Source of the DNA: a virus
Lineage: Duplodnaviria; Caudoviricetes
DNA: 51,001 nt
Virus record (IMG/VR): IMGVR_UViG_3300042874_000108
Coordinates: 1-51,001 of that record
Reading direction: 5' to 3' (one strand)
Shown: positions 1 through 51,001 of the stretch, piece by piece
Layout: every line of letters begins with the position of its first letter
How positions within the stretch are numbered: the first letter of the stretch is position 1
The notes under the pieces: model-generated
Databases searched by the model: none
Told to the model about the DNA's origin: nothing
Seen by the model: the letters and a program-made list of their open reading frames with translations, nothing else
Position numbers and translations under genes: made by a program

Positions 1-241
1 CGCCCTGAGTGGCGTTGGTGGCCTCTGGTACGCCCTGAGTGGCGTTGGTGGCCTCTGGTACGCCCTGAGTGGCGTTGGTGGCCTCTGGTACGCCCTGAGT
101 GGCGTTGGTGGCCTCTGGTACGCCCTGAGTGGCGTTGGTGGCCTCTGGTACGCCCTGGGTGGCATGTGGCGCCTCTGGTGCGCCCTGAGCGCCCTGGGTG
201 GCATGTGGCGCCTCTGGTGCGCCCTGAGCGCCCTGGGTGGC
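1..241. repeat. Left-end tandem repeat: five exact copies of a 30-bp unit, then two-plus copies of a related 39-bp unit
   Basis: CGCCCTGAGTGGCGTTGGTGGCCTCTGGTA x5 at 1-150; CGCCCTGGGTGGCATGTGGCGCCTCTGGTGCGCCCTGAG at 151-189 and 190-228, partial copy to ~241. Confidence 0.95.
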
Positions 242-902
242 TTGTGGTGCCATCCCTGCGGCCTCACACAGTGCCGCATGGCTCAGTGGGGAGGGCTTGC
301 GCCATCGCCCGTCTGTGCGCACGGTTACTGCGAGCACGCACATGGCGGCATCCGGGTCATGAGCACAAAGGGCCAGGGCCTGTTCGATTGCGGTCTCCAA
401 CTGAAGTATGCGCTCGGCCTTGGTCTGATACGGACGCGGGGCCTGGGTCTTCTGGTCTAGTTGCATTGCGTGTTCCTCCTGGGCATTGTTCCGGTTGGGT
501 ACTCTACTCTATTGATATATATAAAGAAAGTAGGAATATATAGTATACACCCGGTACGGTCAAGCCGCCGCCGCCAGCGCACCGTAGCAGGGGACTGGCG
601 GTAGGCGTGTGCTATGCTACCAGGCTTCCCGGAGCGATTGGGCGATAGCGGGTACTAGGGTACTCCTCCCCTCGACTGCTGAAGCCCGCGCCAGCATTGG
701 GTTTGCGGGCACCCAAGACGGCACCCAGGACACGACCGTACCGGGGTACTTGGCCCCCCCCCATAGCACGTGTTTCCTCTTTTTGCGTCAAATAGTAAGT
801 TACATCGCCAATAAAAGCCATCAAAAGTATGCGCTCAAAAGAATGCTTGCGCCTTTTTGAAACCAGTGGTAAGTTACAATCCCCATAAACTGGAGCGAGA
901 AA

Positions 903-1649
903 ATGCCCGATCTAACTTTCTCCGCAATACGCTACGCGCTAAATATTACTATTAGCGCTGCTGCTGCGCGACTGTGCGTCTCCTTCAGCACCTACGTGCG
1001 CTGGGAACGGGGCGGCCCTGCTGACCCGCTTGAGGCCTGGGCGGCCGTCGCCACTGGCGAGCCGTGCCAGCCTAAGAGCCCCGCGGCCATCCGGTCCGCC
1101 CGGCGCGCAGCTGGCCTGACCCAGGAACAAGCGGCCGAGCTGGCAGGGGTGGAGCGGGTCGCGTGGGGCCGGTGGGAATGCGGGCAGGCCCGCGCGCCGG
1201 CCTGGCGCCTTGTGCTGTTTGCCGCGCGCTTGCCCCCGTCCCCCGCCACTGAGGCCCCGCCCTCGGAGCCTTGGGAGCCGCCGTCACGCGAGGTCATCCG
1301 GGACGCCCGGCGCGCGGCCGGTCTGACCCCCGAACAGGCGTCGGCGCTGGTCTACCTGCCACGCCTGACTGACTGGGAAGCGGCCGAACGTCCCGACCTG
1401 GATGCGCCACTATCGCGCCGGACGTGGGAATTGTGGCAGTACAAGTCGGTCGCGCCGCTGCGCGCTGCGCCAGGTCTGCCACAGCCCGGCGCGCTGGCGG
1501 CCATGAGGCGAGCGGCCGGCATGACCCAAGCGCAGGCGGCGACGGCTGTTGATGCGACGCGGCACGCATGGGAGGCGTGGGAATCGGGTCGCAACCCCAT
1601 TAACCGCGCGGCCTGGGAACTGTGGCTGTATAAGGTTAGTGCCCACTAA
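903..1649 (+). CDS. Transcriptional regulator with four tandem XRE/Cro-like HTH domains
   Basis: GGAG RBS; four repeats of the (I/M)RxxRxxxG(L/M)TQxxAA...WxxWExG pattern. Confidence 0.8.
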   Translation: MPDLTFSAIRYALNITISAAAARLCVSFSTYVRWERGGPADPLEAWAAVATGEPCQPKSPAAIRSARRAAGLTQEQAAELAGVERVAWGRWECGQARAPAWRLVLFAARLPPSPATEAPPSEPWEPPSREVIRDARRAAGLTPEQASALVYLPRLTDWEAAERPDLDAPLSRRTWELWQYKSVAPLRAAPGLPQPGALAAMRRAAGMTQAQAATAVDATRHAWEAWESGRNPINRAAWELWLYKVSAH

Positions 1650-1656
1650 CGCCTGC

Positions 1657-1803
1657 TGTCGGAAAACTTTACACCGTACTGTCGGATTACTTTACACTCC
1701 GTAAGTTACTGAAGCCGCGCAGTAACTTACTTTCCCGGTTAGTCGCCACTAACTGTAAAGTTACCCGACAAGTTACCGGCCAAAAACGTCGGAAAACTTT
1801 ACA
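1657..1803. promoter_or_regulatory. Cluster of 17-bp TGT-N11-ACA sites (putative upstream activator sequences) plus palindromes
   Basis: TGTCGGAAAACTTTACA 1657-1673, TGTCGGATTACTTTACA 1680-1696, inverted copy 1754-1770, CGTCGGAAAACTTTACA 1787-1803; inverted repeat GTAAGTTACTG/CAGTAACTTAC 1701-1730. Confidence 0.7.
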
Positions 1804-1879
1804 TTCTAGCGCCACATCTGCGGCCATCTGAGGCCGCCGGGCGCCCACAATTCCGCGCTCTCAAAATAAATCCCCTATA

Positions 1880-1892
1880 AATCAACGGCTTA
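1880..1892 (+). promoter_or_regulatory. IHF binding site
   Basis: AATCAACGGCTTA matches WATCAANNNNTTR exactly, has an upstream A-tract, and lies between the putative enhancer and the sigma54 site. Confidence 0.7.
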
Positions 1893-1910
1893 CAGCGGGT
1901 GCCGCCTAGT

Positions 1911-1926
1911 TGGCATGCGCCCTGCT
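1911..1926 (+). promoter_or_regulatory. Sigma54 (-24/-12) promoter for the early gene cluster
   Basis: TGGCATGCGCCCTGCT has GG-N10-GC spacing and is close to TGGCACG-N4-TTGCW; ~50 bp before the first early ORF. Confidence 0.7.
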
Positions 1927-1976
1927 ATACCTATGGTATGGCGCTAGATTGCGCTGGAGATTACAGGATCAGCATC

Positions 1977-2168
1977 ATGACCAGCTACGCACTCACTCAC
2001 CCTGACGCCTGCCTCGCGGTTTGGCTCGCCTACCGTCTGCGCGGCGCGGACAGCGCCCACACCACCCGCATCCTCAATGAGTCGGGATGCCCGCGCGGCC
2101 TGTTTGTGCTCGCCACCGTGTTGCTGGCGGCTACCGCGCCCGGCGCGATCACTGACCTGGAGGCGTGA
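1977..2168 (+). CDS. Hypothetical early protein
   Basis: First ORF of a tightly packed + strand run; start codon chosen by position. Confidence 0.5.
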   Translation: MTSYALTHPDACLAVWLAYRLRGADSAHTTRILNESGCPRGLFVLATVLLAATAPGAITDLEA

Positions 2169-2172
2169 CATC

Positions 2173-2358
2173 ATGAAACCCAAACATTACGACGTAGGCG
2201 ATAACAGCGCCAGCATGGAACGACTATCCCCGTCCGGCATGTACCTGATCGAATGCCGCGTGCGCGGCGAGTTGTACGACAAAGTGCGATGCGATGACTA
2301 CCAGGACGCGCTTTGGTACTTCACCTCATTCAAGGCGATTGCGAGGGGCGCGGCATGA
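2173..2358 (+). CDS. Hypothetical early protein
   Basis: GGAGG RBS, ATG 2173, ATGA overlap with next gene. Confidence 0.65.
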   Translation: MKPKHYDVGDNSASMERLSPSGMYLIECRVRGELYDKVRCDDYQDALWYFTSFKAIARGAA

Positions 2359-2714
2359 TTACCACGATCAATGGTGTGGACGCCATCGCCAGACTGGGCA
2401 ATGGCGAGTTCCGGGCTCACCGCCAGAAAACTTTCTGGGTTGGCGATTTTCCAACCTTCTCGGCGGCCAGACGCGCCCTGCAAATTGCAAACAGCGCTTA
2501 CGCGGACGAAGGCCAGCGCGGGATATATGACGGCGGCGCAGGGGCAACGGAACAGCAGCATAACCAGGCAATAGCCGCCTTTTTTTCTGGCGACCCCTTC
2601 GGCGCCTCACAGCCGGTAACGCTTGACGACGTTCGCTGCACCGTTCTCCCGCACGAACCTTTTTCCTTGATCGGCGGATTGTTCCCTTCCCGCAACAAGG
2701 GGAATAAGCCATGA
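2355..2714 (+). CDS. Hypothetical early protein
   Basis: GAGGGG RBS, ATGA coupling at both ends. Confidence 0.65.
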   Translation: MITTINGVDAIARLGNGEFRAHRQKTFWVGDFPTFSAARRALQIANSAYADEGQRGIYDGGAGATEQQHNQAIAAFFSGDPFGASQPVTLDDVRCTVLPHEPFSLIGGLFPSRNKGNKP

Positions 2715-3376
2715 GCGACCCATTACGCACCCCGGCCCGCGTCTGGATCAAAACGCGCAAACCATACCAGCGTCACCGTCTGCAATCCTGGCTCACGGTC
2801 AGCAATGTGCGCGGGCCCGACGGCCAGATTTACACCGACGAGCGGGGCCAATACGGCGAGCATCTCGGCTTCGCCGATGAGCTGGCGCCGCGCGCAGTCC
2901 AGCACCGCGGATGGTACGTTGACGCCGATCAGTCCGATGCGATCCGGGGCAGTGTGACCCGTATCCACACAAGCCAAGGGGCCCTCTATGTGCCGGTAAC
3001 GGGTTACGCCAGCGGGGGCGGGACTACCCATTATTTGGCCGATGCCGAACGAGTTCCGCGCGGCTCCGATCGGGCCGCGCACGATGCTGCAATAGCGGAT
3101 GCGGCCAAACGTGCCGATCGTTGTGCCGAGATAGAAGCCGAGCGGGCGCACGACGAGGACGCTCGCTTCCGGGCCGAGCAGCAAGTCGAAGATGAGCGCG
3201 AAGCGATCGGCGAGGCCCGTGCGGCCGTTCACACACTAGCTGCCGAGCTTCGCAACACGCCGCATCTGCCGCCGGCAATCTGTCAAACCATCCGCGCCGC
3301 CATCAAAGCACGGCGTAAACAGGCATCCGCCAGCGTGGCGCGCATCCGCGCGCTTCGAGACAACATTTTGGAGTAA
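2711..3376 (+). CDS. Hypothetical early protein with C-terminal coiled coil
   Basis: 221-aa ORF, AAGGGG RBS, coupled to upstream gene. Confidence 0.7.
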   Translation: MSDPLRTPARVWIKTRKPYQRHRLQSWLTVSNVRGPDGQIYTDERGQYGEHLGFADELAPRAVQHRGWYVDADQSDAIRGSVTRIHTSQGALYVPVTGYASGGGTTHYLADAERVPRGSDRAAHDAAIADAAKRADRCAEIEAERAHDEDARFRAEQQVEDEREAIGEARAAVHTLAAELRNTPHLPPAICQTIRAAIKARRKQASASVARIRALRDNILE

Positions 3377-3381
3377 AAATC

Positions 3382-3828
3382 ATGAACCCAGCACAAACAT
3401 CCCTGTCCGCCATCCGCGGCATGCTCGCCGCGATCACTGTTGACTACGATCGCCTGGCGGAGCTGCGCGACGCCGAAGACCCTAACCCGGAAGACCTCGC
3501 CGAGCTCGCCGAGCTTGAGGCGGCCGCCGGCGAGTGTGCCAACGAAGACGACGCGCTCCAGCGTATTCAGGATGATCCTCTCAGCCTTCAGGTGCGTTCT
3601 GGCTGGTACTCGCCAGGACAGGACGTGCCCGCGCCGACGGAGTTCGAACTGCTTCTGGTCACTGGCGGCCCGGCTGTCCGAATCGTGGGCGAGCTGGACG
3701 AGCACGGCGCTCCGTTGCGCGCATGGATCGAATGGCAAGATTGGGGGACACCCTGGACACGGCATTACGAGCCCGGCATGGGCGACCTGTGCCTGGATTA
3801 CGCGACCCATTTTTACTTCGGGGACTGA
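3382..3828 (+). CDS. Hypothetical acidic phage protein (LLxTGGPAxRI...QDWGTPW motif)
   Basis: 148-aa ORF, GGAG RBS. Confidence 0.7.
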   Translation: MNPAQTSLSAIRGMLAAITVDYDRLAELRDAEDPNPEDLAELAELEAAAGECANEDDALQRIQDDPLSLQVRSGWYSPGQDVPAPTEFELLLVTGGPAVRIVGELDEHGAPLRAWIEWQDWGTPWTRHYEPGMGDLCLDYATHFYFGD

Positions 3829-3832
3829 AATC

Positions 3833-4135
3833 ATGAGCGCACATTGGGGCAAAAAAGACGATCCCTGGTTCATGGCGAAACTTTCCGGGGTTCACGCACG
3901 GGAGGCGGGAGAGATGCGTAAGGCCGCCAAGCGGCGCACGGATTTAGCGGCGAAGGGAATGCGCCCGGATCGATTTGTCGTGTGCAAATACGCCATTGAC
4001 GGGACGGGGGATCAGTGGGGACATCGTTACGGGGAAACCCTGGACGGGGCGCGCTGCTTGCGCACATACCCACCGGGAAAACATATCGAAAACGGCCGGG
4101 AGTATGTTTGGTCGTACTACGTCGATGAGAGGTAA
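3833..4135 (+). CDS. Hypothetical protein
   Basis: ATG 3833 just after upstream stop; fills the operon. Confidence 0.6.
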   Translation: MSAHWGKKDDPWFMAKLSGVHAREAGEMRKAAKRRTDLAAKGMRPDRFVVCKYAIDGTGDQWGHRYGETLDGARCLRTYPPGKHIENGREYVWSYYVDER

Positions 4136-4138
4136 ATC

Positions 4139-4321
4139 ATGGAAAACACAAGCGCCCTGACCGTCGCGGCCATCTGGCTCTCGGAGCTCGATCAGTCCGT
4201 AGCCGACGGCGACATAACGCAATACCGCGCAACATGCGATGTATTGAAAGTAATTTTGGCTGGCGGGCAGCCGCCGGAAGTCGCTCAACTTTTTGAGGAG
4301 TACATACAATGCCCGGCGTGA
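4139..4321 (+). CDS. Hypothetical protein
   Basis: GAGG RBS, 60 aa. Confidence 0.55.
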   Translation: MENTSALTVAAIWLSELDQSVADGDITQYRATCDVLKVILAGGQPPEVAQLFEEYIQCPA

Positions 4322-4632
4322 CCTTCGCCCTAAACGGCACAACCTACTGTGTCCTTCCAGAAAACGAAGCCAAGTGGCGCGCAGAAGCGGACAAAGCGGC
4401 GAAACCCTACCGCCGACGCCGGATCACGGCCGGGCCGCGCAGCTTTCCCTGGTTCCAGCCGGGTATGACGACGGGAGAATACATTGCGTGGTTTAAGAAG
4501 CACGGCGGCGCCGGGCCGTTGCTGATTGGCGAAACTTGGCCCGGCTGGAACCGCACGGCGCCGATGCTCGACCCGTCAATGCCGGAGTGCATCGAGTGGG
4601 AAGCCACCGACGCCACAGGGAGCTTGAAATGA
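4309..4632 (+). CDS. Hypothetical protein
   Basis: GAGGAG RBS, 107 aa. Confidence 0.6.
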   Translation: MPGVTFALNGTTYCVLPENEAKWRAEADKAAKPYRRRRITAGPRSFPWFQPGMTTGEYIAWFKKHGGAGPLLIGETWPGWNRTAPMLDPSMPECIEWEATDATGSLK

Positions 4633-4823
4633 AGGAACTCACCCACGCCCAAAAACGCGACCTAAGTAATGCCGCTCTGATCGAACTTATCGCGGCTGTG
4701 CTGGAATGCGAACGAAAATTTGCCGAACTAGAGCGGGAAGGCTGGCCGCCTATCACCCGGCGGCAAATAGTAAACCGGGTGCTGAAACTCATAGACGGGG
4801 CAAACAAAACATGGACTCTCTGA
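4629..4823 (+). CDS. Hypothetical protein
   Basis: GGGAG RBS, ATGA overlap. Confidence 0.55.
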   Translation: MKELTHAQKRDLSNAALIELIAAVLECERKFAELEREGWPPITRRQIVNRVLKLIDGANKTWTL

Positions 4824-4993
4824 CAAAAGCGCGAAACAGCGCACACCTCGCCGCCGACAGCCTACGCCGCGCCCTGGCCGACGCCGACCCGGTTGAAGGC
4901 CTCGTGCTGTTGAACCTGGTTGACCGGGCGGCCTGCCTGGTCGCGGCCATCAATACTTTGATAGAGGCAAAACATGAAGCCGCGATATATTGA
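4811..4993 (+). CDS. Hypothetical protein
   Basis: ATG 4811 with short overlaps to both neighbours. Confidence 0.5.
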   Translation: MDSLTKARNSAHLAADSLRRALADADPVEGLVLLNLVDRAACLVAAINTLIEAKHEAAIY

Positions 4994-5759
4994 CGACTAC
5001 CAATTTTTGTCAGGTTCCGTCCCCGACGCAATTTTGTTTTATCAAATAGGGCTCTTTTACGAAGTTTTCCGAGACGTTCCGCGAGTGGCGGCGTGGCTCC
5101 AACTTACAGTCACGCGGCGACAGGGGTTTGAGATGGTCGGGGTTCCGTTCCACTCCCTCGAAAACTCAATAGCCGCGCTGGTAAAACTCGGGCAAACCGT
5201 TGCCATCGCGGAGTTGCCTGGGGCCGCCATTGGAACTGAGTTCGTGCCACGTAGCATCGTGCGCGTGTACGCCCCGGCAATCGAGGACGCAATCAAACAA
5301 GCGAGGGAACGCCGCGCCCTGGCGCAAGATTTCTTCGCGGCAAACCCCGGCCAATGGTCGGTCGGCGACGGAAACACGCATTACACAAGCGACGGCCGAG
5401 AGGTCACAACACAACGCGCAAGGCTTGACTGCCGTAGTACAGGCGCAACCAAGGAGATAGACATGAGCACAAGGGGAAACCTGACACGCGAACAAGCAAT
5501 TGAAATTGTTGGGCTTGAGGCGGTTGCGAAAGTGGAGGACAAAAGCTGCGAACCAACGCACCGAGTAGGCTACAACGGAGCTTGCCAAGGCGACGATCTA
5601 ACCGAGTGGAGCGCGTGGGTTGGCTGCGAGGACAAAGGCGGTTACGACTGCACGCTTTTGGCTTATTACTACACTACAAACGAGGAGGATCAAGCGATTG
5701 CAGATGCGAGCGATGGTGCCGCGATTGATTGGGAAATTGCCGGTTACGAGGTGGCCTGA
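4974..5759 (+). CDS. MutS domain I (mismatch-recognition)-like protein, in frame with a downstream acidic protein that has its own probable start at 5463
   Basis: PDAILFYQIGLFYEVF...LTVT...MVGVP...LVKLGQTVAIAE follows the MutS-I pattern with the Phe-X-Glu motif; internal AAGGAG plus ATG at 5463. Confidence 0.75.
   Translation: MKPRYIDDYQFLSGSVPDAILFYQIGLFYEVFRDVPRVAAWLQLTVTRRQGFEMVGVPFHSLENSIAALVKLGQTVAIAELPGAAIGTEFVPRSIVRVYAPAIEDAIKQARERRALAQDFFAANPGQWSVGDGNTHYTSDGREVTTQRARLDCRSTGATKEIDMSTRGNLTREQAIEIVGLEAVAKVEDKSCEPTHRVGYNGACQGDDLTEWSAWVGCEDKGGYDCTLLAYYYTTNEEDQAIADASDGAAIDWEIAGYEVA
5345..5412 (+). repeat. 68-bp exact direct repeat, copy 1
   Basis: Identical to 5961-6028. Confidence 0.95.
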
Positions 5760-5960
5760 GATGACCGGATGGAGATTAACGTCGCGCCCATCACGGGGGG
5801 GGGCCTTCGGCACACCTGGCGAGCACGCCCTGTGGCTGGAACCAGGGAATGACCCGCAGTCTATATCACGTTCCAGGGGATACCGCGCGGGGCTAGCTGG
5901 GGAAGTGGCGTCCCCGCCAGAAAATGACTGAATAAGCCCCCCCCCGCCCAAACACCGAAG

Positions 5961-6028
5961 CCCCGGCCAATGGTCGGTCGGCGACGGAAACACGCATTAC
6001 ACAAGCGACGGCCGAGAGGTCACAACAC
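5961..6028 (+). repeat. 68-bp exact direct repeat, copy 2
   Basis: Identical to 5345-5412. Confidence 0.95.
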
Positions 6029-6045
6029 TACTCAAGGAGCAAAAC

Positions 6046-6285
6046 ATGACGCAAATAATCTGGAACGGGGTAGACAGTTACCTCGACCTCGATAGCGGCT
6101 GCTGGGACTACGACGTGACCTTCAACGCCGACGGCACAGCCACCCTGTACACGCCGCGCGATTCCTTCGACTCAATCTCCGTTGAGGAGGTCGAACGCGC
6201 CTCCGTTCCAGTCGATGACGACGGCGATTTAATACTCGACGGGCTTTACGTCACAACGGACTACCGCATCTGGCGCGCGCTTTGA
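6046..6285 (+). CDS. Hypothetical acidic protein
   Basis: AAGGAG RBS, 79 aa, last gene of the early cluster. Confidence 0.65.
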   Translation: MTQIIWNGVDSYLDLDSGCWDYDVTFNADGTATLYTPRDSFDSISVEEVERASVPVDDDGDLILDGLYVTTDYRIWRAL

Positions 6286-6290
6286 GCCTT

Positions 6291-8627
6291 TCAATCGGCC
6301 CCCCGCCCAAACGCGGCCCCCGCAGCCGGAACCCCCTGCGGCCCCGTGCCCGCCTGGGCGTCCTGGTACGCTTTGACTATCGCAGCCGCGCCCTTGAGGT
6401 CGGCGGCCCAGTGGTCAGCCTTGATAAAGATGGTCGGCTTCGATCCGTCTGGCAGCGGGTTGTTGACGCGGCCGTTGTTCAGCCCCTTGTGCCAATCGTA
6501 CCCCAGGCTCTTGAGCATATCGCGGCGTTTGTTGGGGGGCAAAACATGGTCGGCGCGTAGCCTAACGAGCAAATCATTGAGCGCACGGGAATTGATCCAG
6601 CCGCCGCAGAAGCCAGGCACACACTGGTCGATCATCTCCAATACTTCCTGCTCGATGCGGCCCAAACCGGCCTCGATGGCGGCCTTGGTGCTGCTGGTGA
6701 ACGGGGCAATGTGGCAATTCCGGGCGGGGTTGAGCGCGTCGGGTATCGCATACTGGCGCAGGAAATTATTGACAACGGCGTACCCCTCTTTGCGCAGCCA
6801 CTTGTACAAATCAGGGAAATAGGAGCCCCCCATCCCGTCTCGGACAATGTCCTCGCGGTTCTGCTGGGCCGAGAAAAACGGCGCGAACCGGCGGTCGTCC
6901 CGAGTCTTTCGAATGCCCGACTTGTGATTGGAGTTGATGATGAAATTGGCGCACATCTCGCGCGTCACCTGATTTTCCCCCTTCGCTTCGACCTCCAGCC
7001 ATTCGCCAGTAATCATGGGTTTCAGAGCCTCCATCACATCCTCGCGCTTCTCCGGCACATAGATGTCTTCGACCGCGATGAACAGCTTGCGGTACATCCA
7101 CCCATTGAACTTCGAAGCAATGTCGGCGGCCTTTGGAGTGTGGTAATACTCGCGCCCGACGCATTCAGCGACGCATTCGGAAAACAGCGTCTTGCCATTC
7201 CCAGGTGTCCCCTGGATGAAAGGCGCCCACTTGAATTTGACGCCGGGGTACTGAACCAGCGCAGCCATGTAGGCGAGCAGAATGTCCTGGTCGTCGTGAT
7301 CCGGCAATACTTTGTCGAGGTGGGCCAGGAAACGCGCCGGGTCGCCCTCGCGGCGCTCAGTCAGCACCGGAACCCACGTGTTGACCATCGCCCGCCCGTT
7401 GCGTATCACTATCTTGCTGGGGTCGAGATCGGGCCGGAAGCACGTCGTCCGCGCCTTCGGGTAGACCACCACTTGCGACTGTGTGAACGCTTCCCACGCA
7501 TCCTTCGACACTTTGGTGTTGCCCTGGTCGATCGGGAACGACCGTCCGCCGAAGCGCACCTTGAACTGCTCTGGCTTCAGTAGCCCCTCGCCCGGCACGA
7601 ATACTTGGTGAACGTCCTGCACGTACACGCATCCCCTGAACAGTACGGTCTGCTGCTCCGGCCAGCATAATCCGAGCGGGACAGCCTCGGGTTCGGCGCC
7701 CTCGACAATCACCGGGGCCGTGGCGGCCTCTGCCGGCCGCGCCCTGTAAACCTCGCGCGCCCCTGACGCCATCTTGAGAATCGTGGTCTGGATGTACTCC
7801 TGGCGCTCCCACTTGTCGCGCTTTAGCGCCGAGCGATCCATCAGCCGCCGCATCCGCTCGCAGTTGCGGCCCGTCCAGAATGCAAGATGGGACGCCAGCG
7901 CCATGTCCGCGCTGCTGGCGTCATAAGCCTGCCCAGATTTCGAGGGGTACGCCACCGCCAATACTTCAGCATTGGCCTCCCACAAATCCCGGAAGGTCGC
8001 TCGCTGGCTGAACGCGCTGGCGGCGCTGCCAGAGCGCAGGGCGCGAGCGATCAGGTCGTCGTCATCGGTTGGCCCCGCCCACTCCGGCGCCGGCTCGTTC
8101 GTCCAGTCGTCCCCGACGCCAAACTCGGACGGCGGGAACCAGGTGAAAATTGCGGCGTCGAGAGCCTTCGTGCAATCCGTGTCGGGGTCTCCCTTCGCAC
8201 CCGAGTGACCCAGCGCGATGAACCGCTTGGTGTGGTACAGCTCCAGTCCGAGCTGCACGTTTTTGCACCCGTGGTCTGGAATCGGCCCAGAGTACCGACC
8301 CCAGATGTGCAATCCCTTCCCCGACACTGATACTTCAACCATCGCGCCAGGAAACGCTGCGACCACTTTGAGCGCCTCGGCATCCCAGGTACGGGTGGCC
8401 ACGTCGTAGCAACCATCGAGGTCAATGCAAAAGTACGGGTCGGCGTCGGTAAGCACAAAGCCGATGGCGCGTTGAGTTGCCTTGGCTTCCTCGTAAGTCA
8501 CCCAGTAGCGTGAGTCCTGGGCGTCAATCACATCGCCGGTGGCGGGGTCGGTGGGCTTCTTGTCCCATTTGCCAGTCGCTTCGTCGAGCACGGGCAGGCA
8601 GGTGATGAATTGCTTGAGTGCGCGCAC
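6291..8627 (-). CDS. Primase-polymerase (AEP/NrS-1-like) fused to a DUF5906/SF3-type helicase
   Basis: CIDLDGC and SVSGKGLHIW prim-pol motifs, SADMALASHLAFWTG helix bundle, Walker A GTPGNGKT, Walker B IAVED, DDRRF. Confidence 0.85.
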   Translation of the reverse strand: MRALKQFITCLPVLDEATGKWDKKPTDPATGDVIDAQDSRYWVTYEEAKATQRAIGFVLTDADPYFCIDLDGCYDVATRTWDAEALKVVAAFPGAMVEVSVSGKGLHIWGRYSGPIPDHGCKNVQLGLELYHTKRFIALGHSGAKGDPDTDCTKALDAAIFTWFPPSEFGVGDDWTNEPAPEWAGPTDDDDLIARALRSGSAASAFSQRATFRDLWEANAEVLAVAYPSKSGQAYDASSADMALASHLAFWTGRNCERMRRLMDRSALKRDKWERQEYIQTTILKMASGAREVYRARPAEAATAPVIVEGAEPEAVPLGLCWPEQQTVLFRGCVYVQDVHQVFVPGEGLLKPEQFKVRFGGRSFPIDQGNTKVSKDAWEAFTQSQVVVYPKARTTCFRPDLDPSKIVIRNGRAMVNTWVPVLTERREGDPARFLAHLDKVLPDHDDQDILLAYMAALVQYPGVKFKWAPFIQGTPGNGKTLFSECVAECVGREYYHTPKAADIASKFNGWMYRKLFIAVEDIYVPEKREDVMEALKPMITGEWLEVEAKGENQVTREMCANFIINSNHKSGIRKTRDDRRFAPFFSAQQNREDIVRDGMGGSYFPDLYKWLRKEGYAVVNNFLRQYAIPDALNPARNCHIAPFTSSTKAAIEAGLGRIEQEVLEMIDQCVPGFCGGWINSRALNDLLVRLRADHVLPPNKRRDMLKSLGYDWHKGLNNGRVNNPLPDGSKPTIFIKADHWAADLKGAAAIVKAYQDAQAGTGPQGVPAAGAAFGRGAD

Positions 8628-8630
8628 GAG

Positions 8631-8924
8631 TCACGCCTCCATCAAATATGCAGCAGCGGCCGCCTTCAACTCGGGCGGCGCTCGCTTGGCTTTCGAGTCT
8701 CCGATGGCAAGCCCCTGGGCGATAATGGCGGCGTCCCCAACGCGGATCGCCTCCGACATGACCGCGCGACGGAGTTGGGCTACCGTGGAGAAGTAGTAAA
8801 GCACGAGCCCATGTGTGCAGCGTGCTTGGCGGGCGACCTCTTGCAACGTCACGCGGGAGTACCCCGCCGTCTGGGCGACATCCATCGCCGCTTTTAGGAT
8901 GGCCGTCTTGCGGTTATTTTTCAT
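8631..8924 (-). CDS. TetR-like HTH DNA-binding protein
   Basis: RKTAILKAAMDV...GYSRVTLQEVARQARCTHGLVLYYF; TAATG coupling to upstream gene. Confidence 0.75.
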   Translation of the reverse strand: MKNNRKTAILKAAMDVAQTAGYSRVTLQEVARQARCTHGLVLYYFSTVAQLRRAVMSEAIRVGDAAIIAQGLAIGDSKAKRAPPELKAAAAAYLMEA

Positions 8925-9589
8925 TATGGTGCACCCCACTGTTCAGCCATCGCATCGGCAATCCCTTGGTAGGTTCGGCTTCGCTCTTTCCACCTGTCGT
9001 CGCTTGGGCCGAGCTTGTTTTGTCCGCTGTCACACTGGTTTCCCCACCGTGGCCGCGCCACTCTCTCGCCGTTGCAGTTCGGGCCTCCGTACTTGTCGCG
9101 GTTCGGCACTTCGGCCCCGCAGCACACCAGGCGCGGTTCCACAAACTTTGTCGGTTGCAGCGGCGGCAACCCTTTCAGCCAAAGGCAAGTCTTCTTGCTC
9201 GCGTCGTCGCCAAACTGGTAGGGGTTGATTATCTGATCCGGCTTGCGGATGCGTGAGCTGATTACGCTAACCGGGTTTTCAATCACAATCCGCTCAATCG
9301 GTGCATCCATCAGCCGCCGCACAAAGTCCAAGGCATCTTCTGTCAGCTTCGGATCGCGCAATCCTCGCGTTGTCCAGTGCATTCCGCTCACGCTCAGGTA
9401 CGTGCATGGCGGGTGCGCGATCATCAAGTCAAATTTCTGGGCACTTATCAGGTCGAAACAATCGCCCTGATAGTGGTACGGGCTGTCGTCCTCGGCCGGT
9501 TCAAAATCCGCAGACAAAACATCGTGCCCGAGCGCAGCAAAAGCGTTCCGCACGCGCCCGCTGTACTCACACGCTACCAAAATCATCAT
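8924..9589 (-). CDS. Compact phage C5-cytosine DNA methyltransferase-like protein
   Basis: LVACEYSG motif I variant, DLMIAHPPCT catalytic PC, IENPV motif VI. Confidence 0.75.
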   Translation of the reverse strand: MMILVACEYSGRVRNAFAALGHDVLSADFEPAEDDSPYHYQGDCFDLISAQKFDLMIAHPPCTYLSVSGMHWTTRGLRDPKLTEDALDFVRRLMDAPIERIVIENPVSVISSRIRKPDQIINPYQFGDDASKKTCLWLKGLPPLQPTKFVEPRLVCCGAEVPNRDKYGGPNCNGERVARPRWGNQCDSGQNKLGPSDDRWKERSRTYQGIADAMAEQWGAP

Positions 9590-10062
9590 CGTATCGTCCC
9601 CACTCCAGCTGCAAACCCGGCGTCTCCGCCCAGCGCGTTTATCATCTCAATCCACTTGGCCTGCGCCCGTTCCCGATCAGTCCCACGGTACTTCCATCCC
9701 GCCTCTTTGACCTCCCGGCAGATGAAGCGGCCAAAGGTCGCCCCGACATGCGCAGATGTGAGCGTCACCGGCATGATGCCACAAAGGTCACTGCTTTTGA
9801 CAATTTTGTTAAGTTGCGCCGAATCGTTGCACAGACCCCAGCGAATGAACGAACCGTCTTGCAGCACGCCCGCCCCGTTGTTGTTGCGCCATAACCTTCC
9901 GCCCAGCCGCGAGGCTTCGAGCCGCACCTGCGTCTGGATGGCGGCCTCCGATGTGCCCGGCACCGCCGCGCCCACATCGGGCGGCAGCAGGATCGCCCGC
10001 AGTTCGGCCAGGGCGGCGGCGGAGATACCGTGGCGGGCTGCCCACGTTTCAAGAGTACTCAT
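9586..10062 (-). CDS. VRR-NUC (PD-(D/E)xK) nuclease
   Basis: SEAAIQ...LWRNNNG...SSDLCG...REVK...QAKW pattern; GGAGG RBS. Confidence 0.8.
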   Translation of the reverse strand: MSTLETWAARHGISAAALAELRAILLPPDVGAAVPGTSEAAIQTQVRLEASRLGGRLWRNNNGAGVLQDGSFIRWGLCNDSAQLNKIVKSSDLCGIMPVTLTSAHVGATFGRFICREVKEAGWKYRGTDRERAQAKWIEMINALGGDAGFAAGVGTIR

Positions 10063-10313
10063 TTCCTCCCTTTCATAACGCGCGGGTGCAGCCACATCGC
10101 TGCGACAATCCCGATCGGGCCGCCGGCCAGCGTTGCCGCGATCTGCCCGGCGTTAGCGTCGGGAACCAGCCGCCACAGGAAAATCTGCGCAGTCCCGATG
10201 CCGAGGCTGGTGAGGATGGCGGCCAGGTAGTGCCCCCCGTGGACGTTCTTCTGCTGGAAGCCAAGCAGGAACACCGTAAAGAACGCCGAGGCGAATAGGG
10301 CTAGGTGGGTCAT
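10059..10313 (-). CDS. Small membrane protein
   Basis: 84 aa, three hydrophobic segments, coupled to both neighbours. Confidence 0.65.
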   Translation of the reverse strand: MTHLALFASAFFTVFLLGFQQKNVHGGHYLAAILTSLGIGTAQIFLWRLVPDANAGQIAATLAGGPIGIVAAMWLHPRVMKGRK

Positions 10314-11062
10314 TTGGCGGCGGCCTCAGTTGCAAGGCGGTACTGACTGATCTGGAAATAGTTTAGGTCTCTTTCCATGCCGATAAAGCGGCGCCCGGTA
10401 TTGACGCACGCCACCCCCGTCGAGCCGCTCCCCATCGTGTTGTCCAACACCGTCTCACGGGGGTTGCTGTATGTTTTGATGAGGTACTCACACAGGGGCA
10501 CCGGCTTTTGCGTCGGGTGAAAAGTGTTCCCTTCAGAGGGGAAATCTAGGATTTGCCGGGGGTAGCCAGTGAATTCTTGGGTATAACTTTCTAGGTGTAT
10601 TCCCCCGGTGACTACACTCGTGGCCCCGGTCGTTTTTCCGCGAGCGATATGGCTCGCGGAGTTCTTTATTTCCCGGTTCACGACCTCCAGGTCTTGCGGG
10701 TTGTAAGTGGGCTGCTTCCGGTAGAACACCAAGCATTCTTCCACGTCTTTCATCGGCATTTTCTTCGCGTTCAAATGCCCGGTTGCCCGCGTCTTTCTCC
10801 AGAACCACGAATACTTCAGCCACGAAAGGTTCGACGCCCCCAGGGCGCTGGTAAAGGGCTGCGACCCAAAGAGTAAGATGGCTCCATTTTCCTTGACCAC
10901 TCGGCGATACTGTTCCCAAAGACGACTGAAGGGGATAACTGAATCCCACGCGCAGGCAGTCGTGCCGTAGGGCAGATCGCACAAAACCATGTCTACGGAG
11001 CCGTCCGCCAAGCCGCCCATCAACTCAAGGCAGTCCCCGTGCAGCACCACGTTACTTGTCAT
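10310..11062 (-). CDS. DNA N4-C/N6-A methyltransferase (beta class)
   Basis: GDCLELM...DLPY, HPTQKP, LDNTMGSGSTG motifs. Confidence 0.9.
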   Translation of the reverse strand: MTSNVVLHGDCLELMGGLADGSVDMVLCDLPYGTTACAWDSVIPFSRLWEQYRRVVKENGAILLFGSQPFTSALGASNLSWLKYSWFWRKTRATGHLNAKKMPMKDVEECLVFYRKQPTYNPQDLEVVNREIKNSASHIARGKTTGATSVVTGGIHLESYTQEFTGYPRQILDFPSEGNTFHPTQKPVPLCEYLIKTYSNPRETVLDNTMGSGSTGVACVNTGRRFIGMERDLNYFQISQYRLATEAAAK

Positions 11063-12647
11063 TCTCTATCCTCTCAGTCAATGCCTCAGCATCCGCCCGC
11101 CCCAACGCCTGTGCAGATGCCACGTCCACGCCATACGTCAACCAGAAGCGCCGTTGCGCTTGCGACAGGCTCATCCCCTCTGCCACCCGACGCCCGCCCC
11201 ACTGTGCCATCGCCTCGCGCAGCGCCGCCTGAGCCTGCTGCTTCTCGTGGTGGCGCTTCTTGACCGCCCCTGCGACCTCGGGAGTGGCGCTGTAGGGAAT
11301 CACCAGGGGCTTGTCGATCTCGCCGCGCAGCCGCGCCAGCGCATCGGGCGTCAACTCGGCCAGGTCGCCGTCAACCATCTCCGGCCCCGAGCGCCCGGCC
11401 GGCTCCGGGTAGTGGCCGCAGAACGGGCACTCACGGTAGATGCGCTCGTAAACCGACAGGCACGACGGGCAGGTGCGCACCGGGATCACATCGTCGGGCT
11501 TGCCGCGTGCCCGCTTCTCGCGGCGGTCGAGCGTCCAGACTCGGGGAGCGTCGGGGAGGCCGTGGCGGAGGACGTTGCTTACGTGGTCGAAGTAGACCAT
11601 GTGCTCCTTGCCGGGGAAGATGCGCAGCCCCCGCCCAAATCGTTGCGCGAAGCGGTTGAAAGAATGAGACGCGGCCCCATCGCTCACGACCTCCACGCCG
11701 GGGCAGTCGAAGCCCTCATCAATCAAGGCGACTGAGACAATCTGAAGCAAGTCTTTGCGTTTGAACCGACCGATGACGGCGGCGCGCAGGGCGTCCGGAG
11801 TCTTCCCGGTAAGCACTTCCGCCGAGACTCCGGCCTCCCGGAAGTTCTGGGCGATGGTGATGGCGTTTTCTATCGAGTCTGCGAACGTCAACCCAGACTT
11901 CCCCATCGCGTGCTGGACGTAATGCGCCACGATGTCGCCCATTACGGTAGATTTTTTGGTGGCTTCTCGTAGTTCCGGGGGACTGAACTCGCCGCCAGCG
12001 GTCACATGAACCGCGCTCAGATCGAGGTTCGATGGCGGCGCGAAAATACGATAGTTCGATAGCATCCCGGCGTCGATCAAGTCCCTCGGAGTCGGCCCGA
12101 GAAGCAGGGCGTCCATCACCCCGTCCGCGTGGCGCCCGAGTCCGCGTCCGTCTGCCCGCCCAGGGGTTGCCGTAACCCCGAGCCCCCGCGCGTTGGGGAA
12201 CCGGGCAACCGCCTTGCCAAAAAGGTTGCCAGCAGTAATGTGATGCGCTTCATCGTGAACCCACAGTTTCACTTGCCGAAACCAGTCCGGGGGCGCCTTG
12301 CTGGTGACGACGCTTTGTACGCTGCCTACTGCCGTCCGGGCATCCGGGTCGTGGTAGTGAGCGCCGAGTTCATCCAGATGCGCACGAATACAGAGGCGAG
12401 AGAGGGCGCTCGGGCCAATAACGCGGTGGCGCACTTTCTCGCGCGCAAGGGCCAGCGATATTTGAGACACAAGTTCCGCTCGGTGCGCCAGCACGACGGA
12501 CGCGCCCGGTTCCTCCTTGACAATGTGACTGAGCGTGACGGTCTTGCCCCCGCCTGTCGGGAGTACGGCAAGGACGTTGGCGCTCCCGTTCGCCCAGGCC
12601 GCGTTGATGTCGTCGTGCATTTTTTGTTGGTAGGGCCTAAGGTTCAT
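11052..12647 (-). CDS. Superfamily 2 DEAH helicase with C-terminal Zn ribbon
   Basis: LRPYQ, PTGGGKT, DEAHH, TATP, EGFD, QRFGRGLR; CPSC...CPFC. Confidence 0.92.
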   Translation of the reverse strand: MNLRPYQQKMHDDINAAWANGSANVLAVLPTGGGKTVTLSHIVKEEPGASVVLAHRAELVSQISLALAREKVRHRVIGPSALSRLCIRAHLDELGAHYHDPDARTAVGSVQSVVTSKAPPDWFRQVKLWVHDEAHHITAGNLFGKAVARFPNARGLGVTATPGRADGRGLGRHADGVMDALLLGPTPRDLIDAGMLSNYRIFAPPSNLDLSAVHVTAGGEFSPPELREATKKSTVMGDIVAHYVQHAMGKSGLTFADSIENAITIAQNFREAGVSAEVLTGKTPDALRAAVIGRFKRKDLLQIVSVALIDEGFDCPGVEVVSDGAASHSFNRFAQRFGRGLRIFPGKEHMVYFDHVSNVLRHGLPDAPRVWTLDRREKRARGKPDDVIPVRTCPSCLSVYERIYRECPFCGHYPEPAGRSGPEMVDGDLAELTPDALARLRGEIDKPLVIPYSATPEVAGAVKKRHHEKQQAQAALREAMAQWGGRRVAEGMSLSQAQRRFWLTYGVDVASAQALGRADAEALTERIENDK

Positions 12648-12880
12648 TTATATAGCGGCTCGATAAACCCGTCGCAATCCAACCACGCATCTTCTTTGTC
12701 GAAGTAAATCGTCTCGCGGTCAGTCAACCACGCAACTGGAACTGCGTTAGAACTGTCCCGCCGCCCCGCGTTGTAAAACTTCTCGCACAACTCGCGGACT
12801 CGCCTGGTTTGAGCCGGCGTCAGCTTGTCGATGTACGTGTCACTCTTTATCCAGAGATCGGTAAATGCGGCGAAGGTCAT
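12644..12880 (-). CDS. Hypothetical protein
   Basis: GAGG RBS, ATGA overlaps. Confidence 0.6.
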   Translation of the reverse strand: MTFAAFTDLWIKSDTYIDKLTPAQTRRVRELCEKFYNAGRRDSSNAVPVAWLTDRETIYFDKEDAWLDCDGFIEPLYK

Positions 12881-13152
12881 TTCGTGTTCCTCTTTTTGTT
12901 CGTGAGTACCTTGCGGCCATACTGAGCCTCGCGTGTCTTAAATCGATGGAGGGCCCCGACCTCCGACTTCAGAACCCGGATCGCGGAGAGCCTCTGTCTC
13001 AACGAAAGCAGGCGGCCGACGAATACGGGTCGCTTCGTGCCCCACCGTACAGCGAAAGGAACCACGCGCGCCCTTGTACGAAAAGTCCATTCAGCCACGA
13101 CTTCCACCCCAGTCACTCGGTACTGCGGGTAAACATTTGTTTTGATCGGCAT
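12877..13152 (-). CDS. Hypothetical basic protein, first gene of the leftward operon
   Basis: GGAG RBS, 91 aa. Confidence 0.6.
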   Translation of the reverse strand: MPIKTNVYPQYRVTGVEVVAEWTFRTRARVVPFAVRWGTKRPVFVGRLLSLRQRLSAIRVLKSEVGALHRFKTREAQYGRKVLTNKKRNTK

Positions 13153-13173
13153 CTCGTCGTCTCCATTAATTTA

Positions 13174-13202
13174 TTGACAGTTTTGTAAGGATACCCTAAG
13201 AT
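13174..13202 (+). promoter_or_regulatory. Sigma70-like promoter of the rightward replication operon
   Basis: TTGACA-N17-TAAGAT in an AT-rich divergent intergenic region. Confidence 0.7.
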
Positions 13203-13234
13203 GCAATCTCAGTCCACCGAACAGAGGAAATAAA

Positions 13235-14017
13235 ATGAGCGTTACGATCACAATTACCGACCCGTCCAGCACGCCTCCAGAGGAGCTTCAGGCGGTGATG
13301 GGGATGCTGGGGGGCTTCCTGCCTACCTCGCGGTCTGCTTTCGAGGGGCTCGGGGCGTCGGCGGTATTCGGCACGCCGCCTCCCCCGCCCGCGGAACACC
13401 CTGACCTGGTTCCGGTAGTTATGCCGGGAGGCGCGGCGCTCATTATTGGCGTCGAACTCGACAAAGACGGCATCCCGTGGGACGGCCGCATCCACACGCA
13501 AATCAAGTCCAAGACCGTCGAAGGCGTCTGGAAGAAGCGCCGCAACCTTGAGCAGGACTACCTTGCCGCCGTGACCTCCGAGCTGCGGGCGACGATGATG
13601 GCCCCCGCTCCGGTGGCCGAGGTGCCAGCGCCCGCCCCGGTAGCCGAGGTGCCCGCTCCGCCCGCCCCGGTAGCCGAGGTGCCCGCTCCGGTGGCCGAGG
13701 TGCCCGCTCCGGTGGCCGAGGTGCCAGCGCCCGCCCCGGTAGCCGAGGTGCCCGCTCCGCCCGCCCCGGTAGCCGAGGTGCCCGCTCCGCCCGCCCCGGT
13801 AGCCGAGGTGCCCGCTCCGCCAGCGCCCCCTGCAGCCCCCGGCATTTCCTTTGCCGAGTTCATGGGCCACGTTACCGCGGGCGTCACCAGCAGCCGATTC
13901 ACCCGTGAGGGGGTTATGGCGGCGTGCGTGGCGAACGGAGTCCCCAATCTGCCCGGCCTCATCAATCGCCCCGACCTCATCCCGGCGGTGGCACGTGAGT
14001 TGGGGTTGATAGCATGA
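13235..14017 (+). CDS. Phage replication-module protein with Pro/Ala-rich repeat linker
   Basis: GAGG RBS; ELDKDGIPWDGRIH...WKKRR domain, eight APVAEVP repeats, small C-terminal helical domain. Confidence 0.8.
   Translation: MSVTITITDPSSTPPEELQAVMGMLGGFLPTSRSAFEGLGASAVFGTPPPPPAEHPDLVPVVMPGGAALIIGVELDKDGIPWDGRIHTQIKSKTVEGVWKKRRNLEQDYLAAVTSELRATMMAPAPVAEVPAPAPVAEVPAPPAPVAEVPAPVAEVPAPVAEVPAPAPVAEVPAPPAPVAEVPAPPAPVAEVPAPPAPPAAPGISFAEFMGHVTAGVTSSRFTREGVMAACVANGVPNLPGLINRPDLIPAVARELGLIA
13604..13822 (+). repeat. Coding tandem repeat (21-30 bp units, eight APVAEVP copies)
   Basis: CCGGTRGCCGAGGTGCC core repeated eight times. Confidence 0.9.
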
Positions 14018-15144
14018 GCGAGCTCTTCCACTTCCCCCTGTCCGCCAGTGCCGCCGCGCGCTGGGTTGCCTGCGCCGGCAGCGTCAACCTGTGCGCCCTG
14101 TACCCGAGCGGCGACACGCCTAAGTCGATGGAGGGCACGGCGGCGCACTGGGTCGCCAGCGAGACTGTCCTCTGCGGTGCGCCTGCCCTCGGAGCCATCG
14201 CGCCCAACGGTATTGAAGTGACTGAGGAGATGCTGGACGGCGCCGATATGTACGCTGCCGACGTGCTCGCGGTTGCGGGCGTTGGCGGCAAGCTGCACGT
14301 CGAGAAGACGATGGGCAGCCCCCTCATTCACTCGGATTGCGGCGGTACACCCGACGCCTGGCACCACGACTCCGGCAACATCACAGTCTGGGACTACAAG
14401 TTTGGCCACGGGTTTGTTGACGTGTTCGAGAACTGGCAGTTGATTGTGTATGCGGCGGGCATCCTGGAGCAACTCGGCGTCACCAACGACTCCGGCGTGG
14501 ATGACTCGTTCTTCACGTTCACCTTCCGCATCGTGCAGCCCCGCAACTACCACCGCGACGGGCCGATCCGCGAATGGCGAGTGCGCGCCAGCGACCTGCG
14601 AGCCCACTTCAACATTTTGCGCATGGCGGCGGAGAAAGCCTGGCTGCGCACCGACGCAAAATGCACGCCGAACGACCAGTGCGACTACTGCGACGGTCGC
14701 GGCCATTGCGAAGCCCTGCAACAGACCGGCTTCAAGGGCATGGACTACGCCAGCGGCTCCACGCCGCTTGAGTTGACCAACGCTGCGCTCGGCACCGAAC
14801 TCACGCTCATCAACCACTACCTCGCGCGGCTCGAAGCGCGCAAGACCGGCCTCGAAGAAATGGCCGTCGCCCAGATCAAAGCGGGGGACAGAGTGCCGGG
14901 CTTTGCGCTCGACTCGACCGTTGGCCGCCTCGCGTGGTCAAAGCCGGTTGAGGAAGTGATCGCGCTGGGGCAAATGATGGGCGTTGAGGTCAGCAAGCCG
15001 GGCGTCATCACTCCGACACAGGCGATCAAGGCGGGCTTGCCGGACACGGTGGTTGCGGGGTACTCGGCGCGGCCCGCAGGCAGTTTGAAGCTGGTGGCGT
15101 CCAAGCACTCGGAGGCGCGTCGGGTGTTTGGTGGTGGCGCATAA
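14014..15144 (+). CDS. DUF2800-type Cas4-like PD-(D/E)xK nuclease
   Basis: SASAAARWVAC, EGTAAH, GTPDA...WDYKFG, QLIVYA, CDYC...C (Fe-S-type cysteines). Confidence 0.85.
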   Translation: MSELFHFPLSASAAARWVACAGSVNLCALYPSGDTPKSMEGTAAHWVASETVLCGAPALGAIAPNGIEVTEEMLDGADMYAADVLAVAGVGGKLHVEKTMGSPLIHSDCGGTPDAWHHDSGNITVWDYKFGHGFVDVFENWQLIVYAAGILEQLGVTNDSGVDDSFFTFTFRIVQPRNYHRDGPIREWRVRASDLRAHFNILRMAAEKAWLRTDAKCTPNDQCDYCDGRGHCEALQQTGFKGMDYASGSTPLELTNAALGTELTLINHYLARLEARKTGLEEMAVAQIKAGDRVPGFALDSTVGRLAWSKPVEEVIALGQMMGVEVSKPGVITPTQAIKAGLPDTVVAGYSARPAGSLKLVASKHSEARRVFGGGA

Positions 15145-15194
15145 CGCTTGACATAACCGGCGCGCTTTAGCGCGTCCAACTTGGAGAAGATGAT

Positions 15195-15458
15195 ATGGAA
15201 TATGAAGAAGTGATTTCGGCGTGGAATGCGCAGGCGGACGACGCGAATAGCTGGGATGCGTTAGGCGAGGACGAAAAGATAGACTTCACCACGGCTCTAG
15301 GGCGCGAGGCGTGCGCTGCCGAGATTCGCAAACTGCGCGAACTTTGCCGCGAGGCTTACCACGCGCTGAGTTGCGGCGAGGACGGTGAGGAGTTCGACCG
15401 CACTCATGCTTTATGCGGCAAACTCTCGCTGGAGTTTGTGATGACGCCTATCGCATAG
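15195..15458 (+). CDS. Hypothetical protein (cassette-like)
   Basis: GGAG RBS, 87 aa, bracketed by attC-like sequences. Confidence 0.6.
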   Translation: MEYEEVISAWNAQADDANSWDALGEDEKIDFTTALGREACAAEIRKLRELCREAYHALSCGEDGEEFDRTHALCGKLSLEFVMTPIA

Positions 15459-15504
15459 CTAGGGGGCACGCTTCAGCGCGTCCAACTTGAGCGCCTGGTT
15501 AGGC
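15446..15504 (+). other. attC-like 59-bp element
   Basis: GCCTATC (one mismatch to RYYYAAC) ... central hairpin ... GTTAGGC; core nearly duplicated at 15163-15183. Confidence 0.5.
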
Positions 15505-15522
15505 TCGACGGAAAGGTGAGAA

Positions 15523-15726
15523 ATGACAGAAATGCAGAAATACAGGAAATCGCTAGAACGGCATCCAGGCGTGCCGATTGCCGCAGCATTCACCGCGCTA
15601 GGGTTTGCCGCTGGCGCCAGTAAAGGCGGAGACTGGATTGTGGGCGGGGTGATCGGGGCTGCGGTCATGTCGGTGTTTTGGTTGCCCGTGCTTTGGACTG
15701 CGTGGGATATGAGAAACGGTGCCTAA
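15523..15726 (+). CDS. Small two-TM membrane protein (cassette-like)
   Basis: AAGGTG RBS; stop codon lies inside GCCTAAC. Confidence 0.6.
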   Translation: MTEMQKYRKSLERHPGVPIAAAFTALGFAAGASKGGDWIVGGVIGAAVMSVFWLPVLWTAWDMRNGA

Positions 15727-15843
15727 CGCCCAAGGCAAGCCTCCCGCCGCCAACGAACCGAACGAAGGAGAGAACCCGTGAACGACCAGAAAAACACAAA
15801 CGAAGCCGCTTGCGGCGGGTCGGCCTTGACCGCCGAGTTAGGA
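15721..15843 (+). other. attC-like element
   Basis: GCCTAAC...CAAGGC...CCCGCCGC-loop-GCGGCGGG...GCCTTG...GTTAGGA nested inverted repeats. Confidence 0.55.
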
Positions 15844-16062
15844 CTGAAACCATGCCCGTTTTGCGGTAAGGCTGAAACGCTGGGCGTGATTACCGGGCAG
15901 GAGCTTATGGACGACGATCAAGAGTTTTGGCCGCACTCGGATTCTTATGCCGTGGTGTGTGATGCGGCAACTGGCGGTAAAGGCGGCTGCGGGGCAATGG
16001 GCGGATTTGCTGGCACCAAGCCACAAGCCATTGCCAGGTGGAACACGCGCGCCCCTAACGCA
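15778..16062 (+). CDS. Lar-like restriction alleviation Zn-finger protein; end given is the domain end, since the frame stays open to 17190
   Basis: AAGGAG RBS; LKPCPFCG...VVC...CGA...AIARWNTRA pattern. Confidence 0.65.
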
Positions 16063-16116
16063 CGATGGCCCCTCGCCCAATTAACCCCCCAATTAACCAG
16101 CCAAGCCACATTTTCC

Positions 16117-16144
16117 TTGACAAACGCCGTTCAGCGGGTATTAT
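16117..16144 (+). promoter_or_regulatory. Sigma70-like internal promoter
   Basis: TTGACA-N16-TATTAT just upstream of the ORF at 16151. Confidence 0.55.
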
Positions 16145-16150
16145 GGAGCC

Positions 16151-16360
16151 ATGAAAAGCGAGAAATCGGACATAAGAATCAGCGTCAGGCGCGGGGATGG
16201 GAAGACTCGGAAGATCGAGCTTTTCCCGCACGTGCTGCCGGGGCGCTATTTAATCAAGGTAGACGGTCTCAAATCCGGGAAAGTCGCCACAACCACCGTG
16301 ACCGAGGTAATGCACAAACTTCGGGAGTGGCTATCAACCAAAAGGAGCAACGAGCAATGA
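16151..16360 (+). CDS. Hypothetical basic protein
   Basis: GGAG before ATG; ATGA overlap with SSB start. Confidence 0.55.
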   Translation: MKSEKSDIRISVRRGDGKTRKIELFPHVLPGRYLIKVDGLKSGKVATTTVTEVMHKLREWLSTKRSNEQ

Positions 16361-17190
16361 AGAACTTCACGACACCCGTAGGCCGTTTTGTAACGGGCAG
16401 CCTCACCAAACCCCAGACCACCGATTTTGACGGCAACCCCCTGGTCTTCAAGACGGGCCCGGATGCGGGGAAGCCACGCAACAACTACTTCATCGGCATC
16501 GCTGTCCCCAAGGGCGCCGAGACGCACTGGAGCCAGACGCCCTGGGGCGCAGAAATCTGGAAGTTCGGTCACGAGGCTTTCCCGCAGGGACAGGCGGACT
16601 TGCCGGGGTTCTCGTGGAAGATCGAGGATGGAGACAACGCAGTCCCCAACCCGGACGCCGGCATGAAGCGCAACTGTGACCGCGAGGGGTACAAAGGCTG
16701 CTGGGTTCTCAAGTTCTCCTCCAGCTTCCAGTCGAGCACGTACAACTCCGACGGCAGCGCCAAGATTGAGCCGGAGTCGGTCAAGCCGGGCTACTTCATC
16801 CAGATAAACGGCGACATGCAGAGCAACGGCAAGCAAAGCAAGTCCGGCGTCTACCTCAATCACAAGATGATCGCCCTGGCCGCCTACGGCTCAGAGATTG
16901 TCTACGGCCCCGACGCTGCCGAGGCTGGCTTCGGCGCAAGCCCGCTGCCCGCTGGAGCATCCGCCGTCCCGGTGGCGAGCTTCGCGCCGCCTGCTGCGCC
17001 CCAAGCGCCCGCTGCACCTCAAGCGCCGGTGGCTCCGCCGCCCCCCGCACCTGCCTTCCTGCAAGTGCCGCCGCCGGCCGCCCTGGCTCACGTCATGTTG
17101 CCGCCGGCCAACGGCGCAACTTACGAGGCCATGCGCGCGGCGGGCTGGACTGACGCCACGTTGGTTCAGATGGGGATGATGGTGGGATGA
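16357..17190 (+). CDS. Single-stranded DNA-binding protein (DUF2815/gp2.5-like)
   Basis: AAGGAG RBS; TPVGRFV...KIEDGD...GCWVLKF...GVYLN; typical position between DUF2800 and polymerase. Confidence 0.75.
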   Translation: MKNFTTPVGRFVTGSLTKPQTTDFDGNPLVFKTGPDAGKPRNNYFIGIAVPKGAETHWSQTPWGAEIWKFGHEAFPQGQADLPGFSWKIEDGDNAVPNPDAGMKRNCDREGYKGCWVLKFSSSFQSSTYNSDGSAKIEPESVKPGYFIQINGDMQSNGKQSKSGVYLNHKMIALAAYGSEIVYGPDAAEAGFGASPLPAGASAVPVASFAPPAAPQAPAAPQAPVAPPPPAPAFLQVPPPAALAHVMLPPANGATYEAMRAAGWTDATLVQMGMMVG

Positions 17191-17378
17191 TGGACGAGGT
17201 ACTTGACGCCAAGCGCCGCCTTCAAACCGCGGTCATGCGCGCCTGCCGTGCGGAGTTGCGGGCGTTCGAGAAGGAAAGGGGGTTTCGCATGGATCGAGTG
17301 AGCACGGAGTTGGGCACCAGAGACCCCGAGTCCCTCAACCTGCGCATTGAAATTGTGGCAAGGAGGGGGAAACAGTGA
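17187..17378 (+). CDS. Hypothetical protein
   Basis: 63 aa, coupled to both neighbours. Confidence 0.55.
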   Translation: MMDEVLDAKRRLQTAVMRACRAELRAFEKERGFRMDRVSTELGTRDPESLNLRIEIVARRGKQ

Positions 17379-17614
17379 ACCCAATCGCCCGATTGAGGGA
17401 GGGAGCCGCCGGCACCTGCGGGTCGTGCAGGTATTGGAGCCCGTGTGCCGGGGACACCAGCGTTGGCGATTGTGACTCTGCTCTTCTCGTAAAGGGGTAC
17501 GGCGACCCCCCGGCTATCGTCCCTTCCAACATGGCCTTTGTTGAGGCTGACGAAGGCTGGGCGTTCCTTTCTGGCCCGGACTTTGGCTGCGTGAACTGGG
17601 AGCCAAACGAGTGA
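17375..17614 (+). CDS. Small Cys-rich protein
   Basis: GGAGG RBS; CGSCRYW...GDC...FGCVNW. Confidence 0.6.
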   Translation: MNPIARLREGAAGTCGSCRYWSPCAGDTSVGDCDSALLVKGYGDPPAIVPSNMAFVEADEGWAFLSGPDFGCVNWEPNE

Positions 17615-17628
17615 TGGTGGGCTGAGGC

Positions 17629-17905
17629 GCAGCGCAACGATACACGGCCAGCGTCTCCTAACGGGGGCGTTGTCCGGGTCTTGGTTGGCCCAAAGGCAGG
17701 GCAGCGCACTGCACGGCACGGCAAGGCAACGCACTGCATAGCAACGCAACGATACACGGCCAACGTCTCCTAACGGGGGCGTTGTCCGGGTCTTGGTTGA
17801 CCCAAGTGCACCGCAGGGCAAAGCAGTGCAACGCCCAGAAAAACACGGCACGGCAACGCAACGCAACGACACACGGAACCGGCGAGGAATATTCCGAGCC
17901 TTTTA
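17629..17905 (+). ncRNA. Putative structured guide-RNA array: GCA-NN pentamer tracts alternating with a conserved two-hairpin repeat
   Basis: 60-bp repeat at 17634-17693 and 17746-17805 (two mismatches, both keeping stems via G-U); 11 GCA-NN pentamers at 17696-17750; 12-unit tract at 17808-17867. Confidence 0.7.
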
Positions 17906-17919
17906 TAGAGGAAGCGAAA

Positions 17920-18519
17920 ATGGCAATTCAGCAAGCAGCAATCACAATTACCGGCATGGACTACCTGCTCCAAAACAACCCGCAGACCGTTGACCCGTTC
18001 AACCACTTCGCCAAGGCCATGAAGAAGATCACCGCCAAGCGCACGGGGAAGACCGAAGACGATCTGATCGAGCTGGGCAACATCGAAACGGAATCGAAGA
18101 TTTACTTCGACGACAACCTCGGTGTGTACGTCCCTTCGCGCTGGCTCACGGAAGCGATCTGCCGCGCGGCGTTCTCGGTAATCAAGATTGGCAAGGACAG
18201 GATGCGCGGCGGTATCTTCGCTACCGACGGCAAGGCCAAGTTGTCGTATGAGGGCATGGGCAAAGTCAAGACCATTACCGACGTGGTGAGGCTCCCGGAG
18301 TTCCGCCACCGCGCCTTGCTGCCGCAGGGAGCCGTGCGTATTGCAAAGGACTTCCCGATTTTCAAGAACTGGTCTTTCTCAACGGTGCTTGAGTTCGACG
18401 ACACGGTTATCGACCTCGCTGGGCTGCGCCAGGTTACTGAGCGGACAGCGAAGTACGTCGGCTTCGGTGACTTCCGCCCCACCTTCGGTCGTGCCACTGC
18501 GGAGGTGCAAGGTGTCTAA
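17920..18519 (+). CDS. Stand-alone Cas7/RAMP-like RNA-binding protein (Vipr-like)
   Basis: GAGG RBS, ATG 17920, 199 aa; ITITG..LL beta strand, YVPSRWLTEAI helix (cf. RAMP IPGSSLKG), C-terminal Gly-rich loop VGFGDFRPTFGR. Confidence 0.7.
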   Translation: MAIQQAAITITGMDYLLQNNPQTVDPFNHFAKAMKKITAKRTGKTEDDLIELGNIETESKIYFDDNLGVYVPSRWLTEAICRAAFSVIKIGKDRMRGGIFATDGKAKLSYEGMGKVKTITDVVRLPEFRHRALLPQGAVRIAKDFPIFKNWSFSTVLEFDDTVIDLAGLRQVTERTAKYVGFGDFRPTFGRATAEVQGV

Positions 18520-18928
18520 AGAACTACTGGTAGAACTTGAGAAGCGCGGCCTCCTTGACTTCGGGGAGGTCATTCCCGCCGCCATTGTCCGCGACCTGCT
18601 GGGGCTTGAGTACCCTACGACCGCAACGAAGAAAGAGTTTGACGCCTTGTCCCTGGCTGAACTGAAGGCGGTTGACTACGTTCGTAATGTCCTCCTCGGT
18701 CGCGGCATGTACCTGGCTGGACAAGGCGGCGACTACCGAATCCTGCTTCCCTCGGAGAACGCGAGGCAGATAGAGCTGTACATATCCTCCGCCGACGGTA
18801 AGTTGAGCCGGGCACTGAAGTTGAGTCGGAACACGCCGAAACTGGCGGACAAGAAGCACACGAACGACCAGACGAGTGCGCGCATAATCATGAAGCGCGA
18901 GGGAGTGCGGCGGGGAATCGGCAGATGA
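18512..18928 (+). CDS. Hypothetical accessory protein coupled to the RAMP-like gene
   Basis: GGAGG RBS at 18501, GTG start overlapping the upstream stop, ATGA overlap with the polymerase. Confidence 0.7.
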   Translation: MSKELLVELEKRGLLDFGEVIPAAIVRDLLGLEYPTTATKKEFDALSLAELKAVDYVRNVLLGRGMYLAGQGGDYRILLPSENARQIELYISSADGKLSRALKLSRNTPKLADKKHTNDQTSARIIMKREGVRRGIGR

Positions 18929-21123
18929 CCCCCATAGCCAACATCGACTTCGAGACCTACTCCGAGGCGGGCTTCATCTGGGACGCCGCGCGCAACAAGT
19001 GGGCCGCCCTCCCCGGCGCGTCTCAGGGCAAAAAGGGTCTTCCGGTCGTTGGCGCGTCGGTCTACGTCGGGCACCCCACTTTCGAAGTGCTGACGCTCTC
19101 CTACGACCTGCGGCAAGGCGCCGGCGTTCAAAGGTGGCAACCGGGCTTACCGCCACCCGTTGACCTGCTGGCGCACGTCGCCTCGGGCGGCCTGGTGTCA
19201 GGCTGGAACGCGGCGGGCTTCGAAATGAAAGTGTGGCGTCACTGTGTCGATCGCTACCGCTGGCCGCCGCTGCCGCTTTCACAGGTGCGGGACACGATGG
19301 CCGCCGCGCGTGCCTTCTGCCTGCCGGGGGCGCTGGGTAAGGCCGGAGAAGTGATGGCGCTCTCGCAACAGAAGAACGCCGACGGCAAGCGCCTGCTCGA
19401 CAAGTTCAGCATTCCGCGCAACCCAACCCAGCCCAACCCGGCGTTACGCATCAGGCCCGCCGACGACCCTGCCGACGCCGAGAAGCTGTACGCCTACTGC
19501 GACGAAGACGTGCTCACCGAGCAAGAGGCGGGCAGCCTCATCCCACCGCTGTCGCCCAAAGAGTTGGCCGCATGGCAAACCGATCGCGGCATCAACGACC
19601 GGGGCGTGCAGATTGACCTCGAAGGCGCCCACAACTGCATCGCCATCCTTAACCAGGCGCATAGGCAATACAACGCCGAATTGCGCGCGCTCACGGGCGG
19701 CACGGTTGAACGCGCGTCGGAACTGGCCAAGCTGCAAGGCTGGCTGGGGGCGCAGGGGGTCGTCATGGGGTCAATGGACGAGGAGGCGATTGGCTCGACC
19801 CTCGCACAAGAGCTACCCGCCCCCGCCCGCCGCGCCCTTGAAATCAGGCAAGCGGTCGGCAGCGCGTCGGTCAAGAAGGTCTTTGCAATGGCCAACACGG
19901 TGTCTCGGGACGGGCGGCTGCGAGACCTCTTCATTTACCACGGTGCGAGAACAGGGAGACCGACTGGTTCTGGCCCTCAGCCAACCAATCTCCCCAACAG
20001 CGCTGGGGTCTTTGCCCTCGAATGTGAGGGCTGCGACAAGCACTACGGCGTCAGCCTGCCCTCGTGCCCGTGGTGCGGTGCGTCGGCCACCCTGGCGCAC
20101 ACGGTCGAGTGGGGGGCGGAATGCGCTGAAGACGCGCTTGAGTCCTTCAAGCCGCGCTCGCTCGACTGGGCGGAGTATGTGTGGGGTGACTCGATGGCCG
20201 CGCTGTCCGGCAGCCTGCGGGGGCTGTTCATCGCTGCGCCGGGTCATGACTTGATCTGCTCGGATTACTCCAGCATCGAGGCCGTCGGGCTGGCAATGCT
20301 GGCTGGGGAGCAGTGGCGGATCGACCTGTTCCGTTCACACGGGAAGATTTACGAGATGTCGGCCAGCAAGACCACCGGTATCCCGTTCGAGGAGATTCTC
20401 GAACACAAGAGAAAGACCGGCCAGCACCATCAAGTCCGCAAGCTGGGCAAGGTGCAAGAGTTGGCCCTCGGCTATCAAGGCTGGGTCGGCTCCATGCTCG
20501 CCTTTGGCGCCGACGAGTTCATGTCGGAAGCCGAGATGAAGGAAGCCATACTCGCGTGGCGCGCGGCTTCCCCCGCCATCGTTGAGTTGTGGGGCGGCCA
20601 GGAGCGCAACTGGCAGCCCGAGTACTACGGCGTGGAGGGCGCGTTCGTGCAGGCCGTCCTGACTCCCGGCGCGGCGTACCGCACACACGGCATGGACTTC
20701 CAGATGCGCGGCGATGCGCTGTTCCTGCGGTTGCTGTCCGGGCGGGAGTTGACCTACCACCGCCCCCGGCTCGCCCCCAGCACCCGCCGCCCCGGCACGT
20801 GCTCGATCAGTTACGAGGGGTGGAACAGCAACCCCAAGAACGGGCCGCAAGGCTGGCAACGGATGGAGACGTGGGCTGGGAGGCTCGTTGAGAACATCAA
20901 CCAGGCGCAGTGCCGCGACATCCAGTGGCACGGAGTTCAGGCGTTAGAGCGCGCGGGTTACCCGATCGTGCTCCACGTCTACGATGAAGATGTGGCGGAA
21001 GTGCCAGAGGGCTTCGGAAGTATCGAAGAGTTCGAGCGTGTGATGGGCGACTTGCCCGAGTGGTGCGCCGACTGGCCGATCAAAGCGGCAGGCGGCTGGA
21101 GAGGAAAGAGGTATCGCAAATGA
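18925..21123 (+). CDS. polA: Family A DNA polymerase (APSE-like) with 3'-5' exonuclease
   Basis: DFETYSE ExoI, DYSSIE motif A, RKLGKVQELALGY motif B, LHVYDE motif C. Confidence 0.93.
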   Translation: MTPIANIDFETYSEAGFIWDAARNKWAALPGASQGKKGLPVVGASVYVGHPTFEVLTLSYDLRQGAGVQRWQPGLPPPVDLLAHVASGGLVSGWNAAGFEMKVWRHCVDRYRWPPLPLSQVRDTMAAARAFCLPGALGKAGEVMALSQQKNADGKRLLDKFSIPRNPTQPNPALRIRPADDPADAEKLYAYCDEDVLTEQEAGSLIPPLSPKELAAWQTDRGINDRGVQIDLEGAHNCIAILNQAHRQYNAELRALTGGTVERASELAKLQGWLGAQGVVMGSMDEEAIGSTLAQELPAPARRALEIRQAVGSASVKKVFAMANTVSRDGRLRDLFIYHGARTGRPTGSGPQPTNLPNSAGVFALECEGCDKHYGVSLPSCPWCGASATLAHTVEWGAECAEDALESFKPRSLDWAEYVWGDSMAALSGSLRGLFIAAPGHDLICSDYSSIEAVGLAMLAGEQWRIDLFRSHGKIYEMSASKTTGIPFEEILEHKRKTGQHHQVRKLGKVQELALGYQGWVGSMLAFGADEFMSEAEMKEAILAWRAASPAIVELWGGQERNWQPEYYGVEGAFVQAVLTPGAAYRTHGMDFQMRGDALFLRLLSGRELTYHRPRLAPSTRRPGTCSISYEGWNSNPKNGPQGWQRMETWAGRLVENINQAQCRDIQWHGVQALERAGYPIVLHVYDEDVAEVPEGFGSIEEFERVMGDLPEWCADWPIKAAGGWRGKRYRK

Positions 21124-21326
21124 CGGACATCAACCAATTCAGGACGGCTAGACGAAAGATGGAGGGCAGCATCGGAGACGCAGTGGCGGCCGCACTGCTG
21201 GTGTTCCGAGAGAGCACGGGGATGTCCCCGAGGGGCATACAAGTCGAACTCGTTGATGTCTCTGAAGTTGGCGAGATAGAGGCACGCTACTGCCTCGGTA
21301 CGGTGCGTGCCGACGTACCCCTGTAA
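21120..21326 (+). CDS. Hypothetical protein
   Basis: GAGG RBS, ATGA overlap with polymerase stop. Confidence 0.6.
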   Translation: MTDINQFRTARRKMEGSIGDAVAAALLVFRESTGMSPRGIQVELVDVSEVGEIEARYCLGTVRADVPL

Positions 21327-21342
21327 TCCAAGGAGATCAAAA

Positions 21343-21471
21343 ATGAAGCAAGACAACTTTGGGTTTCGTGCCCAGCGCCGGGTGGACGATGAATCCGCCA
21401 ATATCGATGCCGCCATCGTGGTTTTCTGCCTGTGCCTTGCGGCCGCCTGGGTGCTGGGGGGTTTCCTGTGA
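21343..21471 (+). CDS. Small single-TM protein (42 aa)
   Basis: AAGGAG RBS; read directly, below the ORF-track cutoff. Confidence 0.55.
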   Translation: MKQDNFGFRAQRRVDDESANIDAAIVVFCLCLAAAWVLGGFL

Positions 21472-21737
21472 GTGACTTTCATCCCAACAGCGCGGGAGGT
21501 TTGACGTATGCCGCCCAACAAGTCCCAACGAGCCGAGAGCAGCGCAGCGAACTTCTTGCTGACGTTCGTATGATCTTCGACGGCTTGCAGGAACTTTGCG
21601 ACAGCGTTCGCCGTAGCTGGCCGGAGCGGTACCCAATGCCAGGAGACCTCGACGCCCTGCTGGAGTTTCAGGTCTACGCGCTGGCCCGCATCAGGTCGGG
21701 CACGCTGCGGCAGGTATCCAAGGCGGACTTGGGATGA
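21468..21737 (+). CDS. Hypothetical protein
   Basis: GTGA and ATGA coupling. Confidence 0.55.
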   Translation: MSDFHPNSAGGLTYAAQQVPTSREQRSELLADVRMIFDGLQELCDSVRRSWPERYPMPGDLDALLEFQVYALARIRSGTLRQVSKADLG

Positions 21738-22009
21738 TCCTCACGGAAGAGCTCACCCTCGTGTTCCAGAAGAAGCTGGCCAAAACCGGGAGCCTTGACG
21801 CGGCGCTCACCAAGGCGCTTTGGGTTGCCTACAAGGCTGGGCAGCCGTGCGCGGGGGGTTGCCACGAGGCGCTGGACGAGCTACATAAACTCCGTGAAGC
21901 GGCGCAGCACTACTACGACAACTGCCTTCGAGGGGAGTCGGCGTTATGCCACGACGAAAAACAACAGGAGGCGCTGGCAGCGCTTCGGGACGCACTGGAC
22001 AAGACATGA
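21734..22009 (+). CDS. Hypothetical protein
   Basis: 91 aa, coupled at both ends. Confidence 0.6.
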   Translation: MILTEELTLVFQKKLAKTGSLDAALTKALWVAYKAGQPCAGGCHEALDELHKLREAAQHYYDNCLRGESALCHDEKQQEALAALRDALDKT

Positions 22010-22407
22010 GCCTTTTTTGTGAAGTTGGTGGCGACGACACGGCCTGGTGGTGGTATCCGCCCTCCCACGAGGAGCCGCTGGCGACCAAGCGCAGCCGAAA
22101 GTGCTGCTCGTGCGACCATAAGATCGACGTTGGCGACACGGCGCGGAAGGTTCCGCGCTACCGGCCGCCAACTCTGTTCGAAGACAAGCACGGTATAGCC
22201 GGCGACGAAGTGCCTCTGGCCGACTGGTATCTGTGTGAGACATGCGGCGACCTGGCGGACTCAATTTCGGAGGCCGGGCTTTGCTACCGCCTCGGCAGAG
22301 ACAGCCTGCGAGATCAGATCGCTGAGCACCGGCGGGAGGAAGCGGCGCGCACAGTAACAACCTCAACTCAACAAACAGGAGAGCAACTTCACCCGAATGC
22401 CGGATAA
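22006..22407 (+). CDS. Zn-finger protein
   Basis: KCCSC...YLCETC; last gene of the rightward operon. Confidence 0.6.
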   Translation: MSLFCEVGGDDTAWWWYPPSHEEPLATKRSRKCCSCDHKIDVGDTARKVPRYRPPTLFEDKHGIAGDEVPLADWYLCETCGDLADSISEAGLCYRLGRDSLRDQIAEHRREEAARTVTTSTQQTGEQLHPNAG

Positions 22408-22667
22408 ACAGTGAGTGCCGCCGCTTCTCCCGTCCACCTGCCAGTCGGCATCTCGACGTAAGCCTGTAGCGTCCATCCCCCGTGCTGATCGAAGTCGGCA
22501 GTCAGGGTGGTGTAGCGCACGGTGGTGCCGCTCACAGTTGCAACCCACGTCACGGCAGTTCCGTCGGGCTTCTTGGCCTTGACGTTGACCAGCGTAGCCG
22601 TGGACAGGTCGGCGCCGGTGTCGAGTTCGACCAGTGTCCCGGTATCCCCCACATAAACTTTGCTCAT
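22389..22667 (-). CDS. Small beta-rich (BppU/Ig-like) virion protein
   Basis: YVGDTGT...KKPDGT..W...Y...DFDQHGGW.LQAYV; GGAG RBS. Confidence 0.65.
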   Translation of the reverse strand: MSKVYVGDTGTLVELDTGADLSTATLVNVKAKKPDGTAVTWVATVSGTTVRYTTLTADFDQHGGWTLQAYVEMPTGRWTGEAAALTVYPAFG

Positions 22668-22834
22668 GTGTTCTCCAATTCAATAAACGAGGCCAGCGCC
22701 ACCGTCCTGCGCAGCGCCGAGGAAAGCACCACGGACTGCTCGACGGTGCTGGCGGCAATCACGGACTGCTCGACGGTGCTGGTGGCAATCACAGATTGTC
22801 GGAGGGTGCTTAGCAGCGAAAGTACTTCAATCAT
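22664..22834 (-). CDS. Small protein with 10-aa repeats (STVEQSVIAA)
   Basis: Read directly, 56 aa, ATGA overlaps at both ends; 30-bp tandem repeat at 22730-22810. Confidence 0.55.
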   Translation of the reverse strand: MIEVLSLLSTLRQSVIATSTVEQSVIAASTVEQSVVLSSALRRTVALASFIELENT

Positions 22835-23001
22835 CTGTCAGACCTCAGTACAACGCTCTTCACCAGGACGGACGCACGGCTCACGGTGCGCAGAAGGGGC
22901 GAAGCCAGCCGCACAACCTCCCGCAGCACTCCCGCCGCCACCCCGCCCCAGCTCGCGCCCCACGCCGAAGCCTTCCAGCTACTACCCCAAGGGTTGCTCA
23001 T
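22831..23001 (-). CDS. Small Trp/Gly-repeat virion-associated protein
   Basis: MSNPWGSSWKASAWGASWG; coupled to neighbours. Confidence 0.55.
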   Translation of the reverse strand: MSNPWGSSWKASAWGASWGGVAAGVLREVVRLASPLLRTVSRASVLVKSVVLRSDR

Positions 23002-24209
23002 GCCGGCCCCCACTCATTGCCGACCGTGCCTGCTCCGGTCACGGCCACGTTGTTGACCTTGCGTATGTCCGCCCACACTGGTGTTGCCTGAGCTGCCGCC
23101 AGCAGGGCCGCAGACATGTCGGCTTTCGAGATTTGAGCGTCGGTCAGCACGGTCATCCCGGACGTGTTGGTGATGCTGGAGACGCCACGAATATATATCA
23201 TCCCGGCAGTGCAGGTGCTATCGATAATAACCTCCCCACCACCACCTACGTCTAGGCAAACAGTATTCGCGGCGTTCGTGCTGTTGACGAACTTGATCGG
23301 GCCTGCCCAGTTACGGAATGCGAGATTATGCGTGCCGGGAGCGGACAGGTCGATCTTCGGCAAGTCAGTAGTTCCTAATCCGACGCAGCCCGATTTACAA
23401 TCCACAAAATACGTGTTGGCAGTGTTTGGTGTAATGGTGATATTACCCGTCAGCACGCACCCCTCAGCAAACCCGAAGAACCCGCCCACCTCTGACACCA
23501 CGCAGTGCTTTAGGTACGTGTTGCCGTCAAGCGTGGACGTGTTCAGGATCAAATCCTCGAACTGCACGTCAGTCACCGTGGTCGCCGCTGCCACCTGCAC
23601 GAAGGTGCGAATGGCGTGAGAGCCACACACCACGAAGCCAGACAGATCGTCCCCGGCACCGAAAGAGTAGTTCCCCGGAGCAAGCTGGAACTCTCCCAAC
23701 CCCCGCACCTGCGCGATCAGTTTGGCATCGGCGACGTTGTTCGACGGCCGGGCATACGTCCCTATTGGGTAGCCAGTGCCCGCCACACCGTTCACTGGGT
23801 CGTAGACCACGCGCCCGTCATACGCCCCGTCCTCAGTTGCCCGGATGCCCACCAGGCCCGCTGAGTTGCTCGGAACAAGTGACACCTGATTCGGGTTGCG
23901 CCGGGAGTGAATGTTGTTGTTCGACCCCACGATGTTGACTTGGTACTGCGCATCCTCGAAGGTCACAGTGTACGGGGTCAACACTTCGATGGTGCGGGCG
24001 TAGTCCAGCCCGTCAATCGTCACCACGGTATTGTGGACATGCGTCTTCGGCAGGTAGATGCCGTCTTCACTATCCATCCAGTCGTCGAGCCAGTGGCGAA
24101 ACAGGTTGCTGTCCAGCTCCCGAATCTCGTTCGGTGTTGACTGGATCAGCGTCAAGTCGGCCTTGGGCACGTTTATGACGAAGGTTGCAGGGTTTATGAA
24201 GATCGTCAT
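22998..24209 (-). CDS. Accessory virion/tail fibre-like protein
   Basis: 403 aa, beta-rich with solenoid-like middle, in late operon. Confidence 0.65.
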   Translation of the reverse strand: MTIFINPATFVINVPKADLTLIQSTPNEIRELDSNLFRHWLDDWMDSEDGIYLPKTHVHNTVVTIDGLDYARTIEVLTPYTVTFEDAQYQVNIVGSNNNIHSRRNPNQVSLVPSNSAGLVGIRATEDGAYDGRVVYDPVNGVAGTGYPIGTYARPSNNVADAKLIAQVRGLGEFQLAPGNYSFGAGDDLSGFVVCGSHAIRTFVQVAAATTVTDVQFEDLILNTSTLDGNTYLKHCVVSEVGGFFGFAEGCVLTGNITITPNTANTYFVDCKSGCVGLGTTDLPKIDLSAPGTHNLAFRNWAGPIKFVNSTNAANTVCLDVGGGGEVIIDSTCTAGMIYIRGVSSITNTSGMTVLTDAQISKADMSAALLAAAQATPVWADIRKVNNVAVTGAGTVGNEWGPA

Positions 24210-26524
24210 TCGTCACTCGTCAGCAAAATAGTTACATCAAGCCCGCTGGCGGTAATCGTGCCGGCCACTACATTCGGCTTGTAGAGCGTGCCAAGAGCAA
24301 CCGTAGCGCGGCGCACGTTGCCAGTCACAGGCGTGTCCCCGGCGTAAGCGTAGCTACCCGTGACGACCCCGGAGGCGTTGGTCACACCTGACAAAATGTC
24401 AGTACCGTCGGATGTCTTCTCGACCAGCACGCGGGCGTTCTCAATCGCCGCCAACGTGCTCGCGTCTTTCACCGTCACCGTCACCGTCACGGCGTTCTGC
24501 ACCACCACTGTCGCCCCGGCAGTTCTGATGCTCGGGGTCGACCCACCCCCTGTGATATTGAGCGTGACCGTGCCACTGGCGATGTTCACATAGATCGCTT
24601 CGTTGCCGGTGCTGCCGTTGGTCGCAGCGTATCCAGTGAACGTGAGGCCGTCGAGACTGACCGTCCCTGCCGTACCCCCGACCTCTACTGCGTGCCCTGT
24701 GCCGCTGCTGGTGAACGCGCAGTCAGTGATATTGTCCATGTCGCCAAGGGTGGCGCTGGTGATGGTGCTGCTCTTGAACACGGTGCTGGCGATGGCCGCG
24801 CTGTTCTGCGTGATCGTCGGACAGTTCGTGAAGCTCATCCCCGTGAAGGTGGTCACGTTGCGAAGCTGTACGTCCCCCGCACCGTTTACCACGACACCGG
24901 TAAAGTCGTAGGTCGCGCTGGCACTTGCAGAGGCGTGGATGCGCCAGTGGAATTTGTTTGCTGAGGCAAACCCTGTGCCGTTCAGGTCAATCGTGTCTGT
25001 CGCGCCGGGATAAAATGTCCACCCCACGGAGTCGTCCACGCCGTTGTAGTTGACCCGCTTTTTGGTAGAATCCTTGCGCCCAGGGAACTCTACCGCGCCA
25101 CCCGCGATCTTGAGGTACACCGAGTTCGTCCCACCGTCGCCGAACTGTATGCTCTGCAAGCACAGCATTTGGTTCGACCCTTGGAGCAGGCTGCTCATGC
25201 GCTCTTTGGCGACCGCCGCTGTTGCGACAATGCCGGGGATGTCAATCGGTTCCGCCGCCACACCGCCAGCCATAACCAACGTGTCCATCGCCCACAGTGG
25301 CCCGAACGACGCGGTGTTTTGCAGCACGCCCGCGCCCCCGTTCCAGAACCCATAAAACCGCACGTCCGCACTATCTAGTGTCCCGTTGGTTGCGATGGTG
25401 TCTGTGTTGGAAGCGCTCACGATCAACGGCTGGATGTACCCGGCAGGTAGCGCCACGTCAGAACCGTGCACCTGCCACACTGCCCAGTTTGCTCCAGCAG
25501 TTGCACCAGACCGCATGCCCATCCAGACGCCGCGCCCCGAGCCAAGTGTCGAAAGGCGTTGGTTATGCGCGGGTAATGGGTGGCGGAAGTGGCAGAGGAT
25601 GTTGCGCGTGCCCACGTTGTATCTGGCCGCAGCCATGCCCATGTTTGCCCCACTCATCTGCCCGGCGACTGCGGTGTTGGCAACCCCGGTGAACGAGTGG
25701 TACGAGTTAATCCCGATGTCCGCTTGTTTCGACGCGGTGGCGTCGTTGCAGGTCTTCCCGGCGATGCTCGTTCCGAAGTTGGTGTCCGCTGTGTTGGCCA
25801 TAATGGCATTACCGTCGAAAACCACGAACGCCCCGTGGTCGAGGTAGATCGAGGCGTCAGAGGCGACGTAGGGCGGGATAACGGTTGCTCCCCCTGCGGG
25901 CGCACGAACTTCTACCGTTGCTTTTACCCCCGCACCAGCAGTCACCACATCGCAGTACACGGTAGAAGATGTAAGCCCTGCCGCCTTCTTCCAGAACCAG
26001 CCAATCCCGCTACCCTCTGCCGCGCCATCCTGCACCACCAACTCGTGCGCTTCGCCTTCGACGAAGTGTACCCCGGAGACTAAGGCAGAACTGTGCGTTG
26101 CCAGCAGGCATAAGGAGTCTGCTGCACTGGTAGTGATTGTCGGCATGGTGAACCGGGTGGACGACGCCTGTGCCGCGTGGCTTTCAACTGGGGGGCTGCC
26201 GCCGGTGTACCCTTGGTACACATCCCTGACCGCGACTACGACCCCGTTGTACGTCTCATTGACGGTGGAGGTCACGACGATGTCGCCTTCCCCAGACGCG
26301 GCGGCGTACTTCCAGTAGCAAGCGGAGGAGCACGTGTTGTTTTGTGCATACAGTTGCGTCCACGTCCCTACGCCGTTCGAGCACCCCCACGTCGGCGCCC
26401 CTGTATCCCCGGTAACGAACACCAGCAACAGGTCGTTGAGTCCGTAGGCGCACATCGGGATCGTGATCCCGGCATCCGTGGTGACGGTCTCATACGCTGC
26501 CGACGTGTCCCGAATTGCTGGCAT
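24206..26524 (-). CDS. Large accessory virion/tail fibre-like protein
   Basis: 772 aa, Gly/Thr/Ala-rich; beta-helix-like region and C-terminal Ig-like VTVTVKD...IENARV. Confidence 0.7.
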   Translation of the reverse strand: MPAIRDTSAAYETVTTDAGITIPMCAYGLNDLLLVFVTGDTGAPTWGCSNGVGTWTQLYAQNNTCSSACYWKYAAASGEGDIVVTSTVNETYNGVVVAVRDVYQGYTGGSPPVESHAAQASSTRFTMPTITTSAADSLCLLATHSSALVSGVHFVEGEAHELVVQDGAAEGSGIGWFWKKAAGLTSSTVYCDVVTAGAGVKATVEVRAPAGGATVIPPYVASDASIYLDHGAFVVFDGNAIMANTADTNFGTSIAGKTCNDATASKQADIGINSYHSFTGVANTAVAGQMSGANMGMAAARYNVGTRNILCHFRHPLPAHNQRLSTLGSGRGVWMGMRSGATAGANWAVWQVHGSDVALPAGYIQPLIVSASNTDTIATNGTLDSADVRFYGFWNGGAGVLQNTASFGPLWAMDTLVMAGGVAAEPIDIPGIVATAAVAKERMSSLLQGSNQMLCLQSIQFGDGGTNSVYLKIAGGAVEFPGRKDSTKKRVNYNGVDDSVGWTFYPGATDTIDLNGTGFASANKFHWRIHASASASATYDFTGVVVNGAGDVQLRNVTTFTGMSFTNCPTITQNSAAIASTVFKSSTITSATLGDMDNITDCAFTSSGTGHAVEVGGTAGTVSLDGLTFTGYAATNGSTGNEAIYVNIASGTVTLNITGGGSTPSIRTAGATVVVQNAVTVTVTVKDASTLAAIENARVLVEKTSDGTDILSGVTNASGVVTGSYAYAGDTPVTGNVRRATVALGTLYKPNVVAGTITASGLDVTILLTSDE

Positions 26525-26527
26525 GGG

Positions 26528-28261
26528 TCATGCGTCACTGACACTTGATATCGTCGCGCTGCCCCCGGTGCTTCCGAGAGAGCTGGTCGTCTTCGCGGGC
26601 TTGATCGAGTCAGTGTACGCCGGGCCAGTGCCGCCGAACCGTGCCTCGACGAACAATGTCTGGTTGGACGTTTGCACCGTATTGAAGCTGATGCTCGTGC
26701 CAGAAGCTGCTGCGTCGATATAGCTGATGAAGGTGTCAGCCCCGTTGCTCGCGTTGTTGGTGCTGAAGTCATGCGAGGTGATCGTGAAGGTCTTGGTGCC
26801 AGTGTTGACCGCGCTGTACGGGTGTCGCGTGAAGCTGCCGTCCGCCCTCTTGATGCGGATCGTGCCGCTCGACGGGGTGTTCGCAGGGATGGCTTCAACC
26901 ACAACTACCGCCGTTACCGCTGCGCCAGTCAATGCCCCATTCAGCGATAACTGCCCTGTGTCCAGCGCACCTGCAAGCTCCGGCCCGACCAGCACGCGCC
27001 AGCCAGACTGCACACCACTTACGGTGAATTGCACGTTGTTGGGTGGTTGCCGCGTCGTGCCGTCCAGCGCAGTGATCTTGTCGTTCACCGAGAGGTCAGC
27101 GTATTCCAGCGAGAAGCCAAACGCGCCCACCAGAGACGAGCCGGTAGAAGCGCCGCAGAACGGTTTGGACAGCGCCTTCTCGACACCTGCCGAAGCAGTC
27201 GTAGCCGACACCGCGCCCTGCGTTACCGTGATCGCGCTGGCCGGAGCCACGCCGGTTAGCAACTGGAGGTAGAGAATGTGGTCAGTCGTGTCGTTGGCAA
27301 GAACCTGGCCAGAACCAGCAGTCGCGCCCGTGCCCCAAGACAGCGGGGTTGCGCCGCCCTCAACGAACGAGCCGCCCGTAGGCGTACCGACATCGACCGA
27401 GTGCGTAATGCCCCGGAAGCGTTCGCCGGGGAGGCCGTATAGCGCAGTGGTCTCGCCGTTACGCGAGAGGTACTTCAGACGCTCGTAGAACTGGTTGATC
27501 GTGTAGATATCCCGGTTCCATTCCGAGTAATACTCCTCGTTGGTCGCGTCTTGGTTTACGTCGATCAGGTTGTAGCCTGCGGTCACGTTGGTGATCGTAG
27601 TGTAGGTCGCCACCGTGCCAGACGCCGTCGTGTTGTTCAGGTCATCTGCGTACAACAGCGGAACCACGTTCACGCCCCGGCCAGTGGAGGGGATACGGAA
27701 CTCGTCGAATGTCTTGCCCCACTCACGAGTCGTGAAGATCAACGACCCGTTGTCGATCGCTGCGCCTGCGTCCCGAACTTTGACCATGAAGCGCATCGCC
27801 ACGCCGTTCGCCGGGTCAGCGTTCAATCCTGCGAAAGTCTCGCCGTTCGGTGTGTTGTTCCAGAACTTGTCTGCCAGCACGGCGTTATTCTGGAGCACGT
27901 TGACGATCACGCCCCGGTTGCCGACCACCGAGATGCCGTCGTAAATGACCTCAGTGCCGCCAGTGCCCTGAATGATGGAGCCGCCGAAAATATACTGGCT
28001 GGCCTTGGTTGCGAACACGTCGTCAAGCCCGAAACCGTTCAACAGCTGGATGATGGTGTCGAACTTTTTGTCCGTCGGGTTAACGGTCGTGATGTCCATG
28101 AAATCGTCGCCGCTGATCGTGGCGTCGTCGGCCAAGTCTTGCAGCCAGCGGTGAAGCTCCAGTACAGAGACGTAATTCGCCCCAGCGGCCCCGTGCGCCG
28201 GGCCGGTATACCGGATCAACTTACCTGCCTGAACCTGCCATTTAGTTGCGTCTAGCGCCAT
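26528..28261 (-). CDS. Accessory virion structural protein
   Basis: 577 aa, AGGAG RBS, Y(S/T)VLELHRWLQDLADD N-terminal motif. Confidence 0.7.
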   Translation of the reverse strand: MALDATKWQVQAGKLIRYTGPAHGAAGANYVSVLELHRWLQDLADDATISGDDFMDITTVNPTDKKFDTIIQLLNGFGLDDVFATKASQYIFGGSIIQGTGGTEVIYDGISVVGNRGVIVNVLQNNAVLADKFWNNTPNGETFAGLNADPANGVAMRFMVKVRDAGAAIDNGSLIFTTREWGKTFDEFRIPSTGRGVNVVPLLYADDLNNTTASGTVATYTTITNVTAGYNLIDVNQDATNEEYYSEWNRDIYTINQFYERLKYLSRNGETTALYGLPGERFRGITHSVDVGTPTGGSFVEGGATPLSWGTGATAGSGQVLANDTTDHILYLQLLTGVAPASAITVTQGAVSATTASAGVEKALSKPFCGASTGSSLVGAFGFSLEYADLSVNDKITALDGTTRQPPNNVQFTVSGVQSGWRVLVGPELAGALDTGQLSLNGALTGAAVTAVVVVEAIPANTPSSGTIRIKRADGSFTRHPYSAVNTGTKTFTITSHDFSTNNASNGADTFISYIDAAASGTSISFNTVQTSNQTLFVEARFGGTGPAYTDSIKPAKTTSSLGSTGGSATISSVSDA

Positions 28262-28276
28262 GTCGCTCTCCTGAAA

Positions 28277-28768
28277 TTATTCCGTTACATCCTCAGCGTG
28301 CCAGTCTACCAAACCATTCAGCCGACCAGCACAGGTTTCGTAATGCCGGTTCGCTTCTGCGATCCAGTAGGCAACGTCGGTATCAGAGGCGGCAAGGTCG
28401 GCGGGACTTTCTGCAACAGGCTTGCCGGCGGGCGGCTTGCTGGCGGTATCGGTTGCGGGCTGCAACAAGCGGACAGCAGCAGGGTCAAGGCACTTGCGGC
28501 CAGTAGTGACGGATGGGACATTTCGGATAACCTCCACGGTTTTGATGACGATGCGCCCCTCGGCGGCGGCTATCCGGGCAGTCGCGGCGTCAGCGCGCAA
28601 ACGCTCGGCGTCCAGCGCTTTGATGTGCAACGCCAGCGCGTCGGCGCGATCCGCCTCGGCGGCATTAGTGGCCGCCCGGTGCCCCGCAGCGAACCCGCCG
28701 CCCACTAGCGCCAGGGACAGCAGCACGACGGCGAGGACGCGGTAAGGAAGCGGGACGAGGCTAAACAT
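28277..28768 (-). CDS. Rz: Rz-like inner-membrane spanin
   Basis: N-terminal TM, Ala-rich coiled coil, follows endolysin and holin-like genes. Confidence 0.75.
   Translation of the reverse strand: MFSLVPLPYRVLAVVLLSLALVGGGFAAGHRAATNAAEADRADALALHIKALDAERLRADAATARIAAAEGRIVIKTVEVIRNVPSVTTGRKCLDPAAVRLLQPATDTASKPPAGKPVAESPADLAASDTDVAYWIAEANRHYETCAGRLNGLVDWHAEDVTE
28318..28521 (-). CDS. Rz1: Rz1-like outer-membrane lipoprotein spanin embedded in Rz
   Basis: Lipobox LLLSAC followed by a Pro-rich segment in an alternative frame. Confidence 0.6.
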   Translation of the reverse strand: MSHPSLLAASALTLLLSACCSPQPIPPASRPPASLLQKVPPTLPPLIPTLPTGSQKRTGITKPVLVG

Positions 28769-29072
28769 CCCGCTCTTTCACGCTAGGCGGCTGGGCGAAC
28801 ATCCTGGTCAGGATTGGCGTCACCCACAGGCCGCCGTAGATGACAAGGTAGCCTTCTGTCATCTTTCCGTCCACGCACAGTTTAAGCATCAGCCAGGACG
28901 TGACCACAAGGGACGTGGCGAACGCTGCGGCGGTACGCGAGGCCCGCCCGTTCTCCATCAGCAAGTCGAGCATGTCAAAAGTGTTGTCGCCTTTCTGTGA
29001 CCGCCACAAAGCCACTGCGATGAGCGCGGCCAGCAGGCCGAGTATTGAGTACGTCCAGAAATCAGTCGTCAT
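28761..29072 (-). CDS. Holin-like membrane protein
   Basis: Three TM segments, AAGGAGG RBS, between endolysin and spanin. Confidence 0.6.
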   Translation of the reverse strand: MTTDFWTYSILGLLAALIAVALWRSQKGDNTFDMLDLLMENGRASRTAAAFATSLVVTSWLMLKLCVDGKMTEGYLVIYGGLWVTPILTRMFAQPPSVKERDV

Positions 29073-29608
29073 GCGATGGCCTCCTTTGCGGAACCCCACA
29101 ATGCCAGGCGATCCTCCATCCCGTTGTACCCCCCGTTGATGCGCTTGGTAATGCGTTTGAAATCACCAGCGTCCGCAAGTTCGTTGCAACCGTGAGTTTG
29201 CCAGAACCATGCGGCTGACATCGCAGCCCAGGGGCGCATCTCAAGCAAGGTTGGTTGATCCTCGAACGGCTGCCCCAACGCCAGCCCGCAGGTGCGGTAG
29301 TTGTAGCGCCCGGTAATCTGGATCAGCCCGCGCCCCATGTACCGCTTGCCGTCGCCCGGATGCGTATTGCCGAGGTCGGTGCGGCCTTCATATCTCGCCT
29401 GCCACGGAGCCTGACTCGGGTTCCATATTTCACGCACGAATTGAAACCGACTGGATTCGTGAGCCACCTGTGCAATGAACGCGCCCATGCGCTGCGGAGT
29501 GTTGATGTCGAATTTACCCATCGCGTCGTTCAATGGCTTTTGCCACGCTTGCGCCCGCAGTAGGGGGCATTGTGCCGCGCGGGCAATAGTGACGGCCGGC
29601 AGGTTCAC
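29069..29608 (-). CDS. Endolysin, glycoside hydrolase family 19 (start may be 29620)
   Basis: FIAQVAHES, GRGLIQITGRYNY, SAAWFW, ITKRINGGYNG. Confidence 0.92.
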   Translation of the reverse strand: MNLPAVTIARAAQCPLLRAQAWQKPLNDAMGKFDINTPQRMGAFIAQVAHESSRFQFVREIWNPSQAPWQARYEGRTDLGNTHPGDGKRYMGRGLIQITGRYNYRTCGLALGQPFEDQPTLLEMRPWAAMSAAWFWQTHGCNELADAGDFKRITKRINGGYNGMEDRLALWGSAKEAIA

Positions 29609-29745
29609 TTCGCCCACCACGCTGCCCCCACCACTATCACCAGCACCAGACCGAGCACGGCCACCAGCGCCAGCACGATCAGGCCTCCAGCTATCATGCC
29701 ATGCGCGAACGACTGACGATGGAGTTCGTAGTCATAGTCTATCAT
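29605..29745 (-). CDS. Small single-TM protein (46 aa) in the lysis module
   Basis: Read directly; long hydrophobic run; coupled at both ends. Confidence 0.5.
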   Translation of the reverse strand: MIDYDYELHRQSFAHGMIAGGLIVLALVAVLGLVLVIVVGAAWWAK

Positions 29746-29972
29746 TGCGGGTTCTCGCTCACTAATTTGAAATGTGCAGCGTATACGTCGCCTATCTTGT
29801 AACTGTCAGCATGTTCGGCCGGAACCCGCAGGGCGATCTCTCCGTGTACTTCGTTACGAGTGTTGATCTGCAGCCGCAGCTCAACAGTCTTGCCGCAGTC
29901 GAAGGGTTTTGATATTTCCACGACCACCGCGTGGATGCACGGTTCGTTCACGGGCCAAAAACCGGGGGTCAT
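29742..29972 (-). CDS. Hypothetical protein
   Basis: GAGG RBS before ATG 29972. Confidence 0.5.
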   Translation of the reverse strand: MTPGFWPVNEPCIHAVVVEISKPFDCGKTVELRLQINTRNEVHGEIALRVPAEHADSYKIGDVYAAHFKLVSENPQ

Positions 29973-30054
29973 TTCATTACCTCGCTGGCGAGCACAAGGG
30001 CCAGCAAGGCAACCGCACAAACAATGGCGCAGGCAACCAGAACCGGGTGCGCGT

Positions 30055-30369
30055 TCAGGCATCCTTCTCCGTCACGCGGAGCACCATGCGGACGGTCTGA
30101 CGTAAGCCGAGGTGTGCGGTGGCCCCGCTCAGACCGATCAGGCCGAGCGTCGGGACGTTCAGCCCAAACATCGACGGCAGTAGCGAGTGCAAAATCAGGA
30201 AGGTGGTAACTGTGACGAACAGCGCCGTCACCCCCTCGACAGCCCCAACAAGCATATTTTCCGTTTTCCCGCGTTGAGCATAGCCCCGAAGGCCGTTGAC
30301 CATCCCAGCCAGCGCCCCAACGGCGACCAGTAACGCCCAGTCCAAAACACCCGGCGGTTCGATGTTCAT
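30055..30369 (-). CDS. Putative holin
   Basis: Three TM segments with basic C-terminus; GAGGA RBS; first gene of the lysis module. Confidence 0.65.
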   Translation of the reverse strand: MNIEPPGVLDWALLVAVGALAGMVNGLRGYAQRGKTENMLVGAVEGVTALFVTVTTFLILHSLLPSMFGLNVPTLGLIGLSGATAHLGLRQTVRMVLRVTEKDA

Positions 30370-30377
30370 TTTTATCC

Positions 30378-31031
30378 TCAGACATCTGACGTGACCCTCA
30401 CTATGTTTGTTCCGTCGCACTCAACGATTGCGCGCATTCCTGGAGCGATTGTAGTACCAGTTCCGCTTGCTGCGATAACCTGCACGCCGAACGCGGTGGT
30501 GTTGGCAAATACGGTGTATGCCCTCGGCACCAGGGGCACGACGACATTGCGTAACGCCGTCAGCGCGCCCGTCAGTTCCATGCTCTCGCACATTGCCTGC
30601 TGGTAGGTGAGCGTCTGGTTTGCGTCGGCCATCGCCAGCACGAAGCGGCCATAAAGAAAGCGGTTGACGTGGTGCGGGTCGCGGTGATCTTCGTAGCTGG
30701 TGATGGTGCTGGCGCCCGTAACTACCCGGTACAAGGCCAATTTTTCCGGCGGGAACACGGTGGCGTTGTCAGTCACGGCCAGCGCGCGATCAGCAGCGAC
30801 GTACCGCGTGCTGGAGGCGGTCAGCGCCAGGGTCGTGTTGGCTTTGGCGGTAGCGGCGGCGTTGATGTGCCAGCGGCTCAGGCCGTAGTAGTCCCAATTA
30901 AGTCCACTTGTGGACTGCCGACGCCCGAAGTAACTGGAGCCACTCACCGAGTTCATCAACTCGTTCACGGTGGTTTCTTTGCCCGCTTGCGCGGTGGTCA
31001 TTTGGGTCAGCAGGCTGGTCGAGTCGCTCAT
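30378..31031 (-). CDS. Tail tip-associated protein (DUF2793-like N-terminus)
   Basis: AQAGKETTVNE motif directly after the central tail protein. Confidence 0.65.
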   Translation of the reverse strand: MSDSTSLLTQMTTAQAGKETTVNELMNSVSGSSYFGRRQSTSGLNWDYYGLSRWHINAAATAKANTTLALTASSTRYVAADRALAVTDNATVFPPEKLALYRVVTGASTITSYEDHRDPHHVNRFLYGRFVLAMADANQTLTYQQAMCESMELTGALTALRNVVVPLVPRAYTVFANTTAFGVQVIAASGTGTTIAPGMRAIVECDGTNIVRVTSDV

Positions 31032-31035
31032 GGCA

Positions 31036-32307
31036 TCACCTTGTAATGGCTGCGGTCAGGGGGTATCCCCGGCCTACGATTGCGGAAAGTTGGTAGATTT
31101 TTACGTACAGCGTGGCCTGGTTGCTGCCGAAGTCCGTCACCTGGTTTGCGCTGGTATAAACCACGGTTGGCGTGCTGCTGGTCAGCGTGCGCTTGAGGGT
31201 GGTGTAGGTGTTGCTGCTGAAAATATCGACTTCGTAGGATTCCACAGACTCGCCGAGCGAGGCGTCAACGTAGTCGCGCCAGCCGCCGAACCGTGAGCGG
31301 CGAACCCACGTCAGTGTCCAGTCGTTCGCCGCCGGGGCGGTTCGGTTTCCGGTAAGGTGCGAGGGCGACAGGCATTCGAGATTGACTCCGGTGTAGGTGA
31401 ACGACCGGCTGGCGTCGCTGTCCAGAGTCGCGCCGCTGGTGATGCCTCGGTACAATTTCTCGCTGCCAATCGCCGCCGAGTTGACGTTGATGAAGTCAAG
31501 CGACGTGGTGTTCAGCCGCACCAGCGTGTCGTTGGCAGCGTGCAGGCCAGTCGCCCACTCCGTGCCCTGCTGCCCGCGCAGGAAGTCTTGCAAAATGTAG
31601 CTGCCGTCGCCCTGTAGCGTGGCGGTGCGCGCGGCGATGATTTCCCAGCGGCCGTGCCCCCCATACGCGAACCAGTTCTGCCCGGCGAATAGCTGGGCCT
31701 CAGTCACACTTGAGAGCGTACCCTGGTACATACGGCAAGCCAGCGTGGATGCGGCGTCATAGGTTGTGCCGGGGTGGCTGGCGAGCGTGCCGGTCGCGTA
31801 GCCGAAGGTCGATCCCGGCGAGACCCCACGCGCGAGGTCAGTCCACGATTGGCCGCCGTCTTCACTACGGAATAAAACCCCGCTCGGCCAGCCCGACAGA
31901 TACCCGGTCATTGCGGCGGGGAATCCCGGCGTGTTGGCGGCGTCATCCATCATCGGGATGTCGAGCAGCACGTAGACAGACGGGCCGGCCAGTGTGAGCG
32001 TGCCGCCGGTGCTTTGGCCTTCGTCAGCCACCCCGGCTTGCAGGTAGGTTGCGGGTGCGTCATACTTGGCCTTGCACTCCAGCCGCCCGTCCGGCAGCAG
32101 GTTGATCGAGGTGAGGCGCAACAGGTAGGTTCCGTCGGTCGTGGTGACGGTGATCGTGTCGGCGGGTTCGAGGTGCTGGTATGTTGGCGGCAGCGTCAGG
32201 TTTACGTCGTAGCGTTCGAGCCATGCCAGGTACAGCAGACGTTGCACCACCTGCTTGGCCTCGGTGGCGTCCAGTACGATAGGCAGTTCGACAGACAGCG
32301 TGTTCAT
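31036..32307 (-). CDS. Central tail tip/host-specificity protein, C-terminal part
   Basis: LEPADTITV, LLDIP, WEII...LRGQQGTE, WVRRSR..GW, ESYEVDI motifs of GTA-type megatron-like proteins. Confidence 0.75.
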   Translation of the reverse strand: MNTLSVELPIVLDATEAKQVVQRLLYLAWLERYDVNLTLPPTYQHLEPADTITVTTTDGTYLLRLTSINLLPDGRLECKAKYDAPATYLQAGVADEGQSTGGTLTLAGPSVYVLLDIPMMDDAANTPGFPAAMTGYLSGWPSGVLFRSEDGGQSWTDLARGVSPGSTFGYATGTLASHPGTTYDAASTLACRMYQGTLSSVTEAQLFAGQNWFAYGGHGRWEIIAARTATLQGDGSYILQDFLRGQQGTEWATGLHAANDTLVRLNTTSLDFINVNSAAIGSEKLYRGITSGATLDSDASRSFTYTGVNLECLSPSHLTGNRTAPAANDWTLTWVRRSRFGGWRDYVDASLGESVESYEVDIFSSNTYTTLKRTLTSSTPTVVYTSANQVTDFGSNQATLYVKIYQLSAIVGRGYPLTAAITR

Positions 32308-34208
32308 TCGCGCGATTCCTCGGCGACGTTTGCGTCGTATTCCCGCGTCGCGTCGAGGTAAGTGGCGGTCAGTTGCCGGGGCAGAACCAAGTCCATCTCC
32401 CGCACGTTGGCGATCCGCACGCCGGGGGATGCCCCGGCCTCCCGTGCATCCAGCTCACCCTCGGTGATCGTTGCCACACTTGCGCCGCCGCGCTTCTTGA
32501 ACTTGATTTTGTACCCTTGCTGGATGGCGTCAAACGGCCAGGCTTTTCGTAGCGGGTCGATACCGCCGCGCAGGGGTGCAAGGGCGCTTACTCTGTAGCC
32601 GCGCACTTGGTCGGTCAGTTCGGTTACATCAAGGTCGGCTGCGGTGAGCAGGTCTGACTTCAGGCATTCGGCCTCGACTATGGAAGAGAGCGGGACTCCG
32701 TTTACGCTAACGCGACCAATCTGCCACCCTGCCTGCACAAACGCAGGCAGGGATGATCCTGTATTTCTTGATCCATAAAAGATCGTATTGCCTATCGCGG
32801 TAACTGCTGGACGTAATGAAAAAGTAACGCCAGGAAAGTTCGTTGGGACTGTCCCCTCGTAGACTATCGCTTGCGAATTTAGGTCGATTGATATGATCAG
32901 AACAAAGGATGCGCCAGAACCGACTGAACCAATAAAGTGCAGCGTGCCATCAGAAACAACACTTGCATTGTCCTGTGCTCCGATTAGAAAATTAGCGGCC
33001 GGAGTAACGGTAAATTGACTGACCATAACCATGTCTTGGTCGCGTGTGGTTATTGTCATAGGGCCAGTTGAAACCGTCCTGCAAGTAACTACCGAGTTTC
33101 CCTCGTCCACGGCAATAAGACAGTTATTAGAAACAGCAGCAGTTGATCTGATCTCAGGTATCGTCCCATCCCTAATCGATGAAATTGAATAGGCCGCACC
33201 GAGACTCCAGTATATAAAGATCACGCCATCTTTCTCTGCGAGAATTCGCGGCGAGGAACCGGCTATTTGAAGTCTACTAAGTTGCCCTTGCTTTCCCCAT
33301 AAAACAATGTCGTTGGATGCAATAAACGCATACTGAAGCGAGTGAAGGCTTGACCCTAAAACCATGACGGGAAAAGTGGTCGGAAAAGTGGCTCCATCAT
33401 CCAGCCTTGAGAAACTGACGATCTCGCTTCCGTTAGACCGCACCCACAATGGGTAGGAGGATGACGGGACAACGAAGTTACTTAACCCGTTTTCGTCCAT
33501 CGGGTTTCCAGCAGAACGCTGCGTCCCTCCATAGTCAGCGCCGCCAATAATGCTGAAATTTGAGATAAGGTGGTTGGAGGCCCCCCCGTCTGTAACCACC
33601 TCCACCTTGACCTGCGCCGCCGCCAACGAATTGCCGAAATCCTTGAGCGCCATCTCCTCAAACACGATGTAGGCGAGGCCACGGTATGCTGGCACGTTGG
33701 CGACGCCGCGGTCTGCCTGGATGAGCGGGTCGGCAAGCTGGGTATCTGAGCCGGTGTAGAGTGTGAACGTGTTGTTCTGGTTGCTGGCGATGATGGTTGA
33801 GAGGTCATCGCTTCCGGCGTCGTACCAGAGTTGCCCTCCGACCCATATCCGGCGCACCGCGTCGATCTCGCCTTCACAAAGTCCAACGGCGAAGGTGGCG
33901 AAGTATTCGAAGGTCGTTACCTCGGGGCCGCCCTTGCCCTCGCTCTCCGCTTCATGCTCGATCAGGGCGTTACCCTGAATCCAGAATATGTTACCCGTCA
34001 CCGGGGCCGTTCCGTAGATACGCGGAATGAAAGCCCCGTAGGTGCTGGTCTGCTGGGCGAGGTCATCGAGTCGCGGGCCGAGCACCTTGGGTGGATCGAC
34101 CAGCCCGCCGAGGGTGATGCCGATCTGGGCGCCAATAACCGGGTTGCCGACGAAGAACCCGACTACGGCACCGACTACCCCGCCAACTATCTGGCCCGTG
34201 CTACTCAT
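32304..34208 (-). CDS. Central tail tip/host-specificity protein, N-terminal part
   Basis: GPRLDDL..QTSTYGAFIPRIYG, FAVGLCEG, PAYRGLAYIVF..L.DFGN. Confidence 0.8.
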   Translation of the reverse strand: MSSTGQIVGGVVGAVVGFFVGNPVIGAQIGITLGGLVDPPKVLGPRLDDLAQQTSTYGAFIPRIYGTAPVTGNIFWIQGNALIEHEAESEGKGGPEVTTFEYFATFAVGLCEGEIDAVRRIWVGGQLWYDAGSDDLSTIIASNQNNTFTLYTGSDTQLADPLIQADRGVANVPAYRGLAYIVFEEMALKDFGNSLAAAQVKVEVVTDGGASNHLISNFSIIGGADYGGTQRSAGNPMDENGLSNFVVPSSSYPLWVRSNGSEIVSFSRLDDGATFPTTFPVMVLGSSLHSLQYAFIASNDIVLWGKQGQLSRLQIAGSSPRILAEKDGVIFIYWSLGAAYSISSIRDGTIPEIRSTAAVSNNCLIAVDEGNSVVTCRTVSTGPMTITTRDQDMVMVSQFTVTPAANFLIGAQDNASVVSDGTLHFIGSVGSGASFVLIISIDLNSQAIVYEGTVPTNFPGVTFSLRPAVTAIGNTIFYGSRNTGSSLPAFVQAGWQIGRVSVNGVPLSSIVEAECLKSDLLTAADLDVTELTDQVRGYRVSALAPLRGGIDPLRKAWPFDAIQQGYKIKFKKRGGASVATITEGELDAREAGASPGVRIANVREMDLVLPRQLTATYLDATREYDANVAEESRE

Positions 34209-34606
34209 GCCATGCCCTCAAACTGGTACGCGCGCACCACGCGGGCACGCCATACGTCGCTGAAATTGTGCTCGACTACCAACTTACTTTTGCCGTAGCT
34301 GTGGATGATCGTTTGCCCGGCGCAGATGGCGAGGTGCTGCGGCTCGGTGCTGAATCGCATCAACAGCAAAGCCCCCGCAACGGCCTGCCCCGGCTCGATG
34401 AACGATTGCGCCTCCACCCACTGCTGCAACAGGCCGAGGTGCGGGCTGCGACCGTAGGCGCGCGGTTCGTCAACGTCATACCAATGCCGCGCCACCACCA
34501 CGGCAAGACCGGCACAATCGAGCGCCACTCCGGGGATGCGGCCCTGGTGGCGGAACGGGGTGCCGAGCTCGGCGCGGGCGGCGGCGATTATGGCGGCGGG
34601 GGTCAT
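34205..34606 (-). CDS. NlpC/P60 tail assembly peptidase
   Basis: GTPFRHQGR..G.ALDCAGL...PQHLAI...IIHS. Confidence 0.85.
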   Translation of the reverse strand: MTPAAIIAAARAELGTPFRHQGRIPGVALDCAGLAVVVARHWYDVDEPRAYGRSPHLGLLQQWVEAQSFIEPGQAVAGALLLMRFSTEPQHLAICAGQTIIHSYGKSKLVVEHNFSDVWRARVVRAYQFEGMA

Positions 34607-34608
34607 AA

Positions 34609-35670
34609 TCACGTCCCGCCAATCTGAGTGAAGGTCGAGGTGGTGGCGATGAAGCTGAACCCGCCGAAGTTGGCGATGTTCGCCCACTTGTCGCGGCAGT
34701 CTTCGAGCCGATGGCGACAGCCAGGAACCAGCGTGTACGCATCTCCGACAGCAACCGGGTAGTGGAATGCCTCATGCACGGTGATCGTGCCATTGAGCAG
34801 CGCGGCGGTGCCGCCGCTGGTGTAGGTGCTGAACGCGGTGCTGTTGATGTTGACCGTGATCGTGGTGGCGGCGATGGCTGTTACCGTGCCTGTCAGCCCG
34901 TTGATCTCAGTCATGCCAACTACGCCGGAGAATTCAACCACATCGCCGATGACGAACGTGTGCGTGCCGACCGTCACGACGGCGCTGGCGGCCTTGGTGA
35001 TGGCCGTAATCGCATTGATGCTGACGCCGACGTGGGACTTGATCTTGATCGGTTTCAGCCCGGCGTTTTGCCCGCTGGTGAATGCGATTGTGCCCTCTCC
35101 GAAGTAATCGGCTGCTTCAGCCCGCGTGCTGTCCCGGAAGACGCTGTTGCTGGTGACAGCAGTGAGCGTTCCGGTCACGGTTATGGGGCCGAGCGCAACC
35201 TTGCACCCAGCGAATTCCTGCCCCCCGAAAACCTTCTGGCAGTTCGCGGTGTACTGATCCCCGACGGTCTGGTTAAGGGCGTCGATCAGCATCATCATTT
35301 CGATGGTGTAGCGGTCGTCATCAAGCCTGGTCTTGCCGAGGATTGCGACGCCGAGCGGCTCTTCGTCAACTACGGGCGCATTCCATGTCGTGGCGAATGC
35401 GTACACTCGCGCGCCGTCGAACACGCCGGAACGAATCTGATCCAGGCTCATGCCGGTGATGGTAGACACGCCGGTGAGGTCGAGCACGCCGGGACTCATG
35501 TTGTCTTCCAGCGCCAGGCCGCTGAACTGGTAGCCGCTGTCTGTTTTGTACGTGTTCGCGCCCAGCACCACTTCGCGCACATGGTCGGTCAGGTATACCG
35601 GCGACCCCCATAGAGGAACGATGCGCAGGCAGTGGATTTTGTAGCGGCGGTCGGCTACTACGGCTTTCAT
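34609..35670 (-). CDS. Tail hub protein (DUF2163/BR0599-like) with inserted beta domain
   Basis: C...GC and PGCRHRLEDCRDKWANIANFGGF Fe-S-type C-terminus. Confidence 0.85.
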   Translation of the reverse strand: MKAVVADRRYKIHCLRIVPLWGSPVYLTDHVREVVLGANTYKTDSGYQFSGLALEDNMSPGVLDLTGVSTITGMSLDQIRSGVFDGARVYAFATTWNAPVVDEEPLGVAILGKTRLDDDRYTIEMMMLIDALNQTVGDQYTANCQKVFGGQEFAGCKVALGPITVTGTLTAVTSNSVFRDSTRAEAADYFGEGTIAFTSGQNAGLKPIKIKSHVGVSINAITAITKAASAVVTVGTHTFVIGDVVEFSGVVGMTEINGLTGTVTAIAATTITVNINSTAFSTYTSGGTAALLNGTITVHEAFHYPVAVGDAYTLVPGCRHRLEDCRDKWANIANFGGFSFIATTSTFTQIGGT

Positions 35671-36542
35671 GGGTTGAGAATCTCCACAATTTCAATGTCG
35701 CTGGTCTCGAACAAGTCCTGCGTGAGCGCAATCTGGTCGATGCGACTGTTGAACCGGCAGGGGATGTCGAACTCACACCCGCCCAACACCGTCTCTCCAG
35801 ATTGCGGCCGGGTGTTGACCGTGCCGCCGCTGGTGTAGGCGCTGAACGCGGTGCTGTTGATGTTGACCGTGATCGTGGTGCCGCCAACGGCGGTGATCGT
35901 GCCGCGCAAGCCGTTGATCTGGGTCATGCCGACCACACCGATGAAATGAACCGACTCGCCGACCAGAAACGTGTGCGCGCCGACCGTCACGACGGCACTG
36001 GCGGCCTGGGTGATGGCGGTCACGGTGCCGGTCTTGTTGGCGTTGAATGTCACGCGCCCGGTCGTCGTGTCCACCGCCCACATCGTCGTGATGGCTTGTT
36101 CAAGTGCGCCGATGGCGACTTTGACCGTGCCCGCCACCGGTTTGAAAATCGTGCGCACTGGTCGCCCGATGCCGAGCGGCGTACCGCCCGCGCCGTAGGC
36201 GACCTGCAACTGGTACAGGCTGCCCGCAGTGACAATAGCAAGCGTCTGGTCGATGGCTGTCGGCGTGCCGGTGCGCGCATTGGTGCTGAAGTCGTCCAGG
36301 GCCTTGACCCGAAACCCGGCAAACATCCCGTAGGCGCGGTGATATAGCGCCAGCAGACTTGTCCACAAGTCAGCGGTCAGCTTCATGTACGACACGTTGA
36401 ACACGCGCTTCGGGTACTGATGCACCAGCCGCCGGTACTCGCTGCCACTGGCCGTCTGCGTGATTTCCACGTTGTACTCGTCAGCGTAGGTCGCCCCGAT
36501 GCGGGCGTCAATCGGCAACCGCTCCTCAAGAAACTCAGGCAT
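35667..36542 (-). CDS. Distal tail protein (DUF2460-like) with inserted beta domain
   Basis: FLEERLP...SGSEYR...GFRVK...EFDIPCRF. Confidence 0.85.
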   Translation of the reverse strand: MPEFLEERLPIDARIGATYADEYNVEITQTASGSEYRRLVHQYPKRVFNVSYMKLTADLWTSLLALYHRAYGMFAGFRVKALDDFSTNARTGTPTAIDQTLAIVTAGSLYQLQVAYGAGGTPLGIGRPVRTIFKPVAGTVKVAIGALEQAITTMWAVDTTTGRVTFNANKTGTVTAITQAASAVVTVGAHTFLVGESVHFIGVVGMTQINGLRGTITAVGGTTITVNINSTAFSAYTSGGTVNTRPQSGETVLGGCEFDIPCRFNSRIDQIALTQDLFETSDIEIVEILNP

Positions 36543-39500
36543 ATCGTTGCGCCCCCCGCATTAATCCCAGCGCCTCGCGCGCCCCCTGCCCGGCAGCGCG
36601 TCTTACGTCTGGCGCCGACTGGCCCCCCTGCACAATCACAGTGATGTTGCTGCTCTGGCCCCCGCCGCCCGACGCCACCCCCAGCTTGCCGTCGCGTCCG
36701 CGCTTCAGCGGCATTACCGCCTCGACGCCCGCCTCCCCTCCCAACCCGAGGCCGCCGTTCGCCATCGGGAACAGTGTCGGGCGCGTCAGCATCCCGCCGC
36801 TGGCTCCGAGAATGCCCCCGCTGGCAAAGGCTTGCGGTTGGCCGCCAGAGAATGCGTTACCGTTGGCACTTGTGAACAGGCTTCCGAAGAAGCTCAGGGC
36901 TTCTCCCGCAAACCCCGTCCCCTCACCGCCTGCCGCCTTGCCGAACAGGGCCTGTGTCACCTGCGCAGCGGCGGCTTCCGCCACCATCTTCTGAATCAGC
37001 GTGCCGAACCCCCGGAGCATCCCGTCGAGGCCGTCCTTGAACGGGTCGAAGAAAAACTCTGCGAGGCTGTTCTGCATGTTCTCTGCGAGGGTCTTGGTGA
37101 ACTGGTCGAGTTCGTTCAGTTTGTCTTTGGCGTCTTTGGTGCCGTCGGTCACGCTCTTGATGATCTCCTCGTGCTGGCCGGGCCCGATGTCCCCCGAGAA
37201 GAACGCCGCATCCGCCGCCGCAATGTCGTCCTGGAAGTCTTGAGTCTTGGCCCCCTGCGTGTTGGCCAGCAGGGAGTTGATACGTGACTGCTGCTCCTGC
37301 TTCTTCTTGAGCAAAGCCACGTTCTCGATCAGGGCGGCGTTCTCCTTTGTGTGCGCGTTGGCGCTCAACTCCTGAGCCGCGAGGGCCTTGTACCGCTCCT
37401 CGGTGTTCAAGGACAACAGGCTGGTCTCGAACTCGATTTGCTCAAGCCCTTTGCGTGTCTCCGCCGTCAAGTCCTCCGCCGCCTTGATCTGCTCCTCCTC
37501 CGCGTCGAGCCTCTTCTGGACTTCCTCGTTGGCCACCTTGGCCGCTTCCTGCTCCGCCTTGAACCCGAAGATCGTGTTGAGCTGCTGCTCCGCGAGGCGG
37601 CGGTTGGTAGCCGACAACTTCATCTTCGATAGCTCGTAGCGCCTGATGGCCTCTTCGCTTAGCCCGAGGGTGTCAACTTCCTTGCGCAGCCCGGCGAGGA
37701 AGGCAACCGAAGGGTCTACGCCGCCGCCACCGCCTGAGCGGGCACGCGCCGGCTTGCCCGGGTCGGTTGTCCCTCGCTTGCCGGTCACGATGTCTTCTCC
37801 AAGGAGCGCCTTCTCCTCGGCAAGCAGCCTGTCGCCGCCGCCGTTGATCTTGCCTGTTGACCGGAGGCCACCTTCGCTTTGTACGGAGTCATACTGCGCC
37901 GAGATACGGGCGATGCGTCCGGCCTGAGCGGCTGCTGCCTCCGTCGCTTTACCCGAGCCCCTACGAATCTCGTCGGCCATATTCGAGAAGAACTCGGGGA
38001 TGCCGAGAAGGCGGCTAATCGGCCCCCACTGAAACACGGCGGCCAGTGCGTCAGCCAACGTGGCCTTGAGGTTGTCCCCGAAGTTGTAAATCAACTTGTT
38101 GATCTTCTCCAACTCCTTGGCGAAGAAGTCCCCGAAGAACTCGTTTAGCTTGCCGCCAACAAACTGTCCAAAGTTAAACGCAAGCTCAACGCCGATCACC
38201 TGAACGATGGGGTTATTGCCGATCTTGTTGAAAGCCCCGGTCAACTCGTCCACTTTGTTCTTCGCCCCGCCTGCCCCAGTAATAATCGCTTTGGTTGCGG
38301 AGGTTGCCGCCACGCCAACCTCCAGCAACCCCTTCGCCAACGTCCCAGACAGATTGATCGCCTTCAGCAGCAAAAAGGCTTTTCCGAGTTCAATCACCAA
38401 GGGGATTAGTTGAACGATCAGCCGCCCGGCGTCAGCCAGCACCTCTACCACCGTCTTGAACGCGGCGTAGTACTCCTCAACCGTCTTCACCAGCTCCGGG
38501 TTGAACTCGAACTGCCCCGTGTCTGCGTTGAAGCCCCCGACCGCGTTGGAAATGTCGGTAAGCTTTTGCTTGATGAGGTCGAACGCGGGGCCGTTGGCGA
38601 GCAACAGTTGAATCTTCTGTACGAAGATCGTCCAAGCGCCGTTCAACGTGTCTTGCTTGAGGATCGCGGTGTCCTGAAAGCCTTTCAGCTTCACCTTCAG
38701 GTTATCAAACAGCGTTCCCGTTTCCCGCCACCGCTTCACGTCCTCGTTGGTAACGCCAAGCGCAACCGCCAGAGTAGACGACCCCGCCTGAATGCCGCCA
38801 GCCACCAAGTCCCGGATTTCCTGCACGCTCTGGCGAGCGTCAAGGCCGATGGTCTTCACGGCGATGGAGCCAAGCAAGGCGAGCTCCTCGACCTCCCTCA
38901 GCGCCAGCCCGCCACCGAGACCGGAAGCCAGCACCGCCTTGGTCGTGTCGGCCAGGGCGATCAGGTCAACACCAAACTTCAGGGCGTTCTCCTGGAGCCG
39001 CTTGGTGATGCCGTCGGCAAGCTCCAGCGCCTTGGGCAGCTTGATGGCCTCGCCGTTGATCTCGCCCATCGAGATGAGGATGCCGGACAAGCCCAGCCTG
39101 GTGTCTTCCAGCGTGCTCAGCAACTTGAACCCGAAGGCCCCCGGTGCGGCTAGCGCCCCGAATGCCGCGGTCAGACCGAAGACCGCCCCCGTGATCTCGA
39201 ACGTGGCCGAGGCGATGGCTGATGCCGTCTGGCGAAACACGCCGCGCGCACGGGAGTTGCCCGCCACCGCAAGGTTCGTCTCGCGGGTAATCTCGCGCAT
39301 CCGTTGGGCGTACTCCCTGCGCGTTACGTCGCCGGCCTTCATCTGTTGGTGTAGCGCGGCTTCCTCGATACGCAGCCGCGCCAGCGCCTCGCGGGTTGCG
39401 TCGATGCGAACGTTGCCGCTGGCGGGGGTGAGGCGGGCGTCGCTGGCTGCTTTGGCGCGGGCAGCGCTGATTTTAGCCAACTCCGCCGCCCGCGTCTTTT

Positions 39501-39855
39501 CTTCGGCAAGGATTAACTTCCCTGTCAAGATGGCCGAGTTCAGGCGGATTTTGTCGTTGGCTACGGCTTCCGCCGTGGCCTGGCGCACGCGGTCGGAGAT
39601 GATGCTGCGAATCTGTGAGTTTGCGACCTGGAAGCCGCCTACCATCTTAGCGTGCTGCTGTTGCAACTGCCCAGCGAGACCGCCAGCGCCCACGCTCTTG
39701 AACGCGGCCGCCATCTGTCCGGTGGCAGTCTTGATCTTACCGACGAGGTCGCCTGCTGCGGCTGCGGTCTTGGCAAGCGCCTGGTCTACCGCCTCCAGCC
39801 CGGTCAGCAGGGGCTTGGCGTCGAGGGAAAGCCCTAGTTGGGCGAGATCAGCCAT
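36535..39855 (-). CDS. Tape measure protein
   Basis: 1106 aa, Ala-rich helical; C-terminal FASGG...GEAGVEAVMPLKRG.DGKLGV. Confidence 0.92.
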   Translation of the reverse strand: MADLAQLGLSLDAKPLLTGLEAVDQALAKTAAAAGDLVGKIKTATGQMAAAFKSVGAGGLAGQLQQQHAKMVGGFQVANSQIRSIISDRVRQATAEAVANDKIRLNSAILTGKLILAEEKTRAAELAKISAARAKAASDARLTPASGNVRIDATREALARLRIEEAALHQQMKAGDVTRREYAQRMREITRETNLAVAGNSRARGVFRQTASAIASATFEITGAVFGLTAAFGALAAPGAFGFKLLSTLEDTRLGLSGILISMGEINGEAIKLPKALELADGITKRLQENALKFGVDLIALADTTKAVLASGLGGGLALREVEELALLGSIAVKTIGLDARQSVQEIRDLVAGGIQAGSSTLAVALGVTNEDVKRWRETGTLFDNLKVKLKGFQDTAILKQDTLNGAWTIFVQKIQLLLANGPAFDLIKQKLTDISNAVGGFNADTGQFEFNPELVKTVEEYYAAFKTVVEVLADAGRLIVQLIPLVIELGKAFLLLKAINLSGTLAKGLLEVGVAATSATKAIITGAGGAKNKVDELTGAFNKIGNNPIVQVIGVELAFNFGQFVGGKLNEFFGDFFAKELEKINKLIYNFGDNLKATLADALAAVFQWGPISRLLGIPEFFSNMADEIRRGSGKATEAAAAQAGRIARISAQYDSVQSEGGLRSTGKINGGGDRLLAEEKALLGEDIVTGKRGTTDPGKPARARSGGGGGVDPSVAFLAGLRKEVDTLGLSEEAIRRYELSKMKLSATNRRLAEQQLNTIFGFKAEQEAAKVANEEVQKRLDAEEEQIKAAEDLTAETRKGLEQIEFETSLLSLNTEERYKALAAQELSANAHTKENAALIENVALLKKKQEQQSRINSLLANTQGAKTQDFQDDIAAADAAFFSGDIGPGQHEEIIKSVTDGTKDAKDKLNELDQFTKTLAENMQNSLAEFFFDPFKDGLDGMLRGFGTLIQKMVAEAAAAQVTQALFGKAAGGEGTGFAGEALSFFGSLFTSANGNAFSGGQPQAFASGGILGASGGMLTRPTLFPMANGGLGLGGEAGVEAVMPLKRGRDGKLGVASGGGGQSSNITVIVQGGQSAPDVRRAAGQGAREALGLMRGAQRYA

Positions 39856-40191
39856 CTTCTTTGCGTAAGTACGCCTCGTCTAATAGTGCAATGGCTCGAA
39901 TTTCCCACGGGTCGAGTTTCGTTACCGCCAGCCAGCACCAGTGCTTGATGCCCGTCGGCGTGATTGGGTTCGGCCCAAACCCGTTGCTGCCACGGAACCG
40001 CGATAGTTCCGCAAAGTACCCCCACACATGCGCCGCCAGATCAGGCAACGGGGGGACTTCCGCCAGTTGCCTCGGCATCACGCCGGTCATCTTCCACGCC
40101 GTCTGCAAGTGCTCGCGCAGTGTGCAGCCGTCGCCTTGCCTTTGGTTGAGATTGAACTGCGCTTCGGCAAAAAGCAGCAGTTCGTCTGTCA
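39848..40191 (-). CDS. Tail assembly chaperone, -1 frameshift extension (gpT-like)
   Basis: Open -1 frame LTDELLLFAE... runs from the slippery site to 39848. Confidence 0.7.
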
Positions 40192-40605
40192 GTTTTTTAG
40201 GAAGTTCTCAAGTGTGCCGATCGCCTCGTTCACCTGGTCGTAAATCCACGGGTATTCCTTGTAGACCCGGCGCACGTTGGCTTCCTCGAACGGCAGTTCC
40301 TTGCCGTCGATTGCCACGTTCGACCAGCCAACCGTGCAGGCCACCAGCAAGTCCATGTTCTCTTGCTCGATGATCTCCACGGTGCGCAAGTCGGCGTCCT
40401 TGCCGCGCTTGGCCGCCATCGCCTCGCGCCGCAACCGGGCGTTCAGCGTGTCGCGGGTGTGCTCCTTGAACGTATCCGAGTCACGCCCTAGCACACGAAC
40501 CGTCATCCCGAGGGGGACGTTCGTGACCGGGTGGCGGATTTCCACCTCAGCGCCCGCGTTGCAGGCTTTGGTGGTGTTCAGAGAGGCGAGGTCAAAGGGG
40601 GTCAT
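40189..40605 (-). CDS. Tail assembly chaperone (gpG-like)
   Basis: Between tail tube and tape measure genes; ends CTA AAA AAC TGA. Confidence 0.8.
   Translation of the reverse strand: MTPFDLASLNTTKACNAGAEVEIRHPVTNVPLGMTVRVLGRDSDTFKEHTRDTLNARLRREAMAAKRGKDADLRTVEIIEQENMDLLVACTVGWSNVAIDGKELPFEEANVRRVYKEYPWIYDQVNEAIGTLENFLKN
40192..40198 (-). other. Programmed -1 ribosomal frameshift site A AAA AAC
   Basis: X XXY YYZ heptamer immediately before the chaperone stop codon. Confidence 0.75.
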
Positions 40606-41825
40606 AGCGTGGAGTCCTGGAAGCTGATGGTGGTTGCGAGGTTCGCCACTGCCGCGCCGCCTGCCGAGTTCAGCAGAGCGGTGTAGGGCATGGTGAGGGT
40701 CAAGCCTTTCTCGCCGTCATCCTTGCTCGCGCCACCAAACTTGAGGCGCGTCATGGTCACGGCGAAGAAATCGGCATTGGGGGTATTGGCCGTTGTGAAG
40801 ACCGCGATCAGGCTCACTTCCGTTTCGTTCAGGAAGTAGTCGCGGAACACGCCGTCCTGGAACAGCACGGTGGCGTTGCCGGTGACATCAATAGAGCCTT
40901 GGAAAATGTCGGGTTCCACGTTGGAGCCGACCACGCCGCCCGGCGTCGAGTAGTTGCCGTTAAGCGTGATGTCCAGGCTGGTCACAAGGCCAACCGCCAG
41001 GCCGCCGATATACAGCGCGCCGTTGGCCGCAGCCGTGACGCCCGTGCCGACCGCTGCCGTGGGCGTGGTGAAGTATGCGGTCGTGCCGGTCTGCATGTTC
41101 AGACCGAGGATCGGGAACTCGCAGGTGTTCATGCCGGAGGCAGGCATCTTGAGCATCGCCTGTCCGATCACGCAGTCAGTGAAGACCTCAGACTGCACGA
41201 TGTCCGTGTAAGCGTGTTCGATGGTGTAGTACTCGCGCAGATGGTTGGACAGAGGAATCCAGTTCTTCTTGCCGACCACTGCGCCGGTCACGGAGTCTCC
41301 CGCGGCCTTCGCGCCAATCGCCACGCCGTCCAGCATCGTGCCGGTCATTACGGTCGCGGTCAGTGAGGTGATGAGGAAGTTGTGAGTGTTGTTGGGGACG
41401 CCGGTGGTTGCCCAACCCGTCCAGCGCACCACGTCGCCAATCTTGAAGCCGTCGGTGAGGTAGCTGCCGGCCGAGCGGGTGAACGTCCCCGACGCGCCGG
41501 TAGTGACGGCAGCGGTCACAGTGGTGATTGCGCCTGTGGTCGCGGGGGTTTGCCACGCCTGGCGTACCGAGGAACCGATGAAGTCGGCGTAGCTGCCGGG
41601 AGACAGTTCGCCGGTAATCGTGCCGTCAACCGTGCGGATGCCGTGGCGGAAGTCAGCGCGTTGGTAGTCAGAGCGGATTTCACCGGATTGGTAGGTGGCT
41701 TTTTTCAGATCGACCGTACTGGTGACGCGGCGGAGGTATTGGGCGCCCGACGCGGCAGCGATGGTGCCGAGGGCGGATTGCTTCTTGTAGACCAGCTTCT
41801 TTGCTACACCGGTTGCGATAGTCAT
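40602..41825 (-). CDS. Major tail tube protein
   Basis: 407 aa, AAGGAG RBS; SGEIRSDYQ..D.RHG...G.I.GELS pattern. Confidence 0.85.
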   Translation of the reverse strand: MTIATGVAKKLVYKKQSALGTIAAASGAQYLRRVTSTVDLKKATYQSGEIRSDYQRADFRHGIRTVDGTITGELSPGSYADFIGSSVRQAWQTPATTGAITTVTAAVTTGASGTFTRSAGSYLTDGFKIGDVVRWTGWATTGVPNNTHNFLITSLTATVMTGTMLDGVAIGAKAAGDSVTGAVVGKKNWIPLSNHLREYYTIEHAYTDIVQSEVFTDCVIGQAMLKMPASGMNTCEFPILGLNMQTGTTAYFTTPTAAVGTGVTAAANGALYIGGLAVGLVTSLDITLNGNYSTPGGVVGSNVEPDIFQGSIDVTGNATVLFQDGVFRDYFLNETEVSLIAVFTTANTPNADFFAVTMTRLKFGGASKDDGEKGLTLTMPYTALLNSAGGAAVANLATTISFQDSTL

Positions 41826-41938
41826 GTCATGCTCCTTTGGATGGAATAATCCCGAGGAGGCATGTTGACTTGCGGGGCGCTGGTATTACTGGTCAGTCGC
41901 GTGACACGTCGCGTGCTCGGTGTTGCAGGGTGCTCGTC

Positions 41939-42034
41939 TTACCTTTGCGCTTTCAGCCAGTCTTCCCAAGCTGCCAACGCTGTTTTCAATGCCCGGATGA
42001 GGGTTTCGTGTAACTTGACCGTGGCCGGGCTCAT
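41939..42034 (-). CDS. 31-aa peptide (MSPATVKLHETLIRALKTALAAWEDWLKAQR)
   Basis: ATGA overlap with tail terminator stop; amphipathic helix. Confidence 0.45.
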   Translation of the reverse strand: MSPATVKLHETLIRALKTALAAWEDWLKAQR

Positions 42035-42438
42035 GCAAACACATCCGCAAAGTACCGGATGCTTACCGGCAGAACCCAACGATCTTTTACCACCACGCCC
42101 CGCCCGATTTCTGGCGTTGCGCCAATCCTAGAGGTGACGCCGCTGTTTGTAAAGGACGCGCCACGAAAAAAAGTTGCTCTGACCAATTCGGCGCGCGCCA
42201 TCGCGGCTGCCGCGCCCCCGTTTACCGGGTAATGTAGCGAAACCTGAAGAATCCCGCGTTCCCGGTAATGCTCGTCGCCCATCGTGGCGTTGTCGGGCAT
42301 AGCCGGGAGTAAATGCGCGGTTTGGTAGGGCGTTCCCGCCGTCGGCTGAAAGTCCTGGTTCTCCCACGCGGTCGCCAGCGCCGGGGTCATCGTGTGCAGG
42401 CCGATCTCAAGCGCGGCGCGGACTTTGGCTACACTCAC
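42031..42438 (-). CDS. Tail terminator (DUF4128-like)
   Basis: AWENQDF.P..GTPY...GILQVSLHYP...G; synteny. Confidence 0.8.
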   Translation of the reverse strand: MSVAKVRAALEIGLHTMTPALATAWENQDFQPTAGTPYQTAHLLPAMPDNATMGDEHYRERGILQVSLHYPVNGGAAAAMARAELVRATFFRGASFTNSGVTSRIGATPEIGRGVVVKDRWVLPVSIRYFADVFA

Positions 42439-42896
42439 TTCATCACCCGCGCCACAATCGAGTGGAACTCAAGTGCCGTGGTGCGCACCATGCCGCCCGG
42501 CGGCGTCGGGTCGGGCATATTGTGGAAGGCGTAGCCGTATTCGAGCGCCTGGGCGTACTCGGTGTTGTTCACAATGAAGTGGGTAACGAAGGCCGGCATC
42601 GTCTTGGCGGCGTTGATGCGGACGAACGAGGTTCCGCCGGTCACGTCAACCGTGTCCAGCCGCGTGCGGGGCGCGGAGTCGAAGTCGTAATCCCACGACC
42701 CTTTGAAAAGCCCCGGCACATACGGCGGGCGCGGATTCGCGGCTTGCGAGTCGGGCGACCACTTCTCCCAGCGCCCCCACGGGGACTTGCCGATCAACGT
42801 AAACCCCAGTTCCAGCACCGTCCCGCGCACCACGTCCTCCGCCCGCTTCGTGAGTTTGGCGTGGAAGGCTTCGAGTTGTTTGCGGAAGTCGGTCAT
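42435..42896 (-). CDS. HK97 gp10-like neck/tail completion protein
   Basis: NNTEYAQALEYG...PGGMVR. Confidence 0.75.
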   Translation of the reverse strand: MTDFRKQLEAFHAKLTKRAEDVVRGTVLELGFTLIGKSPWGRWEKWSPDSQAANPRPPYVPGLFKGSWDYDFDSAPRTRLDTVDVTGGTSFVRINAAKTMPAFVTHFIVNNTEYAQALEYGYAFHNMPDPTPPGGMVRTTALEFHSIVARVMK

Positions 42897-43267
42897 TTAC
42901 GGATCAGCATATCGTACAGCACCGGAACGCCTGCCGGGGCCAACGTCTTGACGACCTTGACCGGGTACTTGACGCCGCCCACGGTGATGAAGTCGAAGGT
43001 GGTGGGCACGGAGCCGTCGTTGCCCATGAGGCAGCGGCGATCTCCGACCTGGATGCGCGATCCGTCTTCGAGAGTTTGCCCGAAGTTGATGCGGTCATAG
43101 TCGAACAGTGCGGCCTTGCGCGTTTCGGTCGCCTCAGTAACGGGCGCGGTGCCGAGCGCCGGGTCGTAGGCGCCAGTCGTGGGGCGCGTCAATGTCACAT
43201 TCTGGCCGAACTTGGTCAGCAGCCGAAGGGCGGTTGCGGCAGAATTGGCGTAGTCGAAGGTGCTCAC
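42893..43267 (-). CDS. Head closure/head-tail joining protein
   Basis: LLTKFGQNVTL...YDP...IQVGDRR; synteny. Confidence 0.75.
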   Translation of the reverse strand: MSTFDYANSAATALRLLTKFGQNVTLTRPTTGAYDPALGTAPVTEATETRKAALFDYDRINFGQTLEDGSRIQVGDRRCLMGNDGSVPTTFDFITVGGVKYPVKVVKTLAPAGVPVLYDMLIRK

Positions 43268-43283
43268 TGGGGGGCTTTCGGAG

Positions 43284-43802
43284 TCATGTGCGCACCCGCG
43301 GGATGTTGATGCCCGGCTGCGCGCCCATCTTCAGGAGCGGGGCGAGCAAGGCGTCAATCGAGTTGAACACCGGCGTCGAGGGGCTGTACTGGTCATACTC
43401 AACTTCCAGAGGGCCGATCTTCTCCCGCTTCACGCCCTGGGTCGAGTCGGGCCACAGTTCGCCGCTGAACGCCTTGAGCGCCAACTCGGCGCAGGCGTTC
43501 TTGACCTCGGGCGGGACGGCGTTGCTGGGGATTGCGCCGTAGCCGTCGCGGGTTGGCACGCTCGAACGCGGCCAGTCGAGGCGCTGGGTCGAGCCGAGCG
43601 CGTCACCTTCCCACATCTCATAGTACCGCGACTGCATGTAGCTGGTCGCCCGGCGCAGCATGGCCTCCTGCGTGGCCTCCGCGCCTACCGCCGCCCACGC
43701 GACCGCGTTGCCGAAATTGGCATGGTACGTGGTCGCGTCCGCCGCACTGGTGTAGCTCTCCGCGTTGGCCAGCCCGCTGCCGTCTTCGACGATCAACGCC
43801 AC
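43284..43802 (-). CDS. Head-tail adaptor (DnaT-like family)
   Basis: LIVEDGSGLANAESY...QRLDWPR...VPPEVKNACAELAL...KIGPLEVEY. Confidence 0.8.
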   Translation of the reverse strand: MALIVEDGSGLANAESYTSAADATTYHANFGNAVAWAAVGAEATQEAMLRRATSYMQSRYYEMWEGDALGSTQRLDWPRSSVPTRDGYGAIPSNAVPPEVKNACAELALKAFSGELWPDSTQGVKREKIGPLEVEYDQYSPSTPVFNSIDALLAPLLKMGAQPGINIPRVRT

Positions 43803-43805
43803 GGG

Positions 43806-44036
43806 TTATTCCCCGAGTGACGCCAGAAGCGCCGCCAGATCAGCCTTCTTGGCATTGTCGGGGAACTCGACGCCAGCGGCGGTCAACGCCTCGCGTAACT
43901 CCGCCACGGTCATGTCGTCCGGGGCTTTCTCCTTGAACTCGACCATGCCTTCAGCCTTGTCCTCGGCGTTGATGACGTAAAAGCCGGCCGGGTTGTCTTC
44001 TGTCGCGGGGCATTCAATCTTGAGGGTTTCGATCAT
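43806..44036 (-). CDS. Small HeH/LEM-like domain protein
   Basis: MTVAELREAL...GVEFP.NAKKADL; GGAG RBS. Confidence 0.7.
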   Translation of the reverse strand: MIETLKIECPATEDNPAGFYVINAEDKAEGMVEFKEKAPDDMTVAELREALTAAGVEFPDNAKKADLAALLASLGE

Positions 44037-44053
44037 TCGTCTCTCCGGTAGGG

Positions 44054-44097
44054 CAACGCACTAAGGGAGGCGCTGGGGCGCCTCCGATGCTGCGTTG
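44054..44097 (-). terminator. Stem-loop downstream of the capsid gene (terminator or mRNA stabiliser)
   Basis: CAACGCA..GGAGGCGC-TGGG-GCGCCTCC..TGCGTTG; no clear U-tract. Confidence 0.4.
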
Positions 44098-44102
44098 TTA
44101 CA

Positions 44103-45242
44103 TTATCCCAGCAGGACTGCGGCGTGCGCGCGTTTGATGCACTTGGCACCCCACGCTGCGCTCACCTCGTACTGCATCTGGCGGTACTGAGGGTACATCG
44201 CAACTTCGAAGCTGATGCCCGAACGCGGGTCGGTCACGGTCATGCGATCAACCGCCGAGTCGCCGTTGGCGGGCAGCGCCGGTGCGCGGGTAGCCAGCAC
44301 GACGGCGGATTGCGCGAAGGCGATGTTGCGCACGCTGGTCGCCACGAGGGTCATCGCGGTTGCGGCAGCCGGGATGGCTTGGCGCAGGCCGGGTTCTGCA
44401 AGGACGATCGTGCCGGGTGCGGCAACGCCCGTCTTCACGATGTACTTGTTGGTGTCGCCCGCGAACGTCACGATGTCGCCCTCCAGCACAGTGCCGGTGC
44501 CGGTGATGATGGCGATGCTCGTCGCGCCGACCGCGAAGCCCGCCGTGCTGGTGGTGTACGAAGCGCCGGTGCCCTTGGTGACGGAGGCCACGCCTGCCGA
44601 CTCCTTCAGCGACATGCCGAAGATGTCCAGCAGCTCGCCGTCGCGCAGGGTCATCGTCGAGCCGGCCTCATTGGCTCTGGTCAGTTGAGTCAAGGTACGC
44701 AGCTTCACGCCGGCCGAGGTGTCGATGATCATCGAGCGCGCACCGGCAGCGCCGTTGTCGTCGAGGATTTTCTTGACCTCAGCAGCTTCCACCAGGCTGG
44801 AGGCAAACGGGGTGGTCGTCGCGGTGCCGAAAGCGCGCGAGCCCATGCGGGCGGCGTTCACCACGTCGATCTCCATTTCGTTGACCAGCGTGCGAATTGC
44901 TTCCTGCAACTGGTTGCCCTGAATAGCCGAAGCGCCAGCGCCATTGTTGTTCAGGCCGAGTTCTTCCTCGCCACTCCAGCGGAACGGCACGCGGCGGGAC
45001 TTGGTGATGGTAATCACTTCGTTGCCGATGGTCTGGTCGCCGTCATTGGGCGGGGTAACTCCGGGGGTGATGTCGGTCGCGGCGGAAGCGGGAGCGATCG
45101 GCACAGTGACGGCCTGGCCAACGGCAGCGCGGTTGGCGCTGGGGTCGCGGGTCACGGAAGGGATTGCGCCGGTCAGCTCGCGCGACACGACGTTGAGGGC
45201 CGCGTAAAGCGACGGGATGAGACTGGTCAGGGTGTTCGCCAT
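44103..45242 (-). CDS. Major capsid protein (P22 gp5-like)
   Basis: MANTLTSLIP.LY.AL.VVSREL.G.IP; follows scaffold gene. Confidence 0.88.
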   Translation of the reverse strand: MANTLTSLIPSLYAALNVVSRELTGAIPSVTRDPSANRAAVGQAVTVPIAPASAATDITPGVTPPNDGDQTIGNEVITITKSRRVPFRWSGEEELGLNNNGAGASAIQGNQLQEAIRTLVNEMEIDVVNAARMGSRAFGTATTTPFASSLVEAAEVKKILDDNGAAGARSMIIDTSAGVKLRTLTQLTRANEAGSTMTLRDGELLDIFGMSLKESAGVASVTKGTGASYTTSTAGFAVGATSIAIITGTGTVLEGDIVTFAGDTNKYIVKTGVAAPGTIVLAEPGLRQAIPAAATAMTLVATSVRNIAFAQSAVVLATRAPALPANGDSAVDRMTVTDPRSGISFEVAMYPQYRQMQYEVSAAWGAKCIKRAHAAVLLG

Positions 45243-45356
45243 TTTGATTCTCCAAGTGAGGGATAGGTACTTTCAACTCCGCCTATCCCTCCTGGGATCA
45301 TGCGACGGTGCGCCTCCTGGAACACCTTTGGTTGCTATTTAACGCATAGCGGACGT

Positions 45357-46094
45357 TTAGTCAACAACGCGGTGGGTAGTGGCAACCTTGCCCTTTTCTG
45401 TAGCGGACAGGGCATCGAAGGCCGCGCGGCGGATCGTCTTGCCGCCCCCCGCGCCGCCGGCGCCGTCGCCAGCGGGGCTGCCGGAGCTACCCGAGGGGAA
45501 CCAGTGCGGCTTGGTCTCGACCCGCTGCGCCATCCACTCGTCGGGGCTGAACGGGGTCTTGCCGTTCTTGCCCAGCACCACCTCGCCATCTTTGATCTGC
45601 ACGGGGTTGCCTTCGTCGTCCAGCGTAAAGTCCAGGCGGGCGGCCAGCAGGGCGTCCTCAATCGCGTGCTTGTGGACGCCGGCGTTGATCGCCGCCGCGC
45701 GGATCGAGTCATTGAGCACACGTTGGGCGAACTTCCCGTTCTTGGCCTTCTCGGCTTCGAGCGCCTCCTGCGCCACCTTGGCCTGCTTGCCGGCGTCTTC
45801 GAGGAACTTGGCGTTGCGGCGCGAGAGCACCTCGTCGATCTTGCCGTCCTTGATGAGTTTCAAGTCCTCGCTGTCCTTGAACTGCGCGTGGAACGACTTG
45901 AGCTCGTCCACGTCAAGGCCGTCGAAGGCTTTGGCCTTGTCCGCCAACGCTTGCTTCTCAGCCTTGAGGGCGGCGTTGGTGGCTTTGAGGCCGGAGGTGG
46001 CGGCATCGACCGCATCCTGGATTTGCCTGGCGATGTCCGGTGCGCCACCAGCGTCGTCGGGGTTTTGGTCGCGGAGTACGTGTTTCAGCTTCAT
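45357..46094 (-). CDS. Capsid scaffolding protein
   Basis: Coiled coil then KPHWFP.GSSG; AGGAGG RBS; between portal and capsid. Confidence 0.8.
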   Translation of the reverse strand: MKLKHVLRDQNPDDAGGAPDIARQIQDAVDAATSGLKATNAALKAEKQALADKAKAFDGLDVDELKSFHAQFKDSEDLKLIKDGKIDEVLSRRNAKFLEDAGKQAKVAQEALEAEKAKNGKFAQRVLNDSIRAAAINAGVHKHAIEDALLAARLDFTLDDEGNPVQIKDGEVVLGKNGKTPFSPDEWMAQRVETKPHWFPSGSSGSPAGDGAGGAGGGKTIRRAAFDALSATEKGKVATTHRVVD

Positions 46095-46115
46095 TTTTCC
46101 CTCCTGGGAAGTTGG

Positions 46116-47540
46116 TTATGGGCGGCTCCTGCTGCCCAGGTTGTCGGGGGGCGGTGCGATCTTGCTCTCCTCCTCTTCCCACATGGCGTCAGGCGAGTAG
46201 ACCTCGCCCTTCTGCAACATCTTGAAGCGGGTCTCGGCGCTGATGGCTCCCGCCTGCCACGAGGCGACGATGGCGTTCATCATCTCGGGTTCGAGCGGGG
46301 CGTGGAAGAACTCACGGTTGAGGGCGAACACCACACTGCTGTCGTCCTCGCCCGTCCAGCGCACGAAAGTCTTGAGCGCCTGGGTGATGCCGGTGCTGAT
46401 GGCCGAGGCCATGCTGGCGAGGATGGACTGCTCGCCCGATCGGTGGATGAGCGCAGTCTCGGCGGCTTCGATGCCGGGCTTCTGTACCTCCAGCAGCCGC
46501 GCGCCAAGAATGACCATCTGCGCCTCTTTGCGGTCGAGGTTCTTCTCCAGTGCCGCGAACCCGTGTGTGCCAACCTCCAGCATCATGGCCTTGGCGGCGG
46601 GATTGGGGAGCACGATGGCGTCAGGCCCGCCTACTTTGAGCACGTCGCCCTGCTTGGTCATGTGCCCCGTGATGACCGGTGTGGGCAGCCCCGACCAGTG
46701 ACACCCGTGCTCGTAGTCGGCGGTTAGCTGGTAGTGGGCAAGGTTGATGTCGATCAGGTCAATGAACACAGGTTCGTCAACCTCGGGCGACACGTCATCG
46801 GTCGAGAGGAAGTAGAACGGTATGTAGTCGAGCGGCTTGCCGGCCATGAGCGGCACCCACGTTCCCTCAAGCACGTCGTTCTCCCCGCCTCTCACGTCGG
46901 TCTCGGTACGGAACAAGCGGACGCGGTAGACGTGCTGGCCGTTCTCTGCCGGCACGAGGTCAAGCACCCGGTAGCGCGGCTCCATCCTGCTGGTGAACTC
47001 GTCCTCGATGATCTCAACGGCTTCCTTGAGCCGCACCTGGCTTAGCTGGGTCTTGTTGTTGATGCGCTCTTCACGCCAGTTGTAGATGTCCTCGGCCTTG
47101 CGCACCTGGATTGACGGACGCAGGTTGAGCCGCGCGGCGTCGGCTTGCGTCATGCCCGGCTCGGCGGGCGGGTAGTTGACCCAAAGGCCGACGCGCGACA
47201 CCTCAAGACACTCCTCAGTCACCTCCAGCGCCAGCATCCGCAACGAGACGCCCGAGGCGGTCACATCCTCCATGAGCGGCACGACCGAGGGCGGCACTAC
47301 AATGACGGCGGGCTTGCGGAACAGAAGCCCCTGGAAACCCATTATGGTGCGCCAGGTAGCGTTGAACAGGGTGGTGCGCCCGAGGCGGGCAGTGTAGGAG
47401 GCGAGGTCTTCCCCGGCGAGGCGCGGCAGGTATCGGACCCCCCTCTCGCGCAACTTGCGAGTGCCGTCGGCTACATCCCGGCACGTCTCCCAGGTATCTG
47501 CGATCTCGTCGTACTCGGGGTGAGTGCTGGTTACGCTCAT
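46116..47540 (-). CDS. Portal protein (DUF4055)
   Basis: HPEY...YLPR...Y..RL....FN.T.RT; N.AHYQ..ADY. Confidence 0.88.
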   Translation of the reverse strand: MSVTSTHPEYDEIADTWETCRDVADGTRKLRERGVRYLPRLAGEDLASYTARLGRTTLFNATWRTIMGFQGLLFRKPAVIVVPPSVVPLMEDVTASGVSLRMLALEVTEECLEVSRVGLWVNYPPAEPGMTQADAARLNLRPSIQVRKAEDIYNWREERINNKTQLSQVRLKEAVEIIEDEFTSRMEPRYRVLDLVPAENGQHVYRVRLFRTETDVRGGENDVLEGTWVPLMAGKPLDYIPFYFLSTDDVSPEVDEPVFIDLIDINLAHYQLTADYEHGCHWSGLPTPVITGHMTKQGDVLKVGGPDAIVLPNPAAKAMMLEVGTHGFAALEKNLDRKEAQMVILGARLLEVQKPGIEAAETALIHRSGEQSILASMASAISTGITQALKTFVRWTGEDDSSVVFALNREFFHAPLEPEMMNAIVASWQAGAISAETRFKMLQKGEVYSPDAMWEEEESKIAPPPDNLGSRSRP

Positions 47541-47604
47541 TCGGGATGCTCGGCTTGGGTAGCTGATGCGCGCACGGTATCTGCTTTGCCTAACTGCGTC
47601 AACC

Positions 47605-50118
47605 TCATAACCCCATCACCTTCAACATCTGCGTCTCTCTCGGTTCCAGCAGGCGGCGGAAGGCTCGCCCCATAGCGTCCACGATATCGTCGTGCGTCTC
47701 GTTCGGGAAGCCATCAAGCTCCTTTAGGGCCGCGTCATTCCAGGCCCCTCGGACGAAGTCAACGTTGCCGACGTTGACTTGCGATGCGAACGGCTCTGCC
47801 CGTGTCACCTTGTCCCCCGACTCCGTGCTGGTCCTGACCCGCATCCCCGCCATCTTGCTGACGAAGTATTGGACTTGGTGCTTGCCAGCCTGGCCGGGGT
47901 CTTGCGGGATGTCCTGCTCCACGCCGAACCCGTCGTTGCCCGCCGTGCGTACCAGCAACTCCTCGACCTCGTGGGGTTTGCCGCGCATTCGCACCATCCC
48001 CGTGACCACGAACCGCCCGCCCTGCGTGCGCCCCATCCGGGCGCCCACCGTCCAGTCCGGCTCCCTGCCAGGCTTCTCGGGGTCAAATTCAGTGCCTGCG
48101 AAATCCCACCCGCGTACCTCGGTCAAGTCGGCTGGCGCGGCGTCGATGATGCTGACCTTGTTGCTGGTGAACACACCGCCTTCCCGCGCCCTCCGGGGCT
48201 TGCCTCCCCAGATGTGCTCGTATTTCCCGGGGTTATTGATGCGCATCTTCTCGGCCTGCACCAGCGCCTCGGCGGACAGAAGGGGGTTGTCGAGGTAGCT
48301 CACCTCCACCAGCGTCGTGTCGTAGTCCGCCCCGCCCACGTAGTTCCGGTAGGTATAGTCGTCCTCCATGCCGGTGTTGAAACTCAGCCACATTTCGCTG
48401 CCGCTGGCCCGGATGGTCGGCTCCAGCGTGTCCCATGAATCCTCTGTGACGCTCACGGCTTCCTCGACCCAGCAGATTTTCGCCCCCTCGAACGATTTGA
48501 TGTCCTGTATGTTGTGAAGCCCACGGAAAGCGAACTCACTGCCCGTCAGCTTGCAGCGGATAGCGTTCACCAACACCTCAAAATGGTCAGACAGCCCCAG
48601 CACGTCGATCTTGTCCGCGATCACCTTGAGCACCGAGTCCGCCATTGACGACTGAATCTGCCGGCAGCACAGGATGGTAATTTTCTCCTGCATCGCGCGC
48701 ATCACCGCCGCCACCGCGAATTGGTGCGAGTTGTGGGTGACTGTGAAATCCTCCAGGAAGAACAGGTGGTCTCCGTCCAGTTCAAAGCCGAAGTAGTCCC
48801 CCTCCCCCAAGTCTTCGAGGTCAATCCCCCCTCGCCGCCAGTCTTTATTCTTGCCCCCTTCGACCACCCGCTTTCGTGCCACTTTGCACGGTATCCGCCA
48901 CACGTCGCCGTCAATGCTCAGGCTCCAGGCTTCGCAAACCTTCCCATTGTTGGTGCAGGTTGCGTCAGCTCTCCGAAAGTTCGTCTTGAATCCCAGGCTG
49001 TCCGCAACAAACTTCACTTGTCGCAGCAGTTCCCCGTTTTTCTGGACGATCTTGATCCCGTTGTGGCGAACGTGGCCATCGGAGTCAACCATGCCGGCCA
49101 GCAGCCGCAACCGCTGATCCCCGCTCCCGGTACGGTACTCAAACGGCAGGCTCTTGCTGCCGAGCACCCCCAGTCCGCGCAGCTTCCGGTTAACCTCGTT
49201 CACTTGTTTGTCGCCTTTTCGGCTCACGATCCGGTAAATCGCCGCTTTCCCGCCGGGCTTGCGGCTGGACTCGACTCGCATCCCCTGGGACTCTGCGAAC
49301 TCTGTGAGGTAGTCCGCTATCTCCTGGTCGGCTGAAGTGACCGCCGCGCGTACAGAGTCCCCGTCCCCCAGCCACAGGCCGAGGAAGTACGGGTCGAGAG
49401 GCAGCTCCTTCTCGCTGAAGAACCCCTCGCCCTTGAACCCGAAAAAGTTTGCCCTGAACCGCTTGCTCTTCCCCGCGAAGTCCCTGGCTGAGATCAGCGA
49501 GGGGTCGTCTCCCCACTTGGCGTAACGACCGTTTGCCCGCTGCGGGTTTCCCGCTGAAGAGAAGTGACCGAAGTCTTCACGGGCCGCCTTTGAGCGAGTC
49601 AAGGCCAGAACGTGATCCTCGTTCACAATGTAGTCTTCCCCCGACTTCTGCCTGACCCGGAACAGCTTGCTGCGGCCCTGGGTGGTGCTCAGCACCGTGC
49701 GCGGCGTGCCATCGACACCCAAGAGTTGTTCCCCCTCGCGGACGTCCTCGACTGCGCGCAGCGATCCGTCAAGCATCACCACCTGAGTCCCCCTGCCCAG
49801 GCACTTCGCCCCGCCCCGACCGCCGTAGTAGACGTAGTACCGCGTCCTGGCGTGCCCAGCCTCCGCGATCAGGTCGAGTGGTACGGGTGTCCCGCCCTCA
49901 AACCACCCCGCGTCGGTCTGGTACAGCCCCGCCCGGTACTCCGCATCCTCGACCGCCCGTATCGCCCACAGGCGGTCAGCCGGTTTGCCGTCCGTGTAAC
50001 AGACAGTCTTGTGGTCTCGGGCAATTACCGCCTTGCCGCCTGTTGTCAGCGTTGGCGTCCTGGCCGGCGCGAACAATGGAATGAACTTCTCGTTGGGTAT
50101 CTCAAGCGGGCGGGGCAT
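47605..50118 (-). CDS. terL: Terminase large subunit, intein-containing
   Basis: YGGRGGAK|S Walker A, WVEEA Walker B, PTIR..GSE.W.SFN, C-terminal nuclease HDDIVDA. Confidence 0.92.
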   Translation of the reverse strand: MPRPLEIPNEKFIPLFAPARTPTLTTGGKAVIARDHKTVCYTDGKPADRLWAIRAVEDAEYRAGLYQTDAGWFEGGTPVPLDLIAEAGHARTRYYVYYGGRGGAKCLGRGTQVVMLDGSLRAVEDVREGEQLLGVDGTPRTVLSTTQGRSKLFRVRQKSGEDYIVNEDHVLALTRSKAAREDFGHFSSAGNPQRANGRYAKWGDDPSLISARDFAGKSKRFRANFFGFKGEGFFSEKELPLDPYFLGLWLGDGDSVRAAVTSADQEIADYLTEFAESQGMRVESSRKPGGKAAIYRIVSRKGDKQVNEVNRKLRGLGVLGSKSLPFEYRTGSGDQRLRLLAGMVDSDGHVRHNGIKIVQKNGELLRQVKFVADSLGFKTNFRRADATCTNNGKVCEAWSLSIDGDVWRIPCKVARKRVVEGGKNKDWRRGGIDLEDLGEGDYFGFELDGDHLFFLEDFTVTHNSHQFAVAAVMRAMQEKITILCCRQIQSSMADSVLKVIADKIDVLGLSDHFEVLVNAIRCKLTGSEFAFRGLHNIQDIKSFEGAKICWVEEAVSVTEDSWDTLEPTIRASGSEMWLSFNTGMEDDYTYRNYVGGADYDTTLVEVSYLDNPLLSAEALVQAEKMRINNPGKYEHIWGGKPRRAREGGVFTSNKVSIIDAAPADLTEVRGWDFAGTEFDPEKPGREPDWTVGARMGRTQGGRFVVTGMVRMRGKPHEVEELLVRTAGNDGFGVEQDIPQDPGQAGKHQVQYFVSKMAGMRVRTSTESGDKVTRAEPFASQVNVGNVDFVRGAWNDAALKELDGFPNETHDDIVDAMGRAFRRLLEPRETQMLKVMGL
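48730..49803 (-). mobile_element. Intein with LAGLIDADG homing endonuclease (358 aa)
   Basis: CLGRGTQV...NEDH.L...LGLWLGDG...LAGMVDSDG...VTHN followed by Ser. Confidence 0.93.
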
Positions 50119-50632
50119 CGTGATCGTAGGTCTGGCCGGTGGCAACTGTGGCCGCCCCATGCACCACCAACACAAACTGGGGTGGCGGGGCGCTTGTTGG
50201 GGCCGCTGCGTCGTCAACGGGAGCCTTCTCCCGGTACCTGGCGTTGCGCTGGCCCGCCTTGCGCATCAGAAAGTCAGCTTGCAGCTTGGCCAGCGCCACC
50301 TGGGCGGCAGTCACAGTTTCGTAGTCCAGCGCCTCGATCTTCGCCTCGGCCCTATCCGTCAGCGCCTCGGCGCTCCGCTGGTAGGCCAGCGCGTACAACT
50401 CCCGATCCGCCGACTGCAACAGGTAATTCGTCAGCGTTCCCCGGTCAATGCCCAACGTCCCGGCGATGGCCGCGTGACTGTGGCCGTTCGAGATCATCTC
50501 CAGCAAGCTCTCCGTCCCAAACGCCTCCAACACATCCCGTTGCCGGGGAGCCACGGGCAGTTCGAGCCTGTGTGACTTGGTGGCCAGCAGATTACTCACG
50601 GATACCCCCATTTGTCCCTGCATGATCGGCAC
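50102..50632 (-). CDS. terS: Terminase small subunit (start uncertain)
   Basis: N-terminal HTH, YALAYQ..AE.L, AKLQAD...RY.EK; immediately upstream of terL. Confidence 0.7.
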   Translation of the reverse strand: MPIMQGQMGVSVSNLLATKSHRLELPVAPRQRDVLEAFGTESLLEMISNGHSHAAIAGTLGIDRGTLTNYLLQSADRELYALAYQRSAEALTDRAEAKIEALDYETVTAAQVALAKLQADFLMRKAGQRNARYREKAPVDDAAAPTSAPPPQFVLVVHGAATVATGQTYDHDAPPA

Positions 50633-50704
50633 ATTCCATCAATCCTCCGCTGGGTCAGCAGGCCGCAACGGGCGCAACGTGTTCCTTTGAACTTCATGGG
50701 CGCG

Positions 50705-50805
50705 AGTATAGGGCCTCTCCGGGTTTCGTCAAGTTCCTCGTCAGCACGGGCTTCGTCAAGTTACTCGTCAGCATAGGGGCTCTCCGGGTTTCGTCAAGTT
50801 ACTCG
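50705..50805 (-). promoter_or_regulatory. Tandem sigma70-like late promoters within three direct repeats
   Basis: Minus strand TTGACG-N16-TATACT (50732-50705) and TTGACG-N16-TATGCT (50797-50770); repeats at 50720-50746, 50747-50773, 50785-50805. Confidence 0.65.
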
Positions 50806-50886
50806 GCGCTAACTTTTGGAATTTTTCATTTTTATAAAAACTCGCGCGGAGGGGGTGCGCTGTGTTGCCTCGGGGGTCCTGGCGTC

Positions 50887-51001
50887 GCCCTGCCCTGCCC
50901 TGCCCTGCCCTGCCCTGCCCTGCCCTGCCCTGCCCTGCCCTGCCCTGCCCTGCCCTGCCCTGCCCTGCCCTGCCCTGCCCTGCCCTGCCCTGCCCTGCCC
51001 T
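50887..51001. repeat. Right-end perfect pentanucleotide repeat (GCCCT)23
   Basis: Runs to the end of the window. Confidence 0.95.

Follow-up and report, generated by a model that had tools for sequence, protein, structure and literature searches.

A covarying double-hairpin RNA element, very probably the 3′ tail of guide RNAs in a GCA-coded phage VIPR lineage

In a complete virus record of 51,001 bases (hereafter, the window), we analysed a 305-nt intergenic gap free of ORFs on the + strand of the replication module (17615-17919), in which a double-hairpin element separates tracts of GCA-containing pentamers. We conclude, with high confidence, that the vrRNA guides of a phage VIPR (Viral Interference Programmable Repeat) system carry this double hairpin as their conserved, folded 3′ tail (handle). 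Selection acts strongly on the structure of the element as a + strand RNA, and the lineage that carries it differs from characterised type II VIPR in both its fixed triplet (GCA) and its tail fold (two stacked hairpins). What looked like an odd intergenic repeat is thus explained as part of a recently described system.

VIPR systems have been in print since April 2026 (10.64898/2026.04.26.720920). In the text of that discovery paper, Vipr is a phage-encoded minimal RAMP protein with an RRM core, a G-loop, and a thumb, which polymerises on vrRNA guides; each vrRNA comprises 9-16 pentamers, every one made of a fixed GGY and a hypervariable NN, and the pentamer tract is followed by an invariable 3′ extension (the tail) of conserved secondary structure, which the authors liken to the crRNA repeat handle (“parallels crRNAs”). 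The same text places an accessory gene, vap, after vipr and describes type II vap products as predicted DNA binders (10.64898/2026.04.26.720920). As presented in the text of the 2026 VIPR preprints, the NN dinucleotides read double-stranded DNA with one base skipped per unit, and in nature they are directed against rival satellites and prophages. The experiments and structures in these texts concern two closely related GGY-reading systems with a pseudoknot tail, and VIPR systems have been suggested to be relatives of CRISPR effector complexes or their precursors. One of these texts takes a shared tail to be what enables an RNA to form a complex with Vipr (10.64898/2026.10.15.759431). Triplets other than GGY have a place in this literature as well: the discovery text allows “a related consensus”, with the alternatives NNNGG, YNNNG, and NNNNG (10.64898/2026.04.26.720920), and a further preprint text reports 21 clusters (6,318 sequences) of non-GGY, period-5 arrays beside Vipr-like folds, of which it names GAC, CAC, WGT, and TGH (10.64898/2026.10.21.760802).

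In the window, the vrRNA array fills the gap on the + strand, between the stop codon of the upstream ORF (17612-17614) and the predicted vipr gene, which follows at 17920. The original prediction had described two 60-bp double-hairpin copies lying 112 bp apart, which we confirmed: they occupy 17634-17693 and 17746-17805 and differ at two of their 60 positions (17651 G vs 17763 A; 17688 G vs 17800 A). Tandem Repeats Finder reported a 112-nt unit repeated 2.1 times over 17629-17863 (82% matches, score 314), and a repeat comparison of 17629-17740 with 17741-17852 gave 79% identity.

Read as guides and tails, the array consists of three units. Directly after the upstream stop codon comes a stub of a first guide tract (17629-17641, +), made of two GCA+NN pentamers (GCAGC GCAAC) and a degenerate GAT, in which the tract finder found no run of at least four GCA pentamers. 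Tail copy 1 (17642-17695, +) is a helix 1 stacked on a hairpin 2 and ends in CAA. Guide tract 2 (17696-17753, +) holds 11 GCA+NN pentamers (17696-17750) followed by a degenerate GAT, and its NN series is GG GC CT CG CG AG AC CT TA AC AC. It leads into tail copy 2 (17754-17807, +), in which one G-U pair per hairpin of copy 1 has become A-U. Guide tract 3 (17808-17872, +) has 13 pentamer slots, three of them degenerate in mid-tract (GCC, GAA, ACA), and its terminus, GCAAC GCAAC GAYAC, is that of the other units. Both longer tracts (11 units and 13 slots) are within the published range of 9-16 pentamers. In this last unit, the first bases of a tail (ACACGG) run straight into a terminal hairpin with a 2x2 internal mismatch and then UUUU (17881-17904, +), which replace the double hairpin and lie 16 nt ahead of the vipr start codon. 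Because unit 1 is almost guideless and unit 3 lacks the double hairpin, the array contains one canonical unit among three, which counts against the vrRNA reading; the third guide may be defective, or the terminator hairpin may serve as its cap.

Runs of GCA pentamers are otherwise scarce in the window. Outside the array, the + strand has a single run of at least four pentamers, a 4-unit run at 16818-16840 within the single-strand-binding protein gene, and the minus strand has one, a perfect repeat at the contig end, compared with a mean of 0.02 such runs (at least four pentamers) in base-shuffled copies of the window. As a side observation, the listed sequencing runs that contain the window sequence include three DNA runs labelled cave metagenome and no RNA run.

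Folded individually, each + strand copy reproduced the two hairpins that had been proposed from the letters. In copy 1, stem 1 pairs 17649-17658 with 17663-17672 as a 10-bp inner stem closed by the loop UAAC, and beyond one mismatch two outer G-C pairs extend it to form helix 1, while stem 2 pairs 17676-17680 with 17687-17691 (5 bp) around the loop UUGGUU. RNAfold gave -27.4 kcal/mol for copy 1 (z -3.24, with 1 of 200 shuffles at least as stable) and -28.0 kcal/mol for copy 2 (z -4.26, 0 of 200), and for the reverse strand -14.1 kcal/mol (z 0.09) and -20.5 kcal/mol (z -2.19), respectively. Both differences between the copies lie within stems, with the variable bases opposite U, so that G-U in copy 1 becomes A-U in copy 2; read on the minus strand, copy 1 has C-A mismatches at both positions, and the further G-U pairs of stem 1 turn into mismatches likewise. 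The earlier claim that these changes preserve pairing on the + strand alone therefore stands. A fold of the whole 305-nt gap was no better than shuffles on either strand (z -0.96 on + and -0.79 on -), and the structural signal comes from the individual hairpins and from comparison across loci. The hairpin with a T-run that had been noted at the end of unit 3 is likewise present on the + strand. It is weak when folded alone (-9.4 kcal/mol, z -1.2, with 27 of 200 shuffles at least as stable), and a simple terminator and promoter scan of 17100-18100 left it uncalled, reporting no + strand terminator and no promoter-like site.

For comparison, homologous loci were collected by a Vipr protein search and then by a search with a six-member alignment, which together gave 5 + 21 viral loci (contigs partly overlapping), 69 metagenome loci, and 3 genome loci. 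Their guide tracts are separated by 137 distinct inter-tract segments, most of which, among those viewed, adopt the same fold of two neighbouring hairpins although their stems differ widely in sequence. From a MAFFT alignment of 20 tails, RNAalifold derived 16 consensus pairs, and 12 of these show compensatory double changes; from this alignment we built a covariance model (R1; 54 positions, 16 pairs). Searched with cmsearch (E up to 0.01) against 270,335 bases from 83 sources with vipr homologues, R1 found 178 tails, 177 of them on the vipr strand, and scored the window tails at 50.3 bits (copy 1) and 48.4 bits (copy 2).

We analysed pairing in the best 150 of the 178 matches, which represent 134 distinct tails. 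Standard pairs filled 94.8% of cells, compared with 35-52% when the 3′ partners were slid by 1-3 columns; 14 of the 16 pairs varied on both sides; and the covariation score was 0.70, compared with 0.05-0.20 in the slid controls, a value reached by none of 500 shuffles. As the 134-tail alignment (A3) was fitted to the model, it favours the structure, to which the MAFFT-only seed and a ranking by mutual information are a partial answer: over all column pairs, the nine with the highest mutual information were all pairs of the double-hairpin structure. The prediction that homologous arrays should covary is thus strongly borne out. Among the same 134 tails, G-U pairs are themselves conserved (one pair is U-G in 122 of 131 cells, and another is G-U in 52), which fixes the strand as +. 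We also built a second model (R2) from 17 relatives' tails, with the window and its nearest look-alike left out. In the 51-kb genome, R2 found both tails on the + strand, at 17642-17695 (30.9 bits, E 4.6e-6) and 17754-17807 (28.6 bits, E 1.7e-5), and no further site up to E 10.

In consensus, the 5′ part of the tail runs from ACG-CGG through a 2x2 internal loop, an 8-bp inner stem with a loop that is often GCAA, and CCG; the 3′ part follows without a linker as a 4-5-bp hairpin whose U-rich loop starts with G, and then CAA. Of the internal loop in this consensus, a single C/U mismatch is left in the window tails, whose stem is capped by UAAC. Certain single nucleotides, located at stem ends and outside the stems, are near-invariant across the 134 tails (C4, G5, C41, G42, U15-G31, G47, and C68), and columns 2 and 44 covary (C-G in 102 tails, A-U in 20, U-A in 5, and 5 cells unpaired). 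The tails also keep register with the guides: in 91 of 93 tails the spacing from the last GCA to the tail start is a multiple of 5 nt, the last guide dinucleotide is nearly always AC, and the distance from hairpin 2 to the first GCA of the next tract is 4 or 5 nt in 52 of 71 cases.

The pentamer code was examined in the same collection. GCA was the commonest period-5 triplet upstream of vipr homologues in 66 of 89 loci (duplicates included, and with four loci having almost no upstream DNA), and a few loci had GAA (L030, L059, L064, L068, and L091) or GCC (L060) instead. In 103 distinct tracts (1096 pentamers), mostly 10-13 pentamers long, the two positions after GCA carried 0.07 and 0.02 bits; the high frequency of GCA in this count is circular, as the tracts were found through GCA, whereas the low information of the NN positions is not.

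The gene beside the array supplies the link to VIPR. Upstream of the array lie genes for a DUF2800/PD-(D/E)XK exonuclease (14014-15144) and a Lar-plus-Gp2.5-like single-strand-binding protein (15778-17190), as well as two small ORFs. Directly after the array, vipr (17920-18519, +) encodes a protein of 199 aa, predicted to be a RAMP-family guide-RNA-binding protein from PDB, profile, and PHROG matches. A phmmer search against PDB sequences gave one significant match, 36pp_D, “SUSP1 Vipr protein” (E 3.3e-15; residues 8-197 against 6-190 of 202); a six-member clade profile matched the same SUSP1 Vipr at E 7.7e-16; and the protein matched phrog_4652 at E 2.4e-48, with no Pfam match. With 190 residues aligned and the G-loop GxGD[WF]RPxFGR common to both proteins, the 199-aa gene product is, by sequence comparison, a nearly full-length Vipr homologue.

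Next comes a vap-like accessory gene of 138 aa (18512-18928, +), whose GTG start overlaps the vipr stop and has GGAGG 5 nt upstream, and then a family A DNA polymerase gene (18925-21123). This gene is conserved, standing immediately downstream of vipr in 85 of the 106 loci collected, with duplicates counted. The window's accessory protein had no match in Pfam, PHROG, or PDB sequences; in a single pairwise comparison, BLASTP aligned it weakly with the protein encoded downstream of vipr, at the vap1 position, in the SUSP1-like phage HY02 (E 2e-5, 24% identity, 119 aa). Its AlphaFold model (pLDDT 86.6) returned no fold match at E 0.001 or better, and its weak top matches, mostly winged-helix DNA-binding proteins (best E 0.1), would loosely agree with the published description of type II vap products as DNA binders.

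In its layout, the locus resembles the type II VIPR of Escherichia phage SUSP1 and of a Pseudomonas fulva prophage: a structured tail stands directly 3′ of a pentamer tract of fixed triplet and hypervariable NN, the units are ~100 nt, and the array, in a phage, is on the vipr strand and adjoins vipr and a putative accessory gene. Several features differ. The fixed triplet is GCA here and GGY in type II systems; the tail is ~54 nt and forms two stacked hairpins, in contrast to the pseudoknot of ~40 nt given in the published text for the SUSP1 clade; the whole array lies upstream of vipr with abutting units, whereas SUSP1, as published in the text, has one vrRNA upstream and three downstream; and Vipr identity to SUSP1 is only ~30%. 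Likewise, HY02 has GGT+NN repeats in place of the GCA+NN of the window, and the double-hairpin model found no match on the HY02 locus, including the DNA after its repeats. The array belongs to the same general class as the non-canonical-triplet VIPR-like arrays, although the examples named in that text do not include GCA (10.64898/2026.10.21.760802). Figures and supplements aside, “GCA” is absent from the text of both this preprint and the discovery paper (10.64898/2026.04.26.720920); TGH, one of the named motifs, could be a DCA-type motif read on the opposite strand.

In the published account of SUSP1 Vipr, G1 is contacted by H17 and D177, G2 by R138 and W178, and a Y3 pocket of E71, M72, C173, T175, and R179 excludes purines (10.64898/2026.04.26.720927). 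Compared with GGY, GCA has a C where SUSP1 Vipr cradles a G and a purine where it excludes purines, so the protein-RNA contacts cannot equal those of SUSP1. In our alignment, at 30% identity, SUSP1 H17, R138, E71, and M72 correspond to N19, F145, W75, and L76, and C173 and T175 to V180 and F182, whereas D177, W178, and R179 are kept as D184, F185, and R186. Across 78 clade members, N19, W75, D184, F185, and R186 are almost invariant, and Arg at 145 occurs in none. This pattern fits an altered reading of triplet positions 2 and 3, as far as alignment can suggest; a correlation of triplet (GCA vs GAA/GCC) with the Vipr residues at the mapped contact sites was sought, and none was found.

By analogy with SUSP1, the locus could work as follows. 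The + strand of the array would be transcribed, and Vipr protomers would polymerise along each tract, one per pentamer, gripping the fixed triplet and exposing the variable NN. The folded tail would cap the 3′ end and flag the RNA as a cognate guide; the filament would then bind double-stranded DNA matching the NN code, skipping one base per pentamer, and might silence a competing mobile element. The terminal hairpin and U-run, probably a weak terminator or attenuator, would end or attenuate the transcript before vipr. As the units abut (4-5 nt) and the array has no promoter-like site, a single precursor is probably cleaved into units at, or close to, the point where tail meets tract. We can also propose, more tentatively and with the odds against it, that this distinct lineage combines its own GCA protein-RNA code with a junction-cut precursor, Vipr possibly acting in a Cas6-like manner, and with pairing between the last guide dinucleotide and the 5′ arm of hairpin 2, by which the tail would alternate between two states, the open double hairpin and a closed cap resembling a pseudoknot.

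The best-surviving alternative, which we judge improbable, is that the hairpins are merely signals for processing or stability (an RNase III or RNase E site, or a block to 3′ exonucleases) and that Vipr recognises the GCA tract alone. In its favour, the spacing of the units and the lack of a promoter-like site call for cutting, and the inner stem of helix 1 varies freely, even within one array (L002 and L003), as expected if shape alone matters. However, the near-invariant nucleotides of the 134 tails suggest specific recognition, and the cryo-EM structures, as described in the text, have the SUSP1 tail capping the 3′ end of the RNP filament (10.64898/2026.04.26.720927). The two roles are compatible, and a tail acting as a protein handle may also be a processing signal.

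Considerably less probable is a cis-acting leader of the vipr-vap operon, with the hairpins as repeated attenuators or terminators and the pentamer tracts titrating protein. The array does lie directly upstream of vipr on the same strand, with a hairpin and U-run before the start codon, and in five close relatives (L002-L006) the last unit is a variant double hairpin followed by a separate hairpin and T-run at this same place before vipr. Yet neither window tail is followed by a U-run, three relatives (L023, L094, and L056) have further tails downstream of vap, and the NN positions are hypervariable, which would be needless for a titration site.

The two weakest alternatives are both barely credible. 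Five base pairs are half a turn of B-DNA. A replication origin or iteron field acting as DNA between the single-strand-binding protein and DNA polymerase genes would suit a repeat-rich, ORF-free gap within a replication module, but it is at odds with this 5-bp period, with pairing kept via G-U wobbles that exist on one strand only, with the adherence of all but one of the 178 model matches to the vipr strand, and with an array that travels with vipr and not with replication genes (the upstream genes vary among relatives, and in phage phiHSIC vipr sits among head and tail genes). In ToxIN, a type III toxin-antitoxin locus, a ToxI repeat RNA of identical units of ~36 nt is followed by a terminator and the toxin gene. 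The window shares with such loci, superficially, tandem structured RNA units upstream of a small protein gene (~200 aa) with a hairpin and U-run between them, but the protein is of the Vipr family and without a Pfam match, and the 112-nt repeats are three times longer than ToxI units and carry hypervariable dinucleotides. These last two ideas, and that of a TRAP-like ring protein, were dropped once the Vipr match emerged.

A vrRNA tail also accounts for the likeness to CRISPR repeats that the original prediction had drawn in proposing a + strand RNA with handles; covariation, the strand bias of the tails, the Vipr homologue, and the published layout all support that proposal. As with crRNA handles and Cas6-type RAMP proteins, every variable guide of the array, here presumably transcribed, is bordered by a conserved repeat that tends to form a hairpin, and the repeat, as predicted here, is a protein handle for an effector of the RAMP family. 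In contrast to CRISPR, the guide is a series of dinucleotides interleaved with a fixed triplet and not a contiguous spacer, and tails within one array of a relative may diverge greatly in sequence; signs of spacer acquisition were not seen. A CRISPR array as such was rejected: the “spacers” are pentamer-coded tracts, no cas gene (cas1/cas2-type or other) was found among the 17 proteins of 10310-23255 by Pfam and PHROGs, and Rfam found no CRISPR repeat family in the window. More generally, Rfam gave zero matches at the gathering threshold across the window and five chance-level matches in 17300-18100 (E 6.7 or worse), no tRNA or tmRNA was found, 17375-18520 had no DNA similarity to GenBank phages, and the exact 21-nt core of the tail had no match in viral contigs.

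Searches for DNA targets gave no convincing match, a point against the reading. Under the 1-nt-skip rule, neither window tract had an exact target in viral contigs, a weak negative because matching was exact, compared with the 80% or more NN match used in the published text (10.64898/2026.04.26.720920). The 18-base core of tract 2 had six matches in genome contigs, compared with ~17 expected by chance under uniform base composition. One match, in a Terriglobia MAG (L107), extends to 11 of 11 NN (22 of 22 bases) at the 3′ end of an AcrB-family transporter gene beside a membrane-fusion gene; with an expected number of ~0.07, it is probably chance. No self-target was found in the window with up to three mismatches, and 93 guides from relatives matched the window no better than when their order was shuffled (mean best NN match 0.702 vs 0.700). 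The single outlier, an L023 guide matching 21 of 26 bases at 21763-21801, is unconvincing (corrected p ~0.04 under uniform composition).

With the logic of the system kept and both triplet and handle changed, the lineage offers a natural test of which RNA parts are read by sequence and which by shape, and it would amount to a second, orthogonal guide scaffold for programmable DNA silencing. The R1 covariance model can be used as it stands to annotate such arrays, for which Rfam so far has no family. The lineage was seen in ~90 environmental phage and prophage contigs, and the three genome loci are an Azonexus chromosome, an Isosphaeraceae MAG, and a Saccharimonadales MAG. Among GenBank phage records, the 130 with a Vipr relative are all below 60% identity to the window Vipr; the Felixounavirus group, which includes SUSP1-like phages, stands at ~30%, and the closest cultured-phage Viprs, at ~50% identity, are those of Vibrio phage 1.266.O and Listonella phage phiHSIC.

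In loci carrying Vipr relatives, the double-hairpin tails that follow the GCA+NN guide tracts can differ widely within a single array, since tails of the same array in L002 (2393-3000) and L003 (880-1478) are strongly divergent in stem sequence while their fold is kept, unlike CRISPR repeats. In contrast to these tails, the two copies in the window share 58 of 60 positions, and because of this identity the comparison suggests that they arose by a recent duplication. Across A3, an alignment of 134 distinct tails fitted to the covariance model, covariation also reaches from the guide into the tail: columns 2 and 44 covary (C-G in 102, A-U in 20, U-A in 5, unpaired in 5), column 2 being the second base of the guide's final dinucleotide and column 44 the second base in the 5′ arm of hairpin 2. 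They correspond to window positions 17643/17677 in copy 1 and 17755/17789 in copy 2. The column 44 base is additionally paired inside hairpin 2. An alternative pairing that lengthens helix 1 beyond a G-A mismatch could account for the covariation, as could a base triple or common descent.

Extra tails were also found downstream of vipr and vap in L023 (2604-2767), L094 (2670-2957), and L056 (2694-2739), and therefore guide units lie there too, as in the Escherichia phage SUSP1, whose units likewise occur downstream of vipr. The window has no tails at that position, because vap is directly followed by the polymerase gene. The fixed triplet of the guide unit varies among relatives as well: the period-5 triplet upstream of vipr is not GCA but GAA in L030, L059, L064, L068, and L091, and GCC in L060, with Vipr identities of 45-66%, and no change matching GAA or GCC versus GCA was seen among the mapped Vipr contact residues.

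For window tract 2 (17696-17753), all 11 NN dinucleotides were matched under the 1-nt-skip rule (one free base per pentamer) at 1501-1532 of L107, a Terriglobia metagenome-assembled genome locus, where the estimated chance expectation for an 11/11 match in the searched collection was ~0.07. The matching site falls in a gene for an AcrB-family transporter, at its 3′ end, and the neighbouring gene encodes a membrane-fusion protein.

Upstream of the array, a 470-aa ORF (15778-17190) has a Lar-like restriction-alleviation domain at residues 23-92 joined to a Gp2.5-like single-strand-binding/annealing protein at residues 192-469, and a 79-aa Cys-rich ORF (17375-17614) without Pfam or PHROG matches directly precedes the array. 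Because the genes upstream of the array are different in L004-L006, the 79-aa ORF is probably not part of the VIPR system.

Near the right end, three leftward-reading direct repeats (50700-50835, minus strand), each with TTGACG and TATGCT or TATACT promoter-like boxes, are probably an early promoter cluster. They lie immediately inward of a perfect pentanucleotide repeat (50891-51001) that extends up to the contig end and reads GCAGG ×22 on the minus strand, which is the GCA+NN unit of the guide tracts with NN invariant throughout. Covariance-model searches found no double-hairpin tail after it, and it could stem from an assembly break in repetitive sequence, be a repeat at the genome end, or be a GCA tract without a tail. 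At the opposite contig end, tandem repeats of ~30 nt occupy positions 1-250 within an open frame, and thus both record ends fall in repeats.

Follow-up and report, generated by a model that had tools for sequence, protein, structure and literature searches.

A phage-encoded locus that very probably represents a VIPR system with GCA in place of GGY as the fixed guide triplet

Background

VIPR (Viral Interference Programmable Repeat) systems were first described in 2026 (bioRxiv 10.64898/2026.04.26.720920). As given in that preprint, vrRNA genes consist of 9-16 tandem five-base units in which fixed bases alternate with a hypervariable dinucleotide (NN). The same source permits "a related consensus" besides GGY and names NNNGG, YNNNG and NNNNG. 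A later preprint (10.64898/2026.10.21.760802) reports arrays of period 5 that lie beside Vipr-like folds and have a fixed triplet other than GGY (6,318 sequences in 21 clusters), those named being GAC/NN, CAC/NN, WGT/NN and TGH/NN. GGY is therefore regarded here as the canonical form of the triplet and not as an absolute criterion.

The closest described system is the type II VIPR of Escherichia phage SUSP1 (10.64898/2026.04.26.720920, 10.64898/2026.04.26.720927, 10.64898/2026.10.15.759431). In the cryo-EM structure of SUSP1 Vipr, residue H17 hydrogen-bonds G1 and R138 forms a salt bridge with G2, and the substitution R138A abolishes silencing (10.64898/2026.04.26.720927). Against its satellite, SUSP1 is described as requiring both Vipr and Vap1 (10.64898/2026.10.15.759431).

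The window (the whole stretch of DNA that was analyzed, 51,001 nucleotides) very probably carries a phage-encoded VIPR system at 17629-18928, with a SUSP1-like layout (vipr followed by vap1) and with guides whose fixed triplet is GCA rather than GGY. VIPR systems and non-canonical fixed triplets are both already present in 2026 preprints, and the locus is a further member. A sequence-only reading had brought in a pairing of phage protein and GGY/NN RNAs under the name VIPR, and such systems do exist (10.64898/2026.04.26.720920). It had proposed a related programmable system with a different constant triplet. The triplet held, with GCA assigned to the vipr strand by tail folding, while the relationship was sharpened: the locus is placed as a member of VIPR itself, and its vap1-like gene brings it nearest to type II as laid out in SUSP1.

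Genome context of the locus

The genome is siphovirus-like, with genes for terminase, portal, capsid, tail, lysis and replication functions. The locus was confirmed to lie between the genes for a single-stranded DNA-binding protein (SSB) and DNA polymerase. Its features and flanking genes are as follows:

16366-17190: Gp2.5-like SSB gene, upstream of the array (phrog_7011, E 1e-67)
17629-17695, + strand: truncated first unit of the array, consisting of two pentamers, GCAGC GCAAC (17629-17638), and the complete two-hairpin tail (17639-17695)
17696-17807, + strand: vrRNA 1, 11 GCA/NN pentamers (17696-17750) and a two-hairpin 3' tail of 57 nt (17751-17807)
17808-17906, + strand: vrRNA 2, 12 pentamers (17808-17867) and a different, terminal tail
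17920-18519, + strand: vipr, 199 aa, Cas7-like RAMP of the VIPR family, GCA-reading clade
18512-18928, + strand: vap1-like gene, 138 aa, GTG start after GGAGG
18925-21123: family-A DNA polymerase gene, downstream of the locus

With this annotation, a gap of ~280-290 bp that would be called non-coding and two hypothetical genes of the replication module are now explained.

The genome was also examined for CRISPR-Cas components. None of the 46 window ORFs scanned matched a Cas-described family in PHROGs, nor was there a further RAMP, a large or small subunit, a Cas6 or an adaptation gene among them. PADLOC gave no match for the two genes of the locus, no Rfam family was matched anywhere in the window (array included), and the TRF listing for the whole 51-kb genome contained no CRISPR-like array of 24-48-nt direct repeats and spacers. 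The reported lack of CRISPR repeats and effector cas genes was thereby borne out, and the array and further cas genes of a class 1 CRISPR-Cas effector (Cas5/Cas6, large subunit, Cas1/Cas2) were not found in these searches of the genome. In being phage-encoded, in having the vap1-like gene directly after vipr and in lacking cas genes and a CRISPR array, the locus resembles SUSP1 as described.

No sigma-70-like promoter was called in 17100-19100, and a consensus scan called no terminator on the + strand of the same interval. Four DNA runs, labelled as cave metagenome, contain 17300-19300 wholly or partly; no RNA run is listed for this interval.

The Vipr protein

The RAMP-like motifs that had first drawn attention to the 199-aa protein, YVPSRWL and GFGDFRPTFGR, are both present in the ORF at 17920-18519. 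The likeness proved to go beyond these motifs. In a phmmer search of the PDB the protein matched 36pp_D, "SUSP1 Vipr protein", with an E value of 3.3e-15, residues 8-197 aligning with residues 6-190 of 202, and a profile built from 22 clade members matched SUSP1 Vipr with an E value of 8.7e-32. Identity to the SUSP1 protein is ~30%. In PHROGs the protein falls into an unnamed family (phrog_4652, E 2.4e-48), and Pfam, NCBIfam and PADLOC gave no match for it or for the vap1-like protein.

The AF2 model (pLDDT 96.2, pTM 0.88) has a Cas7-type fold with an RRM core, a beta-hairpin thumb (129-148) and a Gly-rich loop (181-191), in line with what had been expected of an AlphaFold/Foldseek check. A Foldseek search of a PDB library without the SUSP1 structure returned 27 matches at E ≤ 0.001; among the matches listed most were Cas7-family proteins (Csm3, type VII Cas7, Cmr4), together with RAMPs such as Csf2 and Cmr1. 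Based on sequence comparison and on the predicted structure, the 199-aa protein is a full-length homolog of SUSP1 Vipr with a Cas7-type fold.

The RRM core, Gly-rich loop and beta-hairpin thumb are shared with the class 1 Cas7 backbone proteins (Csm3, Cmr4, type VII Cas7, Csf2), for which the best Foldseek matches were 6ifn_F, 8z4l_F, 8s37_E and 6s6b_I (E 1e-4 to 2e-3, TM 0.38-0.54). By analogy, and on the Vipr side by the published mechanism, one protomer per fixed RNA period would be a further common trait. The sequence identity is only 7-13%, however, and the period is 5 nt as against 6 nt, with a guide that is non-contiguous.

The vap1-like gene

The sequence-only reading had coupled the 199-aa gene to the 138-aa gene, and the start of the latter does overlap the vipr stop by 8 nt; its own stop overlaps the ATG of the polymerase gene. 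As judged from this arrangement, the vap1-like gene is translationally coupled to both vipr and the DNA polymerase gene. By BLASTP its product resembles that of the post-vipr gene of the SUSP1-like phage HY02 (E 2e-5, 24% identity, 119 aa) and a protein of Vibrio phage 1.266.O (E 1e-8). A vap1-like gene follows vipr in 11/11 GCA-clade loci (defined below) from which the downstream ORF was extracted, and was also read in the loci L001 and L002.

The AF2 model of the vap1-like protein had a pLDDT of 78.5. A fold search with it gave weak matches only, mostly to winged-helix DNA binders (best E 0.1), and a PDB sequence search with a vap profile gave nothing below an E value of 0.7. A winged helix is accordingly offered here as a weak lead from the predicted structure.

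The guide RNA array

The non-coding array reported directly before the 199-aa gene is real and far from chance, as determined by repeat search, TRF and a genome-wide period-5 control. The repeat search gave two 112-nt units (17629-17740 and 17741-17852) that are 79% identical, and TRF gave a period of 112 (2.1 copies, score 314) besides rows of period 5. GCA recurs at exact 5-nt spacing in 11/11 pentamers at 17696-17750 and in 9/12 at 17808-17867, that is, in 20 of the 23 pentamers of both tracts, and is followed by 11 different NN dinucleotides. When both strands of the 51-kb genome were scanned for period-5 GCA, a score of at least 6/11 was reached only by the array and, where the contig ends, by a perfect (GCAGG)x23 run; of the remaining windows of the scan, almost all scored 0-2.

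The NN series of vrRNA 1 is GG GC CT CG CG AG AC CT TA AC AC. In the tract of vrRNA 2, nine pentamers have an exact GCA and three are degenerate (GCCCA GAAAA ACACG). Its terminal tail contains a hairpin (17881-17900) and TTTTAT (17901-17906), immediately before the ribosome-binding site of vipr; this hairpin was not flagged as a terminator in the consensus scan. By eye, the arrays of five relatives likewise finish with a distinct last tail, a hairpin and T-run on the vipr strand before vipr.

The presumed transcribed strand was assigned from the folding of the tails. On the + strand the tail of vrRNA 1 has a folding energy of -28.0 kcal/mol (z -3.70, 0/200 shuffles as stable), as compared with -20.5 kcal/mol (z -2.04) on the minus strand, and the tail copy of the first unit has -27.4 kcal/mol on + and -14.1 on -. 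Among 20 tails from eight sources, all were more stable on the vipr strand (mean -20.5 vs -13.3 kcal/mol, Wilcoxon p 1.9e-6). A two-hairpin shape is common to these tails although their sequences differ. On the strand so indicated, the fixed triplet is GCA and not the GGY of canonical VIPR.

As in SUSP1, the guides have 11-12 five-base units, each of three fixed and two variable bases, and carry an invariant structured tail at the 3' end. The SUSP1 tail is described as having a pseudoknot, whereas that of the window is predicted to fold into two simple hairpins, in which no pseudoknot was seen, and the window array lies wholly upstream of vipr while in SUSP1 one guide precedes the gene and three follow it.

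A clade of Viprs with GCA arrays

The sequence-only reading had named the lack of an array beside homologs as a refutation, and this was seen at no locus of the clade: GCA/NN arrays of period 5 were found beside vipr in 13/13 cases. These loci are the window, Vibrio phage 1.266.O and Listonella phage phiHSIC (~50% identity), five IMG/VR contigs (77-80% identity) and five genome contigs (48-69%), one of the latter being an Azonexus chromosome. The genome-contig relatives were found with the clade alignment, none having been returned by a single-protein query. Position 1 of the triplet in the clade is G in 97% and T in 3%. All 14 of the more distant loci that were aligned have GGY/NN arrays. The clade comprises 747 proteins at E ≤ 0.001 (90% clusters), within a family of 1,516 50%-cluster representatives.

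The 27 Viprs from these loci with readable arrays (13 GCA, 14 GGY) were aligned and the triplet-reading sites of SUSP1 were compared. At the site of SUSP1 H17, N or S was found in 13/13 GCA loci and H in 14/14 GGY loci. At the site of R138 the GCA loci had F, A, S or T (13/13), and the GGY loci R (14/14). D177, the second reader of G1 in SUSP1, is kept in the GCA clade, as is G at position 1. The triplet switch thus coincides with the loss of two guanine-reading SUSP1 residues. The pattern extended to a wider alignment of 68 proteins (60 50%-cluster representatives, seven close relatives and the window). Among those of at least 37% identity, N or S occupied the first site in 23/23 and the second was without R in 22/23; of the other 45, 35 had H and 44 had R. 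Because the GCA loci form a single clade, the correlation between residue and triplet amounts in effect to one evolutionary event.

With respect to SUSP1, the window system keeps G1 and the Asp that contacts it there (D177/D184), the lysine at the skipped base and Arg179/R186. The differences are H17 to N and R138 to F, the latter although R138A kills silencing in SUSP1, and further E71/M72 to W/L and W178 to F. Residues F185 and T188 of the G-loop were considered as the cause of the GCA switch and rejected: the F and T of GDFRPT do not explain it, since the same loop occurs in a distant GGY-reading clade.

With respect to 10.64898/2026.10.21.760802, the window falls within the general class of arrays described there. 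Its TGH/NN would read DCA/NN on the other strand, which would fit the clade. "GCA" was not found in the main text of the four VIPR-related preprints, this one included. The text of the same preprint gives no strand evidence, residue-level explanation or targets.

Search for targets and the targeting code

The guides of the clade were searched as NNx patterns, in which two bases are read and one is skipped. For the Azonexus prophage, a pattern made from the first 12 NN of its guide 1 found a match in 1/61 family genomes when up to three mismatches were allowed. It lies on the prophage's own chromosome, 2.6 Mb away, and agrees at 22/24 positions, the reversed control pattern giving 0. Skips of 0 and 2 gave no match and a skip of 3 only the array itself. 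Assuming uniform base composition, the chance of a match with at most two mismatches is estimated at ~7e-5 per genome. The 35-bp site lies upstream of a gene for a replication-initiation O-like protein (phrog_391, E 1.4e-10), at 31-65 nt from where the gene probably starts. This gene belongs to another integrated element, which also encodes an integrase and a DnaB-like helicase, with ahpCF-like genes adjoining. The match is a single hit.

For guide 2 of the Azonexus prophage no target was found, and the guides of three further relatives had no exact match in viral contigs. When 39 clade guides were compared with 237 kb of collected DNA at skips of 0, 1 and 2, no skip length was favored. The guides of the window matched their own genome at best at 15-16 of 22-24 positions, the same as shuffled guides, and the exact 9-NN NNx patterns of both gave 0 matches in viral contigs. 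Guide A of the window gave 0 matches in the Azonexus genome with up to three mismatches, 0 in metagenome contigs as a 10-NN pattern, and 1 match vs 7 for the control in 401 genomes of the Azonexus order with up to three mismatches. As a 9-NN pattern it had three matches in metagenome contigs, in unrelated contexts; these are read as chance because their flanks do not extend the match. These searches gave no target for the window's own two guides that would bear out the supposed aim at competing phages or host genes; a credible target, in an integrated mobile element, was obtained for the guide of one relative only.

The alternative that survives best, if still unlikely, is that of a working VIPR in a clade that uses a rule other than read-two-skip-one, or that binds RNA and not DNA, since a re-shaped pocket would change the geometry. 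It draws on the residues at the base-2 and base-3 pockets that differ from SUSP1 (R138 to F, E71/M72 to W/L), on a purine at base 3, which the SUSP1 pocket excludes (10.64898/2026.04.26.720927), and on the want of an NNx match for most guides tested. Yet K33 of SUSP1, a lysine that contacts the backbone beside the skipped base, is retained here as K35, the protein has the length of a Vipr and its secondary structures follow in the Vipr order, and the sole significant natural match occurs at skip 1, with none at skip 0 or 2. As the Azonexus guide fits read-two-skip-one at a promoter-proximal site, the match suggests that the GCA clade keeps this code.

Other explanations of the locus

A decaying or idle VIPR, with intact genes and an array shrunk to two worn guides without a living target, is likewise improbable and ranks next. 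One unit is cut to two pentamers, 3/12 pentamers of guide 2 are degenerate, the window has two complete guides vs 4-7 in its closest relatives, and none of the collections searched yielded a target. Such an absence would be expected if neither the host nor its mobile elements have been sampled (the DNA runs are cave metagenomes), and internal degeneracy of vrRNAs is frequent according to 10.64898/2026.04.26.720920. Against decay, guide 1 is a perfect 11/11 tract with an intact tail, and both genes, vipr and vap, are of full length and translationally coupled, share 77-80% identity with those of relatives and have lost none of the nearly invariant residues.

A reading of the guides from the minus strand, as TGC/NN units with a tail and thus nearer to G-G-Y, was rejected on tail stability and array ends and is given very little probability. 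Tracts on that strand too precede a constant element, U-G-C shares with G-G-Y the central G and the final pyrimidine, and a TGH/NN class appears in the October 2026 preprint (10.64898/2026.10.21.760802). All 20 tails are less stable there, however, G-U pairs of the stems turning into C-A mismatches; in the five relatives noted above, the hairpin and T-run that close the array before vipr are on the vipr strand; and the residues lost from the clade are those that read G2 in SUSP1.

The least probable explanation, that the repeats are DNA-level replication elements (origin iterons or a regulatory leader of a vipr-vap-polymerase operon), could appeal to the position of the array between SSB and DNA polymerase genes and to the lack of a predicted promoter, but this type of array travels with vipr to unrelated surroundings (beside tail and capsid genes in phiHSIC; in Vibrio phage 1.266.O, behind a gene resembling a helicase), and fixed triplets, hypervariable NN and compensatory changes in the tail stems are the signature of vrRNA, not of an iteron.

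Proposed mechanism

For the locus read as a VIPR system with GCA guides, the published mechanism would have the array transcribed and then cut into RNAs of ~100-110 nt. One Vipr protomer would be bound per pentamer, with G-C-A hidden in the re-shaped pocket. The exposed NN pairs would base-pair with double-stranded DNA, two bases being read and one skipped, for a footprint of ~33-36 bp. Binding to DNA would silence transcription of a rival mobile element, for which the winged-helix-like Vap would be needed too.

Implications

Published VIPR biochemistry, in a field that is months old, rests on GGY-reading Viprs, and the GCA clade provides a natural and well-populated contrast. With the triplet changed together with the residues that read G1 and G2, the question of scaffold recognition becomes a direct swap experiment, and GCA guides are candidates for an orthogonal scaffold. 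With the Azonexus match the clade has a first candidate natural target; it is promoter-proximal to a replication initiator and fits VIPR as a weapon between mobile elements.

As a tentative proposal, held with rather low confidence, the GCA scaffold may be a re-keyed lock, in which His has become Asn, the thumb Arg has become non-basic and the third-base pocket has been re-shaped. The lineage would then be orthogonal to GGY systems, so that solo or decoy GGY guides of rivals could not be loaded and its own guides could not be stolen. A weaker addition to this proposal would make a Vipr-loading or sponge RNA of the perfect (GCAGG)x23 run with which the genome ends. If the proposal is true, triplet switching would count as one move in the arms race over guide hijacking that is described for SUSP1 and its satellites, and engineers would gain a second programmable DNA binder, free of cross-talk with the first and still following read-two-skip-one.

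Genome and locus organization

The window, which is the whole record, holds a siphovirus-like phage genome of 51,001 bp (61.7% G+C). It encodes terminase, portal, major head, connector, tail, tape-measure, endolysin and spanin genes and a replication module. In this module two small ORFs follow the SSB gene, and the gap of 290 bp between them and a 199-aa ORF holds an array. The features are:

14014-15144, exonuclease
16366-17190, Gp2.5-like SSB
17629-17695, array part 1, two pentamers and a 57-nt element
17696-17807, array part 2, 11 GCA/NN pentamers and the same 57-nt element
17808-17906, array part 3, 12 pentamers (nine exact GCA, three degenerate) and a different end, a hairpin and TTTTAT
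17920-18519, vipr, the 199-aa ORF
18512-18928, vap-like 138-aa ORF
18925-21123, family-A DNA polymerase

The main text of the discovery preprint describes VIPR (Viral Interference Programmable Repeat) as phage-encoded Vipr proteins with one or more vap genes. Its guide RNAs (vrRNAs) are composed of 9-16 YNNGG units, in which GGY is fixed and NN varies, and end in an invariant 3' tail. Double-stranded DNA is recognized, each NN pairing and one target base being skipped, and rival phages, prophages and satellites are silenced (10.64898/2026.04.26.720920). Based on the evidence below, the present locus is very probably a real VIPR, closest to the type II layout of Escherichia phage SUSP1, with GCA/NN guides.

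Identification of Vipr

No match for the 199-aa protein was found in Pfam, NCBIfam or PADLOC, and in PHROGs it belongs to an unnamed family. The sole match in a PDB sequence search was chain 36pp_D, "SUSP1 Vipr protein" (E 3.3e-15; 8-197 against 6-190 of 202), and a profile of 22 clade members matched this chain with E 8.7e-32. An AlphaFold2 model from a 68-sequence alignment (pLDDT 96.2) was compared with a fold library that did not contain the SUSP1 structure. The best matches were mostly Cas7-family backbone subunits (Csm3, type VII Cas7, Cmr4), with a few other CRISPR RAMPs (Csf2, Cmr1), at E values down to 1.4e-4 and TM of about 0.3-0.54. Based on the sequence match and the Cas7-type structural matches, the protein was identified as Vipr, and the RAMP-like hallmarks noted in the sequence-only reading were therefore real. 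Its family is large. At E <= 0.001 it counts 747 proteins in the 90%-identity clusters, none of them named; at 50% identity it has 1,516 representatives.

Array, strand and RNA shape

The pentamer array that had been noticed from the sequence was borne out as a unit of 112 nt repeated 2.1 times. When both strands of the genome were scanned, period-5 GCA runs were otherwise found only as a (GCAGG)x23 run at the right end of the contig.

The constant element of the window folds on the + strand into two hairpins (-28.0 kcal/mol, z -3.70, none of 200 shuffles as stable), against -20.5 kcal/mol (z -2.04) on the - strand. Among 20 tails from eight sources the vipr strand was the better folding one in every case (mean -20.5 vs -13.3 kcal/mol, p 1.9e-6), the two-hairpin shape being preserved across quite different sequences. 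As judged by eye, a hairpin and T-run come after the last tail in five relatives, directly before the ribosome-binding site of vipr. Tail folding and the terminal hairpin with its T-run argue for the order tract then 3' tail, as published, and hence for 5'-GCA-3' as the RNA triplet. Counting against this reading of strand and RNA, no promoter or + strand terminator was called in the window locus by consensus scan, and Rfam contained no model for the array.

Related loci

The near clade, for which the DNA was read, consists of 13 loci: the window, Vibrio phage 1.266.O and Listonella phage phiHSIC (about 50% identity), five IMG/VR contigs (77-80%) and five genome contigs (48-69%), the last including an Azonexus sp. 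chromosome and Rhodoferax and Fluviibacter MAG contigs. In all 13, vipr is accompanied on its own strand by GCA/NN tracts of 7-16 units, and the closest relatives have 4-7 guides in series upstream of vipr. In 236 pentamers the first three positions were G (97%), C (90%) and A (95%), values inflated because the tracts were seeded on GCA, while positions 4 and 5 take all four bases.

Loci of more distant Viprs carry GGY/NN. The fixed triplet is GGC in Gordonia phage Trine and Mycobacterium phage LittleE and GGT in SUSP1-like phage HY02. GGY-type arrays were present at 20 of 24 distant genome loci; the four with no array (L020, L025, L028, L033) are short flanks or partial matches. One distant clade (L016-L039, genome contigs of many phyla) has 24-29% identity and the same Gly-rich loop, GDFRPT[FY]GR, as the window protein; His and Arg are kept at its guanine-reading sites, and GGY/NN arrays adjoin. 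The Thermomonas and Tepidimonas genomes (L023, L024, L027) have identical copies.

In Trine (L008, 2570-2860) and LittleE (L009, 3130-3480) the elements between one GGC/NN tract and the next contain a tRNA T-arm-like motif, GGTTCGAnTCC. ARAGORN called one Trine separator as a degenerate tRNA (L008, 2777-2845) and none in LittleE. The separators suggest processing by tRNA-maturation enzymes; the main text of the preprint names hammerhead ribozymes as a spacer type and does not name tRNA-like spacers. In the annotation of Trine, protein gene 40 begins with the array. In phiHSIC (L002, 4599-4880) vipr (ORF22) and the vap-like ORF20 flank a vrRNA array of three guides; the annotated ORF21 overlaps this array over its whole length, on the opposite strand, and is most likely a spurious gene call.

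Residues associated with the triplet

In the SUSP1 structure, as described in the preprint's main text, there is one Vipr protomer per repeat. G1 is read by H17 and D177, G2 by R138 (salt bridge) and W178, and Y3 lies in an E71/M72/R179/C173 pocket that excludes purines; K33 is beside the skipped target base, and D177A and R138A each abolish silencing (10.64898/2026.04.26.720927). Viprs from 27 loci with readable arrays (13 GCA, 14 GGY) were aligned. L020, L024, L025, L027, L028, L030-L035, L037 and L038 were excluded as duplicates, G-loop-only matches or loci with no array.

Residues at SUSP1 sites in 27 aligned Viprs
H17 site: GCA loci, N in 12 and S in 1; GGY loci, H in 14/14
R138 site: GCA loci, F in 6, A in 5, S in 1 and T in 1; GGY loci, R in 14/14
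Helix-1 site (E71): GCA loci, W; GGY loci, E or N

D177 and R179 are conserved in both groups alike. In the 68-sequence alignment N or S occupied the H17 site in 23/23 near-clade members and the R138 site had no R in 22/23, against H in 35/45 and R in 44/45 of the remainder. As judged from aligned residues, a change of the pocket from reading G-G-Y to reading G-C-A would be in keeping with the loss of the G2 contacts and with the G and its Asp contact being kept. Since the GCA loci are one clade, the link between residue and triplet is in effect one evolutionary event. The F and T of the G-loop were rejected as GCA determinants because both are also present in the distant GGY clade.

Accessory gene

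The 138-aa protein showed similarity to the genes after vipr in HY02 (E 2e-5, 24% over 119 aa) and in Vibrio phage 1.266.O (E 1e-8). A vap-like gene lies after vipr in all 11 clade loci for which a downstream ORF was extracted, with the conserved core YRILLPSEN...KLSRALKLSRNTP. A fold search with its model (pLDDT 78.5) gave no significant match (best E 0.1). The weak matches were nearly all winged-helix DNA binders, which would agree with, and is not proof of, the published "predicted DNA-binding" vap1.

Targets

The two guides of the window matched its own genome no better than shuffled guides, as the main text of the discovery preprint likewise reports for other VIPR systems (10.64898/2026.04.26.720920). 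Exact patterns under the read-two-skip-one rule (NNx) were not found in viral contigs, nor was a 10-NN pattern in metagenome contigs; a 9-NN pattern gave three unrelated metagenome sites whose flanks did not continue the match. Guide A, one of the two, had no match when up to 3 mismatches were allowed in the Azonexus genome alone, and across 401 genomes of the Azonexus order a search tolerating mismatches gave one match vs seven control matches. All sequencing runs that contain the locus are of DNA and carry the label cave metagenome; the host is therefore probably unsampled.

The first 12 NN of guide 1 of the Azonexus prophage (L012), searched as NNx with up to 3 mismatches, matched one of 61 family genomes (control 0). 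The site (L044/L045) lies on the chromosome that carries the prophage, 2.6 Mb away from its VIPR, and agrees at 22/24 positions. Skips of 0 and 2 gave no match, and skip 3 found only the array itself. A replication-initiation O-like gene (phrog_391, aligned from residue 23) has its likely start 31-65 nt downstream of the site; this gene is located in an integrated element whose integrase adjoins ahpCF-like genes and which also has a DnaB-like helicase. The chance of <=2 mismatches was estimated at about 7e-5 per genome, for what is a single hit. The match is a candidate natural case of an integrated element silencing another's replication. Guide 2 of this prophage and the guides of three other relatives had no match, and 39 guides against 237 kb of collected DNA showed no preferred skip length. 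For the window phage we infer that the array is expressed and that an RNP forms; the skip rule and what its own guides target are likewise inferred.

Other repeats in the genome

A perfect tandem pentamer (23.0 copies, 100% identity) at 50887-51001 is cut off by the contig end. Its minus-strand reading is (GCAGG)n, which has the fixed triplet of the guides, with NN always GG. Beyond it, in the same register, are a few degenerate pentamers including GCAAC and GCACC, then a T-run; no vrRNA-like tail follows the run. Possible explanations are a terminal repeat, an assembly artefact, a Vipr-binding RNA or, in the case of a circular genome, a coding repeat prone to slippage (15 nt = 5 codons). At the left end, 1-251 contains tandem repeats of 30 nt (6.3 copies) and 39 nt (2.6 copies) encoding decapeptides (ATQGVPEATN-like), within an ORF of the minus strand whose start is near 486 and whose other end lies beyond the contig; were the record circular, this ORF would continue into the pentamer run.

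Two minus-strand copies of TTGACG, a 17-18 nt spacer and TATGCT or TATACT were seen by eye at 50700-50800, inside a 27-nt repeat and facing leftward genes; these are possible early promoters adjoining the genome end. Imperfect 30-nt tandem repeats (about 7 copies) at 13604-13821 lie inside ORF 13235-14017 (phrog_11133, function unknown), their product being Pro/Ala/Val/Glu-rich (PAPVAEVPAP).

Relation to published VIPR systems

Both the VIPR system and non-canonical triplets are already published. The main text of the discovery preprint gives seven types with GGY/NN "or a related consensus", naming NNNGG, YNNNG and NNNNG (10.64898/2026.04.26.720920). Another reports, in its main text, that SUSP1 requires both Vipr and Vap1 against its satellite, and that rivals deploy "solo" vrRNAs as decoys (10.64898/2026.10.15.759431). 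In October 2026 non-canonical triplets beside Vipr-like folds were described for 21 clusters and 6,318 sequences, the main-text examples being GAC, CAC, WGT and TGH (10.64898/2026.10.21.760802). On the opposite strand the TGH/NN class reads DCA/NN, which would fit the GCA clade; "GCA" itself is absent from the main text of the four VIPR-related preprints. The present analysis adds the strand and tail evidence for GCA guides, the clade-wide link of the triplet to the H17 and R138 sites, and a first candidate natural target for the GCA clade.

Follow-up and report, generated by a model that had tools for sequence, protein, structure and literature searches.

Viral Interference Programmable Repeats (VIPRs) were described in 2026 as CRISPR-like, RNA-guided DNA silencers (bioRxiv 10.64898/2026.04.26.720920), and they are the closest described systems to the locus analyzed here. 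In the text of that preprint, a VIPR consists of a minimal RAMP protein (Vipr), an accessory gene (vap) and guide RNAs (vrRNAs), each vrRNA carrying 9–16 GGY/NN units with a structured tail at the 3′ end; in reading dsDNA, the vrRNA skips one base per unit, usually that at a codon wobble position. In the model system, the Felix O1-like phage SUSP1, substitutions of GGY were reported to abolish silencing, while the same text allows a "related consensus" besides GGY, and its Methods list the alternative repeats NNNGG, YNNNG, and NNNNG (10.64898/2026.04.26.720920). According to a cryo-EM preprint, SUSP1 Vipr contacts G1 by H17 and D177, and G2 by R138 and W178 (10.64898/2026.04.26.720927). Satellites and rival phages are described as hijacking Vipr through GGY-type decoy or solo vrRNAs (10.64898/2026.10.15.759431). 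Further, the text of a language-model study reports non-canonical VIPR clusters of the types GAC/NN, CAC/NN, WGT/NN, and TGH/NN (bioRxiv 10.64898/2026.10.21.760802); these clusters and the alternative repeats listed in the discovery paper show that variants of the scaffold have already been published.

The window, i.e., the whole 51,001-nt stretch of Caudoviricetes DNA that was analyzed and that makes up one entire virus record, contains at 17629–18928 a locus that we read, with a probability of about 0.9, as a phage VIPR cassette composed of a short vrRNA array, vipr, and a vap1-like gene, with GCA as the scaffold triplet and with H17 and R138 absent (Table 1). A Vipr homologue, 5-nt units with a fixed triplet and a variable NN, a structured 3′ tail (R1 and R2, the tail after tract 2 being reduced), and a vap gene were all found. 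The GGY trinucleotide was not found, GCA being the triplet in the window, and the window Vipr does not carry the SUSP1-type guanine contacts. As a related consensus is admitted in the discovery paper, the lack of GGY lowers the case for the canonical type, but not that for a VIPR. The cassette is of GCA type, with intact genes and one complete guide among its three modules, the first of which has only two units and the last a reduced tail. It is a new member of the kind described in the 2026 preprints and as such a modest surprise; what is added here is a clade-wide GCA scaffold with matching protein substitutions, and evidence that the one-nucleotide-skip rule and the inter-phage targeting of a Sak4-like recombination module extend to the GCA clade.

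Table 1. Features of the putative VIPR cassette and the adjacent upstream ORF (positions in the window).
Feature	Position	Strand	Description
Upstream ORF	17375–17614		79 aa
Guide tract 0, vestigial	17629–17638	+	two units GCAGC GCAAC, then GATAC ACGG
vrRNA tail copy R1	17639–17695	+	57 nt, two hairpins
Guide tract 1	17696–17750	+	11 perfect GCANN units
vrRNA tail copy R2	17751–17807	+	57 nt, two hairpins; covariation
Guide tract 2	17808–17867	+	12 units in a single 5-nt register; three degenerate triplets (GCC, GAA, ACA)
Reduced third tail	17868–17908	+	first 9 nt of the tail (GACACACGG), then weak hairpin and UUUU
vipr	17920–18519	+	199-aa minimal RAMP, phrog_4652 (E 2.4e-48)
vap1-like accessory gene	18512–18928	+	138 aa, GTG start

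Among the described systems, the locus is most like the Type II VIPRs of Escherichia phage SUSP1 and a Pseudomonas fulva prophage. As far as the preprint texts describe them, these share with it a minimal RAMP together with an accessory gene homologous to the post-vipr gene of Felixounavirus, intergenic arrays, and vrRNAs of ~100 nt with 9–16 five-base units (three fixed and two free bases) plus a tail; in the GCA clade, the likeness includes a wobble-phased one-nucleotide skip, targets in other phages, and no self-targets. They differ in that the fixed triplet is GCA here vs. GGY there, that N and F stand here in place of H17 and R138, that the tail here consists of two plain hairpins as folded, and that the Vipr identity is only ~30%. 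The non-canonical clusters, as presented in their preprint, are likewise similar, as their 5-nt repeats also keep constant a trinucleotide that is not GGY and stand next to a Vipr-like fold. Written in another frame, GCA/NN becomes CANNG and falls under YNNNG; its complement is TGC/NN, which falls under TGH/NN. It may therefore be among the published clusters; in the main text of the four VIPR-related preprints, to which the search was confined, the letters GCA did not occur.

The tracts occupy the gap between the upstream 79-aa ORF and vipr. Tract 1 reads GCAGG GCAGC GCACT GCACG GCACG GCAAG GCAAC GCACT GCATA GCAAC GCAAC, with the NN series GG GC CT CG CG AG AC CT TA AC AC, and tract 2 reads GCACC GCAGG GCAAA GCAGT GCAAC gccca gaaaa acacg GCACG GCAAC GCAAC GCAAC, with the NN series CC GG AA GT AC CA AA CG CG AC AC AC. 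Direct reading of the sequence thus bore out what the earlier note had described, namely the 11 perfect units of tract 1 with this NN series, the 12 units of tract 2 that keep the 5-nt register through three degenerate triplets, and the common end GA(T/C)AC-ACGG that directly follows both tracts. In tract 1, the final one or two AC units are constant, and the last two units are constant in all modules. Tract 0, which was absent from the earlier note, lies directly 3′ of the stop of the 79-aa ORF.

The abundance of the unit pattern was assayed by counting (GCANN)4GCA, with at most one mismatch, in the window and in 100 dinucleotide-preserving shuffles of it. The window gave 29 matches vs. a shuffle mean of 0.04 and a maximum of 2. 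Ten of these were located in 17696–17865 on the + strand, and the other 19 on the − strand, within a distinct perfect repeat at the right end of the contig. This right-end repeat is the pentanucleotide (CCCTG)23, i.e., (GCAGG)23 on the − strand. Further, Tandem Repeats Finder detected a 112-nt higher-order period (2.1 copies, 82% matches) over 17629–17863, because each 57-nt tail element follows a tract (R1 after tract 0 and R2 after tract 1).

Unit statistics were obtained from the window together with five relatives (296 units). At the fixed positions 1–3, the frequencies of G, C, and A were 0.93, 0.79, and 0.91, corresponding to 1.53, 1.05, and 1.40 bits, vs. 0.10 and 0.02 bits at the free positions 4 and 5. 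A functionless pentanucleotide microsatellite generated by slippage would not be foreign to this DNA, as the window does hold the perfect (CCCTG)23 at its right end. However, the tracts are not homogeneous, the triplet being fixed and the NN near uniform over the 296 units, and the architecture is kept in 34 of the 42 clade loci surveyed below; the probability of a slippage product is practically negligible. The view taken in the earlier note, that the fixed triplet is a scaffold and the free NN carries information, fits both the published VIPR code and these unit statistics.

The elements that follow the tracts were then evaluated as RNA. R1 folded at −27.4 kcal/mol (z −3.21), an equally good fold being reached in 1 of 200 shuffles, and R2 folded at −28 kcal/mol (z −3.70; 0/200 shuffles as good) into a 13-pair hairpin with a UAAC loop followed by GGGUC/GACCC. 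The reduced third tail reached only −9.4 kcal/mol (z −0.98), vs. −24.9 kcal/mol (z −4.08) at the same place in a relative (L009). Its weak hairpin spans 17881–17900, and the UUUU at 17901–17904 stands immediately ahead of the vipr RBS; the relatives carry a variant two-hairpin tail and a strong terminator at this position. The hairpin ahead of vipr was not flagged by the terminator scan, and the fold of the whole array was no better than those of shuffles (z −0.68).

Covariation was assayed on 23 tails from 10 loci. Hairpin 1 was 89.8% paired vs. 67.6% in shuffled controls, none of 500 of which reached the observed value, with both-sided changes in 11 of its 14 pairs, while slid controls gave 38–50%. 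U-G pairs were abundant, one pair being U-G in 23/23 rows, as would be expected if the RNA is of the + strand, on which vipr also lies. Based on the tail folds and the unit counts, tract 1 with R2 is the one complete canonical vrRNA predicted in the window, tract 2 is a predicted vrRNA with a reduced tail, and the two units of tract 0 with R1 are a predicted vestigial vrRNA. No Rfam family was found at gathering score in the window, nor any at E ≤ 0.1 in six related loci, and no hits were obtained by the tRNA search of the window, the promoter scan of 17000–18200, or the DNA similarity search of the array against phage records.

The 199-aa product of vipr had no Pfam family, while tblastn aligned it with Felixounavirus proteins at ~30% identity and 98% coverage (E 1e-15). 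Its AF2 model had a pLDDT of 97.7 and matched 27 PDB chains at E ≤ 1e-3 with TM ~0.5; the PDB matches listed were all CRISPR RAMP subunits or effector-complex chains, including Csm3 (6ifn_F), type IV-A3 (8s37_E), and type VII (8z4l_F). On this model, the Vipr homologue is predicted to fold as a minimal Cas7/Csm3-like RAMP. The family is large: of 1007 candidates, 747 proteins reached E ≤ 0.001, and clustering at 50% identity gave 1516 clusters. No close Vipr relatives were found in representative prokaryote genomes. One record of the window's vipr gene was extended upstream towards tract 2.

The RAMP fold is shared with the Class 1 CRISPR proteins that assemble on crRNA (Cas7/Csm3), and the texts of the VIPR preprints add one protomer per guide repeat unit and a periodic interruption of the guide-target duplex as further likenesses. 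The systems differ in period, which here is 5 nt with three bases hidden vs. 6 nt with one base flipped there, and in that the guide here is fixed in the tandem units themselves. No CRISPR repeat-spacer array was seen when the window was scanned for tandem repeats, and no cas families were found by Pfam and PHROGs in the 16 ORFs around the locus.

To place the GCA triplet in the family, arrays beside related vipr genes were compared. All five viral contigs with a 77–80% identical Vipr carry 4–7 tail-anchored tracts upstream of the gene, the module being a GCANN tract plus a two-hairpin element, and in the whole records of these five relatives the GCANN tracts are restricted to the single array. 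In Vibrio phage 1.266.O (Vipr 51% identical), GCANN tracts flank the gene on either side; in phiHSIC (50% identical), the tracts follow the gene, in the head-tail region. The survey was extended to the 42 viral loci with a Vipr at least 40% identical by ranking the trinucleotides that recur in 5-nt phase on the vipr strand; GCA led, with seven or more phased pairs, in 34 loci, GAA led in two, and the remaining six were weak. Among 38 distant loci (24–30% identical), GGC or GGT ranked top in 29. GGT tracts in 5-nt phase flank the Felixounavirus homologues (~30% identical), and phased GGC tracts were found in three of four actinophage loci (Trine, LittleE, and MakoManhole), prophiBWHA-1 having none at the threshold used; the LittleE array lies between tail genes. 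Some annotated ORFs of phiHSIC and of Gordonia phage Trine overlap 5-nt arrays.

The residues at the positions that contact the guanines in SUSP1 Vipr were then compared between the motif types. The Felixounavirus protein BPS15Q2_59 has H17, K33, R138, D177, and W178 at the SUSP1 Vipr numbers given in the cryo-EM preprint (10.64898/2026.04.26.720927), and the window Vipr has N19 at the position of H17, F at that of R138, D184 at that of D177, and F185 at that of W178. In the 34 GCA-type proteins, residue 17 was N in 31, K in two, and S in one, and residue 138 was F in 20, A in nine, M and C in two each, and V in one; H17 and R138 were thus each found in 0/34. In the GGC/GGT-type proteins, residue 17 was H and residue 138 was R in 27/27. 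Residues 177–178 are uninformative in this comparison, because they were part of the search pattern. As the GCA and GGC/GGT types form two clades, the pairing of residues with motifs may reflect a single historical change. Judging from the loci surveyed, the GCA scaffold is a property of the clade and is paired with the loss of H17 and R138. GCA with N/F vs. GGY with H/R would make a testable switch of protein-RNA specificity.

The start of the vap1-like gene overlaps the vipr stop, and its own stop overlaps the start of polA. The encoded protein is already on record and has 128 relatives at E ≤ 0.001. BLASTP aligned it with gp45 of Vibrio phage 1.266.O, the product of the gene after vipr there, at E 1e-8, and over 119 aa with the post-vipr gene product of Salmonella phage BPS15Q2 (phrog_5926) at E 2e-5; the latter gene is a putative vap1 by its synteny with the published description of SUSP1, and the gene beside vipr in the window is a weak but detectable homologue of both of these genes. 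The model of the vap1-like protein had a pLDDT of 90.3 and matched no PDB entry at E ≤ 0.001, the best rows being non-significant winged-helix DNA-binding domains.

The locus is embedded in a replication module with a DUF2800/PD-(D/E)XK exonuclease, a Lar-like plus Gp2.5-like SSB protein, and a family A DNA polymerase (polA) downstream, and it lies between the Gp2.5-like SSB gene and polA. The relatives of the window's DNA polymerase, at ~50% identity, give no more than a loose hint of phages of Gammaproteobacteria. A position between the SSB/exonuclease genes and polA, together with direct repeats of 112 bp, would also suit a phage replication origin or an iteron field that acts as DNA and in which GCA could be a primase recognition site. 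However, all GCA units are on the vipr strand, the U-G pairs of the conserved hairpin would be C-A on the other strand, and the array accompanies vipr outside replication modules too, as in the head-tail region of phiHSIC and between the tail genes of LittleE. We regard an origin as extremely improbable.

Whether or not a VIPR-type code is read in this clade was evaluated through the guides of the relatives. In a 458-kb local set, guide 1 of L011 (Vipr 78% identical to that of the window) matched a site in L107 at 23 of 24 NN positions with a one-nucleotide skip, and at 25 of 26 when one more unit was included, vs. 16–19 of 24–26 under the other skip models and 18–19 for shuffles. The site is in frame in an AAA_24/Sak4-like ATPase gene, and the skipped bases are wobble positions. 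When 12 units of the L011 guide were read as NNx, exact matches were found in 98 viral contigs, while far fewer than one is expected by chance at 24 specified bases. In 80/80 fetched loci, the matched site encoded YRAFVT[H/Q]TLNPY in frame and the skipped bases were wobble bases; these loci comprised 38 distinct DNA versions and open frames with a median of 305 aa. The first unit of the guide was matched at 0/80 sites and the last constant unit also at 0/80, and units with degenerate triplets do match the target. In L107 and L193, the target gene is directly beside a vipr homologue (~26% identical), and that locus keeps H17 and R138.

Guides of two further relatives were compared with the same 80 loci. 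An L009 guide matched 18–19 of 20 positions in 22/80, at [S/T]TLFVDLEAG on the opposite strand and wobble-phased; an L041 guide matched 14–15 of 16 positions in 79/80, at [S/G]F[D/E]LIPKG in the next gene and also wobble-phased, a match that alone is not significant. Inter-phage silencing appears to be directed repeatedly at the Sak4-like ATPase module. Averaged over 118 clade guides in a 1.36-Mb local set, the best-match fractions were 0.783, 0.791, 0.791, and 0.795 under the skip models vs. 0.785 for shuffled guides; as the skip models do not differ on average, the clade-level support comes from a few very strong guides. On these target matches, the one-nucleotide skip with the wobble base as the skipped base holds in the GCA-type clade.

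The TRAP ring protein binds spaced triplets of the trp leader. By analogy, the array could be a cis-acting leader, with the GCA triplets as binding sites through which the protein encoded downstream, or a ring protein, controls its own translation or termination and with the NN as mere spacers. Eleven triplets with 2-nt spacers just upstream of a gene, a hairpin and U-run ahead of the RBS, and the strong terminator at the third-tail position in the relatives would all be expected of it. However, the adjacent protein has a RAMP fold and not the 11–12-subunit β-sandwich ring of TRAP, and the arrays lie downstream of the gene in four clade members (L054, L059, L061, and L071). Further, the NN of the relatives spell conserved motifs of foreign phages at 24/24 positions in 98 contigs, which contradicts a role as spacers, since spacers would not do so. 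A cis-acting leader is therefore very unlikely. The ideas of a TRAP-like ring, an origin, and a telomere template were dropped given the RAMP fold and the VIPR literature.

Targets of the window's own guides were searched in large collections of viral, metagenome, and genome contigs as exact NN patterns with a one-nucleotide skip, and in local sets under all skip models with mismatches allowed. In the viral contigs, units 1–9 and 2–10 of guide 1 and units 1–9 and 2–10 of guide 2 had no matches. In the metagenome contigs, the 11-unit pattern had none, and nine units gave three unrelated matches, of which 0/3 were wobble-phased in a long open frame. In the genome contigs, nine units gave six matches in six unrelated taxa, with 2/6 wobble-phased in a long open frame. 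One of the genome matches, in an AcrB-family gene of a Terriglobia MAG (L117), agreed at 22/22 positions over 11 units and was wobble-phased on the opposite strand. The number of chance matches estimated for it in the genome collection was ~0.07–0.16, two of its matched units are the constant last ones, and guide 2 had no match with up to three mismatches in the L117 genome; based on these three points, the match is probably due to chance.

In the local sets (163 kb, 458 kb, and 1.36 Mb), the window guides did not score above shuffles under any skip model with mismatches allowed, and no self-target was found in the window. The two guides of the window therefore have no convincing target in any collection scanned, where the exact-match scans miss targets with one or two mismatches. 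The check proposed in the earlier note, a search for the NN series against shuffled controls, thus gave nothing above the shuffles for the window guides in the local sets. The note's proposal of one base skipped per unit, with wobble positions ignored, stood in the clade relatives (98 contigs; 80/80 in frame) and is right in kind. Since the window's own two NN series have no target above background, the support for a one-nucleotide skip in the window guides comes from the family and the clade.

The failure to find a target for the window guides in any collection scanned would be expected if the cassette were decaying, that is, a VIPR by descent with relic guides that have ceased to silence anything. 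Two full tracts in the window vs. 4–7 tail-anchored tracts in the five close relatives, a first module cut to two units, and a last tract with three degenerate triplets, 9 nt of the tail, and a weak hairpin would agree with such decay. However, neither vipr nor the vap1-like gene is disrupted or truncated, the family-invariant residues are kept in the window Vipr, and tract 1 has 11 perfect units with a well-folded tail. In the relative whose guide has 98 exact targets, units with degenerate triplets still pair; further, a target that differs at one or two positions would escape the exact-match scans, and the collections may lack the relevant rivals. Decay is therefore unlikely, although it deserves more weight than a passing mention.

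By analogy with SUSP1 and P. fulva, the functional VIPR cassette would work as follows. The array would be transcribed on the + strand to give vrRNAs of ~110 nt, each with a GCANN tract and a two-hairpin 3′ tail, and one Vipr protomer would bind per 5-nt unit, hiding the GCA and presenting the NN. The resulting Vipr filament would read dsDNA as NN-x-NN-x, so that codon positions 1 and 2 would be recognized and wobble changes ignored, and its binding would silence a gene of a competing phage or another mobile element. The VIPR logic, in print for only months, was arrived at in the earlier note from the letters alone, and it extends to a large clade that uses another scaffold triplet. For annotation, GCANN arrays beside phrog_4652 genes can be recorded as VIPR and should not be taken for ORFs.

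A more speculative possibility, which we put forward as doubtful, is that GCA/NN is an orthogonal VIPR "dialect", in which case the clade, having given up the guanine contacts of H17 and R138, would load only its own guides and be immune to GGY-type decoy or solo vrRNAs, and the two dialects could fight each other. The targeting by the GCA-type L011 guide of the Sak4-like gene that neighbors the H17/R138-keeping vipr homologue in L107/L193 is consistent with it. If the dialect were real, the homogeneous (GCAGG)23 at the right end of the window could be a Vipr sponge or a loading site rather than an assembly accident.

The second guide tract of the window is read through by a 245-aa ORF, which opens with a TTG start at 17782 and continues into vipr (17782–18519), and a 237-aa version of the window's vipr gene is present in the protein collection. 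The start of vipr homologues is an ATG that corresponds to window position 17920; an extended N-terminus in gene calls can absorb guide tracts. In Listonella phage phiHSIC, the annotated ORF21 coincides with three GCANN guide tracts on the opposite strand (locus L015:4621–4874), and the annotated gene 40 of Gordonia phage Trine begins with 12 phased GGC units (locus L017:3122–3181). These two annotated genes are probably guide arrays recorded as protein-coding genes.

At two loci from other genomes, L046 (Vipr 52% identical) and L072 (42%), the phased trinucleotide was GAA instead of GCA, with 9 and 39 phased pairs, respectively, that is, GAA is an additional scaffold variant in the Vipr clade of the window.

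Tract 1 was matched at all 11 of its 11 NN pairs, with a 1-nt skip, by positions 1501–1532 of L117, in an AcrB-family gene of a Terriglobia MAG; the site lies on the opposite strand and is wobble-phased (PVVYSVLRRSAP). This match was an isolated one, located in a chromosomal efflux-pump gene, and is probably due to chance. Guides of GCA-type phages matched both a Sak4-like ATPase gene and the adjacent phrog_2300 gene of a viral contig (L107:1285–3361; the same contig as L193). The phage of this contig itself carries a vipr homologue, immediately upstream of the guide-matched target, and H17 and R138, the published G-contact residues of SUSP1 Vipr, are kept at the locus. The phased repeats of the locus are rich in G and C, and GCG, CGC, and GGC are about equally represented among them. 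VIPR-bearing phages may here target one another.

The right end of the contig is a perfect (CCCTG)x23 repeat (50887–51001), which is (GCAGG)n on the minus strand and has the same GCA-NN form as the VIPR guides, but is homogeneous. No tail-like fold followed (GCAGG)n on the minus strand (z +0.72), and perfect pentanucleotide repeats of at least 8 copies were absent from the other loci compared and from the records of the five relatives with Vipr 77–80% identical to that of the window. The repeat could have arisen as a run-off of the assembly, could serve Vipr as a sponge or loading site, or could be of another nature. The left end is repetitive too, therefore the record stops in tandem repeats at both ends, and because of this its 'linear' ends are probably assembly breaks.

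Among the other repeats of the window, the internal 30-bp/99-bp one falls within overlapping long ORFs (13235–14017, plus strand; 13558–14817, minus strand). The direct copies of the 27-bp unit stand upstream of a minus-strand gene (50102–50632) that has a helix-turn-helix-like stretch, and look like operators. The Gp2.5-like domain of the 470-aa protein is of the ssDNA-binding/annealing type (phrog_7011, E 2.8e-68).

Coordinates of further features in the window
Feature	Position	Description
Tandem repeats at left contig end	1–251	30-bp unit x6.3 (95% matches), then 39-bp unit x2.6
30-bp/99-bp tandem repeat	13604–13821	7.1 and 1.9 copies
470-aa protein	15778–17190	zinc ribbon of the Lar-like restriction-alleviation type at the N-terminus (Pfam E 2.1e-7), joined to a Gp2.5-like domain
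27-bp unit (CGGGCTTCGTCAAGTTACTCGTCAGCA)	50720–50773 and 50690–50810	two to three direct copies
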